The position numbers and the translations under genes were made by a program. Of a stretch of 64,000 nucleotides of DNA, positions 1-64,000 are shown in pieces. The DNA comes from Escherichia coli. GTDB lineage: Bacteria > Pseudomonadota > Gammaproteobacteria > Enterobacterales > Enterobacteriaceae. The number at the start of each line of letters is the position of its first letter. Within the stretch, counting starts at the first letter, position 1. The stretch is from assembly GCF_013315695.1 (NCBI RefSeq), contig NZ_CP054353.1. One strand, written 5' to 3'. The notes below the pieces were generated by a model. The model saw only the letters and a list, made by a program, of their open reading frames with translations, was not told the DNA's origin and searched no databases.

Positions 1-2
1 CG

Positions 3-281
3 TTATTTTGTCATCTGCACGTATTTTTCTGCGCTCCTGATTGTTTTCAGGAAAAGAGCGAAGAGATTTACTGTGCGTCTTGAGTTCTTTTCATCCTGGT
101 TGATGGGAATTGAACCTCTGTCAGCCTGTCTTTTCACTGTGTTAACAGCTTGGTTAGTACGCTTTGCGTAATCTTTCAGGCTTTCTTCAAGTACTGGTAA
201 CCCATGCTCATCGCGGTAGGGATAGAACGCTGCTAAACGCTCAAAGTCTGCCTGTTCGTGTGTGTTCAGGACTTTTGCCAT
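3..281 (-). CDS. Phage early-region protein in the Cox/Apl position of a P2-type immunity region; 3' end runs off the window edge
   Basis: ORF starts at 281 and runs leftward to the window edge without a stop; transcribed divergently from the C-like repressor gene, as cox is in P2. No direct sequence resemblance to P2 Cox recognised. Confidence 0.4.
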   Translation of the reverse strand: MAKVLNTHEQADFERLAAFYPYRDEHGLPVLEESLKDYAKRTNQAVNTVKRQADRGSIPINQDEKNSRRTVNLFALFLKTIRSAEKYVQMTK

Positions 282-377
282 GTGTGATAACCTGCGCTAT
301 CTGTGGTTGTTTGTGATCTGGTGTACTTATAAGTACACCTTGTGCGCAAGCTTAGTGTACTTATAGGAACACTGTCA
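282..377. promoter_or_regulatory. Putative P2-type immunity switch region with candidate operator repeats
   Basis: 96-bp divergent intergenic region; perfect palindrome GTGTACTTATAAGTACAC at 321-338 and a second copy of GTGTACTTATA at 355-365, about 34 bp apart start to start. Confidence 0.4.
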
Positions 378-686
378 ATGCTTATCGGTGAAAAAATTAG
401 AGTGATTCGTGAATCAGAGGATTTAACGCGCGAAGAATTTTGCGGCCTGATTGATGTGCCTATCGGCACTTTGCGTCGTTATGAAACGGGGCGGATTGAA
501 AACATAGGGGGCGAAGTGCTTATCAAGATTGTTAATCACCCTCGCTTTTTTAAGTACATGAATTGGCTTATGACGGGAAAAACAAATGAGGCTGCTGGGC
601 AGATCAGTCCGTCTCTCTCCCCTGATGGGCCAAAAAGCACATCGCCTTCTCAAAAACCCCGCAAGACTGGCACACAGCCCGGCTAA
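378..686 (+). CDS. P2 C-like immunity repressor (small HTH protein)
   Basis: About 102 aa from ATG 378. C-terminal half (FFKYMNWLMTGKTNEAAGQISPSL...SPSQKPRKTG) resembles the recalled P2 C repressor tail (FTKYTLWFMTNQIAPESGQIAPAL...SGQKTG); N-terminus has an HTH-like segment. Lies immediately upstream of int on the same strand, as in P2. Confidence 0.75.
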   Translation: MLIGEKIRVIRESEDLTREEFCGLIDVPIGTLRRYETGRIENIGGEVLIKIVNHPRFFKYMNWLMTGKTNEAAGQISPSLSPDGPKSTSPSQKPRKTGTQPG

Positions 687-735
687 TCATGGAGCGCTGG
701 GGGCATGGTGGTCTTGTAACGCTGGGGTTTCACGA

Positions 736-1710
736 ATGAGCATAAAATCAATTCCGGGAGGATATCTTCTTGACATGCGCCCGGAGGGGCGTAAAGGCAA
801 ACGCATTCGTAAAAAATTTAAAACGAAATCGGATGCAGTTTTATATGAGCGGTGGGTGCTGGCGCAACAGCATAACAATGAGTGGAAAGGAAACTCCATT
901 GATCGCCGTCCGCTGTCAGTGCTTATTGACTTGTGGTGGAAATACCACGGTCAGCTAATGAAGTCAGGGCATAACACGCGCCTTAAATTGCTGCGCTTGA
1001 GTGAGGCAATGGATGACCCGTGCGTGCATAAACTTAATACAACGATGCTCACCGAGCTACGTGTGTCCAGGATAGAGCAGGGGATACAGCCCAGCACCAT
1101 AAATCGAGAGATTGGGGCGTTAAGCGCGATGTTTACCGCACTCATCTCATCCGGCCATTTTCTTAACGATAACCCCGTTCAAGGCCTTAAAGGAATGAAG
1201 GTTAACGAGCGCGAAATGGGATATCTGAGTAAGTCTGAATGTGTTCAGTTGCTGGATGCACTGGCTGAAAATCCCGATGAACGGCTGGCTGTCGAAATCC
1301 TTCTGTCGACCGGGGCGCGATGGGGCGAGGTAGCGGCACTGGAGCAGCGCCGTGTTCTTCATTGTCGAATCACTTTTTCAAAAACGAAGAACAGCAAAAA
1401 CCGTACCGTTCCTATTTCTGAAAGCCTGTTTGAAAAGATCAAAAAACGGGGCGGGAAACTGGTGTTTCCGACGCTGGATTATCCATTGGTTCGCGATGTC
1501 ATCAAAACGGTCGCACCTGATGTTCCTGACGGCCAGGCTGTTCATGCGCTGCGCCACACCTTCGCCAGTCATTTCATGATGAACGGCGGCAATATTCTGA
1601 CGCTCCAGAAAATTCTGGGGCACGCAAAGATTCAGACAACGATGATTTATGCCCATCTTGCGCCGGATTACTTGCAGGATGCGGTGAGATTTAATCCTAT
1701 TGCTGGGTAA
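736..1710 (+). CDS. int: P2-family tyrosine integrase
   Basis: 324 aa from ATG 736 (MSIKSIPGGYLLDMRPEGRKGKRIRKKF...). Shares extended motifs with the recalled P2 Int (NDPC, GIxPSxINR, LSTGARWGEA, HALRH-FA-HFM-NGG-I-TLQ-ILGH, YAH-APEYLQDA). The 586 start in the ORF track overlaps the repressor gene and is rejected. Confidence 0.9.
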   Translation: MSIKSIPGGYLLDMRPEGRKGKRIRKKFKTKSDAVLYERWVLAQQHNNEWKGNSIDRRPLSVLIDLWWKYHGQLMKSGHNTRLKLLRLSEAMDDPCVHKLNTTMLTELRVSRIEQGIQPSTINREIGALSAMFTALISSGHFLNDNPVQGLKGMKVNEREMGYLSKSECVQLLDALAENPDERLAVEILLSTGARWGEVAALEQRRVLHCRITFSKTKNSKNRTVPISESLFEKIKKRGGKLVFPTLDYPLVRDVIKTVAPDVPDGQAVHALRHTFASHFMMNGGNILTLQKILGHAKIQTTMIYAHLAPDYLQDAVRFNPIAG

Positions 1711-1720
1711 GGAGGATGTT

Positions 1721-2116
1721 GTGGAAAAAACAGTTAATAGCGATTTGCATTTAGGTCAGTACTGGAGAATAGACATTGTCTGCGATCCAGAACTTCGAGA
1801 TGAGGTTGAGCAATATTTTTCTCGACACGATGTTGGTTTTAGCAAAATTGAAGTTTTTTCCGTCGAAAATCCATATAAACTTGCTCTGTTCTTTGATTTC
1901 GCGAAGAAGGGTGTGGAGGTTGCAAAAGCCATTATGGGACTCTTAGACCGAAATGATATTGAAATAACGATGTATCGTGCTACGGACAGTAGCCCGCAGT
2001 CTGTAAAAAGCATCAAATTGCGTAAGTCTGAAGACGTAGAGAAATGTAAAGATTTGCTTAGTACGTGTGTCGCAATTGGCGTTCAACGAAATAAGGAAAA
2101 AGAGGGGAGCGAATGA
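1721..2116 (+). CDS. Hypothetical prophage cargo protein, about 131 aa, acidic, no recognisable domain
   Basis: ORF in the track starts at TTG 1700; GTG 1721 is preceded by GGAGG (1711-1715) and is the likelier start. Lies between int stop and the host junction. Hand-counted GC of sampled lines is roughly 33-43 percent, against more than 50 percent in adjacent int. Confidence 0.5.
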   Translation: MEKTVNSDLHLGQYWRIDIVCDPELRDEVEQYFSRHDVGFSKIEVFSVENPYKLALFFDFAKKGVEVAKAIMGLLDRNDIEITMYRATDSSPQSVKSIKLRKSEDVEKCKDLLSTCVAIGVQRNKEKEGSE

Positions 2117-2222
2117 TCCACAAAGTGACCACATCCCTGTTATTTGTTGTGGTTGGCTGTGTTTTTGTGTGTCTGTAAGTCTTTGATAATTATCTAACTT
2201 ATTGATTTTTGTTTGTGTTTAT

Positions 2223-2249
2223 GGCCGCTCTGCGGCCTTTTTTCTTTTC
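2223..2249 (+). terminator. Rho-independent terminator
   Basis: GGCCGC-TCTG-CGGCC hairpin followed by TTTTTTCTTTTC. Confidence 0.6.
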
Positions 2250-2305
2250 ACTGTCGAAGAGTCACCGTAAAATCAACGCCATGACACTTCAGCAGAACGG
2301 ATACC

Positions 2306-3286
2306 ATGCTGACACTTGCCCGCCAACAACAGCGACAAAATATTCGCTGGTTATTATGCCTGTCAGTTTTGATGCTGCTGGCGCTTCTCTTAAGCCTTTG
2401 CGCCGGTGAACAATGGATCTCGCCAGGTGACTGGTTTACTCCTCGTGGCGAACTGTTCGTCTGGCAAATTCGCCTGCCACGTACGCTGGCTGTATTGCTG
2501 GTTGGTGCGGCGCTGGCTATATCCGGCGCTGTAATGCAGGCGTTGTTCGAAAATCCTCTGGCAGAACCTGGACTACTTGGCGTCTCTAACGGCGCAGGCG
2601 TGGGGCTTATCGCCGCGGTATTGCTTGGGCAAGGGCAACTCCCCAACTGGGCGCTGGGGCTGTGTGCGATTGCTGGCGCGCTTATCATCACTTTAATACT
2701 CTTACGTTTCGCCCGTCGTCATCTTTCGACCAGTCGGTTATTGCTGGCTGGCGTTGCATTAGGGATTATCTGTAGCGCACTAATGACGTGGGCTATCTAC
2801 TTTTCCACCTCTGTTGATTTACGTCAGCTGATGTACTGGATGATGGGCGGTTTTGGCGGCGTAGACTGGCGGCAAAGCTGGCTGATGCTGGCATTGATCC
2901 CCGTGTTGTTGTGGATCTGTTGTCAGTCCAGGCCAATGAATATGTTAGCACTTGGCGAGATCTCGGCGCGGCAACTGGGTTTACCCCTGTGGTTCTGGCG
3001 CAATGTGTTGGTGGCAGCGACCGGCTGGATGGTTGGCGTCAGTGTGGCGCTGGCGGGTGCTATCGGCTTTATTGGTCTGGTGATCCCACATATTCTCCGG
3101 CTGTGTGGTTTAACCGATCATCGCGTATTACTTCCCGGCTGCGCGTTGGCAGGGGCGAGCGCATTGCTGCTGGCCGATATTGTAGCGCGCCTGGCATTAG
3201 CTGCCGCAGAGCTGCCTATTGGCGTGGTCACCGCAACGTTGGGTGCGCCGGTGTTTATCTGGTTATTGTTAAAAGCAGGACGTTAG
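2306..3286 (+). CDS. btuC: Vitamin B12 ABC transporter permease
   Basis: 326 aa, [15 protein letters not shown]..., multiple TM segments; K-12 gene order btuC-btuE-btuD. Confidence 0.95.
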
Positions 3287-3348
3287 CCGCAAAAAGACGG
3301 TCTATGATTAAAAGCTAAGATTTTTACTGACCACACCCAGGAGAAACG

Positions 3349-3900
3349 ATGCAAGATTCCATTCTGACGACCGTAGTGAAAGATATCGACGGTGAAGTGA
3401 CCACGCTGGAGAAGTTCGCCGGTAATGTGCTGTTGATTGTCAATGTCGCCTCAAAGTGTGGCTTAACGCCGCAATATGAGCAGTTGGAGAATATTCAGAA
3501 AGCCTGGGCCGATCGTGGTTTTGTGGTGCTGGGATTCCCGTGCAACCAGTTTCTGGAACAAGAACCGGGCAGCGATGAAGAGATTAAAACTTACTGTACC
3601 ACCACATGGGGGGTGACGTTCCCGATGTTCAGTAAGATTGAAGTTAATGGCGAAGGACGCCATCCGCTGTATCAAAAATTGATTGCCGCAGCGCCGACCG
3701 CAGTCGCGCCGGAAGAGAGCGGATTCTATGCCCGTATGGTCAGCAAAGGTCGTGCACCGCTGTACCCTGATGATATTTTATGGAATTTTGAGAAATTTTT
3801 AGTTGGCAGGGACGGATTGGTCATCCAGCGTTTTTCCCCGGATATGACGCCGGAAGATCCCATTGTGATGGAAAGCATTAAACTGGCGTTGGCAAAATAA
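3349..3900 (+). CDS. btuE: Glutathione peroxidase-family protein
   Basis: 183 aa with GPx motifs (VASKCG, WNFEKFL). Confidence 0.95.
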
Positions 3901-4649
3901 TGTCTATTGTGATGCAGTTACAGGATGTTGCGGAATCTACCCGCCTGGGGCCGCTTTCTGGCGAGGTTCGGGCTGGGGAGATCCTGCACCTGGTGGGGCC
4001 GAACGGCGCGGGTAAGAGTACCTTGCTTGCACGAATGGCCGGAATGACCAGCGGTAAGGGAAGCATTCAGTTCGCGGGGCAACCACTGGAAGCATGGTCC
4101 GCAACAAAACTCGCGCTGCATCGCGCCTATCTTTCACAACAGCAGACGCCGCCGTTTGCAATGCCGGTCTGGCACTACCTGACACTGCATCAGCACGATA
4201 AAACGCGTACCGAACTACTGAATGATGTCGCAGGGGCGCTGGCTCTTGATGACAAACTCGGACGTAGCACCAATCAACTTTCCGGCGGCGAATGGCAACG
4301 CGTACGTCTTGCTGCGGTGGTGCTGCAAATCACACCACAAGCCAATCCCGCAGGCCAATTACTACTTCTTGATGAGCCTATGAACAGTCTTGATGTTGCG
4401 CAACAAAGTGCATTAGACAAAATTCTGAGCGCGCTGTGTCAGCAAGGACTGGCGATTGTGATGAGCAGTCACGATCTCAACCATACATTGCGTCATGCGC
4501 ATCGGGCGTGGTTGCTAAAAGGTGGAAAAATGCTGGCCAGTGGACGCAGGGAAGAGGTGCTCACGCCGCCAAATCTGGCGCAGGCCTATGGGATGAATTT
4601 TCGCCGTCTGGATATCGAAGGTCACAGAATGCTGATTTCGACCATCTGA
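3900..4649 (+). CDS. btuD: Vitamin B12 ABC transporter ATP-binding protein
   Basis: 249 aa, Walker [10 protein letters not shown], signature LSGGE; start overlaps btuE stop by 1 nt. Confidence 0.95.
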
Positions 4650-4726
4650 TTTCATTAGTATCTTGAAAATCGGGTAATTACGACGCTAAATTAATGCAAG
4701 AATAAAAAACAGAGGAACCGTACGGA

Positions 4727-5191
4727 ATGCGTTTCTGCCTTATTTTGATCACAGCACTGTTTCTGGCCGGGTGTAGCCACCATAAAGCACCGCCGCCAAA
4801 TGCCAGACTTTCTGATTCGATTACCGTTATTGCCGGTTTGAACGACCAGCTACAGAGCTGGCATGGCACGCCGTATCGTTATGGTGGCATGACGCGGCGC
4901 GGTGTGGACTGTTCGGGGTTTGTGGTTGTGACGATGCGCGATCGTTTCGATTTGCAGCTGCCCCGAGAAACCAAAGAACAAGCCTCTATCGGCACGCAAA
5001 TTGATAAAGACGAGTTGCTGCCTGGTGACCTGGTCTTTTTCAAAACGGGCTCCGGACAAAATGGTTTGCATGTAGGTATTTACGATACCAACAACCAATT
5101 TATCCACGCCTCTACCAGCAAGGGAGTGATGCGTTCCTCACTCGATAATGTTTATTGGCAGAAAAATTTCTGGCAGGCGAGACGAATCTAG
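4727..5191 (+). CDS. nlpC: NlpC/P60-family lipoprotein
   Basis: 154 aa, lipobox LAGC, Cys-containing NlpC/P60 core (GVDCSGF). Confidence 0.9.
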   Translation: MRFCLILITALFLAGCSHHKAPPPNARLSDSITVIAGLNDQLQSWHGTPYRYGGMTRRGVDCSGFVVVTMRDRFDLQLPRETKEQASIGTQIDKDELLPGDLVFFKTGSGQNGLHVGIYDTNNQFIHASTSKGVMRSSLDNVYWQKNFWQARRI

Positions 5192-5203
5192 TATGTCGAA
5201 AAA

Positions 5204-5233
5204 TTGACGGCGATGATACATCGCCGTCAATTT
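5204..5233 (+). terminator. Rho-independent terminator after nlpC
   Basis: TTGACGGCGATG-ATAC-ATCGCCGTCAA hairpin followed by TTT. Confidence 0.6.
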
Positions 5234-5437
5234 ACTCCAGAATACAGTAGTATTTTGCAGACAAAAATTCCGTAAATGGATTATTCGTTTATAATCAGGA
5301 TAATCTAAAAAAAGGACCCCTGAAAAAGTGGTTAACATGGAACAAATGAAAGTTACTCCTTCTGTAATTGTTATGTCTTATGGCCTCATCCCTTTTAGCC
5401 GGATACTGAAAAACATCCTTCGAGAGGGACGGTTACC

Positions 5438-6106
5438 ATGAAGATTTTTTTGGAGAATCTTTATCATTCTGATTGCTATTTCCTGCCGATAAGAGATAAC
5501 CAGCAAGACCTTGTCGGCGTTGAGTTAATTACCCATTTCTCCAGTGAAGATGGTACGGTTCGTATACCGACGAGTCGGGTTATAGCGCAACTTACCGAGG
5601 AGCAACATTGGCAATTATTTTCTGAGCAGTTGGAATTGCTAAAATCATGCCAACACTTTTTTATTCAACATAAACTCTTTGCCTGGCTTAATTTAACCCC
5701 ACAAGTGGCTACTTTATTATTAGACAGGGATAATTACGCGGGCGAACTATTAAAATATCCGTTTATTGAACTGTTGATTAATGAGAATTACCCGCATCTC
5801 GATGAAGGAAAAGATAATCGCGATCTTTTGTCCTTATCGCAAATGTATCCCCTTGTGTTAGGTAATTTGGGCGCAGGCAATAGCACAATGAGAGCGGTTT
5901 TTGATGGTCTTTTCACCCGCGTCATGCTGGATAAAAGTTTTATTCAGCAACAAATCACGCATCGCTCCTTCGAACCGTTTATTCGTGCGATCCAGGCGCA
6001 AATTTCCCCATGTTGCAATTGCATCATCGCGGGGGGCATTGATACGCCAGAAATAATGGCACAGATTACCCCCTTTGATTTCCATGCTCTCCAGGGATGC
6101 CTGTAG
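5438..6106 (+). CDS. ydiV: Anti-FlhDC factor YdiV (EAL-like), ending at an in-frame TAG that appears premature
   Basis: 222 aa MKIFLENLYHSDCYFLPIRD...; stop TAG at 6104-6106 is followed by 14 in-frame sense codons (PAVPVNQITTLVQR) and TAA. K-12 YdiV is recalled as 237 aa. Confidence 0.85.
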   Translation: MKIFLENLYHSDCYFLPIRDNQQDLVGVELITHFSSEDGTVRIPTSRVIAQLTEEQHWQLFSEQLELLKSCQHFFIQHKLFAWLNLTPQVATLLLDRDNYAGELLKYPFIELLINENYPHLDEGKDNRDLLSLSQMYPLVLGNLGAGNSTMRAVFDGLFTRVMLDKSFIQQQITHRSFEPFIRAIQAQISPCCNCIIAGGIDTPEIMAQITPFDFHALQGCL

Positions 6107-6174
6107 CCTGCCGTTCCTGTAAATCAGATAACGACGTTGGTTCAGCGATAACCCTCCTGTTTGCTGGTGTTTAA

Positions 6175-7650
<1,476 letters not shown>

Positions 7651-7653
7651 AGG

Positions 7654-7845
7654 CTACTTGGTCAACAGCAGCTTGCCAGCCTGAGTTTTACGGAGCAGAT
7701 ATTCTTGCCCGTCATGATCGATAATCAGTTTGCCATCCGGACCTAACAGTGTCTGGCTGGTAATTCGCCGAATGGGCTGCGGGGAAGCGGTCTTGTGATT
7801 GGCATCCGTTTCAGGCGTGAGTTTTCTGCTATCCGTATAACGCAT
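7654..7845 (-). CDS. ydiE: HemP/HmuP-like small protein YdiE
   Basis: 63 aa from internal Met ([18 protein letters not shown]...KLLLTK); the 72-aa ORF in the track has a 9-aa extension. Confidence 0.8.
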
Positions 7846-7850
7846 AAAAA

Positions 7851-7895
7851 TTAATAATAATTGATATAACAATAATTCTTATTATCAATATTCTG
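7851..7895 (-). promoter_or_regulatory. Putative Fur box upstream of ydiE
   Basis: Minus-strand reading GAATATTGATAATAAGAATTATTGTTATATCAATTATTATT contains overlapping GATAAT/ATTAT hexamers resembling the Fur consensus. Confidence 0.4.
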
Positions 7896-7976
7896 GCGGG
7901 CCAGAGCAAGCAGTAATGTGTTGAGAAGACAACAAGTTGCGCGGAAATGCCCATCCCATCAGGAATGGGCACGCAT

Positions 7977-9023
7977 TCAGAAGCGGGTATCTACCGCAGA
8001 GGCGAGTTTTTCGACCAGGCGTTCGGTATCTTCCCAGCCCAGACACGGGTCGGTAATGGATTGACCGTAAGTGAGCGGCTGACCGCCGACGATTTTTTGC
8101 GTTCCTTCGCGCAGGAAACTTTCCGCCATAATTCCAGCAATCGCCGTAGAGCCATTGCGGATTTGCTGACAAATATCCTCACAAACTTCTAACTGGCGAC
8201 GGTGCTGCTTCTGGCAGTTACCGTGGCTGAAATCCACCACCAGATGTTCAGGTAAATCAAACTCGTGCAGCGTATCGCAGGCTGCGGCGATATCATCGGC
8301 ATGATAATTCGGTTTTTTGCCGCCACGCATAATAATGTGGCCATACGGGTTGCCGCTGGTCTGATAGATGGTCATCTGACCATTTTTGTCTGGCGAGAGG
8401 AACATATGGCTGGCGCGGGCTGCGCGGATAGCATCCACAGCAATCCGCGTGTTGCCATCGGTACCATTTTTAAAACCTACCGGACAGGAGAGTGCCGAAG
8501 CCATTTCACGGTGGATCTGACTTTCGGTAGTACGTGCGCCAATCGCGCCCCAACTGATTAAATCAGCAATAAACTGACCGGTCACCATATCGAGGAACTC
8601 AGTCGCGGTAGGGACGCCCAGCTCATTTACCTGTAAAAGTAATTTGCGCGCCAGCTCCAGACCGTGATTTACCCGATAGCTACCGTTTAAATCTGGATCG
8701 GAGATTAGTCCTTTCCAGCCGACAACAGTTCGTGGTTTTTCAAAATAGGTGCGCATTACGATTTCCAGCCGTGACTGGTACTGGTTGCGCAGCGACTGCA
8801 GACGGGTGGCGTACTCCATTGCAGCGGTGAGATCGTGGATCGAGCAGGGGCCAATAATGACCAACAGTCGCTTATCTTCACCATTGAGTATTTTTTCAAT
8901 TCTGCGGCGGGAGTCGGTGACATGGGTGGCGACGCCAGTCGTTACGGGATACCGTAGCGCGAGTTCGGCGGGCGTTACCAGGCTCTCAATACGCGCAGTA
9001 CGGAGTTCGTCAGTTCTGTTCAT
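7977..9023 (-). CDS. aroH: Trp-sensitive DAHP synthase
   Basis: 348 aa MNRTDELRTARIESLVTPAEL...; class I DAHP synthase. Confidence 0.95.
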   Translation of the reverse strand: MNRTDELRTARIESLVTPAELALRYPVTTGVATHVTDSRRRIEKILNGEDKRLLVIIGPCSIHDLTAAMEYATRLQSLRNQYQSRLEIVMRTYFEKPRTVVGWKGLISDPDLNGSYRVNHGLELARKLLLQVNELGVPTATEFLDMVTGQFIADLISWGAIGARTTESQIHREMASALSCPVGFKNGTDGNTRIAVDAIRAARASHMFLSPDKNGQMTIYQTSGNPYGHIIMRGGKKPNYHADDIAAACDTLHEFDLPEHLVVDFSHGNCQKQHRRQLEVCEDICQQIRNGSTAIAGIMAESFLREGTQKIVGGQPLTYGQSITDPCLGWEDTERLVEKLASAVDTRF

Positions 9024-9168
9024 TACAAGTCTCAGAAATTTGTTGCTTCTACGGCAGGACTACCGGGAAGTGATGCGCATCACGATAAACCAATCGCAGC
9101 TGATTTCAAGTGCGAGGTGTGTCACACCTCGCCGGGTGGTTAGCATGATAACAAAAAAGCAAGCCAAT

Positions 9169-9186
9169 GCACTAGTTTTCTAGTAC
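9169..9186 (-). promoter_or_regulatory. Putative TrpR operator (aroH)
   Basis: GCACTAGTTTTCTAGTAC, near-palindromic match to the Trp box core ACTAG; overlaps the ppsR stop codon. Confidence 0.5.
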
Positions 9187-10013
9187 ATTCGACGGCTAAG
9201 GCCCATGATATCGAGGATCTTGGTGGCAATCTCTTCTACCGAATAATTGGTACTGTTAATCCACGGGATCTGATTTTTACGGTACAACGCTTCCACTTCC
9301 GCGACTTCCATCCTGCACTGACGAAGCGAGGCATAGCGACTGTTCTCCCGACGTTCCTCGCGAATCGCCGCCAGACGTTCCGGGTCGATAGTCAGGCCGA
9401 ACAATTTGTGCTGAAGCGGTTTGAGCGACGCGGGTAGCACCAGATTATCCATATCGTCGGCAATAAAGGGGTAGTTTGCCGCGCGGATACCAAATTGCAT
9501 TGCCAGATACAGACTGGTGGGGGTTTTACCACAGCGAGAAACACCGAGCAGGATCACCTGAGCCTGGTCCAGATTGCGCAACGAAATGCCGTCGTCATGG
9601 GCAAGGGTGTAATCAATCGCCGCAATACGCGCATCATATTTATTGAGGTTATTAGGGTTCAGGCCATGGGTACGATGAGCAATCGGCGTGGGATCCAGTT
9701 TCATCTCTTGTTGTAGCGGGGCAACCAGCGCCTGAACGATATCCTGGCAAAAGCCCTCACTTTGCAAGATGATGGCGCGAATCTCCGGCAACACGATGGA
9801 GTAGAAGACCAGCGGGCGCACACCTGTCTGGTGATAAATTGCGTCAATCTGATCCTTCACTGCCCGTGCACGGCTCTCATTTTCGACAAACGGCAGCGTA
9901 ATGCTGCTGATAGTGACGGGAAATTGTGACATTACTGCGTGTCCTAATACCTCCGCAGTTATTGCCGTACCATCAGAAATATAAAAAACGTGGCGATCAA
10001 CAGCATTATCCAT
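9180..10013 (-). CDS. ppsR: PEP synthetase regulatory protein (kinase/pyrophosphorylase)
   Basis: 277 aa, P-loop GVSRCGKT, divergent from ppsA. Confidence 0.95.
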
Positions 10014-10244
10014 TTTGTTCTTCCCGTGATGCAGACATAATTCTATGAAAGCATAAATTAAAAACGCACAGAAGCGTAGAACGTTATGTCTGGTTTATAA
10101 AATGAAACTTAAATTTTATTTTTTATGAAAACAGCATTTCATTTTTATGGTTTCGTTTATACCGATGGTTTATGTGGAAATTGTCGAAGAGAGCAGATTT
10201 GCGCAACGCTGGGATCAGTCTTAAAAAGTAAAAAATATATTTGC

Positions 10245-10259
10245 TTGAACGATTCACCG
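10245..10259 (+). promoter_or_regulatory. Putative Cra (FruR) site upstream of ppsA
   Basis: CTTGAACGATTCACC resembles the Cra half-site arrangement TGAA-N-G/ATTCA; position upstream of ppsA. Confidence 0.35.
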
Positions 10260-10344
10260 TTTTTTTCATCCGGTTAAATATGCAAAGATAAATGCGCAGA
10301 AATGTGTTTCTCAAACCGTTCATTTATCACAAAAGGATTGTTCG

Positions 10345-21012: not shown

Positions 21013-21951
21013 TTAGCGGCTCAACTGGCTAATCAGGGCAGGGACGACTTTGTAGATATCGCCCACCAGACCGTAGTCGGCATAGTTGAAGATTGGCGCA
21101 TTTTTATCTTTATTGATGGCGACAATCACTTTTGCGCCGTTGCCGCCAACCATATGTTGGATCTGCCCGGAGATCCCCAGCGTCAGGTAGAGATCGGATT
21201 TCAGCAACACGCCGGAGACACCGATATAACGTTCACGCTCCATCCAGTTCTCGCCTTCGGCAATTGGACGTGAACAGCCGACTTCAGCATTCAGCACTGC
21301 CGCCAGTTCGTGGACCATTTTCAGGTCATCCTGCGCCGCCAGACCACGACCGACGCCAACCACACGTTTTGCTTTGCTCAGGTCCACGCTGCTTGCCGCT
21401 TTCGCACGGCGTTCGCGACAGAGAATTTCATGACGCGGGGCAACATAAGGTACCGTTTCTGTCGGGCACTGATGAGAGATATCACTGGTGCACGGTTCCT
21501 GAACACCGGGTGCAAGGGTAATGATTGCCAGCGGGCTGTTGATCTTTTCCTGAGCGAACGCTAACCCGCCATACATCCGGTGTTCGGCGCAAATGTGACC
21601 ATCGACAATATCCACCGCAGTGGCATCGTTCACCAGCGCCGCATTCAGTTGCACACTTAACCGTGCTGCCAGAGCTTTACCACGTTTCGTCGCGGCCAGC
21701 AGCAACATAGAAGGGTGTTTATCTTTCAGCAGGGCAGCAATGCTTTCGGCGTAATTTTCAGTACGTTGCAGCGCGTCGTTTTGCTCAAGAACATAAATGC
21801 ATTTTGGCCCATAAGGCATAACTGTCTGCGCCTGGTCGGTATTTTGTACAATGGCATACACCTGTTGGCCCCATTGCTGAGCGCCGCCAAACAGTTCAGC
21901 ATAACGTTCAGGATTATCGCTAAAGACCCAGACGCTGTTTAATTGACTCAT
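21013..21951 (-). CDS. ydiR: Electron-transfer flavoprotein alpha subunit-like
   Basis: 312 aa; EtfA/FixB-like. Confidence 0.9.
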   Translation of the reverse strand: MSQLNSVWVFSDNPERYAELFGGAQQWGQQVYAIVQNTDQAQTVMPYGPKCIYVLEQNDALQRTENYAESIAALLKDKHPSMLLLAATKRGKALAARLSVQLNAALVNDATAVDIVDGHICAEHRMYGGLAFAQEKINSPLAIITLAPGVQEPCTSDISHQCPTETVPYVAPRHEILCRERRAKAASSVDLSKAKRVVGVGRGLAAQDDLKMVHELAAVLNAEVGCSRPIAEGENWMERERYIGVSGVLLKSDLYLTLGISGQIQHMVGGNGAKVIVAINKDKNAPIFNYADYGLVGDIYKVVPALISQLSR

Positions 21952-21970
21952 CGTTTCTTCTCCGTAGGCT

Positions 21971-22735
21971 TCAGTTCAGGGCTTTCTTCAGATGTTCCAC
22001 CAGCTCGGCAATGGCCTCCGGCGAATCGTTATCGAGAATGATGTGCTTACGTTCTGTTTGCGGCGGTACGCGAATGCCGGTCAGTTCAGCAAGTGGCGCG
22101 CTCTGGCTCCAGCCAATGTCACTTGCCTGCCACTGATTTACCGGTTTTTTACCCGCGCCGAGAATGGCTTTCATCGAAGGAATGCGTGGCATGTTAATAT
22201 CGGAGGTGACGCAGAGCACGGCTGGAACAGAGAGCTCAATAACTTCAACATCATCTTCAAGCGTGCGTTCAATCACCAGTGTATTGCCCTGACGCTGAAT
22301 AGCACTCACTGCATTAATCACCGGAAGTTGCAGAATTTCTCCGACCAGCAAGCCAACCTGCTGGGCATAAAGGTCGCCGGAACCTTCACCAAAGATCAGT
22401 AAATCGAAGCCGATCTTTTCAACTGCTGCCGCCAGCGCCTTTGCGGTATCGAGAGGCAGTGCATGTTCAAGTTGCGCATCCTGCACCAAATACAGGCTAT
22501 GCGGCCCGCGGGATAGCACGTCTTTACGCACTTTCGAGTTCTGCAACAATGAGCCGCCAATGGTCAGCGCGGCTATCTCATCGTCATCTGTTGCAATCTG
22601 GCTTGCAGCTTCAATGGCATTGAGATCGAACTGGCTGATTTTGGCGTCGGCATTGTCGAAATTCAGGGTATATTCTGGAGTGACAACAATGTCCTGTTCT
22701 TCAGGCACCAGCTTAAAGCAGGTTATTATTTTCAT
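21971..22735 (-). CDS. ydiQ: Electron-transfer flavoprotein beta subunit-like
   Basis: 254 aa from internal Met MKIITCFKLVPEEQD...; the 287-aa form in the track is an upstream extension. Confidence 0.9.
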   Translation of the reverse strand: MKIITCFKLVPEEQDIVVTPEYTLNFDNADAKISQFDLNAIEAASQIATDDDEIAALTIGGSLLQNSKVRKDVLSRGPHSLYLVQDAQLEHALPLDTAKALAAAVEKIGFDLLIFGEGSGDLYAQQVGLLVGEILQLPVINAVSAIQRQGNTLVIERTLEDDVEVIELSVPAVLCVTSDINMPRIPSMKAILGAGKKPVNQWQASDIGWSQSAPLAELTGIRVPPQTERKHIILDNDSPEAIAELVEHLKKALN

Positions 22736-23050
22736 GATTTCTCCTGTGAGTCGCATACGGAACCATCTCCGATGGAAGGTAAAAATGGCCTGAAAATAGT
22801 GTGCGATAGCGGTGCGGGGTTTTCGACGGAGCAAGCTGTTTTCCTTGCCAACAATCTTGCAAAAAAAATGCGATCGCTAAAACAAAAGTGCAATTTGCGG
22901 CAATATAGTTATTCCATGACCGTACAATCTTGCATTCAGTGTAAATAATCTTGTTTAGCTCTCGCTAAACGCGGTTGTATAACCGCAATACACGCCGTAT
23001 TTTATCCGGCATATATTGTTTTTGCTTGCTCATGGAATAGGGAGGTTGTC

Positions 23051-23748
23051 ATGTATCAACGCTGTTTTGATAACGCCAGTGAAACGCTGTTTGTCGCCGG
23101 TAAAACGCCACGGCTTTCACGTTTCGCATTTAGCGATGATCCAAAATGGGAGTCCGGACATCACGTTCATGACAATGAAACCGAGCTGATTTACGTCAAG
23201 AAAGGGGTAGCAAGGTTTACCATCGATTCTTCGTTATATGTCGCGCATGCCGATGACATTGTGGTGATAGAACGTGGCAGGCTGCATGCGGTGGCCTCTG
23301 ACGTTAACGATCCGGCAACGACGTGTACCTGTGCGCTGTACGGCTTTCAGTTTCAGGGGGCTGAGGAAAATCAGCTACTGCAACCGCATTCTTGCCCGGT
23401 AATTGCCGCAGGGCAGGGAAAAGAAGTCATTAAAACCTTATTTAATGAGCTAAGTGTGATTTTGCCGCAAAGTAAAAATAGCCAAACATCTTCGTTATGG
23501 GACGCATTTGCCTATACGTTAGCAATTCTTTACTATGAAAACTTTAAAAATGCTTATCGTTCGGAGCAGGGATATATTAAAAAAGATGTTCTGATAAAAG
23601 ATATTCTTTTCTATCTGAATAATAACTATCGCGAAAAAATCACTTTAGAGCAGTTATCGAAAAAGTTTCGTGCCAGCGTCAGTTATATTTGCCATGAATT
23701 TACCAAAGAGTATCGCATTTCCCCTATTAACTATGTTATTCAACGGCG
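23051..23748 (+). pseudogene. ydiP: ydiP 5' portion (AraC-family regulator), interrupted by IS1
   Basis: N-terminal cupin-like domain and start of the AraC HTH region; frame continues into IS1 and stops at 23770. Confidence 0.8.
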
Positions 23749-23803
23749 GGTGATGCTGCCAACTTACTGATTTAGTGTATGATGGTGTTTTTGAGGTGCT
23801 CCA

Positions 23804-24079
23804 GTGGCTTCTGTTTCTATCAGCTGTCCCTCCTGTTCAGCTACTGACGGGGTGGTGCGTAACGGCAAAAGCACCGCCGGACATCAGCGCTATCTCTGCT
23901 CTCACTGCCGTAAAACATGGCAACTGCAGTTCACTTACACCGCTTCTCAACCCGGTACGCACCAGAAAATCATTGATATGGCCATGAATGGCGTTGGATG
24001 CCGGGCAACAGCCCGCATTATGGGCGTTGGCCTCAACACGATTTTACGTCACTTAAAAAACTCAGGCCGCAGTCGGTAA
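23804..24079 (+). CDS. insA: IS1 InsA
   Basis: Protein identical to the copy at 17176-17451. Confidence 0.9.
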
Positions 24080-24501
24080 CCTCGCGCATACAGCCGGGCA
24101 GTGACGTCATCGTCTGCGCGGAAATGGACGAACAGTGGGGCTATGTCGGGGCTAAATCGCGCCAGCGCTGGCTGTTTTACGCGTATGACAGGCTCCGGAA
24201 GACGGTTGTTGCGCACGTATTCGGTGAACGCACTATGGCGACGCTGGGGCGTCTTATGAGCCTGCTGTCACCCTTTGACGTGGTGATATGGATGACGGAT
24301 GGCTGGCCGCTGTATGAATCCCGCCTGAAGGGAAAGCTGCACGTAATCAGCAAGCGATATACGCAGCGAATTGAGCGGCATAACCTGAATCTGAGGCAGC
24401 ACCTGGCACGGCTGGGACGGAAGTCGCTGTCGTTCTCAAAATCGGTGGAGCTGCATGACAAAGTCATCGGGCATTATCTGAACATAAAACACTATCAATA
24501 A
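23998..24501 (+). CDS. insB: IS1 InsB reading frame
   Basis: Protein identical to the copy at 17370-17873. Confidence 0.85.
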
Positions 24502-24516
24502 GTTGGAGTCATTACC

Positions 24517-24739
24517 TCAACGGCGTATGACGGAAGCGAAATGGTCACTCACTAATACTGAATTATCACAGACAGAGATCTCCTGGCGTGTGGGTTATGA
24601 AAATGTCGATCACTTTGCCAAACTGTTTTTGCGCCATGTCGGCTGTTCGCCCAGCGATTACCGCAGGCAATTTAAAAACTGTTTTGCGGAACAAGAAATC
24701 TTATCTGAATTTCCTCAACCGGTAAGTCTTGCCGGATAA
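24517..24739 (+). pseudogene. ydiP: ydiP 3' fragment (AraC-type HTH C-terminus)
   Basis: ...MTEAKWSLTNTELSQTEISWRVGYENVDHFAKLFLRHVGCSPSDYRRQF... is an AraC second HTH; continues the frame broken at 23748. Confidence 0.8.
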
Positions 24740-24781
24740 ATCTGGCGGCGCAGTTTGTTAAGAAGCTGCGCCGCCTGCAGA

Positions 24782-25933
24782 TTATTTGTTCTGATAATCT
24801 TTCAGGATCTGCCGACCTGCTACGTAAATCATAATTTCGTCTGTACCGCCGCCGATACGTTCACAACGGACATCACGCCAGAAGCGGGAGACGCGCGCCT
24901 CATCGGTATAGCCCAGACCGCCCATGATTTGAATCGCATCATCAATAACTTCCATTGCGGTACGTGCGCAGTACAGTTTTGCCAGCGCCGCGCTGGTGCG
25001 CAGTGACTGATGCTGATCGGCTTGCCATGCCACTTTCAACACCATGTTGCGCATGTTGTCGATCTTAATCGCCATCAGCGCCAGTTTTTCCTGGATCATC
25101 TGGTTATGACCAATGGGCTTACCAAAAGCGATACGCTGGTTGGCATAGCGGGCGGCATCTTCGAATGCGCATTCGGCAAAGCCGGTGCTGCGCGCGGCGT
25201 TGATCAGGCGCTCCATCTCAAAGTTGTACATCACATTGAGGAAACCCATTCCTTCTTCGCCCACCATGTCGCTCTCTTCAACTTCCACGTTGTCGAGATA
25301 GACTTCGCAGGTGCTGAGCATATGCCAGCCGATTTTATGCAGTGGATTGATTTTAATGCCGGGCTTACTGGAGTCGACCCACCACAGAGTAAAGGCCTTT
25401 TTCGGATCTTTCGGTTGCGGATCGCGCGCCAACACCAGCATATATGGATACTCTTTCGCACCGGTAATAAAGGTTTTCTGTCCGTTGATGTAAACCTTGC
25501 CGTTTTTACGCGTGTAAGTGGTAGTGGCACTGTTGTTGTCTGAGCCTGCGCCTGGCTCCGTCAATGCCAGGGCATAGGCGGGATCACCCGTTTCCAGTGT
25601 GCTCTCTGCCGTTTTACGTAGCTGCTCTGCAGAACCGAAACGGCGCATACTGTGAATACATTGACCGTTGGTAATCAAAAATGCCGGAGCACCGCATTTT
25701 GACACTTCCATCAGCGCCAGCATTTGGGTGACGTAATCCGCAGGGATACCACCAAATTCTTCCGGCACGCCAAGCATGGAAATACCGTTATCCGCCAGTG
25801 CCCGCATAAACTCACGCGGGTATGTCCCGTTTTGATCGCAGGTGCGGAAATACTCTTCCGGAAAGTTAGTCGTAATCAGTTCGCGAATACTGGCCAGCAG
25901 CAGTTCTTGTTCTTCAGTTAAAGAAAAATCCAT
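24782..25933 (-). CDS. ydiO: Acyl-CoA dehydrogenase (CaiA-like)
   Basis: 383 aa from MDFSLTEEQELL...; the track ORF has an 18-aa upstream extension. Confidence 0.9.
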   Translation of the reverse strand: MDFSLTEEQELLLASIRELITTNFPEEYFRTCDQNGTYPREFMRALADNGISMLGVPEEFGGIPADYVTQMLALMEVSKCGAPAFLITNGQCIHSMRRFGSAEQLRKTAESTLETGDPAYALALTEPGAGSDNNSATTTYTRKNGKVYINGQKTFITGAKEYPYMLVLARDPQPKDPKKAFTLWWVDSSKPGIKINPLHKIGWHMLSTCEVYLDNVEVEESDMVGEEGMGFLNVMYNFEMERLINAARSTGFAECAFEDAARYANQRIAFGKPIGHNQMIQEKLALMAIKIDNMRNMVLKVAWQADQHQSLRTSAALAKLYCARTAMEVIDDAIQIMGGLGYTDEARVSRFWRDVRCERIGGGTDEIMIYVAGRQILKDYQNK

Positions 25934-25946
25934 CATTATACTCCTG

Positions 25947-27542
25947 TTAATGAGCCGCTTCAGGCAGGACAAAACCCATCGCCGCATCGATAAATAATCT
26001 TTCGTCCATCAGTTTGAGTTCTGGCGAAATCACTGGGGTGAAATCCATTTTGTCGAGAATATCTTTTTGTAAATCGACGCCAGGAGCGATTTCGATTAAA
26101 TGCAGGCCGTCTTCTTTTAACGTGAATACAGCGCGCTCAGTGATATAACGAACATCCAGCCCTCGCTCGAGAGCGATTTTTCCGCTGAAAGTTATTTCCG
26201 GTAGTTCCCGAATAAATTTCTTCACCCGTCCTTCCTGGACGATATTTAATTTGCCGTCGGTAATTTCTGTTTTTAAACTGCCCGCAGTTAATGTGCCGCA
26301 GAACACGATTTTCTTCGAAGTGGCACTGATATCAATAAATCCACCGGTGCCCATGATTTTACCATTGAATTTATGCACGCCGACGTTACCGTGCTGGTCG
26401 ACTTCAGCAAAACTCAAATAACAAACATCCAGACCACCACCGTGATAAAAATCAAACTGGGACGTCATATCCAGAATGGCGCGGGTATTCACGTTCGCGC
26501 CAAAGGCGATCCCCTGTGAAGTAATACCGCCAATCGGACCTGTTTCTACCGTCAGAATAAAGTCATCAGCACAACCTTCTTCCCGGGCGACCAGGCCAAT
26601 GCCGTCAGCAATACCGACGCCGACATTCCCCACTGCGCCTTTGCGCATTTCGAATAATGCACGCCGTGCAACTAATTTACGTTGGTTTAGGGGCAGGCTA
26701 AGTTTGGTGCTGTCATCAAGAGTGAAGTCACCAGAAATAAAGCGGTTAACCGGCGCACCGCCATACAGTTGGGTTTGATCCGGATCGACCACCACAATAT
26801 CCACCAGATAACCCGGAATACGGACAGATTTAGGATGCAGCGTGGCTTTCTTAACCATTTTCTGCACCTGCATCATCACAATACCGCCGTTATTGTGCAC
26901 CGCCTGAGCAATAACCAATGCGTCGAGATACATCACCTCATCTTCAAAAGTGGCGTAGCCTTCGCTGTCGCAGGTGGTAGCGCGAATGAAGGCGATATCT
27001 GGCGCTATCGCTTTGTAATAGAGATATTCTTTGTTATCAAACTCGACCAGTTTAATCAGGTCTTCTTTAGTGACTTCATTCAGTTTGCCGCCTTGCTGGC
27101 GTGGATCGACAAATGTCCCGATGCCAATATCACTAATAATACCAGGCTGGTGGGCTGCGGCGGCGCGTAAGGTTTGTGTAAGTACACCTTGTGGATAGTT
27201 ATAAGCAATAATTTTATTTTGTTCTGCGAGATCAGAAATACGCGGCGATTGTCCCCAGTGACCGCATAATGCCCATTTCACCAGACCTTCTTGCGCCAGC
27301 GGACTAATACCACGGTCGGCGCGATCGCCAAGCCCTGTTGGACTAATAATCGATAAATTACGTGGTGTTTGAGTCTGTTTATATTTATCAGCAAGAGCAG
27401 TAATTAACGTGGTGGCTTCCAGAATACCGCCGCCAGCGCCTAACACACAAAGTGTTGCTTCGTCGGGAATATAATTCACCGCTTCCTGTGCCGACAGGAC
27501 CGGCACTCGTCCATTAATACGAGGTGGTTTTACAGGTTTCAT
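25947..27542 (-). CDS. ydiF: Fused acyl-CoA:acetate CoA-transferase alpha/beta
   Basis: 531 aa; CoA-transferase family. Confidence 0.9.
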   Translation of the reverse strand: MKPVKPPRINGRVPVLSAQEAVNYIPDEATLCVLGAGGGILEATTLITALADKYKQTQTPRNLSIISPTGLGDRADRGISPLAQEGLVKWALCGHWGQSPRISDLAEQNKIIAYNYPQGVLTQTLRAAAAHQPGIISDIGIGTFVDPRQQGGKLNEVTKEDLIKLVEFDNKEYLYYKAIAPDIAFIRATTCDSEGYATFEDEVMYLDALVIAQAVHNNGGIVMMQVQKMVKKATLHPKSVRIPGYLVDIVVVDPDQTQLYGGAPVNRFISGDFTLDDSTKLSLPLNQRKLVARRALFEMRKGAVGNVGVGIADGIGLVAREEGCADDFILTVETGPIGGITSQGIAFGANVNTRAILDMTSQFDFYHGGGLDVCYLSFAEVDQHGNVGVHKFNGKIMGTGGFIDISATSKKIVFCGTLTAGSLKTEITDGKLNIVQEGRVKKFIRELPEITFSGKIALERGLDVRYITERAVFTLKEDGLHLIEIAPGVDLQKDILDKMDFTPVISPELKLMDERLFIDAAMGFVLPEAAH

Positions 27543-27687
27543 TGTTAATTCCTGATTCAGGTGTGATTTTCCCTATGCCAGATGGAGAATTAGCGCACAG
27601 AGACTCACGAAATATTTTTATTAAATACGGTTAAAAATACTTTTTTTAGTTCGGCGGGGGAGGGTATTCCCGCCGAAATATTATTGC

Positions 27688-28446
27688 TTATGCCTGATGT
27701 AAAATAGTTAATACCGTACGCAAATCATTTACCGAGATTTGCCCTGGCGCAGAGGCTTTTTTTACCGCACCAAAAGTTGCCGCCGACCCAAATACTTCAC
27801 CAGCCAGACGAGAAATTACGCCAGTTTTTGCCATCGACATCGTGATGATTGGACGATCGGCATACTGCTCCTGCATCTCCAGGGTCGCGGCAAGCAACGT
27901 CAGCACATCGCTGGTACTTTGCGGCATCAGCGCAATCTTAGGAATATCGGCGTCGAAGGACTGCATTTTGCGCAGACGGGCAATGATTTCTTCGGCTTCC
28001 GGCGTTTTATGGAAGTCATGGTTGGACATGACAACTTTCACATCATGCGCGTGGGCGTAGGCGACGGTTTCTTTAACCTGATCATCGCCGGTAAATAACT
28101 CCAGATCGATCATATCAACCAGGCCGCTGTCGATGGCTGCACGATTGAGTGCAATATAAGCCTCGGTGGAAATCGCCTGCTCGCCGCCTTCTTTGGCACT
28201 GCGGAAGGTAAACAGCAGCGGTTTTTCTGGCATGGTTTCACGGAGAATTTTTGCTGCCGCTATGACAGACTCCACATTGGAGAGGTCGGCATAGTGGTCC
28301 ACACGCCATTCCAGAATATCAAAGTCCGCTTCACGATAGGCGAGAGCTTCGGATTTCACGCTGGCGATATCTTTCGCCATCAGCGAGACGATGATTTTAG
28401 GTGCGCCCGTACCAATGACGAGATCTTTTACAGTTACGGTTTTCAT
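27688..28446 (-). CDS. aroD: 3-dehydroquinate dehydratase type I
   Basis: 252 aa [22 protein letters not shown]... Confidence 0.95.
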
Positions 28447-28476
28447 TTTTTACCCTTTCTGCACGCGGTCAGCCTG

Positions 28477-29343
28477 TCAGGCACCGAACCCCATGACCTG
28501 TTTAACATATTCCAGAGGGAAATCTTTGCCAGTCCATAACGTGAACTGTTCAGCCCCTTGCCACAACAACATGCCGTATCCATCAATCGTTTTGCAACCC
28601 GCTTGTTGCGCCTGCTGCAATAACTTCGTCATATGCGGGTTATACACGCATTCAGTGACCAGAAGTCCCGGATGTAACAGACTGATATCATTAACCAATG
28701 ATTCATTCTCAAGGGGTTTCATACCCACTTTTGTGCCATTGGTTAAAATGTCGGCGGAAGCCAGGGCTTCAGCAAAGGCTTGCTGATCGGCGAGATCGGT
28801 GACTGTCACGACGCAATCGGTGTTTTCGTTAACCCGCTGCGCGAAGGCGAGGGCTTTATCGAAGAACTCATCCCGACGGTTAAAGAGTTTAATTTCTTTT
28901 AAACCTTCAATTGCCCCCTGCGCGCCAATTGCCGTTGAGGCACCTCCGGCCCCTAACAGCACCATCGTTTTGCCTTTGATATCAAAACCGCTCTCTTTAA
29001 TGGCGCGAATATGGCCCGTGCCGTCGGTGTTATAGCCACGCAGATAGCCATCATCATTTACGATGGTGTTGATGGCACCCACCAGTTTGGCTGCTGGCGT
29101 TAATTCATCAACATATTCACACGCCAGTTGTTTGTTCGGCATTGATACACCAGTTCCGCGCATTTTGAGGGCTTTTAATCCTTCAATTGCTCCGGGAAAA
29201 CTATCGTTATCCACTTCAAAGGCCATATAGGTAAATGGCAATCCCGCTTTTTCTAAGGCTTTATTCTGCATTTCGGGCGATAAACTGTGGCGGATGGGAT
29301 AGGCCATCAACCCAATCAATTCGTATTTTGCGGTAACATCCAT
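28477..29343 (-). CDS. ydiB: Quinate/shikimate dehydrogenase
   Basis: 288 aa; shikimate dehydrogenase fold. Confidence 0.95.
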
Positions 29344-29354
29344 AATTAACTCCT

Positions 29355-30626
29355 TTAACCCCTATGCTTAATCGTGTTTAACCGGGTGCTAAATTTATGC
29401 TCGCCAAACCGCACATCATTTTCAGGAATAATGAAAACGCGGTAATAGCGGATAAAAACAATAATTGCGGTAATCAGGGCCAGCAGCGCGAAAGTAAAAT
29501 CGAGAACAATGATATATTGCAGGCCGATGTTCGACAGATAACCGGTAATCAGCGGAATAACAAAGTTAGCCAGTCCACCCATCATCATATATATACTGGT
29601 GACTTTGGCTTTGCTTTTTGGGAAAAACTCTGACATGACCGAAACGCCGAGCTGTAAAATGCCGCCAGCTGCTGAGAAACCGATAACAAAGGCTCCGGCA
29701 TTACACACCAATGGAGAAGGGTACAGGTAGATAATGGCAGCTGTTATTGTTGCCAGTGCAGAGTTAAATACATTAGCCCAGATGGGCCGGACCATTTTTT
29801 TCAGCAGGGCGGCAAAAATAAAGACACAGACCAGCGAACCCATACTGTAATAAGAGATGGTTTTTAATGCCTCAGCTTCTGACATACCAGCAAAAGCCAT
29901 CGCATATTTGGGCATCCACACCACAATCACATAAAAGGTCGAGAATGCGGCTACACCGAACAGTACTGATGAAACACCTTCCAGCCAGACTAACGGTTTG
30001 CTGTTCATTTGCGGTAATTCATTAGCTACGCTGGCGTCCACCAACTGGCTGGGGAATTTGCTTTTCAACAGCATCAGCGTGATCAGTACAAACAGAATAC
30101 CCGGAATAATCAGCCCATAGCCGTACCAGATGTTATTGAGCAACATATAGCTCACCAGCATTGGGTAGAACATTTGCCCGAATGACACCATCGCTTTAAC
30201 CAGTATGACCGCCGAACCAGAGGCTTTCGGAAAGCATTCCATAAGCGCGGGGTAGCCACCCGTATCCAGCGCTGAGTTAGCGATACCTACGCACACTGCC
30301 AGACAGTAGGCGAGAGTTAAATTCGGGCAAGCAGGAATACCAAAGAAGAATAGCAGATACATTATTACTGCCATTAATATCACCGCCCGACGACCAAACT
30401 TATCGGAGATCACTCCGAAGAATAAAATACTGATCAATCGCCCCAATCCGATACCGGAAATTAAATAGGCAATGCCCGCGTTGTCAGTGGAAAACTTTTC
30501 TGCCAAAGATGTCATGTTTTGGGCAAGCGTAATAACACTAATACCGTGCAGGAAATAGCTGAAGTAAATACAAAGAACAGCCAGGATAAATGGCGTGCTG
30601 AAAGCCTTATTTTGAGACATTTTCAC
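29355..30626 (-). CDS. ydiN: MFS transporter
   Basis: About 421-423 aa, 12-TM MFS; start may be the Met at 30620. Confidence 0.85.
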
Positions 30627-30846
30627 AGCTCCTTGCTGAAAGATAATTTCGTTACCGTACGTATTGTTCTCCGACGGTTTACATAATTACTATACTGAAG
30701 ATGATTTTCCCTGGGTACATGGCATAAAGTTTATGTTTCCAGGAATATTGCATGTCATAGTTTGTTTTTGATCGCGATTTTCCTTAGTTAGCGCAGAAAG
30801 AGTTATTTATCCGTAAGATCTTGCATGACCTGAAAAGAATATTGCA

Positions 30847-32061
30847 TTACCCACCCGGAGCGACATTTTCCTTTAGCGAGTGATGCCGCGTTTCTTTGCG
30901 ACTGCGTAAGCCAATAAACAGTGCCAGTATAAAGCCGATGGCAGCGATGGCGGTATCGAACCACATAATATCGGCAATACTTCTTTGCGAAAGATGAGCC
31001 GTAATCAACGGAATGGTAAATGTTGCAATGCTGCCCGCACTGTAATAGATCCCCGTTGCTTTTCCTTTAGCGTAGGGAAAACGTTCCGCCATTAACGTCA
31101 GGCCAATTTGTACAACACCGCCTGCGGAGGTAAAACCGATGACGAAAGCAAATATTATCACCACATAAAATGTGGGATGCAGGCAGACGGTGAGCAGGGC
31201 GATAAATGAGATAAAGGTGTACAGCATCAGTAATGTTGTTGGGCGAACGGTATTACGAATGAGTGGAGCGGTAATAAATACACAAAGCAGCGAACCCACG
31301 GTGTAGATACTGAGTAGTTTGATCGACATAGTGTATGACATTCCAGCGACAAACTGTCCGTATTGTGCCAGCCACTGGCTAACCAGATAAAACGTTGCCA
31401 TTGAGATATAGCCATATAGGGAATAACTGGCTAAATCGATAATTGAACAGCGATGTTCCGTAGAGCTGGTGGTTTTCTTTATGACAGGTAAGTGACGACC
31501 CGGATGGGGTGGGAACGTACAACGGTATAAAAACAGAGCGTTAATAAACATAATGCCTGCGGCAATCATAAAGGACCAACCGAACCACAGTTCAGCCCAC
31601 ACTAACAGGCTGATAATTAGCGGTAATAAAAATTGTCCGCTGGAAACAAATGCTTTAATTAAAATATTGGCTGTACCCGGTGAGCGTGGAAAAGCTTCCA
31701 TCAAACTGGGATAGGTGCCTGCATCGAGAAAACTGTTTGCCATTCCCGCCAGAAAGCCAAAAACATAAGCGATAATGATGTTATTGGTGTGCAGGATGCC
31801 AAAAAAGAAGGCCATATAGCAGCACATCCCGAGCATGATAAAAGGGCGGCGACCAAAGCGATCGGATAATAATCCTGCAAAAAGCAAGACACTTAATCGA
31901 CCAATGCCCAGTGATGAGATAACTATCGAGACGCCCGCGGCATTAGTCTGCCAAAGCATCTCCAGCGAGGCCATATTCAGGCTCATCAAAATGACGCCCA
32001 TACCATGCACCAGGTAATTAAAATACAACCCAAGTGCGGTAGGGTAATAGGGATTTTTCAT
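30847..32061 (-). CDS. ydiM: MFS transporter
   Basis: 404 aa; paralog-like to ydiN. Confidence 0.85.
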   Translation of the reverse strand: MKNPYYPTALGLYFNYLVHGMGVILMSLNMASLEMLWQTNAAGVSIVISSLGIGRLSVLLFAGLLSDRFGRRPFIMLGMCCYMAFFFGILHTNNIIIAYVFGFLAGMANSFLDAGTYPSLMEAFPRSPGTANILIKAFVSSGQFLLPLIISLLVWAELWFGWSFMIAAGIMFINALFLYRCTFPPHPGRHLPVIKKTTSSTEHRCSIIDLASYSLYGYISMATFYLVSQWLAQYGQFVAGMSYTMSIKLLSIYTVGSLLCVFITAPLIRNTVRPTTLLMLYTFISFIALLTVCLHPTFYVVIIFAFVIGFTSAGGVVQIGLTLMAERFPYAKGKATGIYYSAGSIATFTIPLITAHLSQRSIADIMWFDTAIAAIGFILALFIGLRSRKETRHHSLKENVAPGG

Positions 32062-32160
32062 AGGTTCTACTTAGCAAAGGTGCTTTAAAAAGTGTAGCGA
32101 TGTTGTGTCAGTATCCGTTCATTATTGTTGTAACAACGACAATTCCTTTCTGTGGAGAAA

Positions 32161-32517
32161 TTAACAAAGCCGCTCCAGATCGTGTGCATATAATTCAGCG
32201 GCTACCGATTGATAGATCTTCCAGTCAATAAAATTGCCATCAGGGTAGACTTGTTGAAACGCGGTTAAGTCGGGGAAAAAACGCATGGTGTTGTTGCCGA
32301 TGCGGTTATTTATTTTCTCTATGATGGCATGAAGATGTTTTTTTCGTTGCTGACGCATAGCCAACAGTTGCTCGACTACACAATCAGGAATGGCGCATTT
32401 GCCATTTTCCCACTGACGCCAGCTTTCACTGTCATCGGTCTGGGCAATCCAGGTCGCGCATTCATCAATAGTCATGGCAAAAATATGGCGAAGTGCCTGG
32501 AGTTCATAAGCGTTCAT
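32161..32517 (-). CDS. ydiL: Uncharacterised protein YdiL
   Basis: 118 aa from MNAYELQALRH... Confidence 0.8.
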   Translation of the reverse strand: MNAYELQALRHIFAMTIDECATWIAQTDDSESWRQWENGKCAIPDCVVEQLLAMRQQRKKHLHAIIEKINNRIGNNTMRFFPDLTAFQQVYPDGNFIDWKIYQSVAAELYAHDLERLC

Positions 32518-32654
32518 CGTGTAATGGCTGCATGAAATAAACAATAAAATATAAATAACATTATCAGCCTGCTGACGGCTTGAAGAGAGTCACAGTATCT
32601 TGTGCAACATTATTGGAAAGAGTGAGGGGCGAGGTAGCGAAGCGGAAAAATGTT

Positions 32655-32760
32655 AAAAAAAAGCCCATCGTGGGAGATGGGCAAAGACTACACACAGCAA
32701 TTCGTTGTTTCACTCAGGGGATTTCCATGCTTATAAATCAATATGTTGATTTATAACCGT
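32655..32760 (-). ncRNA. rprA: RprA small regulatory RNA
   Basis: Minus-strand reading ACGGTTATAAATCAACATATTGATTTATAAGCATGGAAATCCCCTGAGTGAAACAACGAATTGCTGTGTGTAGTCTTTGCCCATCTCCCACGATGGGCTTTTTTTT matches recalled RprA, including the terminator hairpin and U-tract; located between ydiK and ydiL as in K-12. Confidence 0.85.
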
Positions 32761-32945
32761 GAGCTAATAGTAGGCATACGGACTTTTTGCGTCGATCAGA
32801 TTCGTCTCATTAGTTTAAAAACTGTAAAGAATTTGCGACAGGTACTACCAGCTGAATGGCGGTAAGCAGGAAAATATGGGGAAGAGCAAGCAAATATCAA
32901 TTAGCAGGGGTTAACAATCAGGCGGCAGAGCCGCCTGATGAGAAA

Positions 32946-34058
32946 TTACTTATTCGATTTCTCGATTTCGCCAAGTTCTTCGAGAATTTCTTCCGGTTGG
33001 TCCGTCGGCGGTGGGACTTCTTCCACCCACGCGGCAAAAAGACGCCAGGAAACGGCTAACAGAACCGGACCAATAAACAGGCCGATCATCCCGAAAGCAA
33101 TCAAACCACCAATAACACCAGAGAGGATCAGGATCAGCGGTAAATCGGCACCCATGCGAATTAACATTGGGCGGATGACGTTATCCAGCGTGCCAACCAC
33201 ACCGCTCCACACTAACAATACCGTTCCCCAGGTGGTATCACCGGTCCAGTAGAGCCAGATAATCGCCGGAATCAGTACCGGCAACGGTCCAAGCTGGACA
33301 AGGCAGGAGAGGATCATTAACACCGTGAGCAAAGTTGCATAAGGTACGCCGGATACGGCGAGGCCGATACCGCCAAGCACTGCCTGTACTAACGCCGTCA
33401 CCACCACACCCAGCGCCACCGCGCGGATAGCCTGTGCCGCCAGTAGCACAGCAGCATCACCGCGAACGCCTGCCAGACGGGTTGCAAAATGGCGAATGCC
33501 TTGTGCCACCTGTTCACCGCGCCAGTACAGCAGGGCACTGAAGAGAAGCATCAGCGCACAATGCACCATAAAGCGCCCGATATGCGCCGCCTGCCCAACG
33601 AACCAGGTGGTGGTGGTGCCAATATAAGGACGGACTTTCGCCATGATCGCCGTACCCCCCATATCCAGCAAGTTGTGCCAGCCTGCATATAGCTTCGCAC
33701 CAATCACCGGAATGGTATTAAGCCACGCTAGATCGGGTAACGTCATGTCACCGCTGGAAATGGCTTTAATTAGCGGACCGCTGCCATCGACAATACTGTT
33801 AACCAACAAGGCAATAGGGATGATAAACACCATCACTAATAACAGCGTCATCACCAGAACGGCGAGAGAGCGGCGGCCAAACATGATCTTTTGCAAACGT
33901 AACAATACCGGCCAGGTGGCGATAACCACTGTACCGGCCCATGCAAAGCCGAGAATAAAGGGTTGAACAATCCACAGACATGCCACAATCATGATGGCTA
34001 AAAACAGCACCGAAAGCAGAATTTGTGCGACATCCCTGGGCTGACGAACATTTACCAT
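32946..34058 (-). CDS. ydiK: AI-2E/UPF0118-family membrane transporter
   Basis: 370 aa, polytopic. Confidence 0.9.
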   Translation of the reverse strand: MVNVRQPRDVAQILLSVLFLAIMIVACLWIVQPFILGFAWAGTVVIATWPVLLRLQKIMFGRRSLAVLVMTLLLVMVFIIPIALLVNSIVDGSGPLIKAISSGDMTLPDLAWLNTIPVIGAKLYAGWHNLLDMGGTAIMAKVRPYIGTTTTWFVGQAAHIGRFMVHCALMLLFSALLYWRGEQVAQGIRHFATRLAGVRGDAAVLLAAQAIRAVALGVVVTALVQAVLGGIGLAVSGVPYATLLTVLMILSCLVQLGPLPVLIPAIIWLYWTGDTTWGTVLLVWSGVVGTLDNVIRPMLIRMGADLPLILILSGVIGGLIAFGMIGLFIGPVLLAVSWRLFAAWVEEVPPPTDQPEEILEELGEIEKSNK

Positions 34059-34229
34059 AACTACTTTTCACCTTTTTTGTGCGTCAAATCGTCGACGCGA
34101 CGTGAACACGCGAAACTCACCTGCATAATGATGAGCAATTTCAGCGGTTTTTAACAGGCCGATTCTGCCCTTAATTCTGATGGGCGTGTTAGAAAAAAAT
34201 GTGGTACAACAACTCAGGCAACACGCAAA

Positions 34230-34355
34230 CGATTTACTCGTCGTATTTCAAATTGCATGTGCTGCGGCTACGTTCGTTCACCCCAGTCACTTACTTTTGT
34301 AAGCTCCTGGAGTTCACTCGCTTGCCGCCTTCCTGCAACTCGAAATCCATAGAGT
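34230..34355. repeat. ERIC/IRU-like intergenic repeat element
   Basis: Segment ...CTCGTCGTATTTCAAATTGCATGTG...CACCCCAGTCACTTACTTTTGTAAGCTCCTGGAG...CTTGCCGCCTTCCTGCAACTCGAAAT closely resembles the recalled ERIC consensus core. Confidence 0.6.
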
Positions 34356-34444
34356 AAACAAACATCACCTTTCAGTGCGCTATTAGCAGCCTGAAAGAAC
34401 AGTGTATCGACCTACATCACAGACCGCAGGAAAGGGTCAATATA

Positions 34445-37400
34445 ATGATTCCACAGATTTCCCAGGCACCTGGCGTCGTTCAATTGGTGCTTAATTTTTT
34501 GCAAGAGCTGGAGCAACAGGGTTTTACTGGCGATACGGCGACAAGTTATGCCGATCGTCTGACAATGTCGACCGACAACAGTATTTACCAACTTCTCCCC
34601 GATGCGGTGGTATTTCCGCGTTCAACCGCAGATGTAGCGCTGATCGCCCGTCTTGCCGCGCAGGAACGCTATTCATCGTTGATCTTTACCCCCCGCGGCG
34701 GCGGCACCGGCACTAACGGTCAGGCGCTCAACCAGGGGATTATTGTTGATATGTCCCGCCATATGAACCGCATCATCGAAATTAACCCTGAAGAGGGCTG
34801 GGTGCGCGTTGAGGCCGGGGTGATTAAAGACCAACTCAATCAGTACCTGAAACCCTTTGGCTACTTTTTTGCGCCAGAACTTTCCACCAGCAACCGGGCA
34901 ACGCTCGGCGGGATGATCAATACCGATGCATCCGGTCAGGGATCGCTGGTCTATGGCAAAACGTCAGATCACGTACTTGGCGTACGCGCGGTGTTGTTGG
35001 GGGGCGATATTCTCGATACGCAACCTTTACCCGTCGAACTGGCGGAAACGCTGGGTAAATCCAATACCACAATCGGGCGAATTTATAACACGGTTTATCA
35101 ACGTTGCCGTCAGCAACGCCAGTTAATCATCGACAACTTCCCCAAGCTTAACCGCTTTCTTACCGGTTACGATTTGCGTCATGTCTTTAACGATGAGATG
35201 ACCGAGTTCGACCTGACGCGCATTCTGACGGGTTCAGAAGGGACGCTGGCCTTTATTACCGAAGCGCGACTGGATATTACGCGCTTGCCTAAAGTGCGCC
35301 GTCTGGTGAACGTCAAATATGACTCTTTTGACTCCGCACTGCGTAACGCGCCGTTTATGGTTGAGGCGCGGGCGCTTTCGGTAGAGACGGTGGACTCAAA
35401 AGTGCTCAACCTTGCACGGGAAGATATTGTCTGGCATTCCGTCAGTGAACTGATTACCGATGTTCCTGATAAAGAGATTCTCGGGCTGAATATTGTTGAA
35501 TTTGCCGGCGATGATGAGGCGCTGATTGACGAGAGGGTAAGTGCACTCTGTGCGCGACTGAATGAGTTAATCGCCAGCCAGCAAGCAGGTGTGATCGGCT
35601 GGCAGGTATGCAGTGAGCTGGCAGGTGTTGAACGTATCTATGCGATGCGCAAAAAAGCTGTCGGCCTGCTCGGTAATGCCAAAGGAGCAGCCAAGCCAAT
35701 TCCGTTTGCTGAGGATACCTGCGTACCGCCGGAACATCTGGCCGATTATATTGCTGAATTTCGCGCGCTGCTCGACAGCCACGGCTTAAGCTACGGTATG
35801 TTCGGTCACGTCGACGCAGGTGTCTTGCACGTCCGTCCTGCGCTGGATATGTGCGATCCGCAACAAGAGATTTTGATGAAGCAAATCTCTGATGACGTAG
35901 TGGCGCTTACCGCGAAATACGGTGGTTTGTTGTGGGGCGAACACGGCAAAGGTTTTCGTGCCGAATACAGCCCGGCGTTTTTCGGTGAGGAACTTTTTGC
36001 AGAACTGCGTAAAGTGAAAGCGGCATTTGACCCGCATAACCGACTCAACCCAGGGAAGATTTGCCCGCCAGAAGGTCTCGATGCGCCGATGATGAAAGTG
36101 GACGCGGTGAAGCGTGGCACATATGACCGACAGATCCCCATCGCGGTACGCCAGCAGTGGCGCGGGGCAATGGAGTGTAACGGCAACGGTTTATGCTTCA
36201 ACTTTGATGCCCGTAGTCCGATGTGTCCGTCGATGAAGATCACCCAGAACCGGATTCATTCACCGAAAGGGCGCGCAACGCTGGTGCGTGAATGGCTGCG
36301 TTTGTTGGCGGATCGCGGCGTTGACCCACTCAAACTGGAACAAGAACTGCCTGAATCCGGCGTCAGTTTACGGACGTTAATTGCCCGCACGCGCAATAGC
36401 TGGCATGCGAATAAAGGCGAATACGACTTCTCACACGAAGTCAAAGAGGCAATGTCGGGCTGTCTGGCCTGTAAAGCGTGTTCGACCCAGTGCCCCATCA
36501 AAATTGATGTGCCGGAGTTTCGCTCTCGTTTTCTGCAGCTCTATCACACCCGTTATTTACGCCCGCTTCGTGACCACCTCGTTGCTACGGTCGAGAGCTA
36601 CGCACCGCTGATGGCACGCGCGCCGAAAACCTTTAACTTCTTCATTAACCAGCCGCTGGTGCGCAAACTCTCGGAAAAACATATCGGCATGGTTGATTTG
36701 CCACTGCTGTCAGTCCCCTCGCTACAACAACAAATGGTGGGGCATCGCTCGGCGAATATGACGCTGGAACAGCTTGAAGCTCTCAATACAGAGCAGAAAG
36801 CGCGCACGGTGTTGGTGGTGCAGGACCCCTTTACCAGCTATTACGATGCGCAAGTGGTGGCGGATTTTGTCCGTCTGGTTGAAAAATTAGGTTTCCAGCC
36901 TGTGTTACTGCCATTTTCGCCAAATGGCAAAGCCCAGCATATCAAAGGCTTTCTTAATCGTTTTGCGAAGACGGCGAAAAAGACGGCGGATTTCCTCAAC
37001 CGTATGGCGAAGCTGGGGATGCCAATGGTGGGCGTCGATCCGGCGCTGGTACTTTGTTATCGCGATGAATATAAACTGGCGCTGGGCGATGAACGTGGCG
37101 AGTTTAACGTCTTACTGGCGAATGAATGGCTGGCAAGCGCACTTGACTCACAGCCAGTGGCTACAGTCAGCGGTGAATCATGGTATTTCTTTGGTCACTG
37201 TACCGAAGTTACCGCTTTGCCGGGCGCGCCAGCACAATGGGCCGCGATATTTGCCCGTTTTGGCGCGAAACTGGAAAATGTCAGCGTGGGTTGCTGCGGC
37301 ATGGCAGGGACTTACGGACATGAAGCGAAAAACCATAAAAATTCGCTCGGGATCTATGAGTTATCCTGGCATCAGGCGATGCAGCGACTGCCGCGTAATC

Positions 37401-37501
37401 GCTGTCTGGCGACCGGATATTCCTGCCGTAGCCAGGTAAAACGGGTCGAAGGCACGGGGGTACGCCATCCTGTGCAGGCTTTACTGGAGATTATTAAATG
37501 A
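34445..37501 (+). CDS. ydiJ: FAD-linked oxidoreductase with C-terminal Fe-S domain (D-2-hydroxyglutarate dehydrogenase-like)
   Basis: 1018 aa; FAD-binding PCMH domain, Cys-rich C-terminus. Confidence 0.95.
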   Translation: MIPQISQAPGVVQLVLNFLQELEQQGFTGDTATSYADRLTMSTDNSIYQLLPDAVVFPRSTADVALIARLAAQERYSSLIFTPRGGGTGTNGQALNQGIIVDMSRHMNRIIEINPEEGWVRVEAGVIKDQLNQYLKPFGYFFAPELSTSNRATLGGMINTDASGQGSLVYGKTSDHVLGVRAVLLGGDILDTQPLPVELAETLGKSNTTIGRIYNTVYQRCRQQRQLIIDNFPKLNRFLTGYDLRHVFNDEMTEFDLTRILTGSEGTLAFITEARLDITRLPKVRRLVNVKYDSFDSALRNAPFMVEARALSVETVDSKVLNLAREDIVWHSVSELITDVPDKEILGLNIVEFAGDDEALIDERVSALCARLNELIASQQAGVIGWQVCSELAGVERIYAMRKKAVGLLGNAKGAAKPIPFAEDTCVPPEHLADYIAEFRALLDSHGLSYGMFGHVDAGVLHVRPALDMCDPQQEILMKQISDDVVALTAKYGGLLWGEHGKGFRAEYSPAFFGEELFAELRKVKAAFDPHNRLNPGKICPPEGLDAPMMKVDAVKRGTYDRQIPIAVRQQWRGAMECNGNGLCFNFDARSPMCPSMKITQNRIHSPKGRATLVREWLRLLADRGVDPLKLEQELPESGVSLRTLIARTRNSWHANKGEYDFSHEVKEAMSGCLACKACSTQCPIKIDVPEFRSRFLQLYHTRYLRPLRDHLVATVESYAPLMARAPKTFNFFINQPLVRKLSEKHIGMVDLPLLSVPSLQQQMVGHRSANMTLEQLEALNTEQKARTVLVVQDPFTSYYDAQVVADFVRLVEKLGFQPVLLPFSPNGKAQHIKGFLNRFAKTAKKTADFLNRMAKLGMPMVGVDPALVLCYRDEYKLALGDERGEFNVLLANEWLASALDSQPVATVSGESWYFFGHCTEVTALPGAPAQWAAIFARFGAKLENVSVGCCGMAGTYGHEAKNHKNSLGIYELSWHQAMQRLPRNRCLATGYSCRSQVKRVEGTGVRHPVQALLEIIK

Positions 37502-37908
37502 TATGGAAACGAAAAATCACCCTGGAAGCATTGAATGCTATGGGTGAAGGAAACATGGTGGGGTTGCTGGATATTCGCTTTGAACATATTGGTGATGACA
37601 CCCTTGAAGCGACAATGCCAGTAGACTCCCGGACAAAGCAGCCTTTCGGGTTGCTGCATGGAGGCGCGTCTGTGGTGCTGGCCGAAAGTATCGGTTCCGT
37701 TGCCGGTTATTTATGTACCGAAGGTGAGCAAAAGGTGGTTGGTCTGGAAATCAATGCTAACCACGTCCGCTCGGCACGAGAAGGGCGGGTGCGCGGCGTA
37801 TGCAAACCGTTGCATCTCGGTTCGCGTCACCAGGTCTGGCAGATTGAAATCTTCGATGAGAAAGGGCGTTTGTGCTGTTCGTCACGATTAACGACCGCCA
37901 TTTTGTGA
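37498..37908 (+). CDS. menI: 1,4-dihydroxy-2-naphthoyl-CoA thioesterase (hotdog fold)
   Basis: 136 aa; start overlaps ydiJ stop. Confidence 0.9.
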   Translation: MIWKRKITLEALNAMGEGNMVGLLDIRFEHIGDDTLEATMPVDSRTKQPFGLLHGGASVVLAESIGSVAGYLCTEGEQKVVGLEINANHVRSAREGRVRGVCKPLHLGSRHQVWQIEIFDEKGRLCCSSRLTTAIL

Positions 37909-38007
37909 CGTTGTCACCAGAAAAGTGTGACGCATATTGCTTTTGGTCATTATCTGCACAGTAAACGGTGGTATACTGTGCAGGTCTTGTCTAAAAGCGA
38001 GGATGCT

Positions 38008-38196
38008 ATGTCTACTCAACTTGATCCCACCCAGCTGGCCATTGAATTTTTACGCCGTGACCAGAGCAATCTTTCACCTGCCCAATATCTCAAACGTCTG
38101 AAACAACTAGAACTTGAATTTGCTGACCTGCTTACTCTCTCTTCTGCTGAATTAAAAGAAGAAATCTACTTTGCCTGGCGTCTGGGCGTGCATTGA
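38008..38196 (+). CDS. ydiH: Small protein YdiH
   Basis: 62 aa from MSTQLDPTQLAIEFL... Confidence 0.75.
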   Translation: MSTQLDPTQLAIEFLRRDQSNLSPAQYLKRLKQLELEFADLLTLSSAELKEEIYFAWRLGVH

Positions 38197-38419
38197 TCCT
38201 GACTTAATGCCGCAAGTTCGCCATATCGACCTGGATTAACCTCCGTCCAGGTTCGATGGACTTCTTAATACTGCTTATCTACCCGCCTGATATTGTTCAA
38301 AAATAATACTAATCGCAGTTTGTGTTAAAACGGTGGGTTAGCTTTATGAGATTATTCTTATCGCCCCTTCAAGAGCTAAGCCACTGAGAGTGCCGGAGAT
38401 AAGCGCCGGATGGGGTAGA

Positions 38420-38466
38420 AACCCTTAAGCCTGTGATGCACAGACTTAAGGGTTTTCTTATTTCTG
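38420..38466 (+). terminator. Strong intrinsic terminator in the ydiH-sufA interval
   Basis: Perfect 10-bp stem AACCCTTAAG/CTTAAGGGTT with 15-nt loop, followed by TTCTTATTTCTG. Confidence 0.6.
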
Positions 38467-38549
38467 AACGCTGCACTTTTTTACCTATCTCTTAAATAGT
38501 CATTTTCAATACAACTTTTTCTTTTTCATCACAGCCTTAATGCTCCTTA

Positions 38550-38565
38550 GATAATAATCATTATC
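38550..38565. promoter_or_regulatory. Fur box (distal) in the suf regulatory region
   Basis: GATAATAATCATTATC, near-consensus. Confidence 0.5.
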
Positions 38566-38684
38566 TAACAATGAGATACCTAATTCTTAGCGTGCCTGTT
38601 AACCCACACATCAGGGTCTATGCTTATTAAAAGCAGGAAAAAAGCATGTTTTACGGTAAAGCCCCTGCGTTTGCTGGGTTGAAC

Positions 38685-38699
38685 TGATAATCATTATCA
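38685..38699. promoter_or_regulatory. Fur box overlapping the sufA promoter
   Basis: TGATAATCATTATCA about 45-60 bp upstream of the sufA ATG. Confidence 0.55.
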
Positions 38700-38744
38700 C
38701 TAACATGCTGTTATACGCTGAAAGCGATGAAGTGAGGTAAATCG

Positions 38745-39113
38745 ATGGACATGCATTCAGGAACCTTTAATCCACAGGATTTCGCCTGGCAGGGCTTAAC
38801 GCTGACACCCGCAGCCGCTGTCCACATCCGCGAGCTGGTGGCAAAGCAGCCGGGTATGGTCGGCGTGCGCTTAGGCGTGAAGCAAACGGGCTGCGCGGGC
38901 TTTGGCTATGTGCTCGACAGTGTTAGCGAGCCGGACAAAGACGATCTGCTGTTTGAACACGACGGCGCGAAGCTGTTTGTCCCGCTGCAAGCGATGCCGT
39001 TTATTGATGGCACGGAAGTCGATTTCGTTCGTGAAGGACTTAATCAGATATTCAAATTTCACAACCCTAAAGCCCAGAATGAATGTGGCTGTGGCGAAAG
39101 CTTTGGGGTATAG
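38745..39113 (+). CDS. sufA: Fe-S cluster A-type carrier
   Basis: 122 aa; C-terminal CGCGESF motif. Confidence 0.95.
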
Positions 39114-39121
39114 GCGGTACT

Positions 39122-40609
39122 ATGTCTCGTAATACTGAAGCAACTGACGATATCAAAACCTGGACCGGCGGCCCGCTGAATTATAAAGAAGGATTCTTCA
39201 CCCAGTTAGCCACCGATGAGCTGGCAAAGGGAATAAACGAAGAGGTGGTGCGCGCAATTTCGGCGAAGCGTAATGAGCCGGAGTGGATGCTGGAGTTTCG
39301 TCTCAACGCCTATCGCGCATGGCTGGAGATGGAAGAACCGCACTGGTTGAAAGCGCACTACGACAAGCTGAATTATCAGGATTACAGCTACTACTCAGCA
39401 CCATCGTGCGGTAATTGTGACGACAACTGCGCGTCTGAACCCGGCGCGGTGCAGCAAACTGGCGCGAACGCCTTTTTAAGTAAAGAGGTGGAGGCGGCGT
39501 TTGAGCAGTTGGGCGTTCCCGTGCGGGAAGGCAAAGAGGTGGCAGTGGATGCCATTTTCGACTCTGTTTCGGTTGCCACTACTTATCGCGAAAAACTGGC
39601 GGAGCAGGGAATTATTTTTTGTTCCTTTGGCGAGGCGATCCACGATCACCCGGAACTGGTGCGTAAATATCTCGGCACCGTGGTGCCGGGGAATGACAAC
39701 TTCTTTGCCGCACTTAATGCGGCGGTAGCCTCTGACGGTACGTTTATTTATGTGCCTAAAGGCGTGCGTTGCCCGATGGAACTTTCCACCTATTTTCGCA
39801 TTAACGCGGAAAAAACCGGGCAGTTTGAGCGCACCATTCTGGTGGCCGACGAAGACAGCTACGTCAGCTACATTGAAGGATGTTCCGCTCCGGTGCGTGA
39901 CAGCTATCAGTTACACGCGGCGGTGGTGGAAGTCATCATCCATAAAAACGCCGAGGTGAAATATTCCACGGTACAAAACTGGTTCCCTGGTGATAACAAC
40001 ACCGGCGGTATTCTCAACTTCGTCACCAAGCGTGCTTTGTGCGAAGGCGAAAACAGCAAAATGTCATGGACGCAATCAGAAACCGGGTCAGCGATTACGT
40101 GGAAATATCCTAGCTGCATTTTGCGCGGCGATAACTCCATTGGTGAGTTTTACTCAGTGGCACTGACCAGCGGTCATCAGCAAGCGGATACCGGCACCAA
40201 GATGATCCACATCGGTAAAAACACCAAATCGACCATTATCTCGAAAGGGATCTCTGCCGGACATAGTCAGAACAGTTATCGCGGCTTAGTGAAAATCATG
40301 CCGACGGCAACCAATGCGCGCAATTTCACTCAGTGCGACTCAATGCTGATTGGCGCTAATTGTGGGGCGCATACCTTCCCGTATGTCGAATGTCGCAATA
40401 ACAGCGCACAACTGGAGCACGAGGCAACGACATCACGTATTGGTGAAGATCAACTGTTTTACTGCCTGCAACGCGGGATCAGCGAAGAAGACGCCATCTC
40501 GATGATTGTTAACGGTTTCTGCAAAGACGTGTTCTCAGAACTGCCGCTGGAATTTGCCGTTGAAGCACAAAAACTCCTCGCCATCAGTCTTGAACACAGC
40601 GTCGGATAA
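39122..40609 (+). CDS. sufB: Fe-S cluster assembly scaffold SufB
   Basis: 495 aa from [14 protein letters not shown]... Confidence 0.95.
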
Positions 40610-40618
40610 GGAATAAAC

Positions 40619-41365
40619 ATGTTAAGTATTAAAGATTTACACGTCAGCGTGGAAGATAAAGCTATCCTGCGTGGATTAAGCCTCGACGTTCGTCCCGGCG
40701 AAGTTCACGCCATTATGGGGCCAAACGGTTCTGGCAAAAGTACCTTATCGGCAACGCTTGCCGGACGAGAAGATTATGAGGTGACGGGCGGCACGGTTGA
40801 GTTCAAAGGCAAAGATTTGCTTGCGCTGTCGCCGGAAGATCGTGCAGGTGAAGGCATCTTTATGGCCTTCCAGTATCCGGTGGAAATTCCCGGCGTCAGT
40901 AACCAGTTTTTCCTGCAAACGGCACTTAATGCGGTGCGCAGCTATCGCGGCCAGGAAACGCTCGACCGCTTTGATTTTCAGGATTTGATGGAAGAGAAAA
41001 TCGCTCTCCTGAAGATGCCGGAGGATTTATTAACCCGTTCGGTAAACGTTGGTTTTTCCGGCGGCGAGAAAAAGCGCAACGATATTTTGCAAATGGCGGT
41101 GCTGGAACCGGAGTTATGCATTCTTGATGAGTCGGACTCCGGGCTGGATATTGACGCATTAAAAGTGGTTGCCGATGGCGTGAACTCGCTGCGTGACGGC
41201 AAGCGTTCATTCATCATTGTTACGCACTACCAACGCATTCTCGACTACATCAAGCCTGATTACGTCCATGTGCTGTATCAGGGACGAATTGTGAAATCCG
41301 GCGATTTCACGTTGGTCAAACAACTGGAGGAGCAGGGTTATGGCTGGCTTACCGAACAGCAGTAA
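40619..41365 (+). CDS. sufC: Fe-S assembly ATPase SufC
   Basis: 248 aa; Walker A GPNGSGKST. Confidence 0.95.
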   Translation: MLSIKDLHVSVEDKAILRGLSLDVRPGEVHAIMGPNGSGKSTLSATLAGREDYEVTGGTVEFKGKDLLALSPEDRAGEGIFMAFQYPVEIPGVSNQFFLQTALNAVRSYRGQETLDRFDFQDLMEEKIALLKMPEDLLTRSVNVGFSGGEKKRNDILQMAVLEPELCILDESDSGLDIDALKVVADGVNSLRDGKRSFIIVTHYQRILDYIKPDYVHVLYQGRIVKSGDFTLVKQLEEQGYGWLTEQQ

Positions 41366-42611
41366 CGCGCTGCAACAGTGGCATCACTTGTTTGAAGCTG
41401 AAGGGACAAAACGCTCCCCGCAAGCACAGCAGCATTTACAACAATTGCTGCGTACCGGACTGCCGACACGGAAACATGAAAACTGGAAATATACGCCGCT
41501 GGAAGGGCTGACCAATAGCCAGTTTGTCTGCATTGCGGGAGAGATATCCCCACAGCAGCGAGATGCCTTAGCGTTAACGTTAGACGCTGTGCGGCTGGTA
41601 TTTGTCGATGGACGTTACGTGTCAGCGCTGAGCGATGCAACTGAAGGCAGCGGATATGAAGTGAGCATTAACGACGACCGTCAGGGGTTACCCGACGCTA
41701 TTCAGGCGGAAGTGTTTCTGCATTTGACGGAAAGCCTGGCGCATAGCGTGACGCATATCGCCGTGAAGCGCGGTCAACGGCCGGTAAAGCCATTGCTGTT
41801 AATGCATATCACCCAGGGCGTGGCAGGTGAAGAGGTGAATACTGCCCATTACCGACATCATCTGGATCTGGCGGAAGGTGCCGAAGCAACGGTGATCGAA
41901 CATTTTGTCAGCCTTAATGACGCTCGTCACTTCACCGGCGCACGGTTCACTATCAACGTCGCAGCGAACGCCCACTTGCAGCATATCAAGCTGGCGTTTG
42001 AAAACCCGGTCAGTCACCACTTTGCCCATAACGATTTGTTGCTGGCTGACGATGCCACCGCATTTAGCCACAGTTTCCTGCTGGGTGGCGCAGTGTTACG
42101 ACACAACACCAGTACGCAACTCAATGGCGAAAACAGCACGCTGCGGATCAATAGCCTGGCGATGCCGGTGAAAAACGAGGTGTGTGATACCCGTACCTGG
42201 CTGGAACACAATAAAGGTTTTTGTAACAGTCGACAGTTGCATAAAACTATCGTCAGCGACAAAGGCCGCGCGGTATTTAACGGTTTGATCAACGTCGCGC
42301 AGCACGCCATCAAAACGGATGGTCAGATGACCAACAATAATCTGCTGATGGGCAAACTGGCGGAAGTGGATACGAAACCGCAGCTGGAAATCTATGCAGA
42401 TGATGTGAAATGCAGCCACGGCGCGACGGTGGGGCGTATTGATGATGAACAGATGTTCTATCTGCGCTCGCGCGGGATCAATCAGCAGGATGCCCAGCAG
42501 ATGATCATTTACGCCTTTGCTGCTGAACTGACGGAAGCACTGCGTGATGAGGGTCTTAAACAGCAGGTGCTGGCCCGAATCGGTCAACGGCTGCCAGGAG
42601 GTGCAAGATGA
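41340..42611 (+). CDS. sufD: Fe-S assembly protein SufD
   Basis: 423 aa; overlaps sufC by 26 nt. Confidence 0.95.
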
Positions 42612-43828
42612 CTTTTTCCGTCGACAAAGTGCGGGCCGACTTTCCGGTGCTTTCTCGTGAGGTGAACGGTTTGCCGCTGGCTTATCTCGACAGCGCCGCC
42701 AGTGCACAGAAACCGAGCCAGGTGATTGACGCCGAGGCCGAGTTTTATCGTCATGGCTACGCGGCGGTGCATCGCGGTATTCATACCTTAAGCGCCCAGG
42801 CGACCGAGAAAATGGAGAACGTGCGCAAGCGGGCATCGCTGTTTATTAATGCCCGTTCGGCGGAAGAGCTGGTGTTCGTCCGCGGCACGACGGAAGGGAT
42901 CAATCTGGTCGCCAATAGCTGGGGTAACAGCAATGTGCGGGCGGGCGATAACATCATCATCAGTCAGATGGAGCACCACGCTAACATTGTCCCCTGGCAG
43001 ATGCTTTGCGCACGCGTTGGCGCAGAGCTGCGTGTGATTCCGCTCAACCCCGACGGTACGCTGCAACTGGAGATGCTACCTAATCTGTTCGATGAGAAAA
43101 CTCGCCTGCTGGCAATTACTCATGTCTCCAACGTGCTGGGAACGGAAAATCCGCTGGCGGAAATGATCACGCTTGCGCACCAGCATGGCGCAAAAGTGCT
43201 GGTGGATGGCGCTCAGGCGGTGATGCATCATCCGGTGGATGTTCAGGCGCTGGATTGCGATTTTTACGTGTTTTCCGGGCATAAACTGTATGGCCCCACC
43301 GGGATTGGCATTCTTTATGTCAAAGAAGCCTTGTTGCAGGAGATGCCGCCGTGGGAAGGGGGCGGTTCTATGATCGCCACCGTCAGCCTGAGTGAAGGGA
43401 CTACCTGGACCAAAGCACCTTGGCGGTTTGAAGCCGGTACACCCAATACCGGGGGCATCATTGGTCTTGGCGCGGCGCTGGAGTATGTGTCGGCGCTGGG
43501 GCTTAATAACATAGCCGAGTATGAACAGAATCTGATGCACTACGCGCTATCACAGCTGGAATCTGTACCGGATCTCACTCTCTATGGCCCGCAGAACAGG
43601 CTTGGCGTTATTGCTTTTAATCTCGGTAAACACCACGCCTATGATGTTGGCAGTTTTCTCGATAACTACGGCATTGCTGTGCGTACCGGACATCACTGCG
43701 CAATGCCATTGATGGCCTATTACAACGTTCCTGCTATGTGTCGGGCGTCGCTGGCCATGTATAACACCCATGAAGAAGTGGATCGTCTGGTGACCGGCCT
43801 GCAACGTATTCACCGTTTGCTGGGATAA
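42608..43828 (+). CDS. sufS: Cysteine desulfurase SufS
   Basis: 406 aa; PLP-dependent class V aminotransferase features. Confidence 0.95.
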
Positions 43829-43840
43829 CAGGGAGGCACT

Positions 43841-44257
43841 ATGGCTTTATTGCCGGATAAAGAAAAATTGCTGCGTAATTTTTTACGCTGCGCCAACTGG
43901 GAAGAGAAATATCTCTACATTATTGAGCTGGGCCAGCGTCTGCCAGAATTACGCGACGAAGACCGAAGCCCACAAAATAGCATTCAGGGCTGCCAGAGTC
44001 AGGTGTGGATTGTCATGCGCCAGAATGCGCAGGGAATTATTGAATTGCAGGGCGACAGCGATGCGGCGATTGTGAAAGGGCTTATTGCGGTCGTCTTTAT
44101 ACTCTACGATCAGATGACGCCGCAGGATATTGTCAATTTCGATGTGCGTCCGTGGTTTGAAAAAATGGCGCTCACCCAACATCTCACCCCATCTCGTTCA
44201 CAAGGTCTGGAAGCGATGATTCGCGCAATTCGCGCCAAAGCCGCTGCACTTAGCTAA
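43841..44257 (+). CDS. sufE: Sulfur acceptor SufE
   Basis: 138 aa. Confidence 0.95.
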
Positions 44258-44405
44258 ACTAAAGGGACAGCTTTCATCCGGTTGGCTCACATTGCCGGAT
44301 GGTCAATGTTTACACTGACCTGCACAGGAGTGTTTCGGTTTCAGGTGAACATAAGCGCCATCCGACGTTTCAGCGTGAGTCTCCGGCAAATACAGGAGGT
44401 TTACA

Positions 44406-45410
44406 ATGAAACGCGCGTCTTTGCTTACACTCACGCTTATCGGCGCTTTTAGCGCCATCCAGGCTGCCTGGGCGGTTGATTATCCGCTACCACCAACCGG
44501 AAGCCGACTGGTTGGGCAAAATCAAACGTATACGGTGCAAGAAGGGGATAAAAACCTTCAGGCCATCGCCCGACGTTTTGATACTGCGGCAATGTTGATC
44601 CTTGAAGCCAATAACACTATCGCCCCGGTGCCAAAACCTGGTACGACGATAACTATTCCTTCGCAACTGTTATTACCTGATGCGCCGCGTCAGGGGATTA
44701 TCGTTAACCTGGCAGAGCTGCGCCTTTATTATTATCCGCCGGGAGAAAATATCGTGCAGGTCTATCCGATAGGTATTGGTTTGCAGGGGCTGGAAACGCC
44801 AGTGATGGAAACGCGTGTGGGGCAGAAAATCCCTAACCCAACCTGGACGCCTACGGCGGGCATTCGTCAGCGTTCGTTGGAGCGTGGCATTAAATTACCG
44901 CCAGTCGTTCCTGCCGGGCCCAATAACCCACTAGGACGTTACGCACTGCGCCTCGCGCATGGTAATGGCGAATACCTCATTCATGGCACCAGTGCGCCGG
45001 ACAGCGTCGGTTTGCGCGTCAGTTCGGGCTGTATTCGCATGAATGCGCCGGATATTAAAGCCTTATTCTCCAGCGTGCGGACGGGAACGCCGGTGAAAGT
45101 GATCAACGAACCGGTGAAATATTCCGTGGAACCGAACGGGATGCGTTATGTTGAAGTGCATCGACCACTATCAGCAGAAGAACAGCAGAACGTTCAGACA
45201 ATGCCATACACGCTGCCAGCAGGCTTTACGCAATTTAAAGACAATAAGGCTGTAGATCAGAAGTTAGTCGATAAAGCGTTGTATCGTCGGGCAGGGTATC
45301 CGGTTGCGGTGAGCAGTGGAGCAACTCCCGCAGCCAGCAATACGCCTTCAGTAGAGTCAGCGCAGAATGGTGAACCAGAGCAAGGGAATATGTTACGCGC
45401 GACGCAGTAG
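44406..45410 (+). CDS. ldtE: L,D-transpeptidase (YkuD domain)
   Basis: 334 aa; signal peptide, LysM-like region, catalytic motif [20 protein letters not shown]. Confidence 0.9.
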
Positions 45411-45425
45411 CGGTAAATGGCAGGC

Positions 45426-45457
45426 AAAAAAAATGGCGCACAATGTGCGCCATTTTT
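45426..45457. terminator. Bidirectional terminator between ldtE and lpp
   Basis: Palindrome AAATGGCGCACAATGTGCGCCATTT flanked by an A-run and a T-run. Confidence 0.7.
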
Positions 45458-45473
45458 CACTTCACAGGTACTA

Positions 45474-45722
<249 letters not shown>

Positions 45723-45963
45723 CTAGATTGAGTTAATCTCCATGTAGCGTTACAAGTATTACACAAAGTTTTTTATGTTGAGAATATTTTTTTGATGGGA
45801 AGGCACTTATTTTTGATCGTTCGCTCAAAGAAGCATCGAACGCTGGGTTTTAGATAAAAAAAATGAGAGAAAACAGGATGCTTCCATCGGATTCATCTTA
45901 GATAAAGTGAGATTATATAGTGAAATCCGATTTGATTTTTTATTGCTTCTGGTTATCGATTAA

Positions 45964-45989
45964 ATAAAAAAAGCGCCCATCAGGGCGCT
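45964..45989 (-). terminator. pykF terminator
   Basis: AGCGCCC-ATCA-GGGCGCT hairpin; the A-run on the + strand gives a U-tract on the pykF transcript. Confidence 0.6.
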
Positions 45990-46020
45990 TCGATATACAA
46001 ATTAATTCACAAAAGCAATA

Positions 46021-47433
46021 TTACAGGACGTGAACAGATGCGGTGTTAGTAGTGCCGCTCGGTACCAGTGCACCAGAAACCATAACTACGACGTCGCCTT
46101 TGTGTGCCAGACCGCTCTGCAGAGCCAGTTCTTTACCCAGACGGTAGAAATCATCAGTAGAAGTGATCTCTTTAACCAGCTGCGGCACAACGCCTTTGCT
46201 CAGTACCAACTGATGAGCCGTTTTTTCGTTGGTGGTCAGTGCCAGGATGGTGGCATCCGGGAAGTATTTACGTACTGCGCGAGCAGATTTACCGCCCTGG
46301 GTAGCAACCACGATCAGCGGAGCATCCAGTTTTTCAGCAGTTTCAACGGCACCACGGCATACCGCTTCGGTAATGCGCAGTTTACGGTTGTCATTGTTGA
46401 ACTCGAGACGGCTGTTCATCACGCGGTCGGTACGTTCGCAGATGGTCGCCATGATAGAAACCGCTTCCAGCGGGTATTTACCTTTTGCGGATTCACCAGA
46501 CAGCATCACTGCGTCAGTACCGTCGAGGATGGCGTTTGCAACGTCACCGGCTTCTGCGCGAGTCGGGCGTGGGTTTTTGATCATGGAATCCAGCATCTGG
46601 GTCGCAGTGATAACGACTTTACGTGCACGGATACATTTTTCGATCATCATCTTCTGGGCGAAGATAACTTCTTCTACCGGGATTTCTACACCCAGGTCGC
46701 CACGCGCAACCATGATGCCGTCAGAGGCTTCGAGGATTTCGTCGAAGTTGTTGAGGCCTTCCTGGTTTTCGATTTTGGAGATGATGTGGATGTTTTCGCC
46801 GCCGTGCGCTTTCAGGTGCTCACGGATTTCGATAACGTCAGAACGCTTACGAATAAAGGAAGCAGCAACAAAGTCTACGCCTTGTTCGCAACCAAAGATC
46901 AGGTCCTGTTTGTCTTTTTCAGCCAGTGCTGGCAAGGCAATGGAAACGCCAGGCAGGTTCACACCTTTGTTTTCACCCAGGTCGCCGTTGTTCAGCACTT
47001 TACAGATAACTTTGTTACCTTCAATGGCGGTAACTTCCATACCGATGAGACCATCGTCAACCAGTACGGTGTTGCCAACAGACAGGTCAGTTGTGAAACC
47101 TTCATACGTTACCGCAACCATTTCGCTGTTGCCGATAACAGATTTATCAGTAGTGAAAGTAAAGGTCTGACCCGCTTTCAGAGAAACGTCGTTACCGCCT
47201 TCCAGTTTCATGGTGCGGATTTCCGGACCTTTGGTATCAAGCAGGATAGCGGCGGTTTTACCAGTTTTGCTCATCACGTTGCGCAGATTCTGAATGCGCT
47301 GACCGTGTTCTGCATAGTCACCATGAGAGAAGTTCAGACGCATAACGTTCATGCCAGCGTCCAGCATTTTAGCTAACATCTCTTCAGATTCGGTTTTCGG
47401 TCCGATGGTGCAAACAATTTTGGTCTTTTTCAT
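46021..47433 (-). CDS. pykF: Pyruvate kinase I
   Basis: 470 aa from [20 protein letters not shown]...; the 542-aa form in the track is an upstream extension. Confidence 0.97.
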
Positions 47434-47989
47434 GACAGTCTTAGTCTTTAAGTTGAGAAGGATGGGAGAAACTTGCTTTCTGGGCGCACTGCCGGAAAGC
47501 GAATCCGGTATTACGAAAGTGGTGGTGCCTCGCTCTAAGGATAGGTGACATCGAAAAAGCGTGCAGAGGAATGTGTGCTTGTGTCTCAGCCCAACGTGAG
47601 TGCCTGTTTTTGAGTCGTTGAGTTCTACAGTCCAAAGTGCTGAAACCATTCAAGAGTCAATTGGCGCGCATTATACGCTGAAATTAATCCAAAAGGAAAA
47701 CAAAAACAGCGTTTCAAAAAATATACAACTTGTTAGACAATAAATTGTTATCAAAGATTTAACGTTCCAGGGAAAAGGTTACGCAAAAACTTCGCTGTTT
47801 GCGCAACGTCTGGTGCCGGGGTTGTCACTGTGAGGATAAGTGAAAGTTCATCCGGTGTATAAATATATCATCGCTCAATTGCTACAGTTAAAATAATTTA
47901 TCGCGTTATTTGTCTGATTTTGTTTGATTTTTGTCTAATTGGTTAGATTGATATATGCTGATAGTTGGCATGATAAATAGGTATAAAGA

Positions 47990-48199
47990 ATGGGAAATCG
48001 GACAAAAGAGGATGAACTGTACCGAGAAATGTGCAGAGTTGTCGGTAAAGTTGTGCTGGAAATGCGCGATCTGGGGCAGGAACCAAAGCATATTGTTATC
48101 GCAGGCGTATTACGTACAGCATTAGCCAATAAACGCATTCAGCGCAGTGAGCTGGAAAAGCAGGCGATGGAAACCGTCATTAACGCACTGGTAAAATGA
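47990..48199 (+). CDS. fumD: Small protein YdhZ (fumarase D)
   Basis: 69 aa MGNRTKEDELYREMCRVVGKVVLEMRDLGQEPKH... Confidence 0.8.
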   Translation: MGNRTKEDELYREMCRVVGKVVLEMRDLGQEPKHIVIAGVLRTALANKRIQRSELEKQAMETVINALVK

Positions 48200-48439
48200 C
48201 CATTCAGGATGAGGCGATAAGCTTCATCCTGATATTCTTGCTTCAGTTGCGGTCGAGTTAATCATTCTAAATAACAACTGCTGAAATTATACGAATTTCG
48301 ATATGTGTTTTAATTTATAACGATAATATTATTTTTGTTTTCTGCAATGACCGTCACAAATAATTGTCGCTTAAGTTAAATTTATTTCAAATGATAATAA
48401 ATATCAGTTCACTTATAATTTCTTGCTTTGTGATTTTAA

Positions 48440-48453
48440 TTGATAACGATCAA
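48440..48453. promoter_or_regulatory. Putative FNR site upstream of ydhY
   Basis: TTGATAACGATCAA, perfect TTGAT-N4-ATCAA, about 200 bp upstream of the ydhY ATG. Confidence 0.45.
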
Positions 48454-48654
48454 TGTTAAGGGCTCAGAATAATCACATTATTTTTTCTCCTAACCATAAA
48501 GGATTAGTTTATCGGCGTTAAATCTTTTCTCATACACTATCAGGTTAGGGAAAATATCTGGTGTTGAGGACAGAGTCAGCAGCGTATTAGTTGAATGCTT
48601 AATATCAATCTGCTGAATTGTCAGCACTGTGTTTGCGAAGAGGATGCGAAATAA

Positions 48655-51404
<2,750 letters not shown>

Positions 51405-51407
51405 GGA

Positions 51408-52055
51408 ATGGGTGAGATGAACCATCAGGATGAATTGCCGTTAGCGGAAGTCAGCGAAATTGACGAGGCGAAGCGGCAATGGTTGCAGGGGATGCGTCAC
51501 CCCGTTGATACGGTAACCGAACCAGAACCTGCTGAAATCCTGGCAGAGTTCATTCGCCAGCATTCTGCGGCTGGGCAGCTGGTGGCGCGCGCCGTGTTTC
51601 TCTCGCCGCCCTATTCGGTTGCAGAAGAGGAACTGTCAGTTTTACTGGAAAACATTAAGCAGAACGGAGACTACGCGGATATCGCGTGTATGACGGGAAG
51701 CCAGGATGATTACTATTACTCAACGCAGGCCATGAGTGAAAACTACGCGGCGATGTCTTTGCAAGTTGTGGAGCAGGACATTTGTCGCGCTATTGCACAC
51801 GCCGTTCGTTTTGAGTGCCAGACGTATCCTCGTCCTTACAAAGTCGCCATGCTGATGCAAGCGCCATATTACTTCCAGGAAGCGCAGATTGAAGCCGCGA
51901 TCGCCGCGATGGATGTTGCACCTGAATATGCCGATATACGGCAGGTGGAGTCATCGACGGCGGTGTTGTACTTGTTTAGCGAGCGATTTATGACCTATGG
52001 CAAGGCGTATGGCTTATGCGAATGGTTCGAGGTAGAGCAGTTTCAGAACCCCTGA
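51408..52055 (+). CDS. ydhW: Uncharacterised protein YdhW
   Basis: 215 aa; synteny. Confidence 0.85.
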   Translation: MGEMNHQDELPLAEVSEIDEAKRQWLQGMRHPVDTVTEPEPAEILAEFIRQHSAAGQLVARAVFLSPPYSVAEEELSVLLENIKQNGDYADIACMTGSQDDYYYSTQAMSENYAAMSLQVVEQDICRAIAHAVRFECQTYPRPYKVAMLMQAPYYFQEAQIEAAIAAMDVAPEYADIRQVESSTAVLYLFSERFMTYGKAYGLCEWFEVEQFQNP

Positions 52056-52118
52056 AATTTCAGGGAGATGTCATGGATAGGGTGGACAGTTGCAGCCACT
52101 GCATTAGGGGATAATCAG

Positions 52119-52787
52119 ATGTCCTTCACTCGACGCAAATTTGTTCTGGGGATGGGAACAGTAATCTTTTTTACTGGTTCTGCGTCTTCTCTGTTAGCGA
52201 ACACGAGGCAAGAAAAGAAAGCTCGGTATGCCATGATTCATGACGAGTCACGGTGCAATGGCTGTAATATTTGCGCCCGCGCATGCTGTAAAACCAATCA
52301 CGTCCCCGCTCAGGGAAGCCGTTTATCGATAGCACACATTCCAGTCACCGATAACGACAACGAAACGCAGTATCACTTTTTTCGCCAGTCATGTCAGCAC
52401 TGCGAAGATGCTCCGTGCATCGACGTTTGTCCGACAGCGGCATCGTGGCGTGATGAGCAGGGGATCGTACGGGTAGAAAAATCGCAGTGCATCGGGTGCA
52501 GTTATTGCATTGGCGCTTGTCCTTACCAGGTTCGCTACCTTAACCCTGTCACTAAAGTGGCAGATAAATGTGATTTCTGCGCTGAGTCCCGACTGGCAAA
52601 AGGCTTTCCGCCCATTTGCGTCAGCGCCTGCCCGGAACACGCCTTGATCTTTGGTCGCGAAGATAGCCCAGAAATTCAGGCGTGGTTGCAGGAAAATAAA
52701 TACTATCAATATCAGCTACCTGGTGCCGGGAAACCGCACCTGTATCGCCGGTTCGGTCAACATTTGATTAAAAAGGAAAATGTATGA
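52119..52787 (+). CDS. ydhX: Tat-signal 4Fe-4S ferredoxin-like protein
   Basis: 222 aa from MSFTRRKFVLGMG... (twin-arginine motif), Cys clusters. Confidence 0.85.
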   Translation: MSFTRRKFVLGMGTVIFFTGSASSLLANTRQEKKARYAMIHDESRCNGCNICARACCKTNHVPAQGSRLSIAHIPVTDNDNETQYHFFRQSCQHCEDAPCIDVCPTAASWRDEQGIVRVEKSQCIGCSYCIGACPYQVRYLNPVTKVADKCDFCAESRLAKGFPPICVSACPEHALIFGREDSPEIQAWLQENKYYQYQLPGAGKPHLYRRFGQHLIKKENV

Positions 52788-53569
52788 ACCCGTCGCAACA
52801 TGCTGAACAGTTTCAGAGCCAGTTGGCGAACTATGTGCCACAGTTCACTCCCCAATTTTGGCCGGTGTGGTTGATCATTGCCGGACTATTGCTGGTAGGG
52901 ATGTGGTTGGTGCTGGGGCTGCATGCCTTGCTTCGTGCTCGTGGCGTGAAGAAATCAGCCACCGATCATGGTGAGAAGATTTATCTTTACAGCAAAGCGG
53001 TCAGATTATGGCACTGGTCGAATGCGTTACTCTTTGTATTGTTGCTGGCAAGTGGGCTGATAAATCACTTTGCGCTGGTGGGCGCAACTGCGGTTAAAAG
53101 TCTGGTTGCGGTGCATGAAGTTTGCGGATTTTTGTTACTGGCATGCTGGCTTGGCTTTGTTCTGATCAATGCCGTTGGGGGTAATGGTCACCACTATCGC
53201 ATTCGTCGTCAGGGGTGGCTGGAGCGAGCGGCAAAACAAACGCGATTCTATTTGTTTGGCATTATGCAGGGGGAAGAACATCCTTTCCCGGCAACAACCC
53301 AGTCTAAATTTAATCCCTTACAGCAGGTTGCCTATCTTGGTGTCATGTATGGATTGCTGCCGTTGTTACTATTGACGGGGCTGCTGTGTCTCTATCCGCA
53401 AGCCGTGGGAGATGTGTTTCCTGGCGTAAGATACTGGTTATTGCAGGCGCATTTTGCTCTGGCATTTATAAGCCTCTTTTTTATCTTCGGTCATCTTTAT
53501 CTTTGCACCACGGGGCGTACGCCACACGAAACCTTTAAAAGCATGGTCGATGGCTATCACCGGCACTAA
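52784..53569 (+). CDS. ydhU: Cytochrome b-type membrane subunit (PhsC-like)
   Basis: 261 aa, hydrophobic, His-rich TM helices; start overlaps ydhX stop. Confidence 0.85.
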   Translation: MNPSQHAEQFQSQLANYVPQFTPQFWPVWLIIAGLLLVGMWLVLGLHALLRARGVKKSATDHGEKIYLYSKAVRLWHWSNALLFVLLLASGLINHFALVGATAVKSLVAVHEVCGFLLLACWLGFVLINAVGGNGHHYRIRRQGWLERAAKQTRFYLFGIMQGEEHPFPATTQSKFNPLQQVAYLGVMYGLLPLLLLTGLLCLYPQAVGDVFPGVRYWLLQAHFALAFISLFFIFGHLYLCTTGRTPHETFKSMVDGYHRH

Positions 53570-53572
53570 CGA

Positions 53573-54385
53573 ATGATCATTACACGAGCAGACCTGCGAG
53601 AATGGCGTATCGGAGCGGTGATGTATCGCTGGTTCCTGCGCCATTTCCCACGCGGCGGTAGTTATGCCGATATTCATCATGCACTGATTGAGGAAGGATA
53701 TACGGACTGGGCGGAGAGTCTGGTTGAGTATGCGTGGAAAAAATGGCTGGCGGATGAAAACTTCGCGCATCAGGAAGTTTCTTCTATGCAAAAACTGGCC
53801 ACAGATCCCGGAGAGAGACCATTTTGCAGTCAGTTTGCCCGCAGCGACGATCATGCTCGCATCGGCTGTTGTGAGGATAACGCCAGAATCGCAACCGCTG
53901 GGTATGCTGCACAAATTGCCAGTATGGGTTATAGCGTGCGGATTGGAAGTGTCGGCTTTAACAGTCACATTGGCAGCTCCGGTGAGCGTGCACGGGTTGC
54001 TGTAACCGGCAATTCTTCGCGGATAAGCAGCGCTGGAGATAGCAGTCGGATTGCGAATACCGGAATGCGAGTACGCGTTTGTACATTGGGTGAACGATGT
54101 CATGTCGCCAGTAATGGTGACCTGGTGCAAATCGCCAGCTTTGGCGCAAACGCCAGAATTGCCAACAGCGGCGACAATGTACACATCATTGCCAGCGGTG
54201 AAAATTCAACGGTAGTGAGCACGGGCGTGGTCGACTCAATTATTCTTGGGCCAGGAGGAAGCGCCGCACTGGCATATCATGACGGCGAAAGAGTTCGCTT
54301 CGCCGTCGCCATTGAAGGTGAAAACAATATTCGAGCCGGAGTCCGCTATCGTCTTAATGAACAGCATCAGTTTGTTGAGTGCTGA
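53573..54385 (+). CDS. ydhT: Uncharacterised protein YdhT
   Basis: 270 aa; synteny. Confidence 0.85.
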   Translation: MIITRADLREWRIGAVMYRWFLRHFPRGGSYADIHHALIEEGYTDWAESLVEYAWKKWLADENFAHQEVSSMQKLATDPGERPFCSQFARSDDHARIGCCEDNARIATAGYAAQIASMGYSVRIGSVGFNSHIGSSGERARVAVTGNSSRISSAGDSSRIANTGMRVRVCTLGERCHVASNGDLVQIASFGANARIANSGDNVHIIASGENSTVVSTGVVDSIILGPGGSAALAYHDGERVRFAVAIEGENNIRAGVRYRLNEQHQFVEC

Positions 54386-54390
54386 TAGCT

Positions 54391-56001
54391 TTACATTTGA
54401 TCAAACGAAAGACGCCTACGTGCACGGGAGGCAGGTTTTACGACAGCCCGAGCCATCGCCTCACCAATTTCTGCACATGCCGTAAGTCCCTGTACGAATG
54501 GCTGGTCGTGCATCAACCAGGGCAACGCGCCGAACGCTACGCGCCCACGAATTTCTTCGGGTTGCTGTAGCGTATAATCTTCGCCAACATCAGGGATTTC
54601 ATCCCCTGTTTTCTGTAATTGTTCGCGTAGTCCAGGGAAAGGAATATCTTTCACTTTAAGCGGACGCTGCCCGCGGGCATCAATAAAAACGTCAAACGAG
54701 TAGCTATTGTCTTCCGTTTTCAGGACGGTGCGCGACTCATTAATTTCCATTTCGTAGTCTTCACCGAGGGCGAGAATATGAATGATTCCCGCTTCACGTA
54801 AGGCCAGTAGTCGACGAATAGACTCTGAAGGGATTGCCGCATAATTATCGATGAAAACCCGGGCAAGGCCTTTACTGAACCGTTTATGGTCGTGTTCATT
54901 CAGATGAGGAACAATTTCCTGTACGGCTTCATGCAGGCGCAGAATGACATAACGCCAGGGAACAGTATGTTTTTCTCGTTTATTGCGTTCGACTTCCAGG
55001 AGATTTTTTTCTGCCCAGTCGAATGGGTCGCGTTGTTTGCGCTCGGCAAACCAGGCTTGAGCAAAGGAATCGACATTCAGGCTTTCTAAGGCTATGCGTT
55101 GGCTCCAGCCTGGATCAGCAAACTTGATTTCCTCTACTATCAATCTAAATACCCGATCCAAAAGGCCATATTCGCCTTTTTGAATCTCAGCATTTAATGC
55201 CTGATCAGTGACGATGTGTAAGGGCTCGTAGGGAATAGGGCAATAGAAATCGGCTTCGGGTAAAATACCTGTGCGCGACATTAACGTAATATTTAGCTTT
55301 TCACTTGCGTTATCGCGGTGAAAAACGACGTGTTGTTTATCATCTTCAATGAACGAACCATGCTGAATAGCCACTGCCATTGCCGCATCCAGTCCGCTCA
55401 AGGATGTTCCCATAATACCCACGTTACACGCATCGACCTTTGCTTCCATCAGGCCTGACCACGGGCTGGGAAAATACGTTCTGGTTGCTTCTTCTTCATC
55501 AGGCCAGACGTGACCCGTGGCGATCACCGCTAAATCAAACGTCTCGCTGGGTAAATCCTGATTTGTAGCGAGCATGACGCCAGCATTTGTAATTTGCAGA
55601 TCGGTAACCTGGCATGATTCATAAACAGCCACTGCAAATTTTTGCTGTCGTGCCTGGTCTACTAATCGTAAAAATTGATCGCGGAAATATTCGCCCAGCA
55701 GAATTCGCGGTAAAAACTGACGATCGTGCAAGGTTTCTTTTTTAACGCCATAACGTTGGAGATGGCTGGCTTCTTGCTTTTGTAGCCATTCGAGATACGT
55801 ACAATAAATCGGCGGTATTTCAATACTGGCAATATTTGCCAGCATCAGTTTTGAGTTTTCCTCATCACTGTATGGCATCCCGACACCGGCTTCATCAGCC
55901 TGCTCGAAGATAGAAATAGAAAGTGGAGTTTGTTGCTGTAGAAGCGAGAATAAGGTGTAGATCCCCGTAGGCCCGGCACCCACAATAGCAATTTTTTTCA
56001 T
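54391..56001 (-). CDS. ydhS: FAD/NAD(P)-binding protein YdhS
   Basis: 536 aa; N-terminal IAIVGAGPTG. Confidence 0.9.
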   Translation of the reverse strand: MKKIAIVGAGPTGIYTLFSLLQQQTPLSISIFEQADEAGVGMPYSDEENSKLMLANIASIEIPPIYCTYLEWLQKQEASHLQRYGVKKETLHDRQFLPRILLGEYFRDQFLRLVDQARQQKFAVAVYESCQVTDLQITNAGVMLATNQDLPSETFDLAVIATGHVWPDEEEATRTYFPSPWSGLMEAKVDACNVGIMGTSLSGLDAAMAVAIQHGSFIEDDKQHVVFHRDNASEKLNITLMSRTGILPEADFYCPIPYEPLHIVTDQALNAEIQKGEYGLLDRVFRLIVEEIKFADPGWSQRIALESLNVDSFAQAWFAERKQRDPFDWAEKNLLEVERNKREKHTVPWRYVILRLHEAVQEIVPHLNEHDHKRFSKGLARVFIDNYAAIPSESIRRLLALREAGIIHILALGEDYEMEINESRTVLKTEDNSYSFDVFIDARGQRPLKVKDIPFPGLREQLQKTGDEIPDVGEDYTLQQPEEIRGRVAFGALPWLMHDQPFVQGLTACAEIGEAMARAVVKPASRARRRLSFDQM

Positions 56002-56126
56002 TGTTACTTACCTGTACGCATTCTTTCGAATTTAGTGTTATCAGATAAGTTTGGTTGAGATTTTTAGAATTTGAGAAATTTCAGACAGGGATGAAAAGGG
56101 CGCTAACCGCCCTTGATTAAATTCTG

Positions 56127-56432
56127 TCAGGCGAGTTTTGCCTGATTGATTTGACTCAGTGGCTCATTGACATCGAAAACTTTGGCGACAACTTCCTCAA
56201 CGCCGAGATTTTTCAGTCGGGCAGTATGTTTTTCCAGATAGGCAAGGGCGCTTTTTTCATCAGTAAAAAGGTAGATCCCACCGGCTTCGTGGTTCTTTTC
56301 ACTTTCTGTCCATACCTTCCACAGAAAACCAGGTTCCTGATTAATCGACTCAGCAAGCGGTTTAAGCTGCTCAGCCATTGCGTCGCCAAATGGGCCATTG
56401 AAAGAAAAATGAAGTTGTAACAAAGTTGCCAT
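56127..56432 (-). CDS. ydhR: Putative monooxygenase-like small protein YdhR
   Basis: 101 aa. Confidence 0.85.
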
Positions 56433-56540
56433 AGCGATTCTCCTTCTGATAACGCATACGAAGACAGTGTAAATCTTTTAACGTATTGGATACAGAGAAG
56501 AAACAGAGGGAAAAAAGGAGAAGACCAGATTAAGAAAATC

Positions 56541-56617
56541 TGGTGCGTCCGAGTGGACTCGAACCACCGACCCCCACCATGTCAAGGTGGTGCTCTAACC
56601 AACTGAGCTACGGACGC
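56541..56617 (-). tRNA. valV: tRNA-Val (anticodon GAC)
   Basis: Reverse complement reads GCGTCCGTAGCTCAGTTGGTTAGAGCACCACCTTGACATGGTGGGGGTCGGTGGTTCGAGTCCACTCGGACGCACCA, a cloverleaf with CCA end. Confidence 0.9.
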
Positions 56618-56621
56618 AGGA

Positions 56622-56698
56622 TGGTGCGTTCAATTGGACTCGAACCAACGACCCCCACCATGTCAAGGTGGTGCTCTAACCAACTGAGCTATGAACGC
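56622..56698 (-). tRNA. valW: tRNA-Val (anticodon GAC)
   Basis: Reverse complement reads GCGTTCATAGCTCAGTTGGTTAGAGCACCACCTTGACATGGTGGGGGTCGTTGGTTCGAGTCCAATTGAACGCACCA. Confidence 0.9.
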
Positions 56699-57005
56699 AA
56701 CGTTGTAGGTGACAACGGGGACGAATATTAGCGGCAGAGTGGGAAGGTGGCAAGAGGCAAAACGTAATTTTCTGCGCTATTTCGACCGTTTGCAGAGCTT
56801 TTAAGCAAATTGGCTATATTTTGTTGATTTGCAAGGGCGATTTTTATTCAGGATCGCATTTACATCTGATACAACCCAATAATCCGTGTATCAGAGTTTA
56901 AACAGAGTTGTTTGCCACCATCTCAAATCTGTCGTGGATAAATCCTTCGTAGCCTTTACACTTAGGTAGCAATAAAGGCACACAGATGCAGCAAAGGAAT
57001 AAATC

Positions 57006-58262
57006 ATGGGATCTGATGCGAAAAACTTGATGAGCGACGGGAACGTGCAAATTGTTAAGACCGGCGAGGTCATTGGCGCGACGCAACTTACTGAAGGCGA
57101 GTTAATTGTTGAGGCTGGCGGAAGAGCCGAAAATACCGTGGTCACGGGGGCTGGCTGGTTGAAAGTGGCAACCGGTGGGATCGCCAAATGCACACAGTAC
57201 GGCAACAATGGCACGCTATCGGTCAGCGACGGTGCCATTGCCACAGATATTGTTCAGTCCGAGGGAGGCGCAATTAGTCTCTCTACGCTCGCTACGGTTA
57301 ATGGCCGCCATCCCGAAGGTGAATTCAGCGTTGATAAAGGTTATGCCTGCGGTTTGTTGCTGGAAAATGGCGGTAACCTGCGTGTACTGGAAGGCCATCG
57401 CGCGGAAAAAATTATTCTCGATCAAGAGGGTGGCCTGTTGGTCAATGGGACAACCTCAGCGGTCGTGGTAGATGAAGGTGGTGAATTGTTGGTGTATCCA
57501 GGTGGGGAAGCCAGCAATTGTGAGATTAATCAGGGCGGCGTTTTTATGCTGGCGGGGAAAGCCAATGATACGTTGCTTGCTGGTGGCACCATGAATAATC
57601 TCGGTGGTGAAGACTCTGACACTATTGTTGAGAATGGAGCCATCTATCGTCTGGGGACGGATGGTCTTCAGCTCTACAGTTCCGGTAAGACGCAAAACCT
57701 GTCCGTTAATGTGGGTGGTCGGGCTGAAGTGCATGCCGGTACGCTGGAAAATGCGGTAATACAAGGTGGGACAGTGATCCTGTTGTCACCCACCAGCGCG
57801 GACGAAAATTTTGTCGTAGAGGAAGATCGCGCACCGGTTGAACTGACCGGTAGTGTTGCATTACTGGACGGCGCTTCAATGATTATTGGCTATGGCGCAG
57901 ATCTGCAACAATCAACGATTACTGTACAGCAGGGCGGTGTATTGATTCTCGACGGCAGTACGGTAAAAGGTGACAGTGTCACTTTCAGTGTTGGTAACAT
58001 CAATCTCAATGGCGGAAAACTGTGGCTGATCACTGGTGCGGCAACGCATGTGCAACTGAAAGTGAAACGCCTGCGCGGAGAGGGTGCGATTTGCCTGCAA
58101 ACCAGTGCGAAAGAAATTTCACCTGACTTCATCAATGTGAAAGGGGAAGTTACTGGTGTTATACACGTTGAGATAACAGATGCCAGTCGGCAAACTCTGT
58201 GTAACGCACTGAAACTACAGCCAGACGAAGACGGGATTGGCGCAACGCTCCAGCCTGCGTAA
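57006..58262 (+). CDS. ydhQ: Autotransporter-adhesin-related repeat protein YdhQ
   Basis: 418 aa, Gly-rich repeats, no translocator domain. Confidence 0.9.
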   Translation: MGSDAKNLMSDGNVQIVKTGEVIGATQLTEGELIVEAGGRAENTVVTGAGWLKVATGGIAKCTQYGNNGTLSVSDGAIATDIVQSEGGAISLSTLATVNGRHPEGEFSVDKGYACGLLLENGGNLRVLEGHRAEKIILDQEGGLLVNGTTSAVVVDEGGELLVYPGGEASNCEINQGGVFMLAGKANDTLLAGGTMNNLGGEDSDTIVENGAIYRLGTDGLQLYSSGKTQNLSVNVGGRAEVHAGTLENAVIQGGTVILLSPTSADENFVVEEDRAPVELTGSVALLDGASMIIGYGADLQQSTITVQQGGVLILDGSTVKGDSVTFSVGNINLNGGKLWLITGAATHVQLKVKRLRGEGAICLQTSAKEISPDFINVKGEVTGVIHVEITDASRQTLCNALKLQPDEDGIGATLQPA

Positions 58263-58269
58263 AAACACA

Positions 58270-58302
58270 GGCGCAACCCGTGAAGGTTGCGCCTTGTCTT
58301 TA

Positions 58303-58304
<2 letters not shown>
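58270..58304. terminator. Terminator between ydhQ and mdtK
   Basis: GGCGCAACC-CGTGAA-GGTTGCGCC hairpin followed by TTGTCTTTATT. Confidence 0.6.
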
Positions 58305-59697
<1,393 letters not shown>

Positions 59698-59890
59698 TTA
59701 TATGAGAGACTAAAAAGCCGCCTGAATGGGCAGCAAAAAGAAGAAGCAGGGGAAATTCAGTCTATTGTAGCGAGGATTTATTAATTCTCCAGTGAAAAAA
59801 TAGCCATTCTTACCCCTTCACTGGTAAGGGCGTTTTCCACCTGCTATTGTGCTGAACAGAATGTCTTAACTGATTTCAGGAGTTGTAAGT

Positions 59891-60532
59891 ATGTTTACGG
59901 GGATTGTACAGGGCACCGCAAAACTGGTGTCGATTGACGAGAAACCAAATTTTCGCACGCATGTGGTGGAGTTACCCGACCACATGCTGGACGGTCTGGA
60001 AACCGGTGCTTCCGTGGCGCATAACGGTTGCTGCCTGACCGTGACGGAAATTAACGGCAACCATGTCAGTTTTGACCTGATGAAAGAAACGTTACGCATT
60101 ACTAATCTTGGCGATTTAAAAGTGGGGGATTGGGTAAACGTTGAGCGTGCGGCGAAATTCAGCGATGAAATTGGCGGACACTTAATGTCAGGTCATATTA
60201 TGACCACCGCTGAAGTAGCGAAAATATTAACCTCGGAAAATAATCGTCAGATCTGGTTTAAAGTCCAGGATAGTCAGTTGATGAAATATATTCTGTACAA
60301 AGGATTTATTGGCATCGACGGTATTAGCCTGACCGTCGGCGAAGTCACGCCAACGCGTTTTTGCGTCCATTTAATTCCGGAAACACTGGAACGCACGACT
60401 CTTGGGAAGAAAAAACTTGGCGCACGCGTCAACATTGAAATCGATCCACAAACTCAGGCAGTGGTTGATACGGTAGAACGTGTGCTGGCGGCACGAGAAA
60501 ATGCCATGAATCAACCAGGTACAGAAGCCTGA
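59891..60532 (+). CDS. ribC: Riboflavin synthase alpha subunit
   Basis: 213 aa [21 protein letters not shown]...; two lumazine-binding repeats. Confidence 0.95.
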
Positions 60533-60539
60533 TCTGAAA

Positions 60540-60560
60540 TCGCCCCCGGAGCGGGGGCGA
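60540..60560. terminator. Bidirectional terminator between ribC and cfa
   Basis: TCGCCCCCG-GAG-CGGGGGCGA hairpin. Confidence 0.6.
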
Positions 60561-60571
60561 TAGAATAGCCT

Positions 60572-61720
60572 CTAGCGAGCGACTCGAAGGCCGTTTTCGA
60601 CTCCGCGAGAGAACACCACCTGCCAGAGCTGAATATCACGGGCGCGGAAAGCACCTGCACAGGCATTCAGATAATAGGTAAACATCCGTTTAAAGCGTTC
60701 ACTGTAGTTATCCGCAATTTCTGGCCATGCGGCGAGGAAACGTTCATACCACGCCATCAACGTAGTATCGTAATCAGCACCGAAGTTATGCCAGTCTTCC
60801 ATCACAAAGTGGGGTTCGCTGGACTGAGCAATCTGGCGTACAGAGGGCAGGCAACCGTTCGGAAAAATATATTTATTAATCCAGGGATCAACATTCAGAT
60901 CGGTTTTTTTCGAACCGATGGTATGGAGCAGGAATATACCTTCCGGTTTCAAATTACGATCCACCACCGCAAAATAGGTATCGTAATTTTTCGGTCCGAC
61001 GTGTTCGAACATCCCCACAGAAACAATACGGTCAAACTGGTCGTTCAGGTCACGATAATCTTGCAGCAAAATGGTGACATCCAGGCCTTCACAGCGTTCC
61101 TGAGCCATTTTTTGCTGTTCGGCAGAAATGGTTACGCCGACCACGCTTACGTCATAATTAGACGCCATGTAGTGCGCCAGTCCGCCCCAGCCACAGCCAA
61201 TATCCAGTACGCGCATCCCTGGTTTTAACTGCAATTTTTCACAAATCATTTTGAGCTTCGCCTGCTGGGCAGATTCCAGATTATCGGCATCTTTCCAGTA
61301 AGCACAGGAATATTGCATGAAGGGATCAAGCATGCGGCTGAACAAGTCATTACCCAAATCGTAATGCTCTTTGCCGACTATCCAGGCACGTTTTTTACTC
61401 TGCAGATTGAAGAGACGAGCGCCGGCAATACGCAGCGTGTCTTTGAAATGATGGGGGAGTTGGTTCTCGAGACCTGCGCGTAAGACTTTGCTAAAAAACA
61501 TATCCAGTCGGTCACATTCCCACCAGCCATCCATATAACTTTCGCCTAACCCCAACGATCCTTCCTGCAGAACGCGTTTAAAAAAATCGGGGTTTTTCAC
61601 ACGAATATCCGCCGGGGCAGAACCGTTAATGGCTATACCGGCACGACTAAGTAATTCGTTGGCGATACGGTACCAGTTGTCATCCGGTACACTGACTTCT
61701 TCTATACACGATGAACTCAT
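60572..61720 (-). CDS. cfa: Cyclopropane-fatty-acyl-phospholipid synthase
   Basis: 382 aa; SAM-binding VLDIGCGWGG. Confidence 0.97.
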   Translation of the reverse strand: MSSSCIEEVSVPDDNWYRIANELLSRAGIAINGSAPADIRVKNPDFFKRVLQEGSLGLGESYMDGWWECDRLDMFFSKVLRAGLENQLPHHFKDTLRIAGARLFNLQSKKRAWIVGKEHYDLGNDLFSRMLDPFMQYSCAYWKDADNLESAQQAKLKMICEKLQLKPGMRVLDIGCGWGGLAHYMASNYDVSVVGVTISAEQQKMAQERCEGLDVTILLQDYRDLNDQFDRIVSVGMFEHVGPKNYDTYFAVVDRNLKPEGIFLLHTIGSKKTDLNVDPWINKYIFPNGCLPSVRQIAQSSEPHFVMEDWHNFGADYDTTLMAWYERFLAAWPEIADNYSERFKRMFTYYLNACAGAFRARDIQLWQVVFSRGVENGLRVAR

Positions 61721-62010
61721 AGTTTCTCCATCACTGGTCGGTGATCAGAACCTTAAAACAGCGTAGACGCTTTTTGGGCTTTGTGAGAAATCTCGCAGAA
61801 AAAACCGCGAGTCTATAATCCGACGTAGAACAGAGGGAAAGGAGGAACCCTTGCCGAAATGACCATCCATAGTGAGTCGGGAACGATCCTGTCCCCGTAA
61901 TAACATAATATTTATCGTAGCTTTAACAACTCGAAATTAGTATAGGCCGCTAATTTCAATCATACAACAAAATTTTGTTAGCAGCCTAAGTATAAGTATA
62001 TCGATATAGA

Positions 62011-63222
62011 TCAGTGTGATTCGCTATGAGCGACTTCGGCATTGCCATGATTCTGGCAGTCAACTTCTTCACAACGTTGCATCATGTAACCCAGAGCAAC
62101 CAGCACTACTGTTGATAACATCACGCTGGTGGTGGTGAGCAATGGCGTGCTGATACTGATAAGCCAGGAAACTACCAGACTTGCGAGGAAGCACAGACCC
62201 AGTTGCAGAGTGTTCTGCAACGCTGCGGCGCGACCGGTTGCATGTGGGAAGGGACGCAGCGCCTGGGCGACAACAATCGGGTAGATCGCACCGTTGGCAA
62301 TCGCCATCACACAGAATGGGATCAGGATTTCGACCAGCGACACATGGCTAATGAAGCCCGCAGCCCAGGTCGCAATGACGCTGACAGCAAACAGTACCAG
62401 CAACCACGGTAATAACTGCTTGCCTTGCCATTTCTGCAGTGCGGCGCGACAGCCATAACCACCAATCAGAAACGCGATAGTTTGCGGGACATAACTTAAA
62501 CCAATAACTGCCGGGCTGTAGCCCATTTCACTAAGGATGAACGGTGAGCCGGTCAGCCATGCAAAAAAACTGGCTGAACAGGCCGCATATATCAGCACGT
62601 TGCCGCGATAGGTTTTAGAACGTAGCAGGTCGGTAAAGGTCAGACCATCCTGACTATTGTTACGGGCCTTCGTCGTGGGTTTGAGCCAGAAAATAGGCAG
62701 AATCAGCACCACGGTAATGGCAAACAGGGTGGCGAAAATCGCCTGCCAGGAAAAATGGACCAGCAGCCAGCTTCCTAACAGAGGAGCCAGTGCCGGAGAT
62801 AGACCCACCAGCGGCATGATGGTCGCAAAAATACGGTTAACTTTCTGTGAAGGATAATAATCCGTCACTAACGCTTGCCAGATAACCGCCGCGGCGCAGA
62901 CACCCACAGCCTGTACAAAACGCAATACCAGCAGCGTAGCGGCGTTTTCTACCCACAGCATCCCCAGACTACCTAACGCAAAAATTGTCAGGCCGATTAA
63001 TAATACCGGTTTACGACCATAACGGTCGGAGAGCGGCCCCCACAGAAGCTGGGCTGCGGCAAAACCGGCAAGGAACAGACTAAGGCTGGCACTGACAGCA
63101 GACGCAGGCGTTTGCAGGTCGGCCTGTATGGCGGCGAAAGCAGGCAGATACATATCGGTTGCCAGAAAACCGAGTACGCTCAAACCCGCCAGCCAGACTA
63201 AAAATCTTTTCCCAGGTTGCAT
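62011..63222 (-). CDS. ydhC: MFS transporter (Bcr/CflA-like)
   Basis: 403 aa, 12 TM. Confidence 0.9.
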
Positions 63223-63334
63223 GTATATTCTCTAAATCTCTCAATTAAACACCGCCGCAAAGTGTAGGGAGTGAAATTAGTGTTGTGAAACGGTAATATT
63301 TGATGACTGGTTTCAAAAATTATGCAGGCAGACT

Positions 63335-64000
63335 ATGTGGTCAGAATATTCACTCGAAGTTGTTGATGCGGTAGCGCGTAATGGTAGTTTTAGCGCTGCG
63401 GCACAGGAGTTGCATCGCGTTCCTTCTGCGGTCAGCTATACCGTGCGTCAGCTGGAAGAGTGGCTGGCGGTGCCGCTGTTTGAACGACGTCACCGTGATG
63501 TGGAACTGACCGCTGCCGGGGCGTGGTTTCTCAAAGAAGGGCGCTCTGTTGTCAAAAAAATGCAGATCACCCGGCAGCAATGTCAGCAGATAGCGAACGG
63601 CTGGCGCGGTCAGTTAGCTATCGCAGTGGATAATATTGTCAGGCCAGAACGTACACGGCAGATGATCGTTGATTTTTATCGCCATTTTGATGATGTCGAA
63701 CTTCTTGTCTTTCAGGAAGTGTTCAACGGTGTCTGGGATGCGCTTTCCGACGGGCGCGTGGAACTGGCGATTGGCGCAACACGCGCGATTCCGGTAGGCG
63801 GTCGTTATGCCTTCCGGGATATGGGGATGCTAAGCTGGAGTTGCGTTGTTGCCAGTCACCACCCGCTGGCGTTGATGGATGGCCCGTTCAGCGATGATAC
63901 GTTGCGCAACTGGCCGTCGTTGGTGCGCGAAGACACTTCGCGAACGCTACCTAAACGTATTACCTGGTTGCTGGATAACCAAAAAAGACTTGTCGTGCCT
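63335..64000 (+). CDS. punR: LysR-family transcriptional regulator, 3' end beyond the window
   Basis: ATG at 63335; MWSEYSLEVVDAVARNGSFSAAAQELHRVPSAVSYTVRQLEEWL... is a LysR HTH; open to the window end. Not in the supplied ORF track because no stop is reached. Confidence 0.85.
   Translation, partial: MWSEYSLEVVDAVARNGSFSAAAQELHRVPSAVSYTVRQLEEWLAVPLFERRHRDVELTAAGAWFLKEGRSVVKKMQITRQQCQQIANGWRGQLAIAVDNIVRPERTRQMIVDFYRHFDDVELLVFQEVFNGVWDALSDGRVELAIGATRAIPVGGRYAFRDMGMLSWSCVVASHHPLALMDGPFSDDTLRNWPSLVREDTSRTLPKRITWLLDNQKRLVVP

Follow-up and report, generated by a model that had tools for sequence, protein, structure and literature searches.

An ERIC element in the 5' leader of ydiJ, polymorphic among strains of Escherichia coli

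The window, i.e. the whole 64-kb stretch of Escherichia coli DNA that was analyzed, contains a divergent gene pair, ydiK on the minus strand and ydiJ on the plus strand. The preliminary description, made from the letters alone, had located a copy of the ERIC repeat in the intergenic region between these two genes, and both the open reading frames and the RefSeq annotation agree with this assignment. The genes were named from matching RefSeq E. coli genomes. They are flanked by the small RNA genes RprA and rydB, as expected for that part of the E. coli chromosome, and over 901 nt around the site, E. coli strain MS 21-1 matches the window without any difference (100% identity). The RefSeq record of strain K-12 (NC_000913.3) carries no annotation of the ERIC copy in the ydiJ leader. 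The locus comprises the following features.

32653-32760, minus strand: RprA small RNA gene (Rfam, above the gathering score).
32946-34058, minus strand: ydiK coding sequence, AI-2E family transporter, 370 aa (list of open reading frames).
34202-34218, plus strand: main ydiJ promoter, with an extended -10-like motif TGgTACAAC (34202-34210) and a start G at 34218 (Kim et al., 2012; 49 reads).
34223-34238, minus strand: PurR-box-like 16-mer AGTAAATCGTTTGCGT, at +6 to +21 relative to the ydiJ start (position weight matrix score of 18.4 bits).
34233-34359, plus strand (orientation of the published consensus, TATAC...): ERIC/IRU element, 127 nt (alignment, inverted arms, fold, multiple copies).
34281-34312, plus strand: central conserved core hairpin of ERIC (CCCCAGTCACTTAC-TTTT-GTAAGCTCCTGGAG), identified from the fold and overlapping the ERIC2 primer site (34275-34296, minus strand).
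34360-34420, plus strand: single-copy companion segment of about 60 nt, found only together with ERIC (4255 of 5426 genomes, one place each).
34367, plus strand: second ydiJ 5' end (25 reads), located 8 nt beyond ERIC, the following hairpin beginning 2 nt further on.
34429-34447, plus strand: Shine-Dalgarno sequence (GGAAAGGG) and ATG of ydiJ (sequence, alignment of alleles).
34445-37501, plus strand: ydiJ coding sequence, D-2-hydroxyglutarate dehydrogenase, 1018 aa (list of open reading frames).
38363-38423, plus strand: rydB small RNA gene (Rfam, above the gathering score).

To identify the repeat, two 127-nt RU-1 sequences (Delihas, 2007; PMC2759123, Table 1a) were locally aligned with positions 34200-34400 of the window. 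Positions 3-125 of the Salmonella sequence SeRU-1 aligned with 34235-34356 (107 of 123 sites identical, 87.0%), and positions 3-113 of the E. coli ERIC consensus aligned with 34235-34344 (97 of 114, 85.1%). Both alignments were colinear, nearly full-length, and confined to the plus strand. The match to the ERIC consensus claimed in the preliminary description, for which an alignment over the full length of the consensus had been proposed as a check, was thus confirmed. Extension of the alignment to the consensus ends placed the element at 34233-34359. The coordinates initially proposed, 34230-34355, therefore designated the right place, with ends that were 3 to 4 nt off on each side. From these alignments, the identification of the sequence as a full-length and ordinary ERIC/IRU element, one copy of a non-coding and imperfectly palindromic repeat found in Enterobacteriaceae, is nearly certain. 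The family was reportedly described by Sharples and Lloyd in 1990 and by Hulton et al. in 1991, under the names of ERIC, IRU, and RU-1. The copy upstream from ydiJ is present in K-12 and does not represent a new kind of element, since ERICs have been known since 1990-91; genome-wide surveys of the family should already include it.

The sequences of primers ERIC2 and ERIC1R were also used as queries. ERIC2 matched the minus strand at 34275-34296 (21 of 22 positions; 0 matches in 100 shuffles). ERIC1R had no ungapped match within 3 mismatches in this copy, because its site is degenerate owing to a 1-nt deletion, in addition to substitutions, revealed by the alignment to the consensus. The terminal arms of the element, 34233-34257 and 34334-34358, form inverted repeats of 25 nt each that are 76% complementary. 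A 131-nt query covering the element matched 5,425 of 5,426 complete E. coli genomes, with ERIC-like sequence in 54,889 places (median of 11 per genome) and a blastn E-value of 9e-60 for identical copies of the region in other genomes. No second ERIC copy was found within the 64-kb window.

ERIC has been considered as a MITE-like repeat with a TA dinucleotide at both termini and duplication of the target (PMC3184786). At this locus, the ends of the element read GATT/TACTCG and GAGTA/AAC, the terminal TA of the consensus being replaced by TT on the left and by AA on the right. The ancestral site, GATTAATC, contains a TA. The terminal TA of the consensus is not intact, and the indel, which includes more than ERIC alone, does not represent a clean insertion of ERIC. 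In other respects, the element resembles the members of the ERIC, IRU, or RU-1 family: it is 127 nt long, has 85-87% identity to published sequences, contains the central inverted repeat, occurs in multiple copies, varies between strains, and is both extragenic and transcribed, as it lies between ydiK and ydiJ and downstream from the K-12 ydiJ start. It differs from a typical ERIC by the TT/AA termini, the 1-nt deletion in the ERIC1R region, and the segment of about 60 nt to which it is joined.

The preliminary description had stated that ERIC copies are variably present between strains, and this holds true at ydiJ. Of the 5426 complete genomes of E. coli, 4255 carry the filled allele, and the uninterrupted empty junction was found in 13 of 60 genomes sampled at even spacing, including LF82 and MP1. 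In agreement with these counts, the best match to the element was at least 95% identical in approximately 4,250 E. coli records and only 80-90% identical in approximately 1,200 others, in which it corresponds to a different ERIC copy located elsewhere. The empty site thus persists in about 22% of complete E. coli genomes and the ERIC is dispensable. We take LF82, MP1, and the ST131 strain uk_P46212 to belong to phylogroup B2. The empty allele of uk_P46212 has an intergenic region of 213 nt, versus 386-388 nt for the filled allele, and positions 34235 to approximately 34414 of the window are replaced in this empty allele by approximately 7-10 nt (AATCTCT...). The ancestral sequence picks up again approximately 27-30 nt upstream from the ATG of ydiJ. 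Users of ERIC-PCR and of pangenomes should be aware that this ERIC copy is lineage-dependent within E. coli.

The ancestral state was deduced from 80 ydiK loci of other species, in 79 of which the length of the ydiK-ydiJ intergenic region could be measured. In 47 of these, it fell within 194-213 nt, and seven Citrobacter genomes as well as Escherichia sp. MOD1-EC7003 have a length of precisely 213 nt. The junction sequence of the latter genomes is homologous to that of the empty E. coli allele, from which we conclude that the empty state came first and that the allele of 386-388 nt is derived. The filled allele is common to E. coli, E. albertii, E. whittamii, Escherichia sp. E1V33, and SCPM-O-B-8794, a divergent lineage designated as E. 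coli. According to these sequence comparisons, the filled allele is an old insertion that is still segregating.

The companion segment located immediately downstream from ERIC was detected about as often among the genomes as ERIC itself at this place. It contains a hairpin (CTTTCAG...CTGAAAG at 34369-34397) and is bracketed by a direct repeat, ACATCAC, recognized by eye at 34362-34368 and 34414-34420. The allele of the window harbors a 2-nt deletion (GC) in the loop of this hairpin (position 34385) and a G to A substitution at 34252, which converts a G-C pair of the ERIC stem to A.C on the plus strand (U.G on the minus strand); both differences are absent from seven other aligned Escherichia alleles. 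The companion segment had no second copy in the 5426 E. coli genomes and no similarity to sequences in the 80 related loci outside Escherichia or elsewhere in the 64-kb window. The presence of this segment, for which these comparisons revealed no source, argues against a simple account based on the insertion of ERIC alone.

Transcription of the region was assessed from the 5' ends mapped in K-12 MG1655 in exponential phase by 5'-RACE sequencing of exonuclease-enriched RNA (Kim et al., 2012; PMC3415461, Table S1). This study reports ydiJ 5' ends at 1766938 (49 reads, 229-nt untranslated region) and at 1766789 (25 reads, 80-nt untranslated region), i.e. modest numbers of reads obtained for one strain in a single growth condition. 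The 51-nt strings upstream from these ends were mapped onto the window, where they designate position 34218 (exact match) and position 34367 (one substitution). The first start is located 8 nt downstream from the motif TGgTACAAC. The resulting 5' untranslated region is 227 nt long in the window, 229 nt in K-12, and approximately 54 nt in the empty allele. Since the main ydiJ start lies upstream from the insertion, ERIC is co-transcribed as nucleotides +16 to +142 of the ydiJ mRNA, which carries the orientation of ERIC that forms the weaker of the two RNA hairpins. The 5' end at 34367 may originate from a weak outward promoter borne by ERIC or from processing, if the processed end escaped the exonuclease. 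A relaxed search identified no convincing -35 and -10 motifs upstream from 34367, and a scan of positions 33950-34550 for consensus promoters and terminators detected no sigma-70 site and a single terminator-like site, inside ydiJ. On the ydiK side, all mapped 5' ends are weak (2 to 4 reads), the proximal one being at 34120 (2 reads). ERIC is upstream from this start and is therefore not part of the corresponding ydiK transcript. The data of Adams 2021, of Mendoza-Vargas 2009, and for Shigella M90T contained nothing useful for the ydiK-ydiJ region. Literature searches associating ERIC with ydiJ, or bearing on the ydiJ promoter, returned nothing on this element.

The preliminary description had also mentioned that ERIC copies can affect mRNA stability. 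As a statement on the family, this is supported by the literature: ERICs have been found to alter mRNA decay in Yersinia operons, according to the summary of De Gregorio 2005 given in PMC3184786. The statement could also apply here, because the K-12 start-site data place ERIC inside the ydiJ 5' untranslated region. The Yersinia ERICs are likewise co-transcribed, and in both cases the hairpin could create or mask RNase sites; as summarized in the same source, they differ from the ydiJ copy in being located downstream of genes or between cistrons, whereas the latter is in a 5' untranslated region.

Insertion of ERIC also modified the sequence of a candidate operator. An in vivo PurR-binding region has been reported at 1,766,545-1,767,225 in K-12 by ChIP-chip; it was designated ydiJ/ydiK and no motif was assigned to it (Cho et al., 2011; PMC3159470, Table 1). 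A later paper interprets this region as indicating regulation of ydiK by PurR. We built a position weight matrix from the 28 ChIP-defined sites of Cho et al. (2011), with which known PurR sites score 8.4-24.6 bits in leave-one-out analysis. The best match in the whole 64-kb window was the 16-mer at 34223-34238, with 18.4 bits; the next-best matches were at 795-810 (14.7 bits) and 20068-20083 (14.1 bits). Most Enterobacteriaceae have conserved the half-site directly to the left of ERIC, ACGCAAACGAT, whose spacing from the start codon of ydiK hardly varies. The last 6 nt of the 16-mer (34233-34238) are the terminus of ERIC and account for the higher score; in the empty allele of E. coli, the site reaches 12.3 bits. 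The candidate shares with established PurR operators (PUR box ACGNAAACGTTTGCNT; Cho et al., 2011) its score, its location within a bound region, and its position downstream from a start site. It differs from them in that half of it is derived from a repeat and in that no motif was assigned there in the original study. The positions +6 to +21 would be plausible for repression of ydiJ by PurR; we infer, from the sequence and the ChIP-chip region, both the binding of PurR to 34223-34238 and an effect of ERIC on this binding. The 16-mer thereby provides a candidate operator for the PurR peak published without a motif at ydiJ/ydiK.

The site directly downstream from the half-site has received ERIC-family elements in other genera. 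In Enterobacter sp. JUb54, the half-site is directly followed by a full ERIC oriented as in E. coli and by a partial inverted one, and in Enterobacter genomosp. O by a full ERIC in the opposite orientation. A contig labeled 'Chryseobacterium sp. 18061' contains two ERICs, one directly after the half-site and the other near the ydiK end. In Citrobacter amalonaticus S646, an ERIC-related element is located just before the corresponding GCAAACGAT sequence. Reading of the Raoultella planticola sequence, in which BLAST detected no match, suggests an ERIC-like element with a replaced center after the half-site. Sister species of the genomes with ERIC inserts have empty sites. Among all the loci fetched, 12 of 14 ERIC matches fell within the ydiK-ydiJ intergenic region, corresponding to approximately five independent events. 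These comparisons indicate that ERIC-family elements inserted independently at the same spot in several genera, which may be due either to a target preference or to mere permissiveness of the site. Unrelated inserts of approximately 50-90 nt, some with strong hairpins, also follow the half-site in Salmonella arizonae and diarizonae (loci L018 and L022), in Kluyvera (L026 and relatives), and in Citrobacter (L011, L025, and L027). Depending on the genus, 23-235 nt separate the half-site from the ydiJ ATG, whereas the length on the ydiK side is almost constant. As to the Chryseobacterium contig (CACSKA010000003.1; L053), the starts of its ydiK and ydiJ products are 74-86% identical to the E. coli proteins and of the aligned intergenic regions, the one from Citrobacter sp. 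18056 resembles its own most closely. This record is probably mislabeled or contaminated.

The history of the filled allele within Escherichia was examined by comparison with E. albertii. ERIC differs between the two species at 5 of 125 sites (4%), versus 213 of 526 4-fold degenerate sites (40.5%) in the flanking genes (Fisher p = 3e-18). Divergence was not uniform in the genes themselves, since the proportion of 4-fold sites that differ is 15% in the 60 initial codons of the two genes, versus 43.8% in the remaining codons (p = 1e-5). Low divergence near the gene starts was also observed in comparisons with three other Escherichia lineages and was not seen in comparisons with Citrobacter, Salmonella, and Enterobacter (44-47% versus 53-61%). 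The simplest reading of low divergence at both gene starts, limited to Escherichia, is spread of the allele by recombination. The data suggest that a patch of approximately 0.7-0.8 kb around the intergenic region traces back to a later common ancestor than do the gene bodies, and the filled allele probably moved between Escherichia lineages by homologous recombination. Some constraint on ERIC itself could add to this effect, as its 4% divergence is still below the 15% of the adjacent synonymous sites.

Together, these results are best explained by an ordinary ERIC insertion that is co-transcribed in the ydiJ leader, segregates in E. coli, and is common to Escherichia via recombination. We assign to this explanation a probability of about 0.9. 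The element inserted in the ydiJ leader directly 3' of the conserved PurR-box half-site, approximately 30 nt upstream from the ydiJ start codon, its terminus replacing the distal half of the PurR-like operator. The insertion lengthens the leader from approximately 54 to approximately 227 nt, and the long leader hairpin could affect decay or processing of the ydiJ mRNA, a possible origin of the 5' end at 34367. The identity, anatomy, K-12 transcriptional context, and distribution of the element are established, while effects on the host would most likely be cis-acting and modest; the 22% or so of strains that lack the ERIC show it to be dispensable. As one more ERIC copy, the element is of little importance and the details of the locus are of modest value. 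The small additions are its placement in a leader, the co-varying companion segment, the completion of a PUR box, the recombination patch, and the repeated insertion of ERICs at one site. Of these, the preliminary description had mentioned neither the position in the ydiJ leader nor the companion segment nor the adjoining PurR-box-like site. The natural pair of alleles, with ydiJ leaders of approximately 54 and 227 nt, is suited to testing the effect of an ERIC in a 5' untranslated region.

Whether the insertion has any consequence is a matter on which the evidence is divided. The element may be a neutral relic, passively inserted at a permissive site between the operator and the Shine-Dalgarno sequence and without consequence for ydiJ or ydiK, a reading to which we give even odds. 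Neutrality would agree with the polymorphism and dispensability of the element, with the many unrelated inserts accepted by the site and the 23- to 235-nt range of the spacing between box and ATG, and with the lack of covariation among orthologous alleles. It is less easily reconciled with the divergence from E. albertii, which is lower in ERIC (4%) than in neighboring synonymous sites (15%). Moreover, the likely operator was changed and the length of the leader quadrupled, so that some quantitative effect is hard to avoid.

We consider it unlikely, although deserving of discussion, that the element is a domesticated module, in which selection would keep ERIC with its companion segment, the terminus would serve as the distal PurR half-site, and the hairpin or the right arm of ERIC (CCUUCCUGC) would tune the stability of the ydiJ mRNA or the access of ribosomes. 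The right arm is 80% complementary over 15 nt to the Shine-Dalgarno region of ydiJ, with which it is paired in the minimum free energy fold of the whole leader. This pairing is favorable to domestication, but a complementarity of 80% over 15 nt is unremarkable in 386 nt, and the predicted probability that the Shine-Dalgarno sequence is unpaired differs little between the leaders (0.40 versus 0.51), representing a small change in accessibility. The divergence of 5 of 125 sites in ERIC, against 213 of 526 4-fold degenerate sites and also below the adjacent 15%, would fit conservation by selection; it is, however, largely attributable to the recombination patch, which covers synonymous sites of both gene starts. 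Completion of the box by the ERIC terminus (18.4 versus 12.3 bits) in a region bound by PurR in vivo in K-12 is a further point in favor of domestication, as is the presence of ERIC-family inserts at the same spot in several genera. Against these are set the fact that Cho et al. assigned no PurR motif at this region, the absence of the element from about 22% of E. coli genomes and from most genera, and the absence of compensatory changes among orthologs. Co-option may be formulated more broadly. The ydiJ leader 3' of the PurR half-site would be a recurrent landing site for ERICs throughout Enterobacteriaceae, and the Escherichia insertion would have been co-opted and spread by recombination because it was advantageous, which we regard as doubtful. 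The same low expectation applies jointly to the mechanism that would accompany it, namely completion of a PurR operator by the six terminal bases and modulation of ydiJ mRNA processing or translation by the hairpin and CCUUCCUGC.

The folding of the element does not single out this locus. As a plus-strand RNA, ERIC is predicted to form one long imperfect hairpin (-35.9 kcal/mol; z = -3.6), and the minus-strand RNA is predicted to be more stable (-58.3 kcal/mol; z = -7.3). The two published ERICs used for alignment likewise fold better as their reverse complements (-61.8 and -53.6 versus -45.2 and -40.5 kcal/mol). The stronger fold of the reverse complement is a property of the whole ERIC family and not of the ydiJ locus. 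Alignment of this copy with 12 other ERICs, among them independent copies from other genera, yielded a conserved hairpin, 9 of 28 pairs displaying compensatory double changes. Among eight orthologous Escherichia alleles, no covariation was detected on either strand, substitutions breaking predicted pairs about as often as they kept them. Covariation thus provides no evidence that an RNA structure is under selection in the ydiJ leader.

An independent small RNA or antisense gene on the minus strand, similar to V_AS5 or Ysr49, is very unlikely. Rfam, which contains no ERIC family, reported minus-strand matches to V_AS5 (RF02818; 34237-34359; 38.3 bits, E = 1.6e-5) and to Ysr49 (RF02766; 34194-34359; 32.3 bits), and the K-12 data include a minus-strand 5' end inside ERIC at 34288 (Kim et al., 2012). 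These matches and this 5' end, together with the strong minus-strand fold, speak in favor of such a gene. However, the 5' end is supported by 3 reads only, no terminator was found on the minus strand in the scan of positions 33950-34550, the fold is shared by ERICs in general, and the similarity to V_AS5, the sole alignment displayed, is the ERIC core itself. Membership of either family was rejected since the gathering thresholds (96 bits for V_AS5 and 95 bits for Ysr49) are much higher than the scores obtained. The Vibrio RNA V_AS5 has the ERIC core in common with the element, on the minus strand, whereas the resemblance to the Yersinia RNA Ysr49 consists of the minus-strand match extending to 34194.

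Finally, a small protein gene is extremely improbable: the 52-codon open reading frame at 34199-34357 (plus strand), corresponding to the RU-1 reading frame discussed by Delihas (PMC2759123), was rejected as a by-product of the repeat sequence, its ATG (34199) being upstream from the mapped start at 34218 and hence missing from the main transcript, with no Shine-Dalgarno-like sequence evident by eye upstream from this ATG.

Other observations concern the ydiK end of the locus. In E. coli, rprA is located just downstream from ydiK, and ERICs were found downstream from ydiK in Buttiauxella izardii (L070, 3924-4042) and Yersinia aldovae (L084, 3622-3743). A 5' end with 91 reads was mapped inside ydiK, upstream from rprA (1767949 in NC_000913.2), and was assigned to ydiL with an untranslated region of 690 nt (Kim et al., 2012).

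Follow-up and report, generated by a model that had tools for sequence, protein, structure and literature searches.

In Escherichia coli K-12, the interval between ydiH and the sufABCDSE operon carries the gene for the small RNA RydB and the control region of suf; regulation of the operon by Fur, IscR, OxyR and IHF is a known architecture (Outten 2004, Lee 2004, Lee 2008), in which binding by Fur with iron-dependent repression is established. The rydB gene, its position and this control of suf are therefore already known, textbook K-12 content. Published functional data on RydB itself are thin. The RNA is Hfq-independent, its expression in Salmonella is repressed by ppGpp, its overproduction affects rpoS, the effect of FNR on a RydB reporter is very small, and a preprint describes modest persister and H2O2 phenotypes. 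The abundance of the RNA, the loss of its terminator, its promoter box and its family, all described below, are handles for assigning it a function.

The window, that is, the whole stretch of 64,000 nucleotides of E. coli DNA analysed here, contains the same interval, bounded by two genes:

38008-38196, + strand: ydiH, upstream neighbour, a coding sequence of 62 aa (open reading frame list; RefSeq annotation of strain MS 21-1 and K-12)
38745-39113, + strand: sufA, first gene of sufABCDSE (open reading frame list; annotation)

The genes run ydiJ-menI-ydiH-(rydB)-sufABCDSE on the + strand of the window, opposite to the direction of K-12 numbering. Over positions 38000-38800 (801 bp, from ydiH to the start of sufA), identity is 100% with E. 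coli strain MS 21-1 and 96-99% with nearly all of 5,421 matching complete E. coli genomes. We read the interval as two known, functionally separate units arranged head to tail on the + strand, the rydB gene and the sufA promoter region, with a probability of about 0.8. A sequence-only reading had placed a RydB gene in the ydiH-sufA interval, with no strand given, and had proposed alignment with the annotated K-12 gene and an Rfam scan as checks. Alignment places rydB at 38351-38418, on the same strand as the strong hairpin which that reading had singled out, and the RF00118 match covers 38363-38423 on the + strand, so RydB lies directly 5' of the hairpin. The contrary outcome, a rydB gene elsewhere or on the opposite strand with no transcript ending at the hairpin, did not materialise, as the gene is on the + strand and adjoins it. 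No other RNA family was found in the ydiH-sufA interval by the Rfam scan, which returned only one meaningless sub-threshold miRNA match. The stretch is ordinary save for a few unreported details; a conserved marbox-like promoter, a mature RNA without its terminator and the breadth of the RydB family are leads rather than findings.

The suf control region and its two Fur-like boxes

Alignment of the RydB-sufA spacer among Escherichia and Citrobacter species reveals a series of conserved blocks, which are given here together with the matches from consensus scans (no strand is assigned unless stated):

38489-38520: conserved block CCTATCTCTTAAATAGTCATTTTCAATACAAC, likely an OxyR site, kept in Escherichia and Citrobacter while its flanks diverge
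38528-38555, + strand: sigma-70-like match ATCACA-16-GATAAT from a consensus scan, its -10 forming the left end of the distal box
38552-38566: distal Fur-like box TAATAATCATTATCT, 13/15
38566-38578: IHF-like core TAACAATGAGATA, with 2 mismatches here, aligned to a perfect WATCAANNNNTTR in Citrobacter
38610-38632: conserved block CAGGGTCTATGCTTATTAAAAG, nearly invariant between Escherichia and Citrobacter
38658-38683: IscR type-2 site AAAGCCCCTGCGTTTGCTGGGTTGAA, 26/26 to AWARCCCYTSNGTTTGMNGKKKTKWA, conserved and just upstream of the -35
38679-38706, + strand: sufA core promoter, -35 TTGAAC (38679-84) and -10 TAACAT (38701-06), read from the sequence and conserved across genera
38685-38699: proximal Fur box TGATAATCATTATCA, 15/15 to the 7-1-7 consensus TGATAATNATTATCA

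Transcription of sufA presumably starts near 38713, and the block at 38489-38520, which contains CTAT/ATAG repeats, is taken by us to be the likely OxyR site, in keeping with the footprint coordinates reported for suf. The position of the block fits the published far-upstream OxyR site, which according to a review needs IHF. The IscR type-2 consensus has only two matches with at most 4 mismatches in the whole window. Scanning with the Fur 7-1-7 consensus gave three matches with at most 2 mismatches in the 64-kb window, against 0.21 expected from shuffles; the classical Fur 19-mer detects the proximal site only. This proximal box occupies the whole spacer between the sufA -35 and -10, and has 0-2 mismatches in 20 of 20 loci in which sufA follows RydB. 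By this conservation, it is the only one of the two boxes that behaves as a conserved operator. The sufA unit would then be ordered as OxyR (about 38489-38520), IHF (about 38566-78), IscR (38658-83) and Fur operator (38685-99), with Fe-Fur at the last of these expected to block RNA polymerase by filling the -35/-10 spacer. Literature searches with the literal Fur-box sequences returned expression-vector papers only.

Both near-consensus Fur sites of the sequence-only reading are real matches, at 15/15 and 13/15, and it is the function of the distal one (there given as 38550-38565, GATAATAATCATTATC) that is doubtful. The distal box is an A/T-rich segment directly 5' of the IHF core and is restricted to Escherichia; genera with the proximal box, Citrobacter and Leclercia among them, have no match there. 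Its position 38558 is T here, C in K-12 and G in another strain, and the K-12 allele scores 12/15 as against 13/15 for the one in this window; of 5419 E. coli genomes, 1976 have the 81-nt allele exactly as in the window.

That this box works as a second Fur operator is unlikely. Such an operator would repress an upstream sigma-70 promoter (start about 38562), or compete with IHF and thereby damp OxyR activation when iron is plentiful. A 13/15 match where only 0.21 such sites are expected in the window speaks for it, as do the presence of the better-matching T allele in at least 36% of E. coli genomes and the overlap with a promoter-like -10 at a place where RpoD holoenzyme bound in SELEX: an earlier study put forward the same ATCACA-16-GATAAT sequence as the promoter under a SELEX peak of RpoD holoenzyme between rydB and sufA (Shimada 2014). 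That promoter call, however, is a consensus match near a broad peak, the box is missing from Citrobacter, Leclercia and other genera with the proximal box, and one of its consensus positions varies (T, C or G) within Escherichia. We know of no start site for the ATCACA-16-GATAAT match, and of no second suf start site or second Fur site. Most likely, the distal box is an A/T-rich IHF flank that resembles a Fur box by chance in Escherichia; a role as a weak auxiliary Fur site is improbable, at about one chance in a handful. Strain variation in the box would matter only if suf induction differs between E. coli lineages.

The rydB transcription unit

Upstream of the suf control region, the + strand carries the elements of the rydB unit, preceded by a smaller hairpin behind ydiH:

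38221-38259, + strand: post-ydiH hairpin, -17.7 kcal/mol, z = -3.65, partly flagged by the terminator scan
38312-38331, + strand: conserved upstream element ATCGCAGTTTGTGTTAAAAC, marbox-like, with a 17/19 match to AYNGCACNNWNNRYYAAAY at 38312-38330
38347-38355, + strand: extended -10 of rydB, TG-A-GATTAT, at positions conserved across 71 loci
38363-38423, + strand: RydB small RNA, mature form of about 61 nt (Rfam, K-12 alignment, published Term-seq, P1 covariation)
38418-38465, + strand: probable intrinsic terminator of rydB, with a stem-loop at 38418-38456 and a U-rich tract to 38465

In the terminator, AACCCTTAAG (38420-38429) is perfectly paired with CTTAAGGGTT (38445-38454), and the full hairpin fold, of 12 bp plus 5 inner bp, spans 38418-38456 and is followed by UUUUCUUAUUUCU. 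The hairpin folds at -22 kcal/mol (z = -5.4), a stability that none of 200 shuffles reaches, so that the perfect 10-bp-stem terminator which had been proposed at 38420-38466 on the + strand is confirmed in both pairing and fold. It escaped a simple terminator scan, probably on account of a C/A mismatch that interrupts the stem and leaves the outer part with a loop above the 8-nt limit of the scan. The 12 pairs are kept, with 98.5% of cells paired, across 27 sequences of Escherichia, Citrobacter, Salmonella, Leclercia and Silvania; four of these 12 pairs carry compensatory two-sided changes, and the U tract is retained throughout the 27 sequences and five genera. The first base of the hairpin coincides with the last base of the annotated rydB gene, and a published survey of REP elements and terminators lists rydB as 'RIT' (Rho-independent terminator). 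From its place at the annotated gene end and the compensatory changes that preserve it in five genera, we conclude that the hairpin very probably acts as intrinsic terminator for rydB. It is not the orphan it had been taken for, and the earlier idea that it marks a small RNA holds insofar as it would terminate a small RNA gene, whereas the extent given for the transcript was wrong. Other genera have the RydB core followed by unrelated stem-loop/U-tract terminators, and 'core plus terminator' is therefore the general architecture.

The hairpin begins about 223 nt downstream of the ydiH stop codon (which ends at 38196), close to the 225 bp estimated previously. The smaller hairpin at 38221-38259 lies 25-63 nt past that stop codon and is at best a weak or partial ydiH terminator. 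Because it has no U tract, the large hairpin probably also ends read-through from ydiH, and would in this way keep both ydiH and rydB transcription out of the suf control region. We considered a terminator role on the minus strand as well and rejected it, as the hairpin folds there but only three U follow and no gene converges.

The ends of RydB are less straightforward than its position. K-12 rydB (ncRNA b4430, 1764713-1764780, minus strand) aligns to 38351-38418, and the window is identical to K-12 over the annotated 68 nt; the Rfam match scores 81.6 bits against a gathering score of 50 (E = 9e-18) and takes in the full model, 1-61 of 61. For the 3' end we relied on published data. In the curated Term-seq tables, the sole rydB 3' end listed is at K-12 1764708, minus strand (Adams et al. 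2021); the three matches to '17647' there are the rydB entries for three growth conditions, and 1764708 is the position in both of the entries displayed. This position corresponds to 38423 in the window, the second C of the 5' arm of the hairpin (...GGGGUAGAAACC), which is the exact end of the Rfam model, 5 nt past the annotated K-12 end, and 8 nt downstream of the final G in P1, the closing helix. In the two displayed entries, average read counts for this end reach 2.17 and 4.14 million, and the first part of the table has only two rows above 2.17 million (3.10; and 3.52, the tRNA aspV); by Term-seq 3'-end counts, the abundance of RydB is at tRNA level. For the U-tract region (K-12 17646xx), the curated Term-seq tables, which are thresholded and may omit minor peaks, list no 3' end.

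Because the Term-seq 3' end is at 38423 and none is listed at the U tract, the stable RydB is presumably about 61 nt long and does not include the terminator hairpin. On Northern blots it is reportedly about 60 nt. An RNA of 60-70 nt ending at 38466, as once predicted, is contradicted on both counts, since the abundant 3' end is at 38423 and a transcript from the predicted start at 38362/63 to the U tract would have about 97-103 nt. Salmonella rydB is annotated as 105 nt, a length that matches the span from the start of the core to the terminator U tract. Most simply, RydB would be made as a precursor of about 100 nt from which the terminator is then removed: transcription would begin at about 38363 and end at the hairpin with its U tract, at about 38459-65. 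Since exonucleases are as a rule halted by a stable hairpin of 17 bp, processing would need an endonuclease, probably cutting in the stem; the length of this stem, and the distance of about 12 bp between cut and loop, make RNase III the obvious candidate. Exonucleases acting from the 3' end typically stall at about 8 nt from a helix, and the terminator may alternatively be removed in two steps, a cut and then 3'-to-5' trimming as far as the point 8 nt beyond the closing helix of RydB. In either case the product would be the abundant, compact 61-nt RydB ending at 38423.

The predicted 5' end comes from the promoter. In 71 distinct E. coli-type copies, anchored on the first base of P1, the bases T-15, G-14, G-12, A-11, A-8 and T-7 are conserved relative to that base across many genera and contexts, and the extended -10 is kept regardless of neighbouring genes. 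From this promoter, the rydB start is predicted at 38362/38363, the first base of the fold, in agreement with the Rfam start rather than the annotated 38351; the K-12-annotated end would suit an E. coli-only -10, TAGCTT (38339-44). The Cappable-seq supplements have no entry for the region of the rydB and sufA start sites.

Upstream of the extended -10, the marbox-like element has the consensus GCAnTTnTTGTTAAA at -47 to -33, and the best forward match to the marbox falls at this register in 63 of 71 loci. A match with at most 2 mismatches is present in 46 of the 71, compared with 0.9% of shuffled controls; the marbox consensus is a loose one, with 15 matches of at most 2 mismatches within the 64-kb window. 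The box is in forward orientation, and 18 bp separate its end at 38331 from GATTAT at 38350. Class II promoters of MarA, SoxS and Rob have such a consensus and geometry, with the box 18-19 bp from the -10 and overlapping the -35 position. We put control of rydB by MarA/SoxS/Rob at about even odds. The texts found on MarA/SoxS marboxes make no mention of rydB; a paper on the superoxide response (PMC2064960) does mention it.

Other elements were tried for this region and rejected: a sigma-54 promoter in TGGCAG-N-TTGCT, by eye, as its GG-to-GC spacing is 2 nt too short; a small open reading frame from the conserved ATGAGA upstream of the core, also by eye, as neither frame nor length is conserved between genera; and an RcsAB box, for which the region has no match with at most 2 mismatches. 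A 2025 study found the effect of RcsB on a RydB reporter to be very small. As a separate observation, TGAGATTATTCTTA resembles TGAGACGAATCTGA, which lies upstream of the rprA -35, also within the 64-kb window.

Three other accounts of the RNA and the hairpin were weighed against an independent rydB gene with its own terminator. The first, in which RydB is excised from ydiH mRNA with a long 3' untranslated region and the hairpin serves as terminator of ydiH, is rather improbable. It draws on the shared strand of ydiH and rydB, and on the hairpin at 38221-59, which has no U tract, so that ydiH transcripts probably reach the big one. However, the extended -10 and the upstream box recur with the core at dozens of loci where ydiH is absent and the upstream genes are unrelated, and 3'-end counts on the scale of tRNA are unlikely for a fragment of a minor mRNA. 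This account and the independent gene may be compatible, the hairpin ending both transcripts. Slightly less probable again is a hairpin that serves chiefly as a signal for processing or stability, or as a binding element for a protein, with the RydB 3' end made from longer read-through RNAs. The outer stem (CCCTTAAG/CTTAAGGG) is indeed conserved far beyond the needs of a terminator, and the mature 3' end lies within the hairpin with none listed at the U tract; but no genus with the hairpin has lost the U tract, genera without the hairpin have ordinary terminators at the same place, and read-through would enter the tightly regulated suf promoter. Finally, a separate small RNA of 60-70 nt (start about 38400, end 38466) with the hairpin as its 3' end is very improbable, for although the hairpin and U tract are strong and many enterobacterial small RNAs end in a terminator hairpin of their own, there is neither a promoter-like element nor a conservation pattern near 38400, a position inside the conserved RydB core, the abundant mapped 3' end is 38423 and not 38466, and both K-12 annotation and Rfam put RydB upstream of the hairpin.

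RydB as a family

One genome per species was scanned with a 20-mer of the RydB core, which gave at least 120 loci, almost all in Enterobacterales. Among the matches listed, 117 distinct loci form subtypes, all with AGAGCUAA and the GCCGGAGAUAAGCGCCGG hairpin (P3), although the invariance of P3 follows from the search design, in which loci were chosen by P3 sequence, and P3 is therefore uninformative. The other two stems covary across the 117 loci, P1 as GCCCC/GGGGC, GCTCC/GGAGC, GTCCC/GGGAC and ATCCTT/AAGGAT, and P2 as CACA/TGTG, CGTT/AACG and CATGA/TCATG; a compensatory change from CG to UA is also found in P1 in 6 of the 27 sequences compared for the terminator. The consensus three-stem RydB fold is supported by this covariation. 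Eleven of 12 scanned loci of divergent subtypes reach the RF00118 gathering score, and one from Winslowiella (L033) falls below it. Several genomes carry two or three copies of RydB among the matches listed, and E. coli has a single chromosomal copy in 5,421 of 5,426 genomes. PGAP leaves RydB unannotated in every genome listed and in MS 21-1.

A common neighbour gene, which would point to a cis-regulatory role, does not exist: the neighbours encode LysR regulators, SufA, PTS transporters, phosphatases, OsmC, AccB, SDR enzymes and others. Fur-like boxes lie within 160 nt upstream of 7 of 41 copies that are not of the E. coli type, as against 0 of 41 downstream controls, and the box of the Rouxiella and Serratia copies adjoining osmC is a 14/15 match. 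In E. coli phage-plasmids and the Yersinia phages vB_YpM_39/41/44, a divergent version of RydB lies 11 nt ahead of the start codon for an MT-A70 methylase, with a GGAGG ribosome-binding site within the fold junction. This arrangement hints at a possible cis-regulatory (riboswitch-like) use of the RydB fold in phages.

Taken together, these observations invite a broader and speculative view, one that we hold only tentatively and consider more likely wrong than right. RydB would be no typical base-pairing small RNA but the E. coli member of a widespread, sometimes multi-copy family of compact three-stem RNAs in Enterobacterales and some phages, whose conserved junction nucleotides bind a protein or small ligand; the promoters of the family would be stress-responsive, most with a MarA/SoxS/Rob-like box and some paralogues with Fur boxes; the E. 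coli RNA would be matured by removal of its terminator, and the phage fold would carry the Shine-Dalgarno sequence of a DNA methylase.

Comparison with known systems

For the finding as given, a known small RNA gene head to tail with a known promoter region, the significance is very small, and it is the side results that could interest specialists. Like the known E. coli sufABCDSE promoter, the one in this window has a perfect Fur box in the core promoter, an adjoining IscR site, and OxyR- and IHF-like blocks far upstream. The difference from the K-12 suf promoter is the T at 38558, which turns the A/T-rich flank of the IHF site into a 13/15 Fur match.

The rydB gene occupies the same ydiH-sufA locus on the same strand as in K-12 (b4430, RF00118), and its RNA is without differences. 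Relative to the K-12 annotation, the 5' end suggested by the conserved promoter is 38362/63 instead of 38351, and the Term-seq 3' end is inside the terminator stem. Among class II MarA/SoxS/Rob promoters (micF, inaA and fumC), the rydB box shares orientation, the length of 20 bp and the spacing of GCA and YAAA, and rydB likewise has no good -35 and a box that ends 18-19 bp before the -10. Compared with the marbox consensus, position 7 (C) and position 19 (Y) are unmet, and in several genera the box lies within a palindrome, TTAGCAA-N3-TTGCTAA, a symmetry not required by an activator that binds as a monomer. The rydB terminator resembles the intrinsic terminators of other enterobacterial small RNAs, which are likewise stable stem-loops with a U tract, kept through compensatory changes; but whereas most of these RNAs retain the terminator hairpin as their 3' end (and as the Hfq-binding site), the dominant form of RydB has lost it.

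RydB copies across the Enterobacterales

At least 117 distinct loci containing the RydB core (L004 to L122, from a scan of one genome per species with a 20-mer of that core) are spread over the Enterobacterales; they comprise several sequence subtypes, adjoin genes that are unrelated from locus to locus, and show covariation in both stems, P1 (the closing stem) and P2. Some genomes carry two or three copies, for example the pairs L020/L021, L023/L024, L027/L028, L031/L032, L066/L067 and L072/L073. Only K-12 MG1655, of two genome records inspected, has rydB annotated, and NCBI automatic annotation places no feature there in the 24 full-length E. coli RefSeq genome rows among the matches listed, nor in the closest match, strain MS 21-1.

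Some 100 nt ahead of the 20-mer used for the scan, near-perfect Fur boxes, such as TGATAATGATTATTA, occur in the following non-Escherichia paralogues:

L028, L032, L067 and L024: Rouxiella / Serratia sp.
L049 and L051: Pantoea
L011 and L100

A Fur box was found upstream of 7 of 41 copies not of the E. coli type, versus 0 of 41 in the downstream control. Directly downstream of some Fur-boxed copies lies osmC.

A divergent fold before a methyltransferase gene

Partial matches to the RydB core occur in 55 E. coli plasmids, and a divergent RydB-like fold, which scores below the Rfam threshold, was located as follows:

L123, 1453-1530: E. coli plasmid p5, strain 254D-1, directly 5' of an MT-A70 methyltransferase gene

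The hairpin GCCGGAGATAAGCGCCGG is common to the RydB core and the divergent plasmid and phage fold, the junction of which contains GGAGG, 11 nt upstream of the methyltransferase ATG. The Yersinia phages vB_YpM_39/41/44 have the same fold directly before an MT-A70 methyltransferase gene.

Other elements of the window

Escherichia and Citrobacter share, almost without change, the block CAGGGTCTATGCTTATTAAAAG (38610-38632), which lies between the IHF-like and IscR sites of the suf control region. Further features are:

48392-48406: TGATAATAAATATCA, a Fur-like site (14/15) and the third in the window, in A/T-rich DNA between genes
56544-56617 and 56625-56698, minus strand: two tandem tRNA genes
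56416-56579, plus strand: 'HPnc0260 antisense RNA' Rfam match, antisense to and overlapping one tRNA gene
32653-32760, minus strand: RprA small RNA gene (Rfam, 118.5 bits), terminator included

About 250 bp downstream of the third Fur-like site comes an ORF of 208 aa (48655-49281), probably ydhY. The HPnc0260 match is probably an artefact of a model that contains tRNA-complementary sequence.

A near-palindrome at the rydB promoter

The -10 element and predicted start of rydB are covered by a near-palindrome, TATGAGATTATTCTTAT (38345-38361), in place of which some genera have the perfect palindrome ATGAGAATATTCTCAT; in other RydB subtypes, related palindromes stand immediately upstream of the -10. 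The near-palindrome is similar to TGAGACGAATCTGA, upstream of the rprA -35 (32809-32796, minus strand).

Follow-up and report, generated by a model that had tools for sequence, protein, structure and literature searches.

The 14-bp palindrome TTGATAACGATCAA at positions 48440-48453 is very probably the activator site of a class II FNR-activated promoter that drives the ydhYVWXUT operon. It was found in a 64,000-nucleotide stretch of Escherichia coli DNA (contig NZ_CP054353.1), which we analyzed as a whole and refer to below as the window. The FNR site at ydhY has already been published, and the finding is correct, ordinary and brings nothing new in itself. Indeed, FNR occupancy, the -42.5 position of the site, FNR-dependent anaerobic induction, sigma70 recruitment, and a Fur peak together with Fur dependence have all been reported on the identical sequence of K-12/CFT073.

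The box was read directly from the plus strand of the window sequence and, being a palindrome, has no strand of its own. Its two half-sites fit TTGAT-N4-ATCAA at 10/10 positions, and no other exact match to this consensus (TTGATNNNNATCAA) occurs on either strand of the 64 kb, which bears out the perfect FNR palindrome of the original prediction. Four other sites in the window match the consensus at 9/10 positions. With 0.18 exact matches expected per window, and at least one found in 18 of 100 dinucleotide-preserving shuffles, such a match is by itself modestly improbable, and function cannot be proven from sequence alone. We rated the ydhY site above chance because of its position, its conservation and its published occupancy. 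The site had been placed about 200 bp upstream of ydhY in an AT-rich region, and both statements hold: the distance to the first base of the ydhY ATG (48655) is 202 bp from the final box base and 208.5 bp from the box center at 48446.5, and the fumD-ydhY spacer has a G+C content of 32% as compared to 49% for the whole window, falling to 26% between 48233 and 48439. The upstream neighbor fumD (ydhZ; 47990-48199, plus strand) ends 240 bp before the box. Directly after its stop codon at 48199, a terminator-like hairpin, made up of a stem of 12 bp and a T-rich tail behind it (48204-48232, plus strand), sets fumD apart from the ydhY promoter region. We also observed a Dam site (GATC, 48448-48451) within the right half of the FNR box. 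The last N4 base, the G that creates this GATC, was invariant in all 23 aligned sequences as opposed to the other three N4 positions, which vary; a preference of FNR or methylation may be the reason.

The case for occupancy comes from published genome-wide data on K-12, in which ydhY lies on the minus strand. In Table 1 of Myers et al. (2013; PLoS Genet 9:e1003565; PMC3688515), ydhYVWXUT is listed as a direct target of FNR activation, with a ChIP-seq summit at 1,752,688 and one FNR motif located -42.5 from the known ydhY start, the start sites of that table being drawn from EcoCyc and Kim 2012. The same table records that sigma70 occupancy and expression both rise anaerobically and credits Partridge et al. 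(2008) with prior evidence of FNR binding at this operon. A K-12 ChIP-chip peak for FNR lies at 1,752,706. Table S6 gives TTGATCGTTATCAA at 1752702 for ydhY, a predicted FNR site for which it records a ChIP peak and the absence of nucleoid-protein (NAP) enrichment, and this sequence is the reverse complement of the window 14-mer. In the other supplementary tables, the sigma70 ChIP-seq peak of ydhY at 1752642 increases from 46.9 aerobically to 177.4 anaerobically (Table S2), the operon is labeled as "Activated" by FNR (Table S8), and the aerobic/anaerobic expression ratio of ydhY is 0.25, which corresponds to anaerobic induction (Table S12; Myers et al., 2013). Using the FNR box as an anchor to transfer K-12 coordinates, the FNR summit maps to approximately 48467 of the window and the sigma70 peak to approximately 48513. 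With a K-12 ChIP-seq peak on the same 14-mer and an operon activated by FNR, the assignment of the site to ydhYVWXUT made in the original prediction agrees with experiment.

These data also fix the likely anatomy of the promoter. We infer the exact +1 in this strain by adding 42.5 to the box center, which would place it at approximately 48489 (plus or minus about 1 nt, plus strand) according to the -42.5 of Myers Table 1, a secondary source, on identical K-12 sequence; the supplements of Kim 2012 contain no ydhY start site. The base at this position is a C, an uncommon initiating base. Compared with the published K-12 start, the box sits at -42.5, an appropriate position within a few nt of the -41.5 of class II sites. 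A start out of place with respect to the site would have refuted the original prediction, and the comparison thus speaks for it. A -10 hexamer, CATTAT (48476-48481, plus strand; 4/6 to TATAAT), follows 22 bp after the FNR box. The sequence at the -35 position, TGTTAA (48454-48459, plus strand), matches TTGACA at only 2/6 positions, as expected because the activator overlaps the -35. A consensus promoter scan called no promoter at the ydhY -35/-10 position itself.

According to the model that we favor, dimeric [4Fe-4S]-FNR would bind the two TTGAT half-sites centered at -42.5 when oxygen is absent, overlap the very poor -35 and recruit RNA polymerase to the CATTAT -10. Transcription would then begin at approximately 48489, and ydhY would be preceded in the mRNA by a leader of 166 nt. 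The contacts between FNR and the polymerase at ydhY are presumed to be those generally known from class II FNR promoters. Of the two outcomes foreseen by the original prediction, an unusually long leader or an additional promoter, the long leader stands, at 166 nt from the published -42.5, and no second promoter is needed. The word "unusually" is justified to a mild degree only: the lengths of E. coli 5' UTRs are concentrated at 20-40 nt, yet leaders of 100-200 nt are by no means exceptional. The label of "sigma70 class II" may be an oversimplification, because the sigmaS holoenzyme transcribes the ydhY promoter better than sigma70 in vitro; the promoter is also rpoS-dependent in stationary phase in one medium (Maciag et al., 2011).

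Within E. coli, the promoter region is nearly universal. Several complete E. coli chromosomes, that of SMS-3-5 among them, match a 461-bp query (48200-48660) at 100% identity, and the region was found in 5,422 of 5,426 complete E. coli genomes. A 101-bp promoter segment that contains the FNR box, the -10 and 32 nt from the start of the transcript was present in at least 5,386 of these 5,426 genomes (coverage of at least 80%). From the fumD terminator to ydhY, the window matched K-12 MG1655 at 98%; over 476 bp from the fumD stop codon to the first ydhY codons, the two sequences differ by 10 substitutions and a single 1-bp indel. The FNR box, its flanks, the -10, the NarL/NarP-type 7-2-7 repeat described below and the initial 30 nt of the transcript are unaffected. 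The O157:H7 allele, which diverges most among the E. coli alleles sampled, has unchanged half-sites and differs at one N4 position and at three positions of the stretch that separates the box from the -10. A human faecal isolate, E. coli 2017.17.01CC, carries an IS1A insertion with an associated deletion (L034:2554-3320) that replaces all sequence from just past the FNR box up to and including the N-terminal portion of ydhY, leaving an orphaned FNR box and a ydhY pseudogene.

The comparison was then extended to other genera. A scan of reference genomes for YdhY identified 30 loci in Escherichia, Citrobacter, Leminorella and Limnobaculum, of which 29 were analyzed; the remaining locus (L027) ends at a contig end and has no upstream region. 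Each of the 26 loci from Escherichia and Citrobacter has a 10/10 FNR box at a distance of 155-241 bp from the ATG, and the three loci of Leminorella and Limnobaculum have TTGATAACGATCAC (9/10), approximately 140-145 bp from the ATG once the ydhY start codon was correctly placed. Across the 29 loci, the CATTAT -10 is found at a fixed spacing from the FNR box, which is 22 bp in every Escherichia and Citrobacter locus. Among 20 Escherichia and Citrobacter sequences, the invariant columns were 10/10 in the half-sites, 1/4 in the N4, 3/22 in the spacer between the box and the -10, and 5/6 in the -10 hexamer, and positions +1 to +20 had a mean majority frequency of 0.92. Constant half-sites, a drifting N4 and flanks, and a fixed -10 geometry are the footprint that would be expected of a working FNR site. 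Citrobacter sp. NCU1 harbors two ydhY loci on different contigs (L008 and L024), 93% and 88% identical to the query, and each has a perfect FNR box approximately 200 bp upstream; the promoter layout therefore appears to have survived duplication or transfer.

We weighed the FNR-activated promoter against three other readings of the palindrome. An exact match in AT-rich DNA could arise by chance, or the site could be silent under nucleoid proteins. The shuffles that contained such a match by chance and the 26-32% GC of the region leave room for this view, and in K-12 as many as 124 of 187 high-scoring predicted FNR sites lack a ChIP-seq peak, mostly under H-NS, IHF or Fis (Myers et al., 2013; PMC3688515). 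The FNR signal at ydhY also increases upon deletion of hns and stpA. However, Table S6 of the same study marks the ydhY site as ChIP-bound with no NAP enrichment, the operon is activated by FNR, and the half-sites are kept across genera where the N4 and flanks drift, which makes a chance or silent site extremely improbable. The box could also belong to another regulator of the CRP/FNR family, such as CRP, or it could regulate fumD rather than ydhY. CRP sites, like FNR sites, are inverted repeats, the two types being related, and fumD is situated 240 bp upstream in the same orientation. What tells CRP from FNR sites is the G of the TGTGA/TCACA core. The half-sites TTGAT and ATCAA lack this discriminating G, so that the palindrome does not qualify as a CRP site (TGTGA-N6-TCACA core), and the ChIP-seq occupancy is that of FNR. 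As for fumD, the box lies downstream of this gene and beyond its terminator hairpin, and therefore cannot be a fumD promoter element. We give this reading, for either the regulator or the target, next to no credence.

The third reading keeps FNR but gives its box to a second promoter, the option of an additional promoter that the original prediction had raised. The box could be an operator repressing a promoter just upstream, or a ydhY-proximal promoter could make most of the mRNA. A sigma70-like 10/12 match, ATGATA-17-TATAAT, is indeed found at 48391-48419 (plus strand) just upstream of the FNR box; transcription from it would start at approximately 48426, and the box would then lie at roughly +14 to +27. 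Promoter-like matches are not strongly enriched here, however, with 7 found against 4.0 +/- 2.0 in shuffles, and the TATAAT of the upstream match is not strictly kept in Citrobacter. No sigma70-like -35/-10 match was called by the consensus promoter scan on the plus strand between the FNR box and the ydhY ATG. Moreover, the anaerobic sigma70 peak adjoins the box, about 25 bp past the inferred +1, and FNR activates rather than represses the operon. A second promoter served by this box is thus highly unlikely, and the additional promoter raised in the original prediction is unnecessary. The preferred reading remains a single class II promoter with its start near 48489.

Just downstream of this start, we found a NarL/NarP-type 7-2-7 inverted repeat, TAACCAT-AA-AGGATTA, at 48491-48506 (no strand; +3 to +18). 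Of its 16 positions, 14 agree with TACYYMT-NN-AKRRGTA and 12 with the engineered high-affinity site TACCCCTAAAGGGGTA. Since 3.2 matches of equal quality are expected per window by chance, the repeat is not significant alone. Its position is shared by all four genera, and in Limnobaculum the repeat comes nearer to the consensus (TACCCCC-TT-AGAGGTA). Regulation of ydhYVWXUT by NarL/NarP has been published (Partridge et al., 2008; Microbiology 154:608). Because of its conserved position beside this published regulation, the repeat is likely the operator for nitrate/nitrite repression by NarL/NarP, and under nitrate or nitrite these regulators would likely block the ydhY promoter there. We likewise infer an operator role for this repeat and for the Fur motif discussed below. 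In Citrobacter sp. Cu233 (L011:2823-2842) and C. gillenii (L017:2820-2839; both coordinates approximate), an extra insertion of approximately 20 bp lies directly after the 7-2-7 repeat. The insertion holds a second palindrome (TACCCGTGTTTAGGGTA in Cu233), similar to another inverted repeat of the NarL type, whose halves are 3 bp apart.

Upstream of the FNR box, the published data point to a further input from Fur. In CFT073, a Fur ChIP-seq peak lies upstream of ydhY at 1910890, a peak is found in MG1655 too, and the ratio of ydhY expression between the delta-fur mutant and the wild type is 0.07, a 14-fold fall that is independent of RyhB (Banerjee et al.). A Fur-box-like motif, AATGATAATAAATATCA, is located at 48390-48406 of the window (no strand; approximately -99 to -83), which puts it some 50 bp upstream from the FNR box. 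Its CFT073 counterpart lies at 1910865-1910881, 9-25 bp from the Fur peak, and the motif is conserved in Citrobacter. The 19-mer enclosing it (48387-48405) matches the Fur consensus at only 14 of 19 positions, and ten such matches occur in the window. AATGATAATAAATATCA is therefore best described as a candidate for the site through which Fur would exert the activation published for ydhY. Taken together with the loss of expression without fur, these observations suggest that Fur acts positively at ydhY, perhaps against H-NS. The FNR ChIP-chip signal at ydhY increases from 0.29 to 1.82 when both hns and stpA are deleted (Myers et al., 2013; PMC3688515), and this rise fits partial silencing by H-NS of the 26% GC DNA upstream of the box. 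The upstream AT-rich DNA with its Fur-associated motif would thus form a part of the promoter that is apparently partly silenced by H-NS. The best Fur-box match of the window is a different sequence, GTTAGTGATAATGATTATC, at 38686-38704 on the minus strand (16/19; 0.01 expected by chance). By its position it should adjoin sufA on the upstream side and would then be the known Fur operator of the suf operon.

With the +1 near 48489, the 5' leader of the ydhY mRNA would span 48489-48654 (plus strand) and measure 166 nt, or 165 nt in K-12, and it carries the Shine-Dalgarno sequence AAGAGGA at 48638-48644 (plus strand). At all 29 related loci, the leader is 93-199 nt long. We looked for signs of a structured element in it. 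No Rfam family matched the region 47700-48900 at E <= 1. A 187-nt segment covering the leader and start region folded at -44.7 kcal/mol as compared to -41.0 +/- 4.3 kcal/mol for shuffles (z = -0.87), not above background, and the RNAalifold consensus for the leaders of 20 Escherichia and Citrobacter sequences had 9 pairs, an energy of -4.76 kcal/mol and no compensatory change. A structured cis-regulatory leader of the riboswitch or attenuator type was rejected at ydhY, as neither an Rfam match nor a covarying structure was found. An inverted repeat formed by CCTAACC (48490-48496, +2 to +8) and GGTTAGG (48542-48548, +54 to +60) is conserved in Escherichia and Citrobacter. As an RNA stem, CCUAACC/GGUUAGG was also rejected: the pairing is kept at 95.7% but the arms are near-invariant, with one compensatory change in a single sequence, and five sequences break the same pair. 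The two arms may instead be a pair of DNA sites.

A 19-codon upstream ORF (48595-48654; MLNINLLNCQHCVCEEDAK), whose TAA directly abuts the ydhY ATG, is kept in Escherichia. It was rejected as a conserved peptide, as an in-frame start codon is absent from 10 of the 26 loci of Escherichia and Citrobacter. Its Cys-rich tail looks conserved because of nucleotide conservation around the Shine-Dalgarno sequence, and the ORF is probably not translated as a conserved peptide. Conservation within the leader is highest at +1 to +20, at +48 to +66 (GATCnGGTTAnGG) and in the final 41 nt, which surround the Shine-Dalgarno sequence. In C. koseri, the middle of the leader lacks approximately 60 nt, and this stretch is therefore dispensable. 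That the leader carries a second, undescribed layer of control of ydhYVWXUT, either a downstream operator or control at the RNA level, seems to us rather unlikely. As an operator, it may hold further sites for NarL/NarP or another factor, with CCTAACC (+2 to +8) and GGTTAGG (+54 to +60) acting as a pair; at the RNA level, it may control ydhY translation or mRNA stability.

The operon itself spans 48655-54385 on the plus strand, as delimited from the window ORFs and the RefSeq annotation of SMS-3-5. ydhY (48655-49281, with its ATG at 48655) is followed by ydhV (49302-51404), annotated as an aldehyde ferredoxin oxidoreductase, then by ydhW (to 52055), ydhX (to 52787), ydhU (52784-53569, annotated phsC) and ydhT (53573-54385), all ORFs on the same strand. 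The partner genes of ydhV encode ferredoxin-like and cytochrome b-type proteins. The FNR site acts as the oxygen switch of this operon, whose anaerobic oxidoreductase system is poorly understood. The layout of its promoter, with the Fur motif at approximately -91, FNR at -42.5, the 7-2-7 repeat at +3 to +18 and a long leader, is kept from Escherichia to Citrobacter, and its FNR, -10, 7-2-7 and long-leader parts reach Leminorella and Limnobaculum. A reading from sequence only thus recovered an experimentally validated FNR activator site and its correct long leader; otherwise it adds little, and the cross-genus comparison of the promoter layout contributes modest detail only.

Set against known systems, the promoter is the same locus and element as PydhY of K-12 (Partridge et al., 2008; Myers et al., 2013): no base differs in the box, the -10 or the 7-2-7 repeat, and the differences are strain-level polymorphism only, with a leader of 166 nt here and 165 nt in K-12. 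Among FNR-activated, NarL-repressed class II promoters, frdA and dmsA share with ydhY an FNR site that overlaps the -35 and NarL heptamers around the start, as well as the same logic, on without oxygen and off with nitrate, a better acceptor. At frdA, however, a high-affinity 7-2-7 at -4/+6 represses, whereas the candidate 7-2-7 of ydhY lies slightly further downstream (+3 to +18) and, unlike the frdA/dmsA type, departs from the consensus at one position per heptamer. The ydhY leader is also much longer, and a Fur-dependent positive input has been reported for ydhY. In this last respect, ydhY may be likened to ftnA, where Fur activates by antagonizing H-NS. An upstream Fur ChIP-seq peak, a loss of expression in delta-fur that is independent of RyhB, and an effect of H-NS on AT-rich DNA are all features that ydhY would have in common with ftnA. 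The Fur-like motif at ydhY differs in that it reaches only 14/19 and has ten equal matches in the window, and a mechanism like that of ftnA is thus proposed by analogy.
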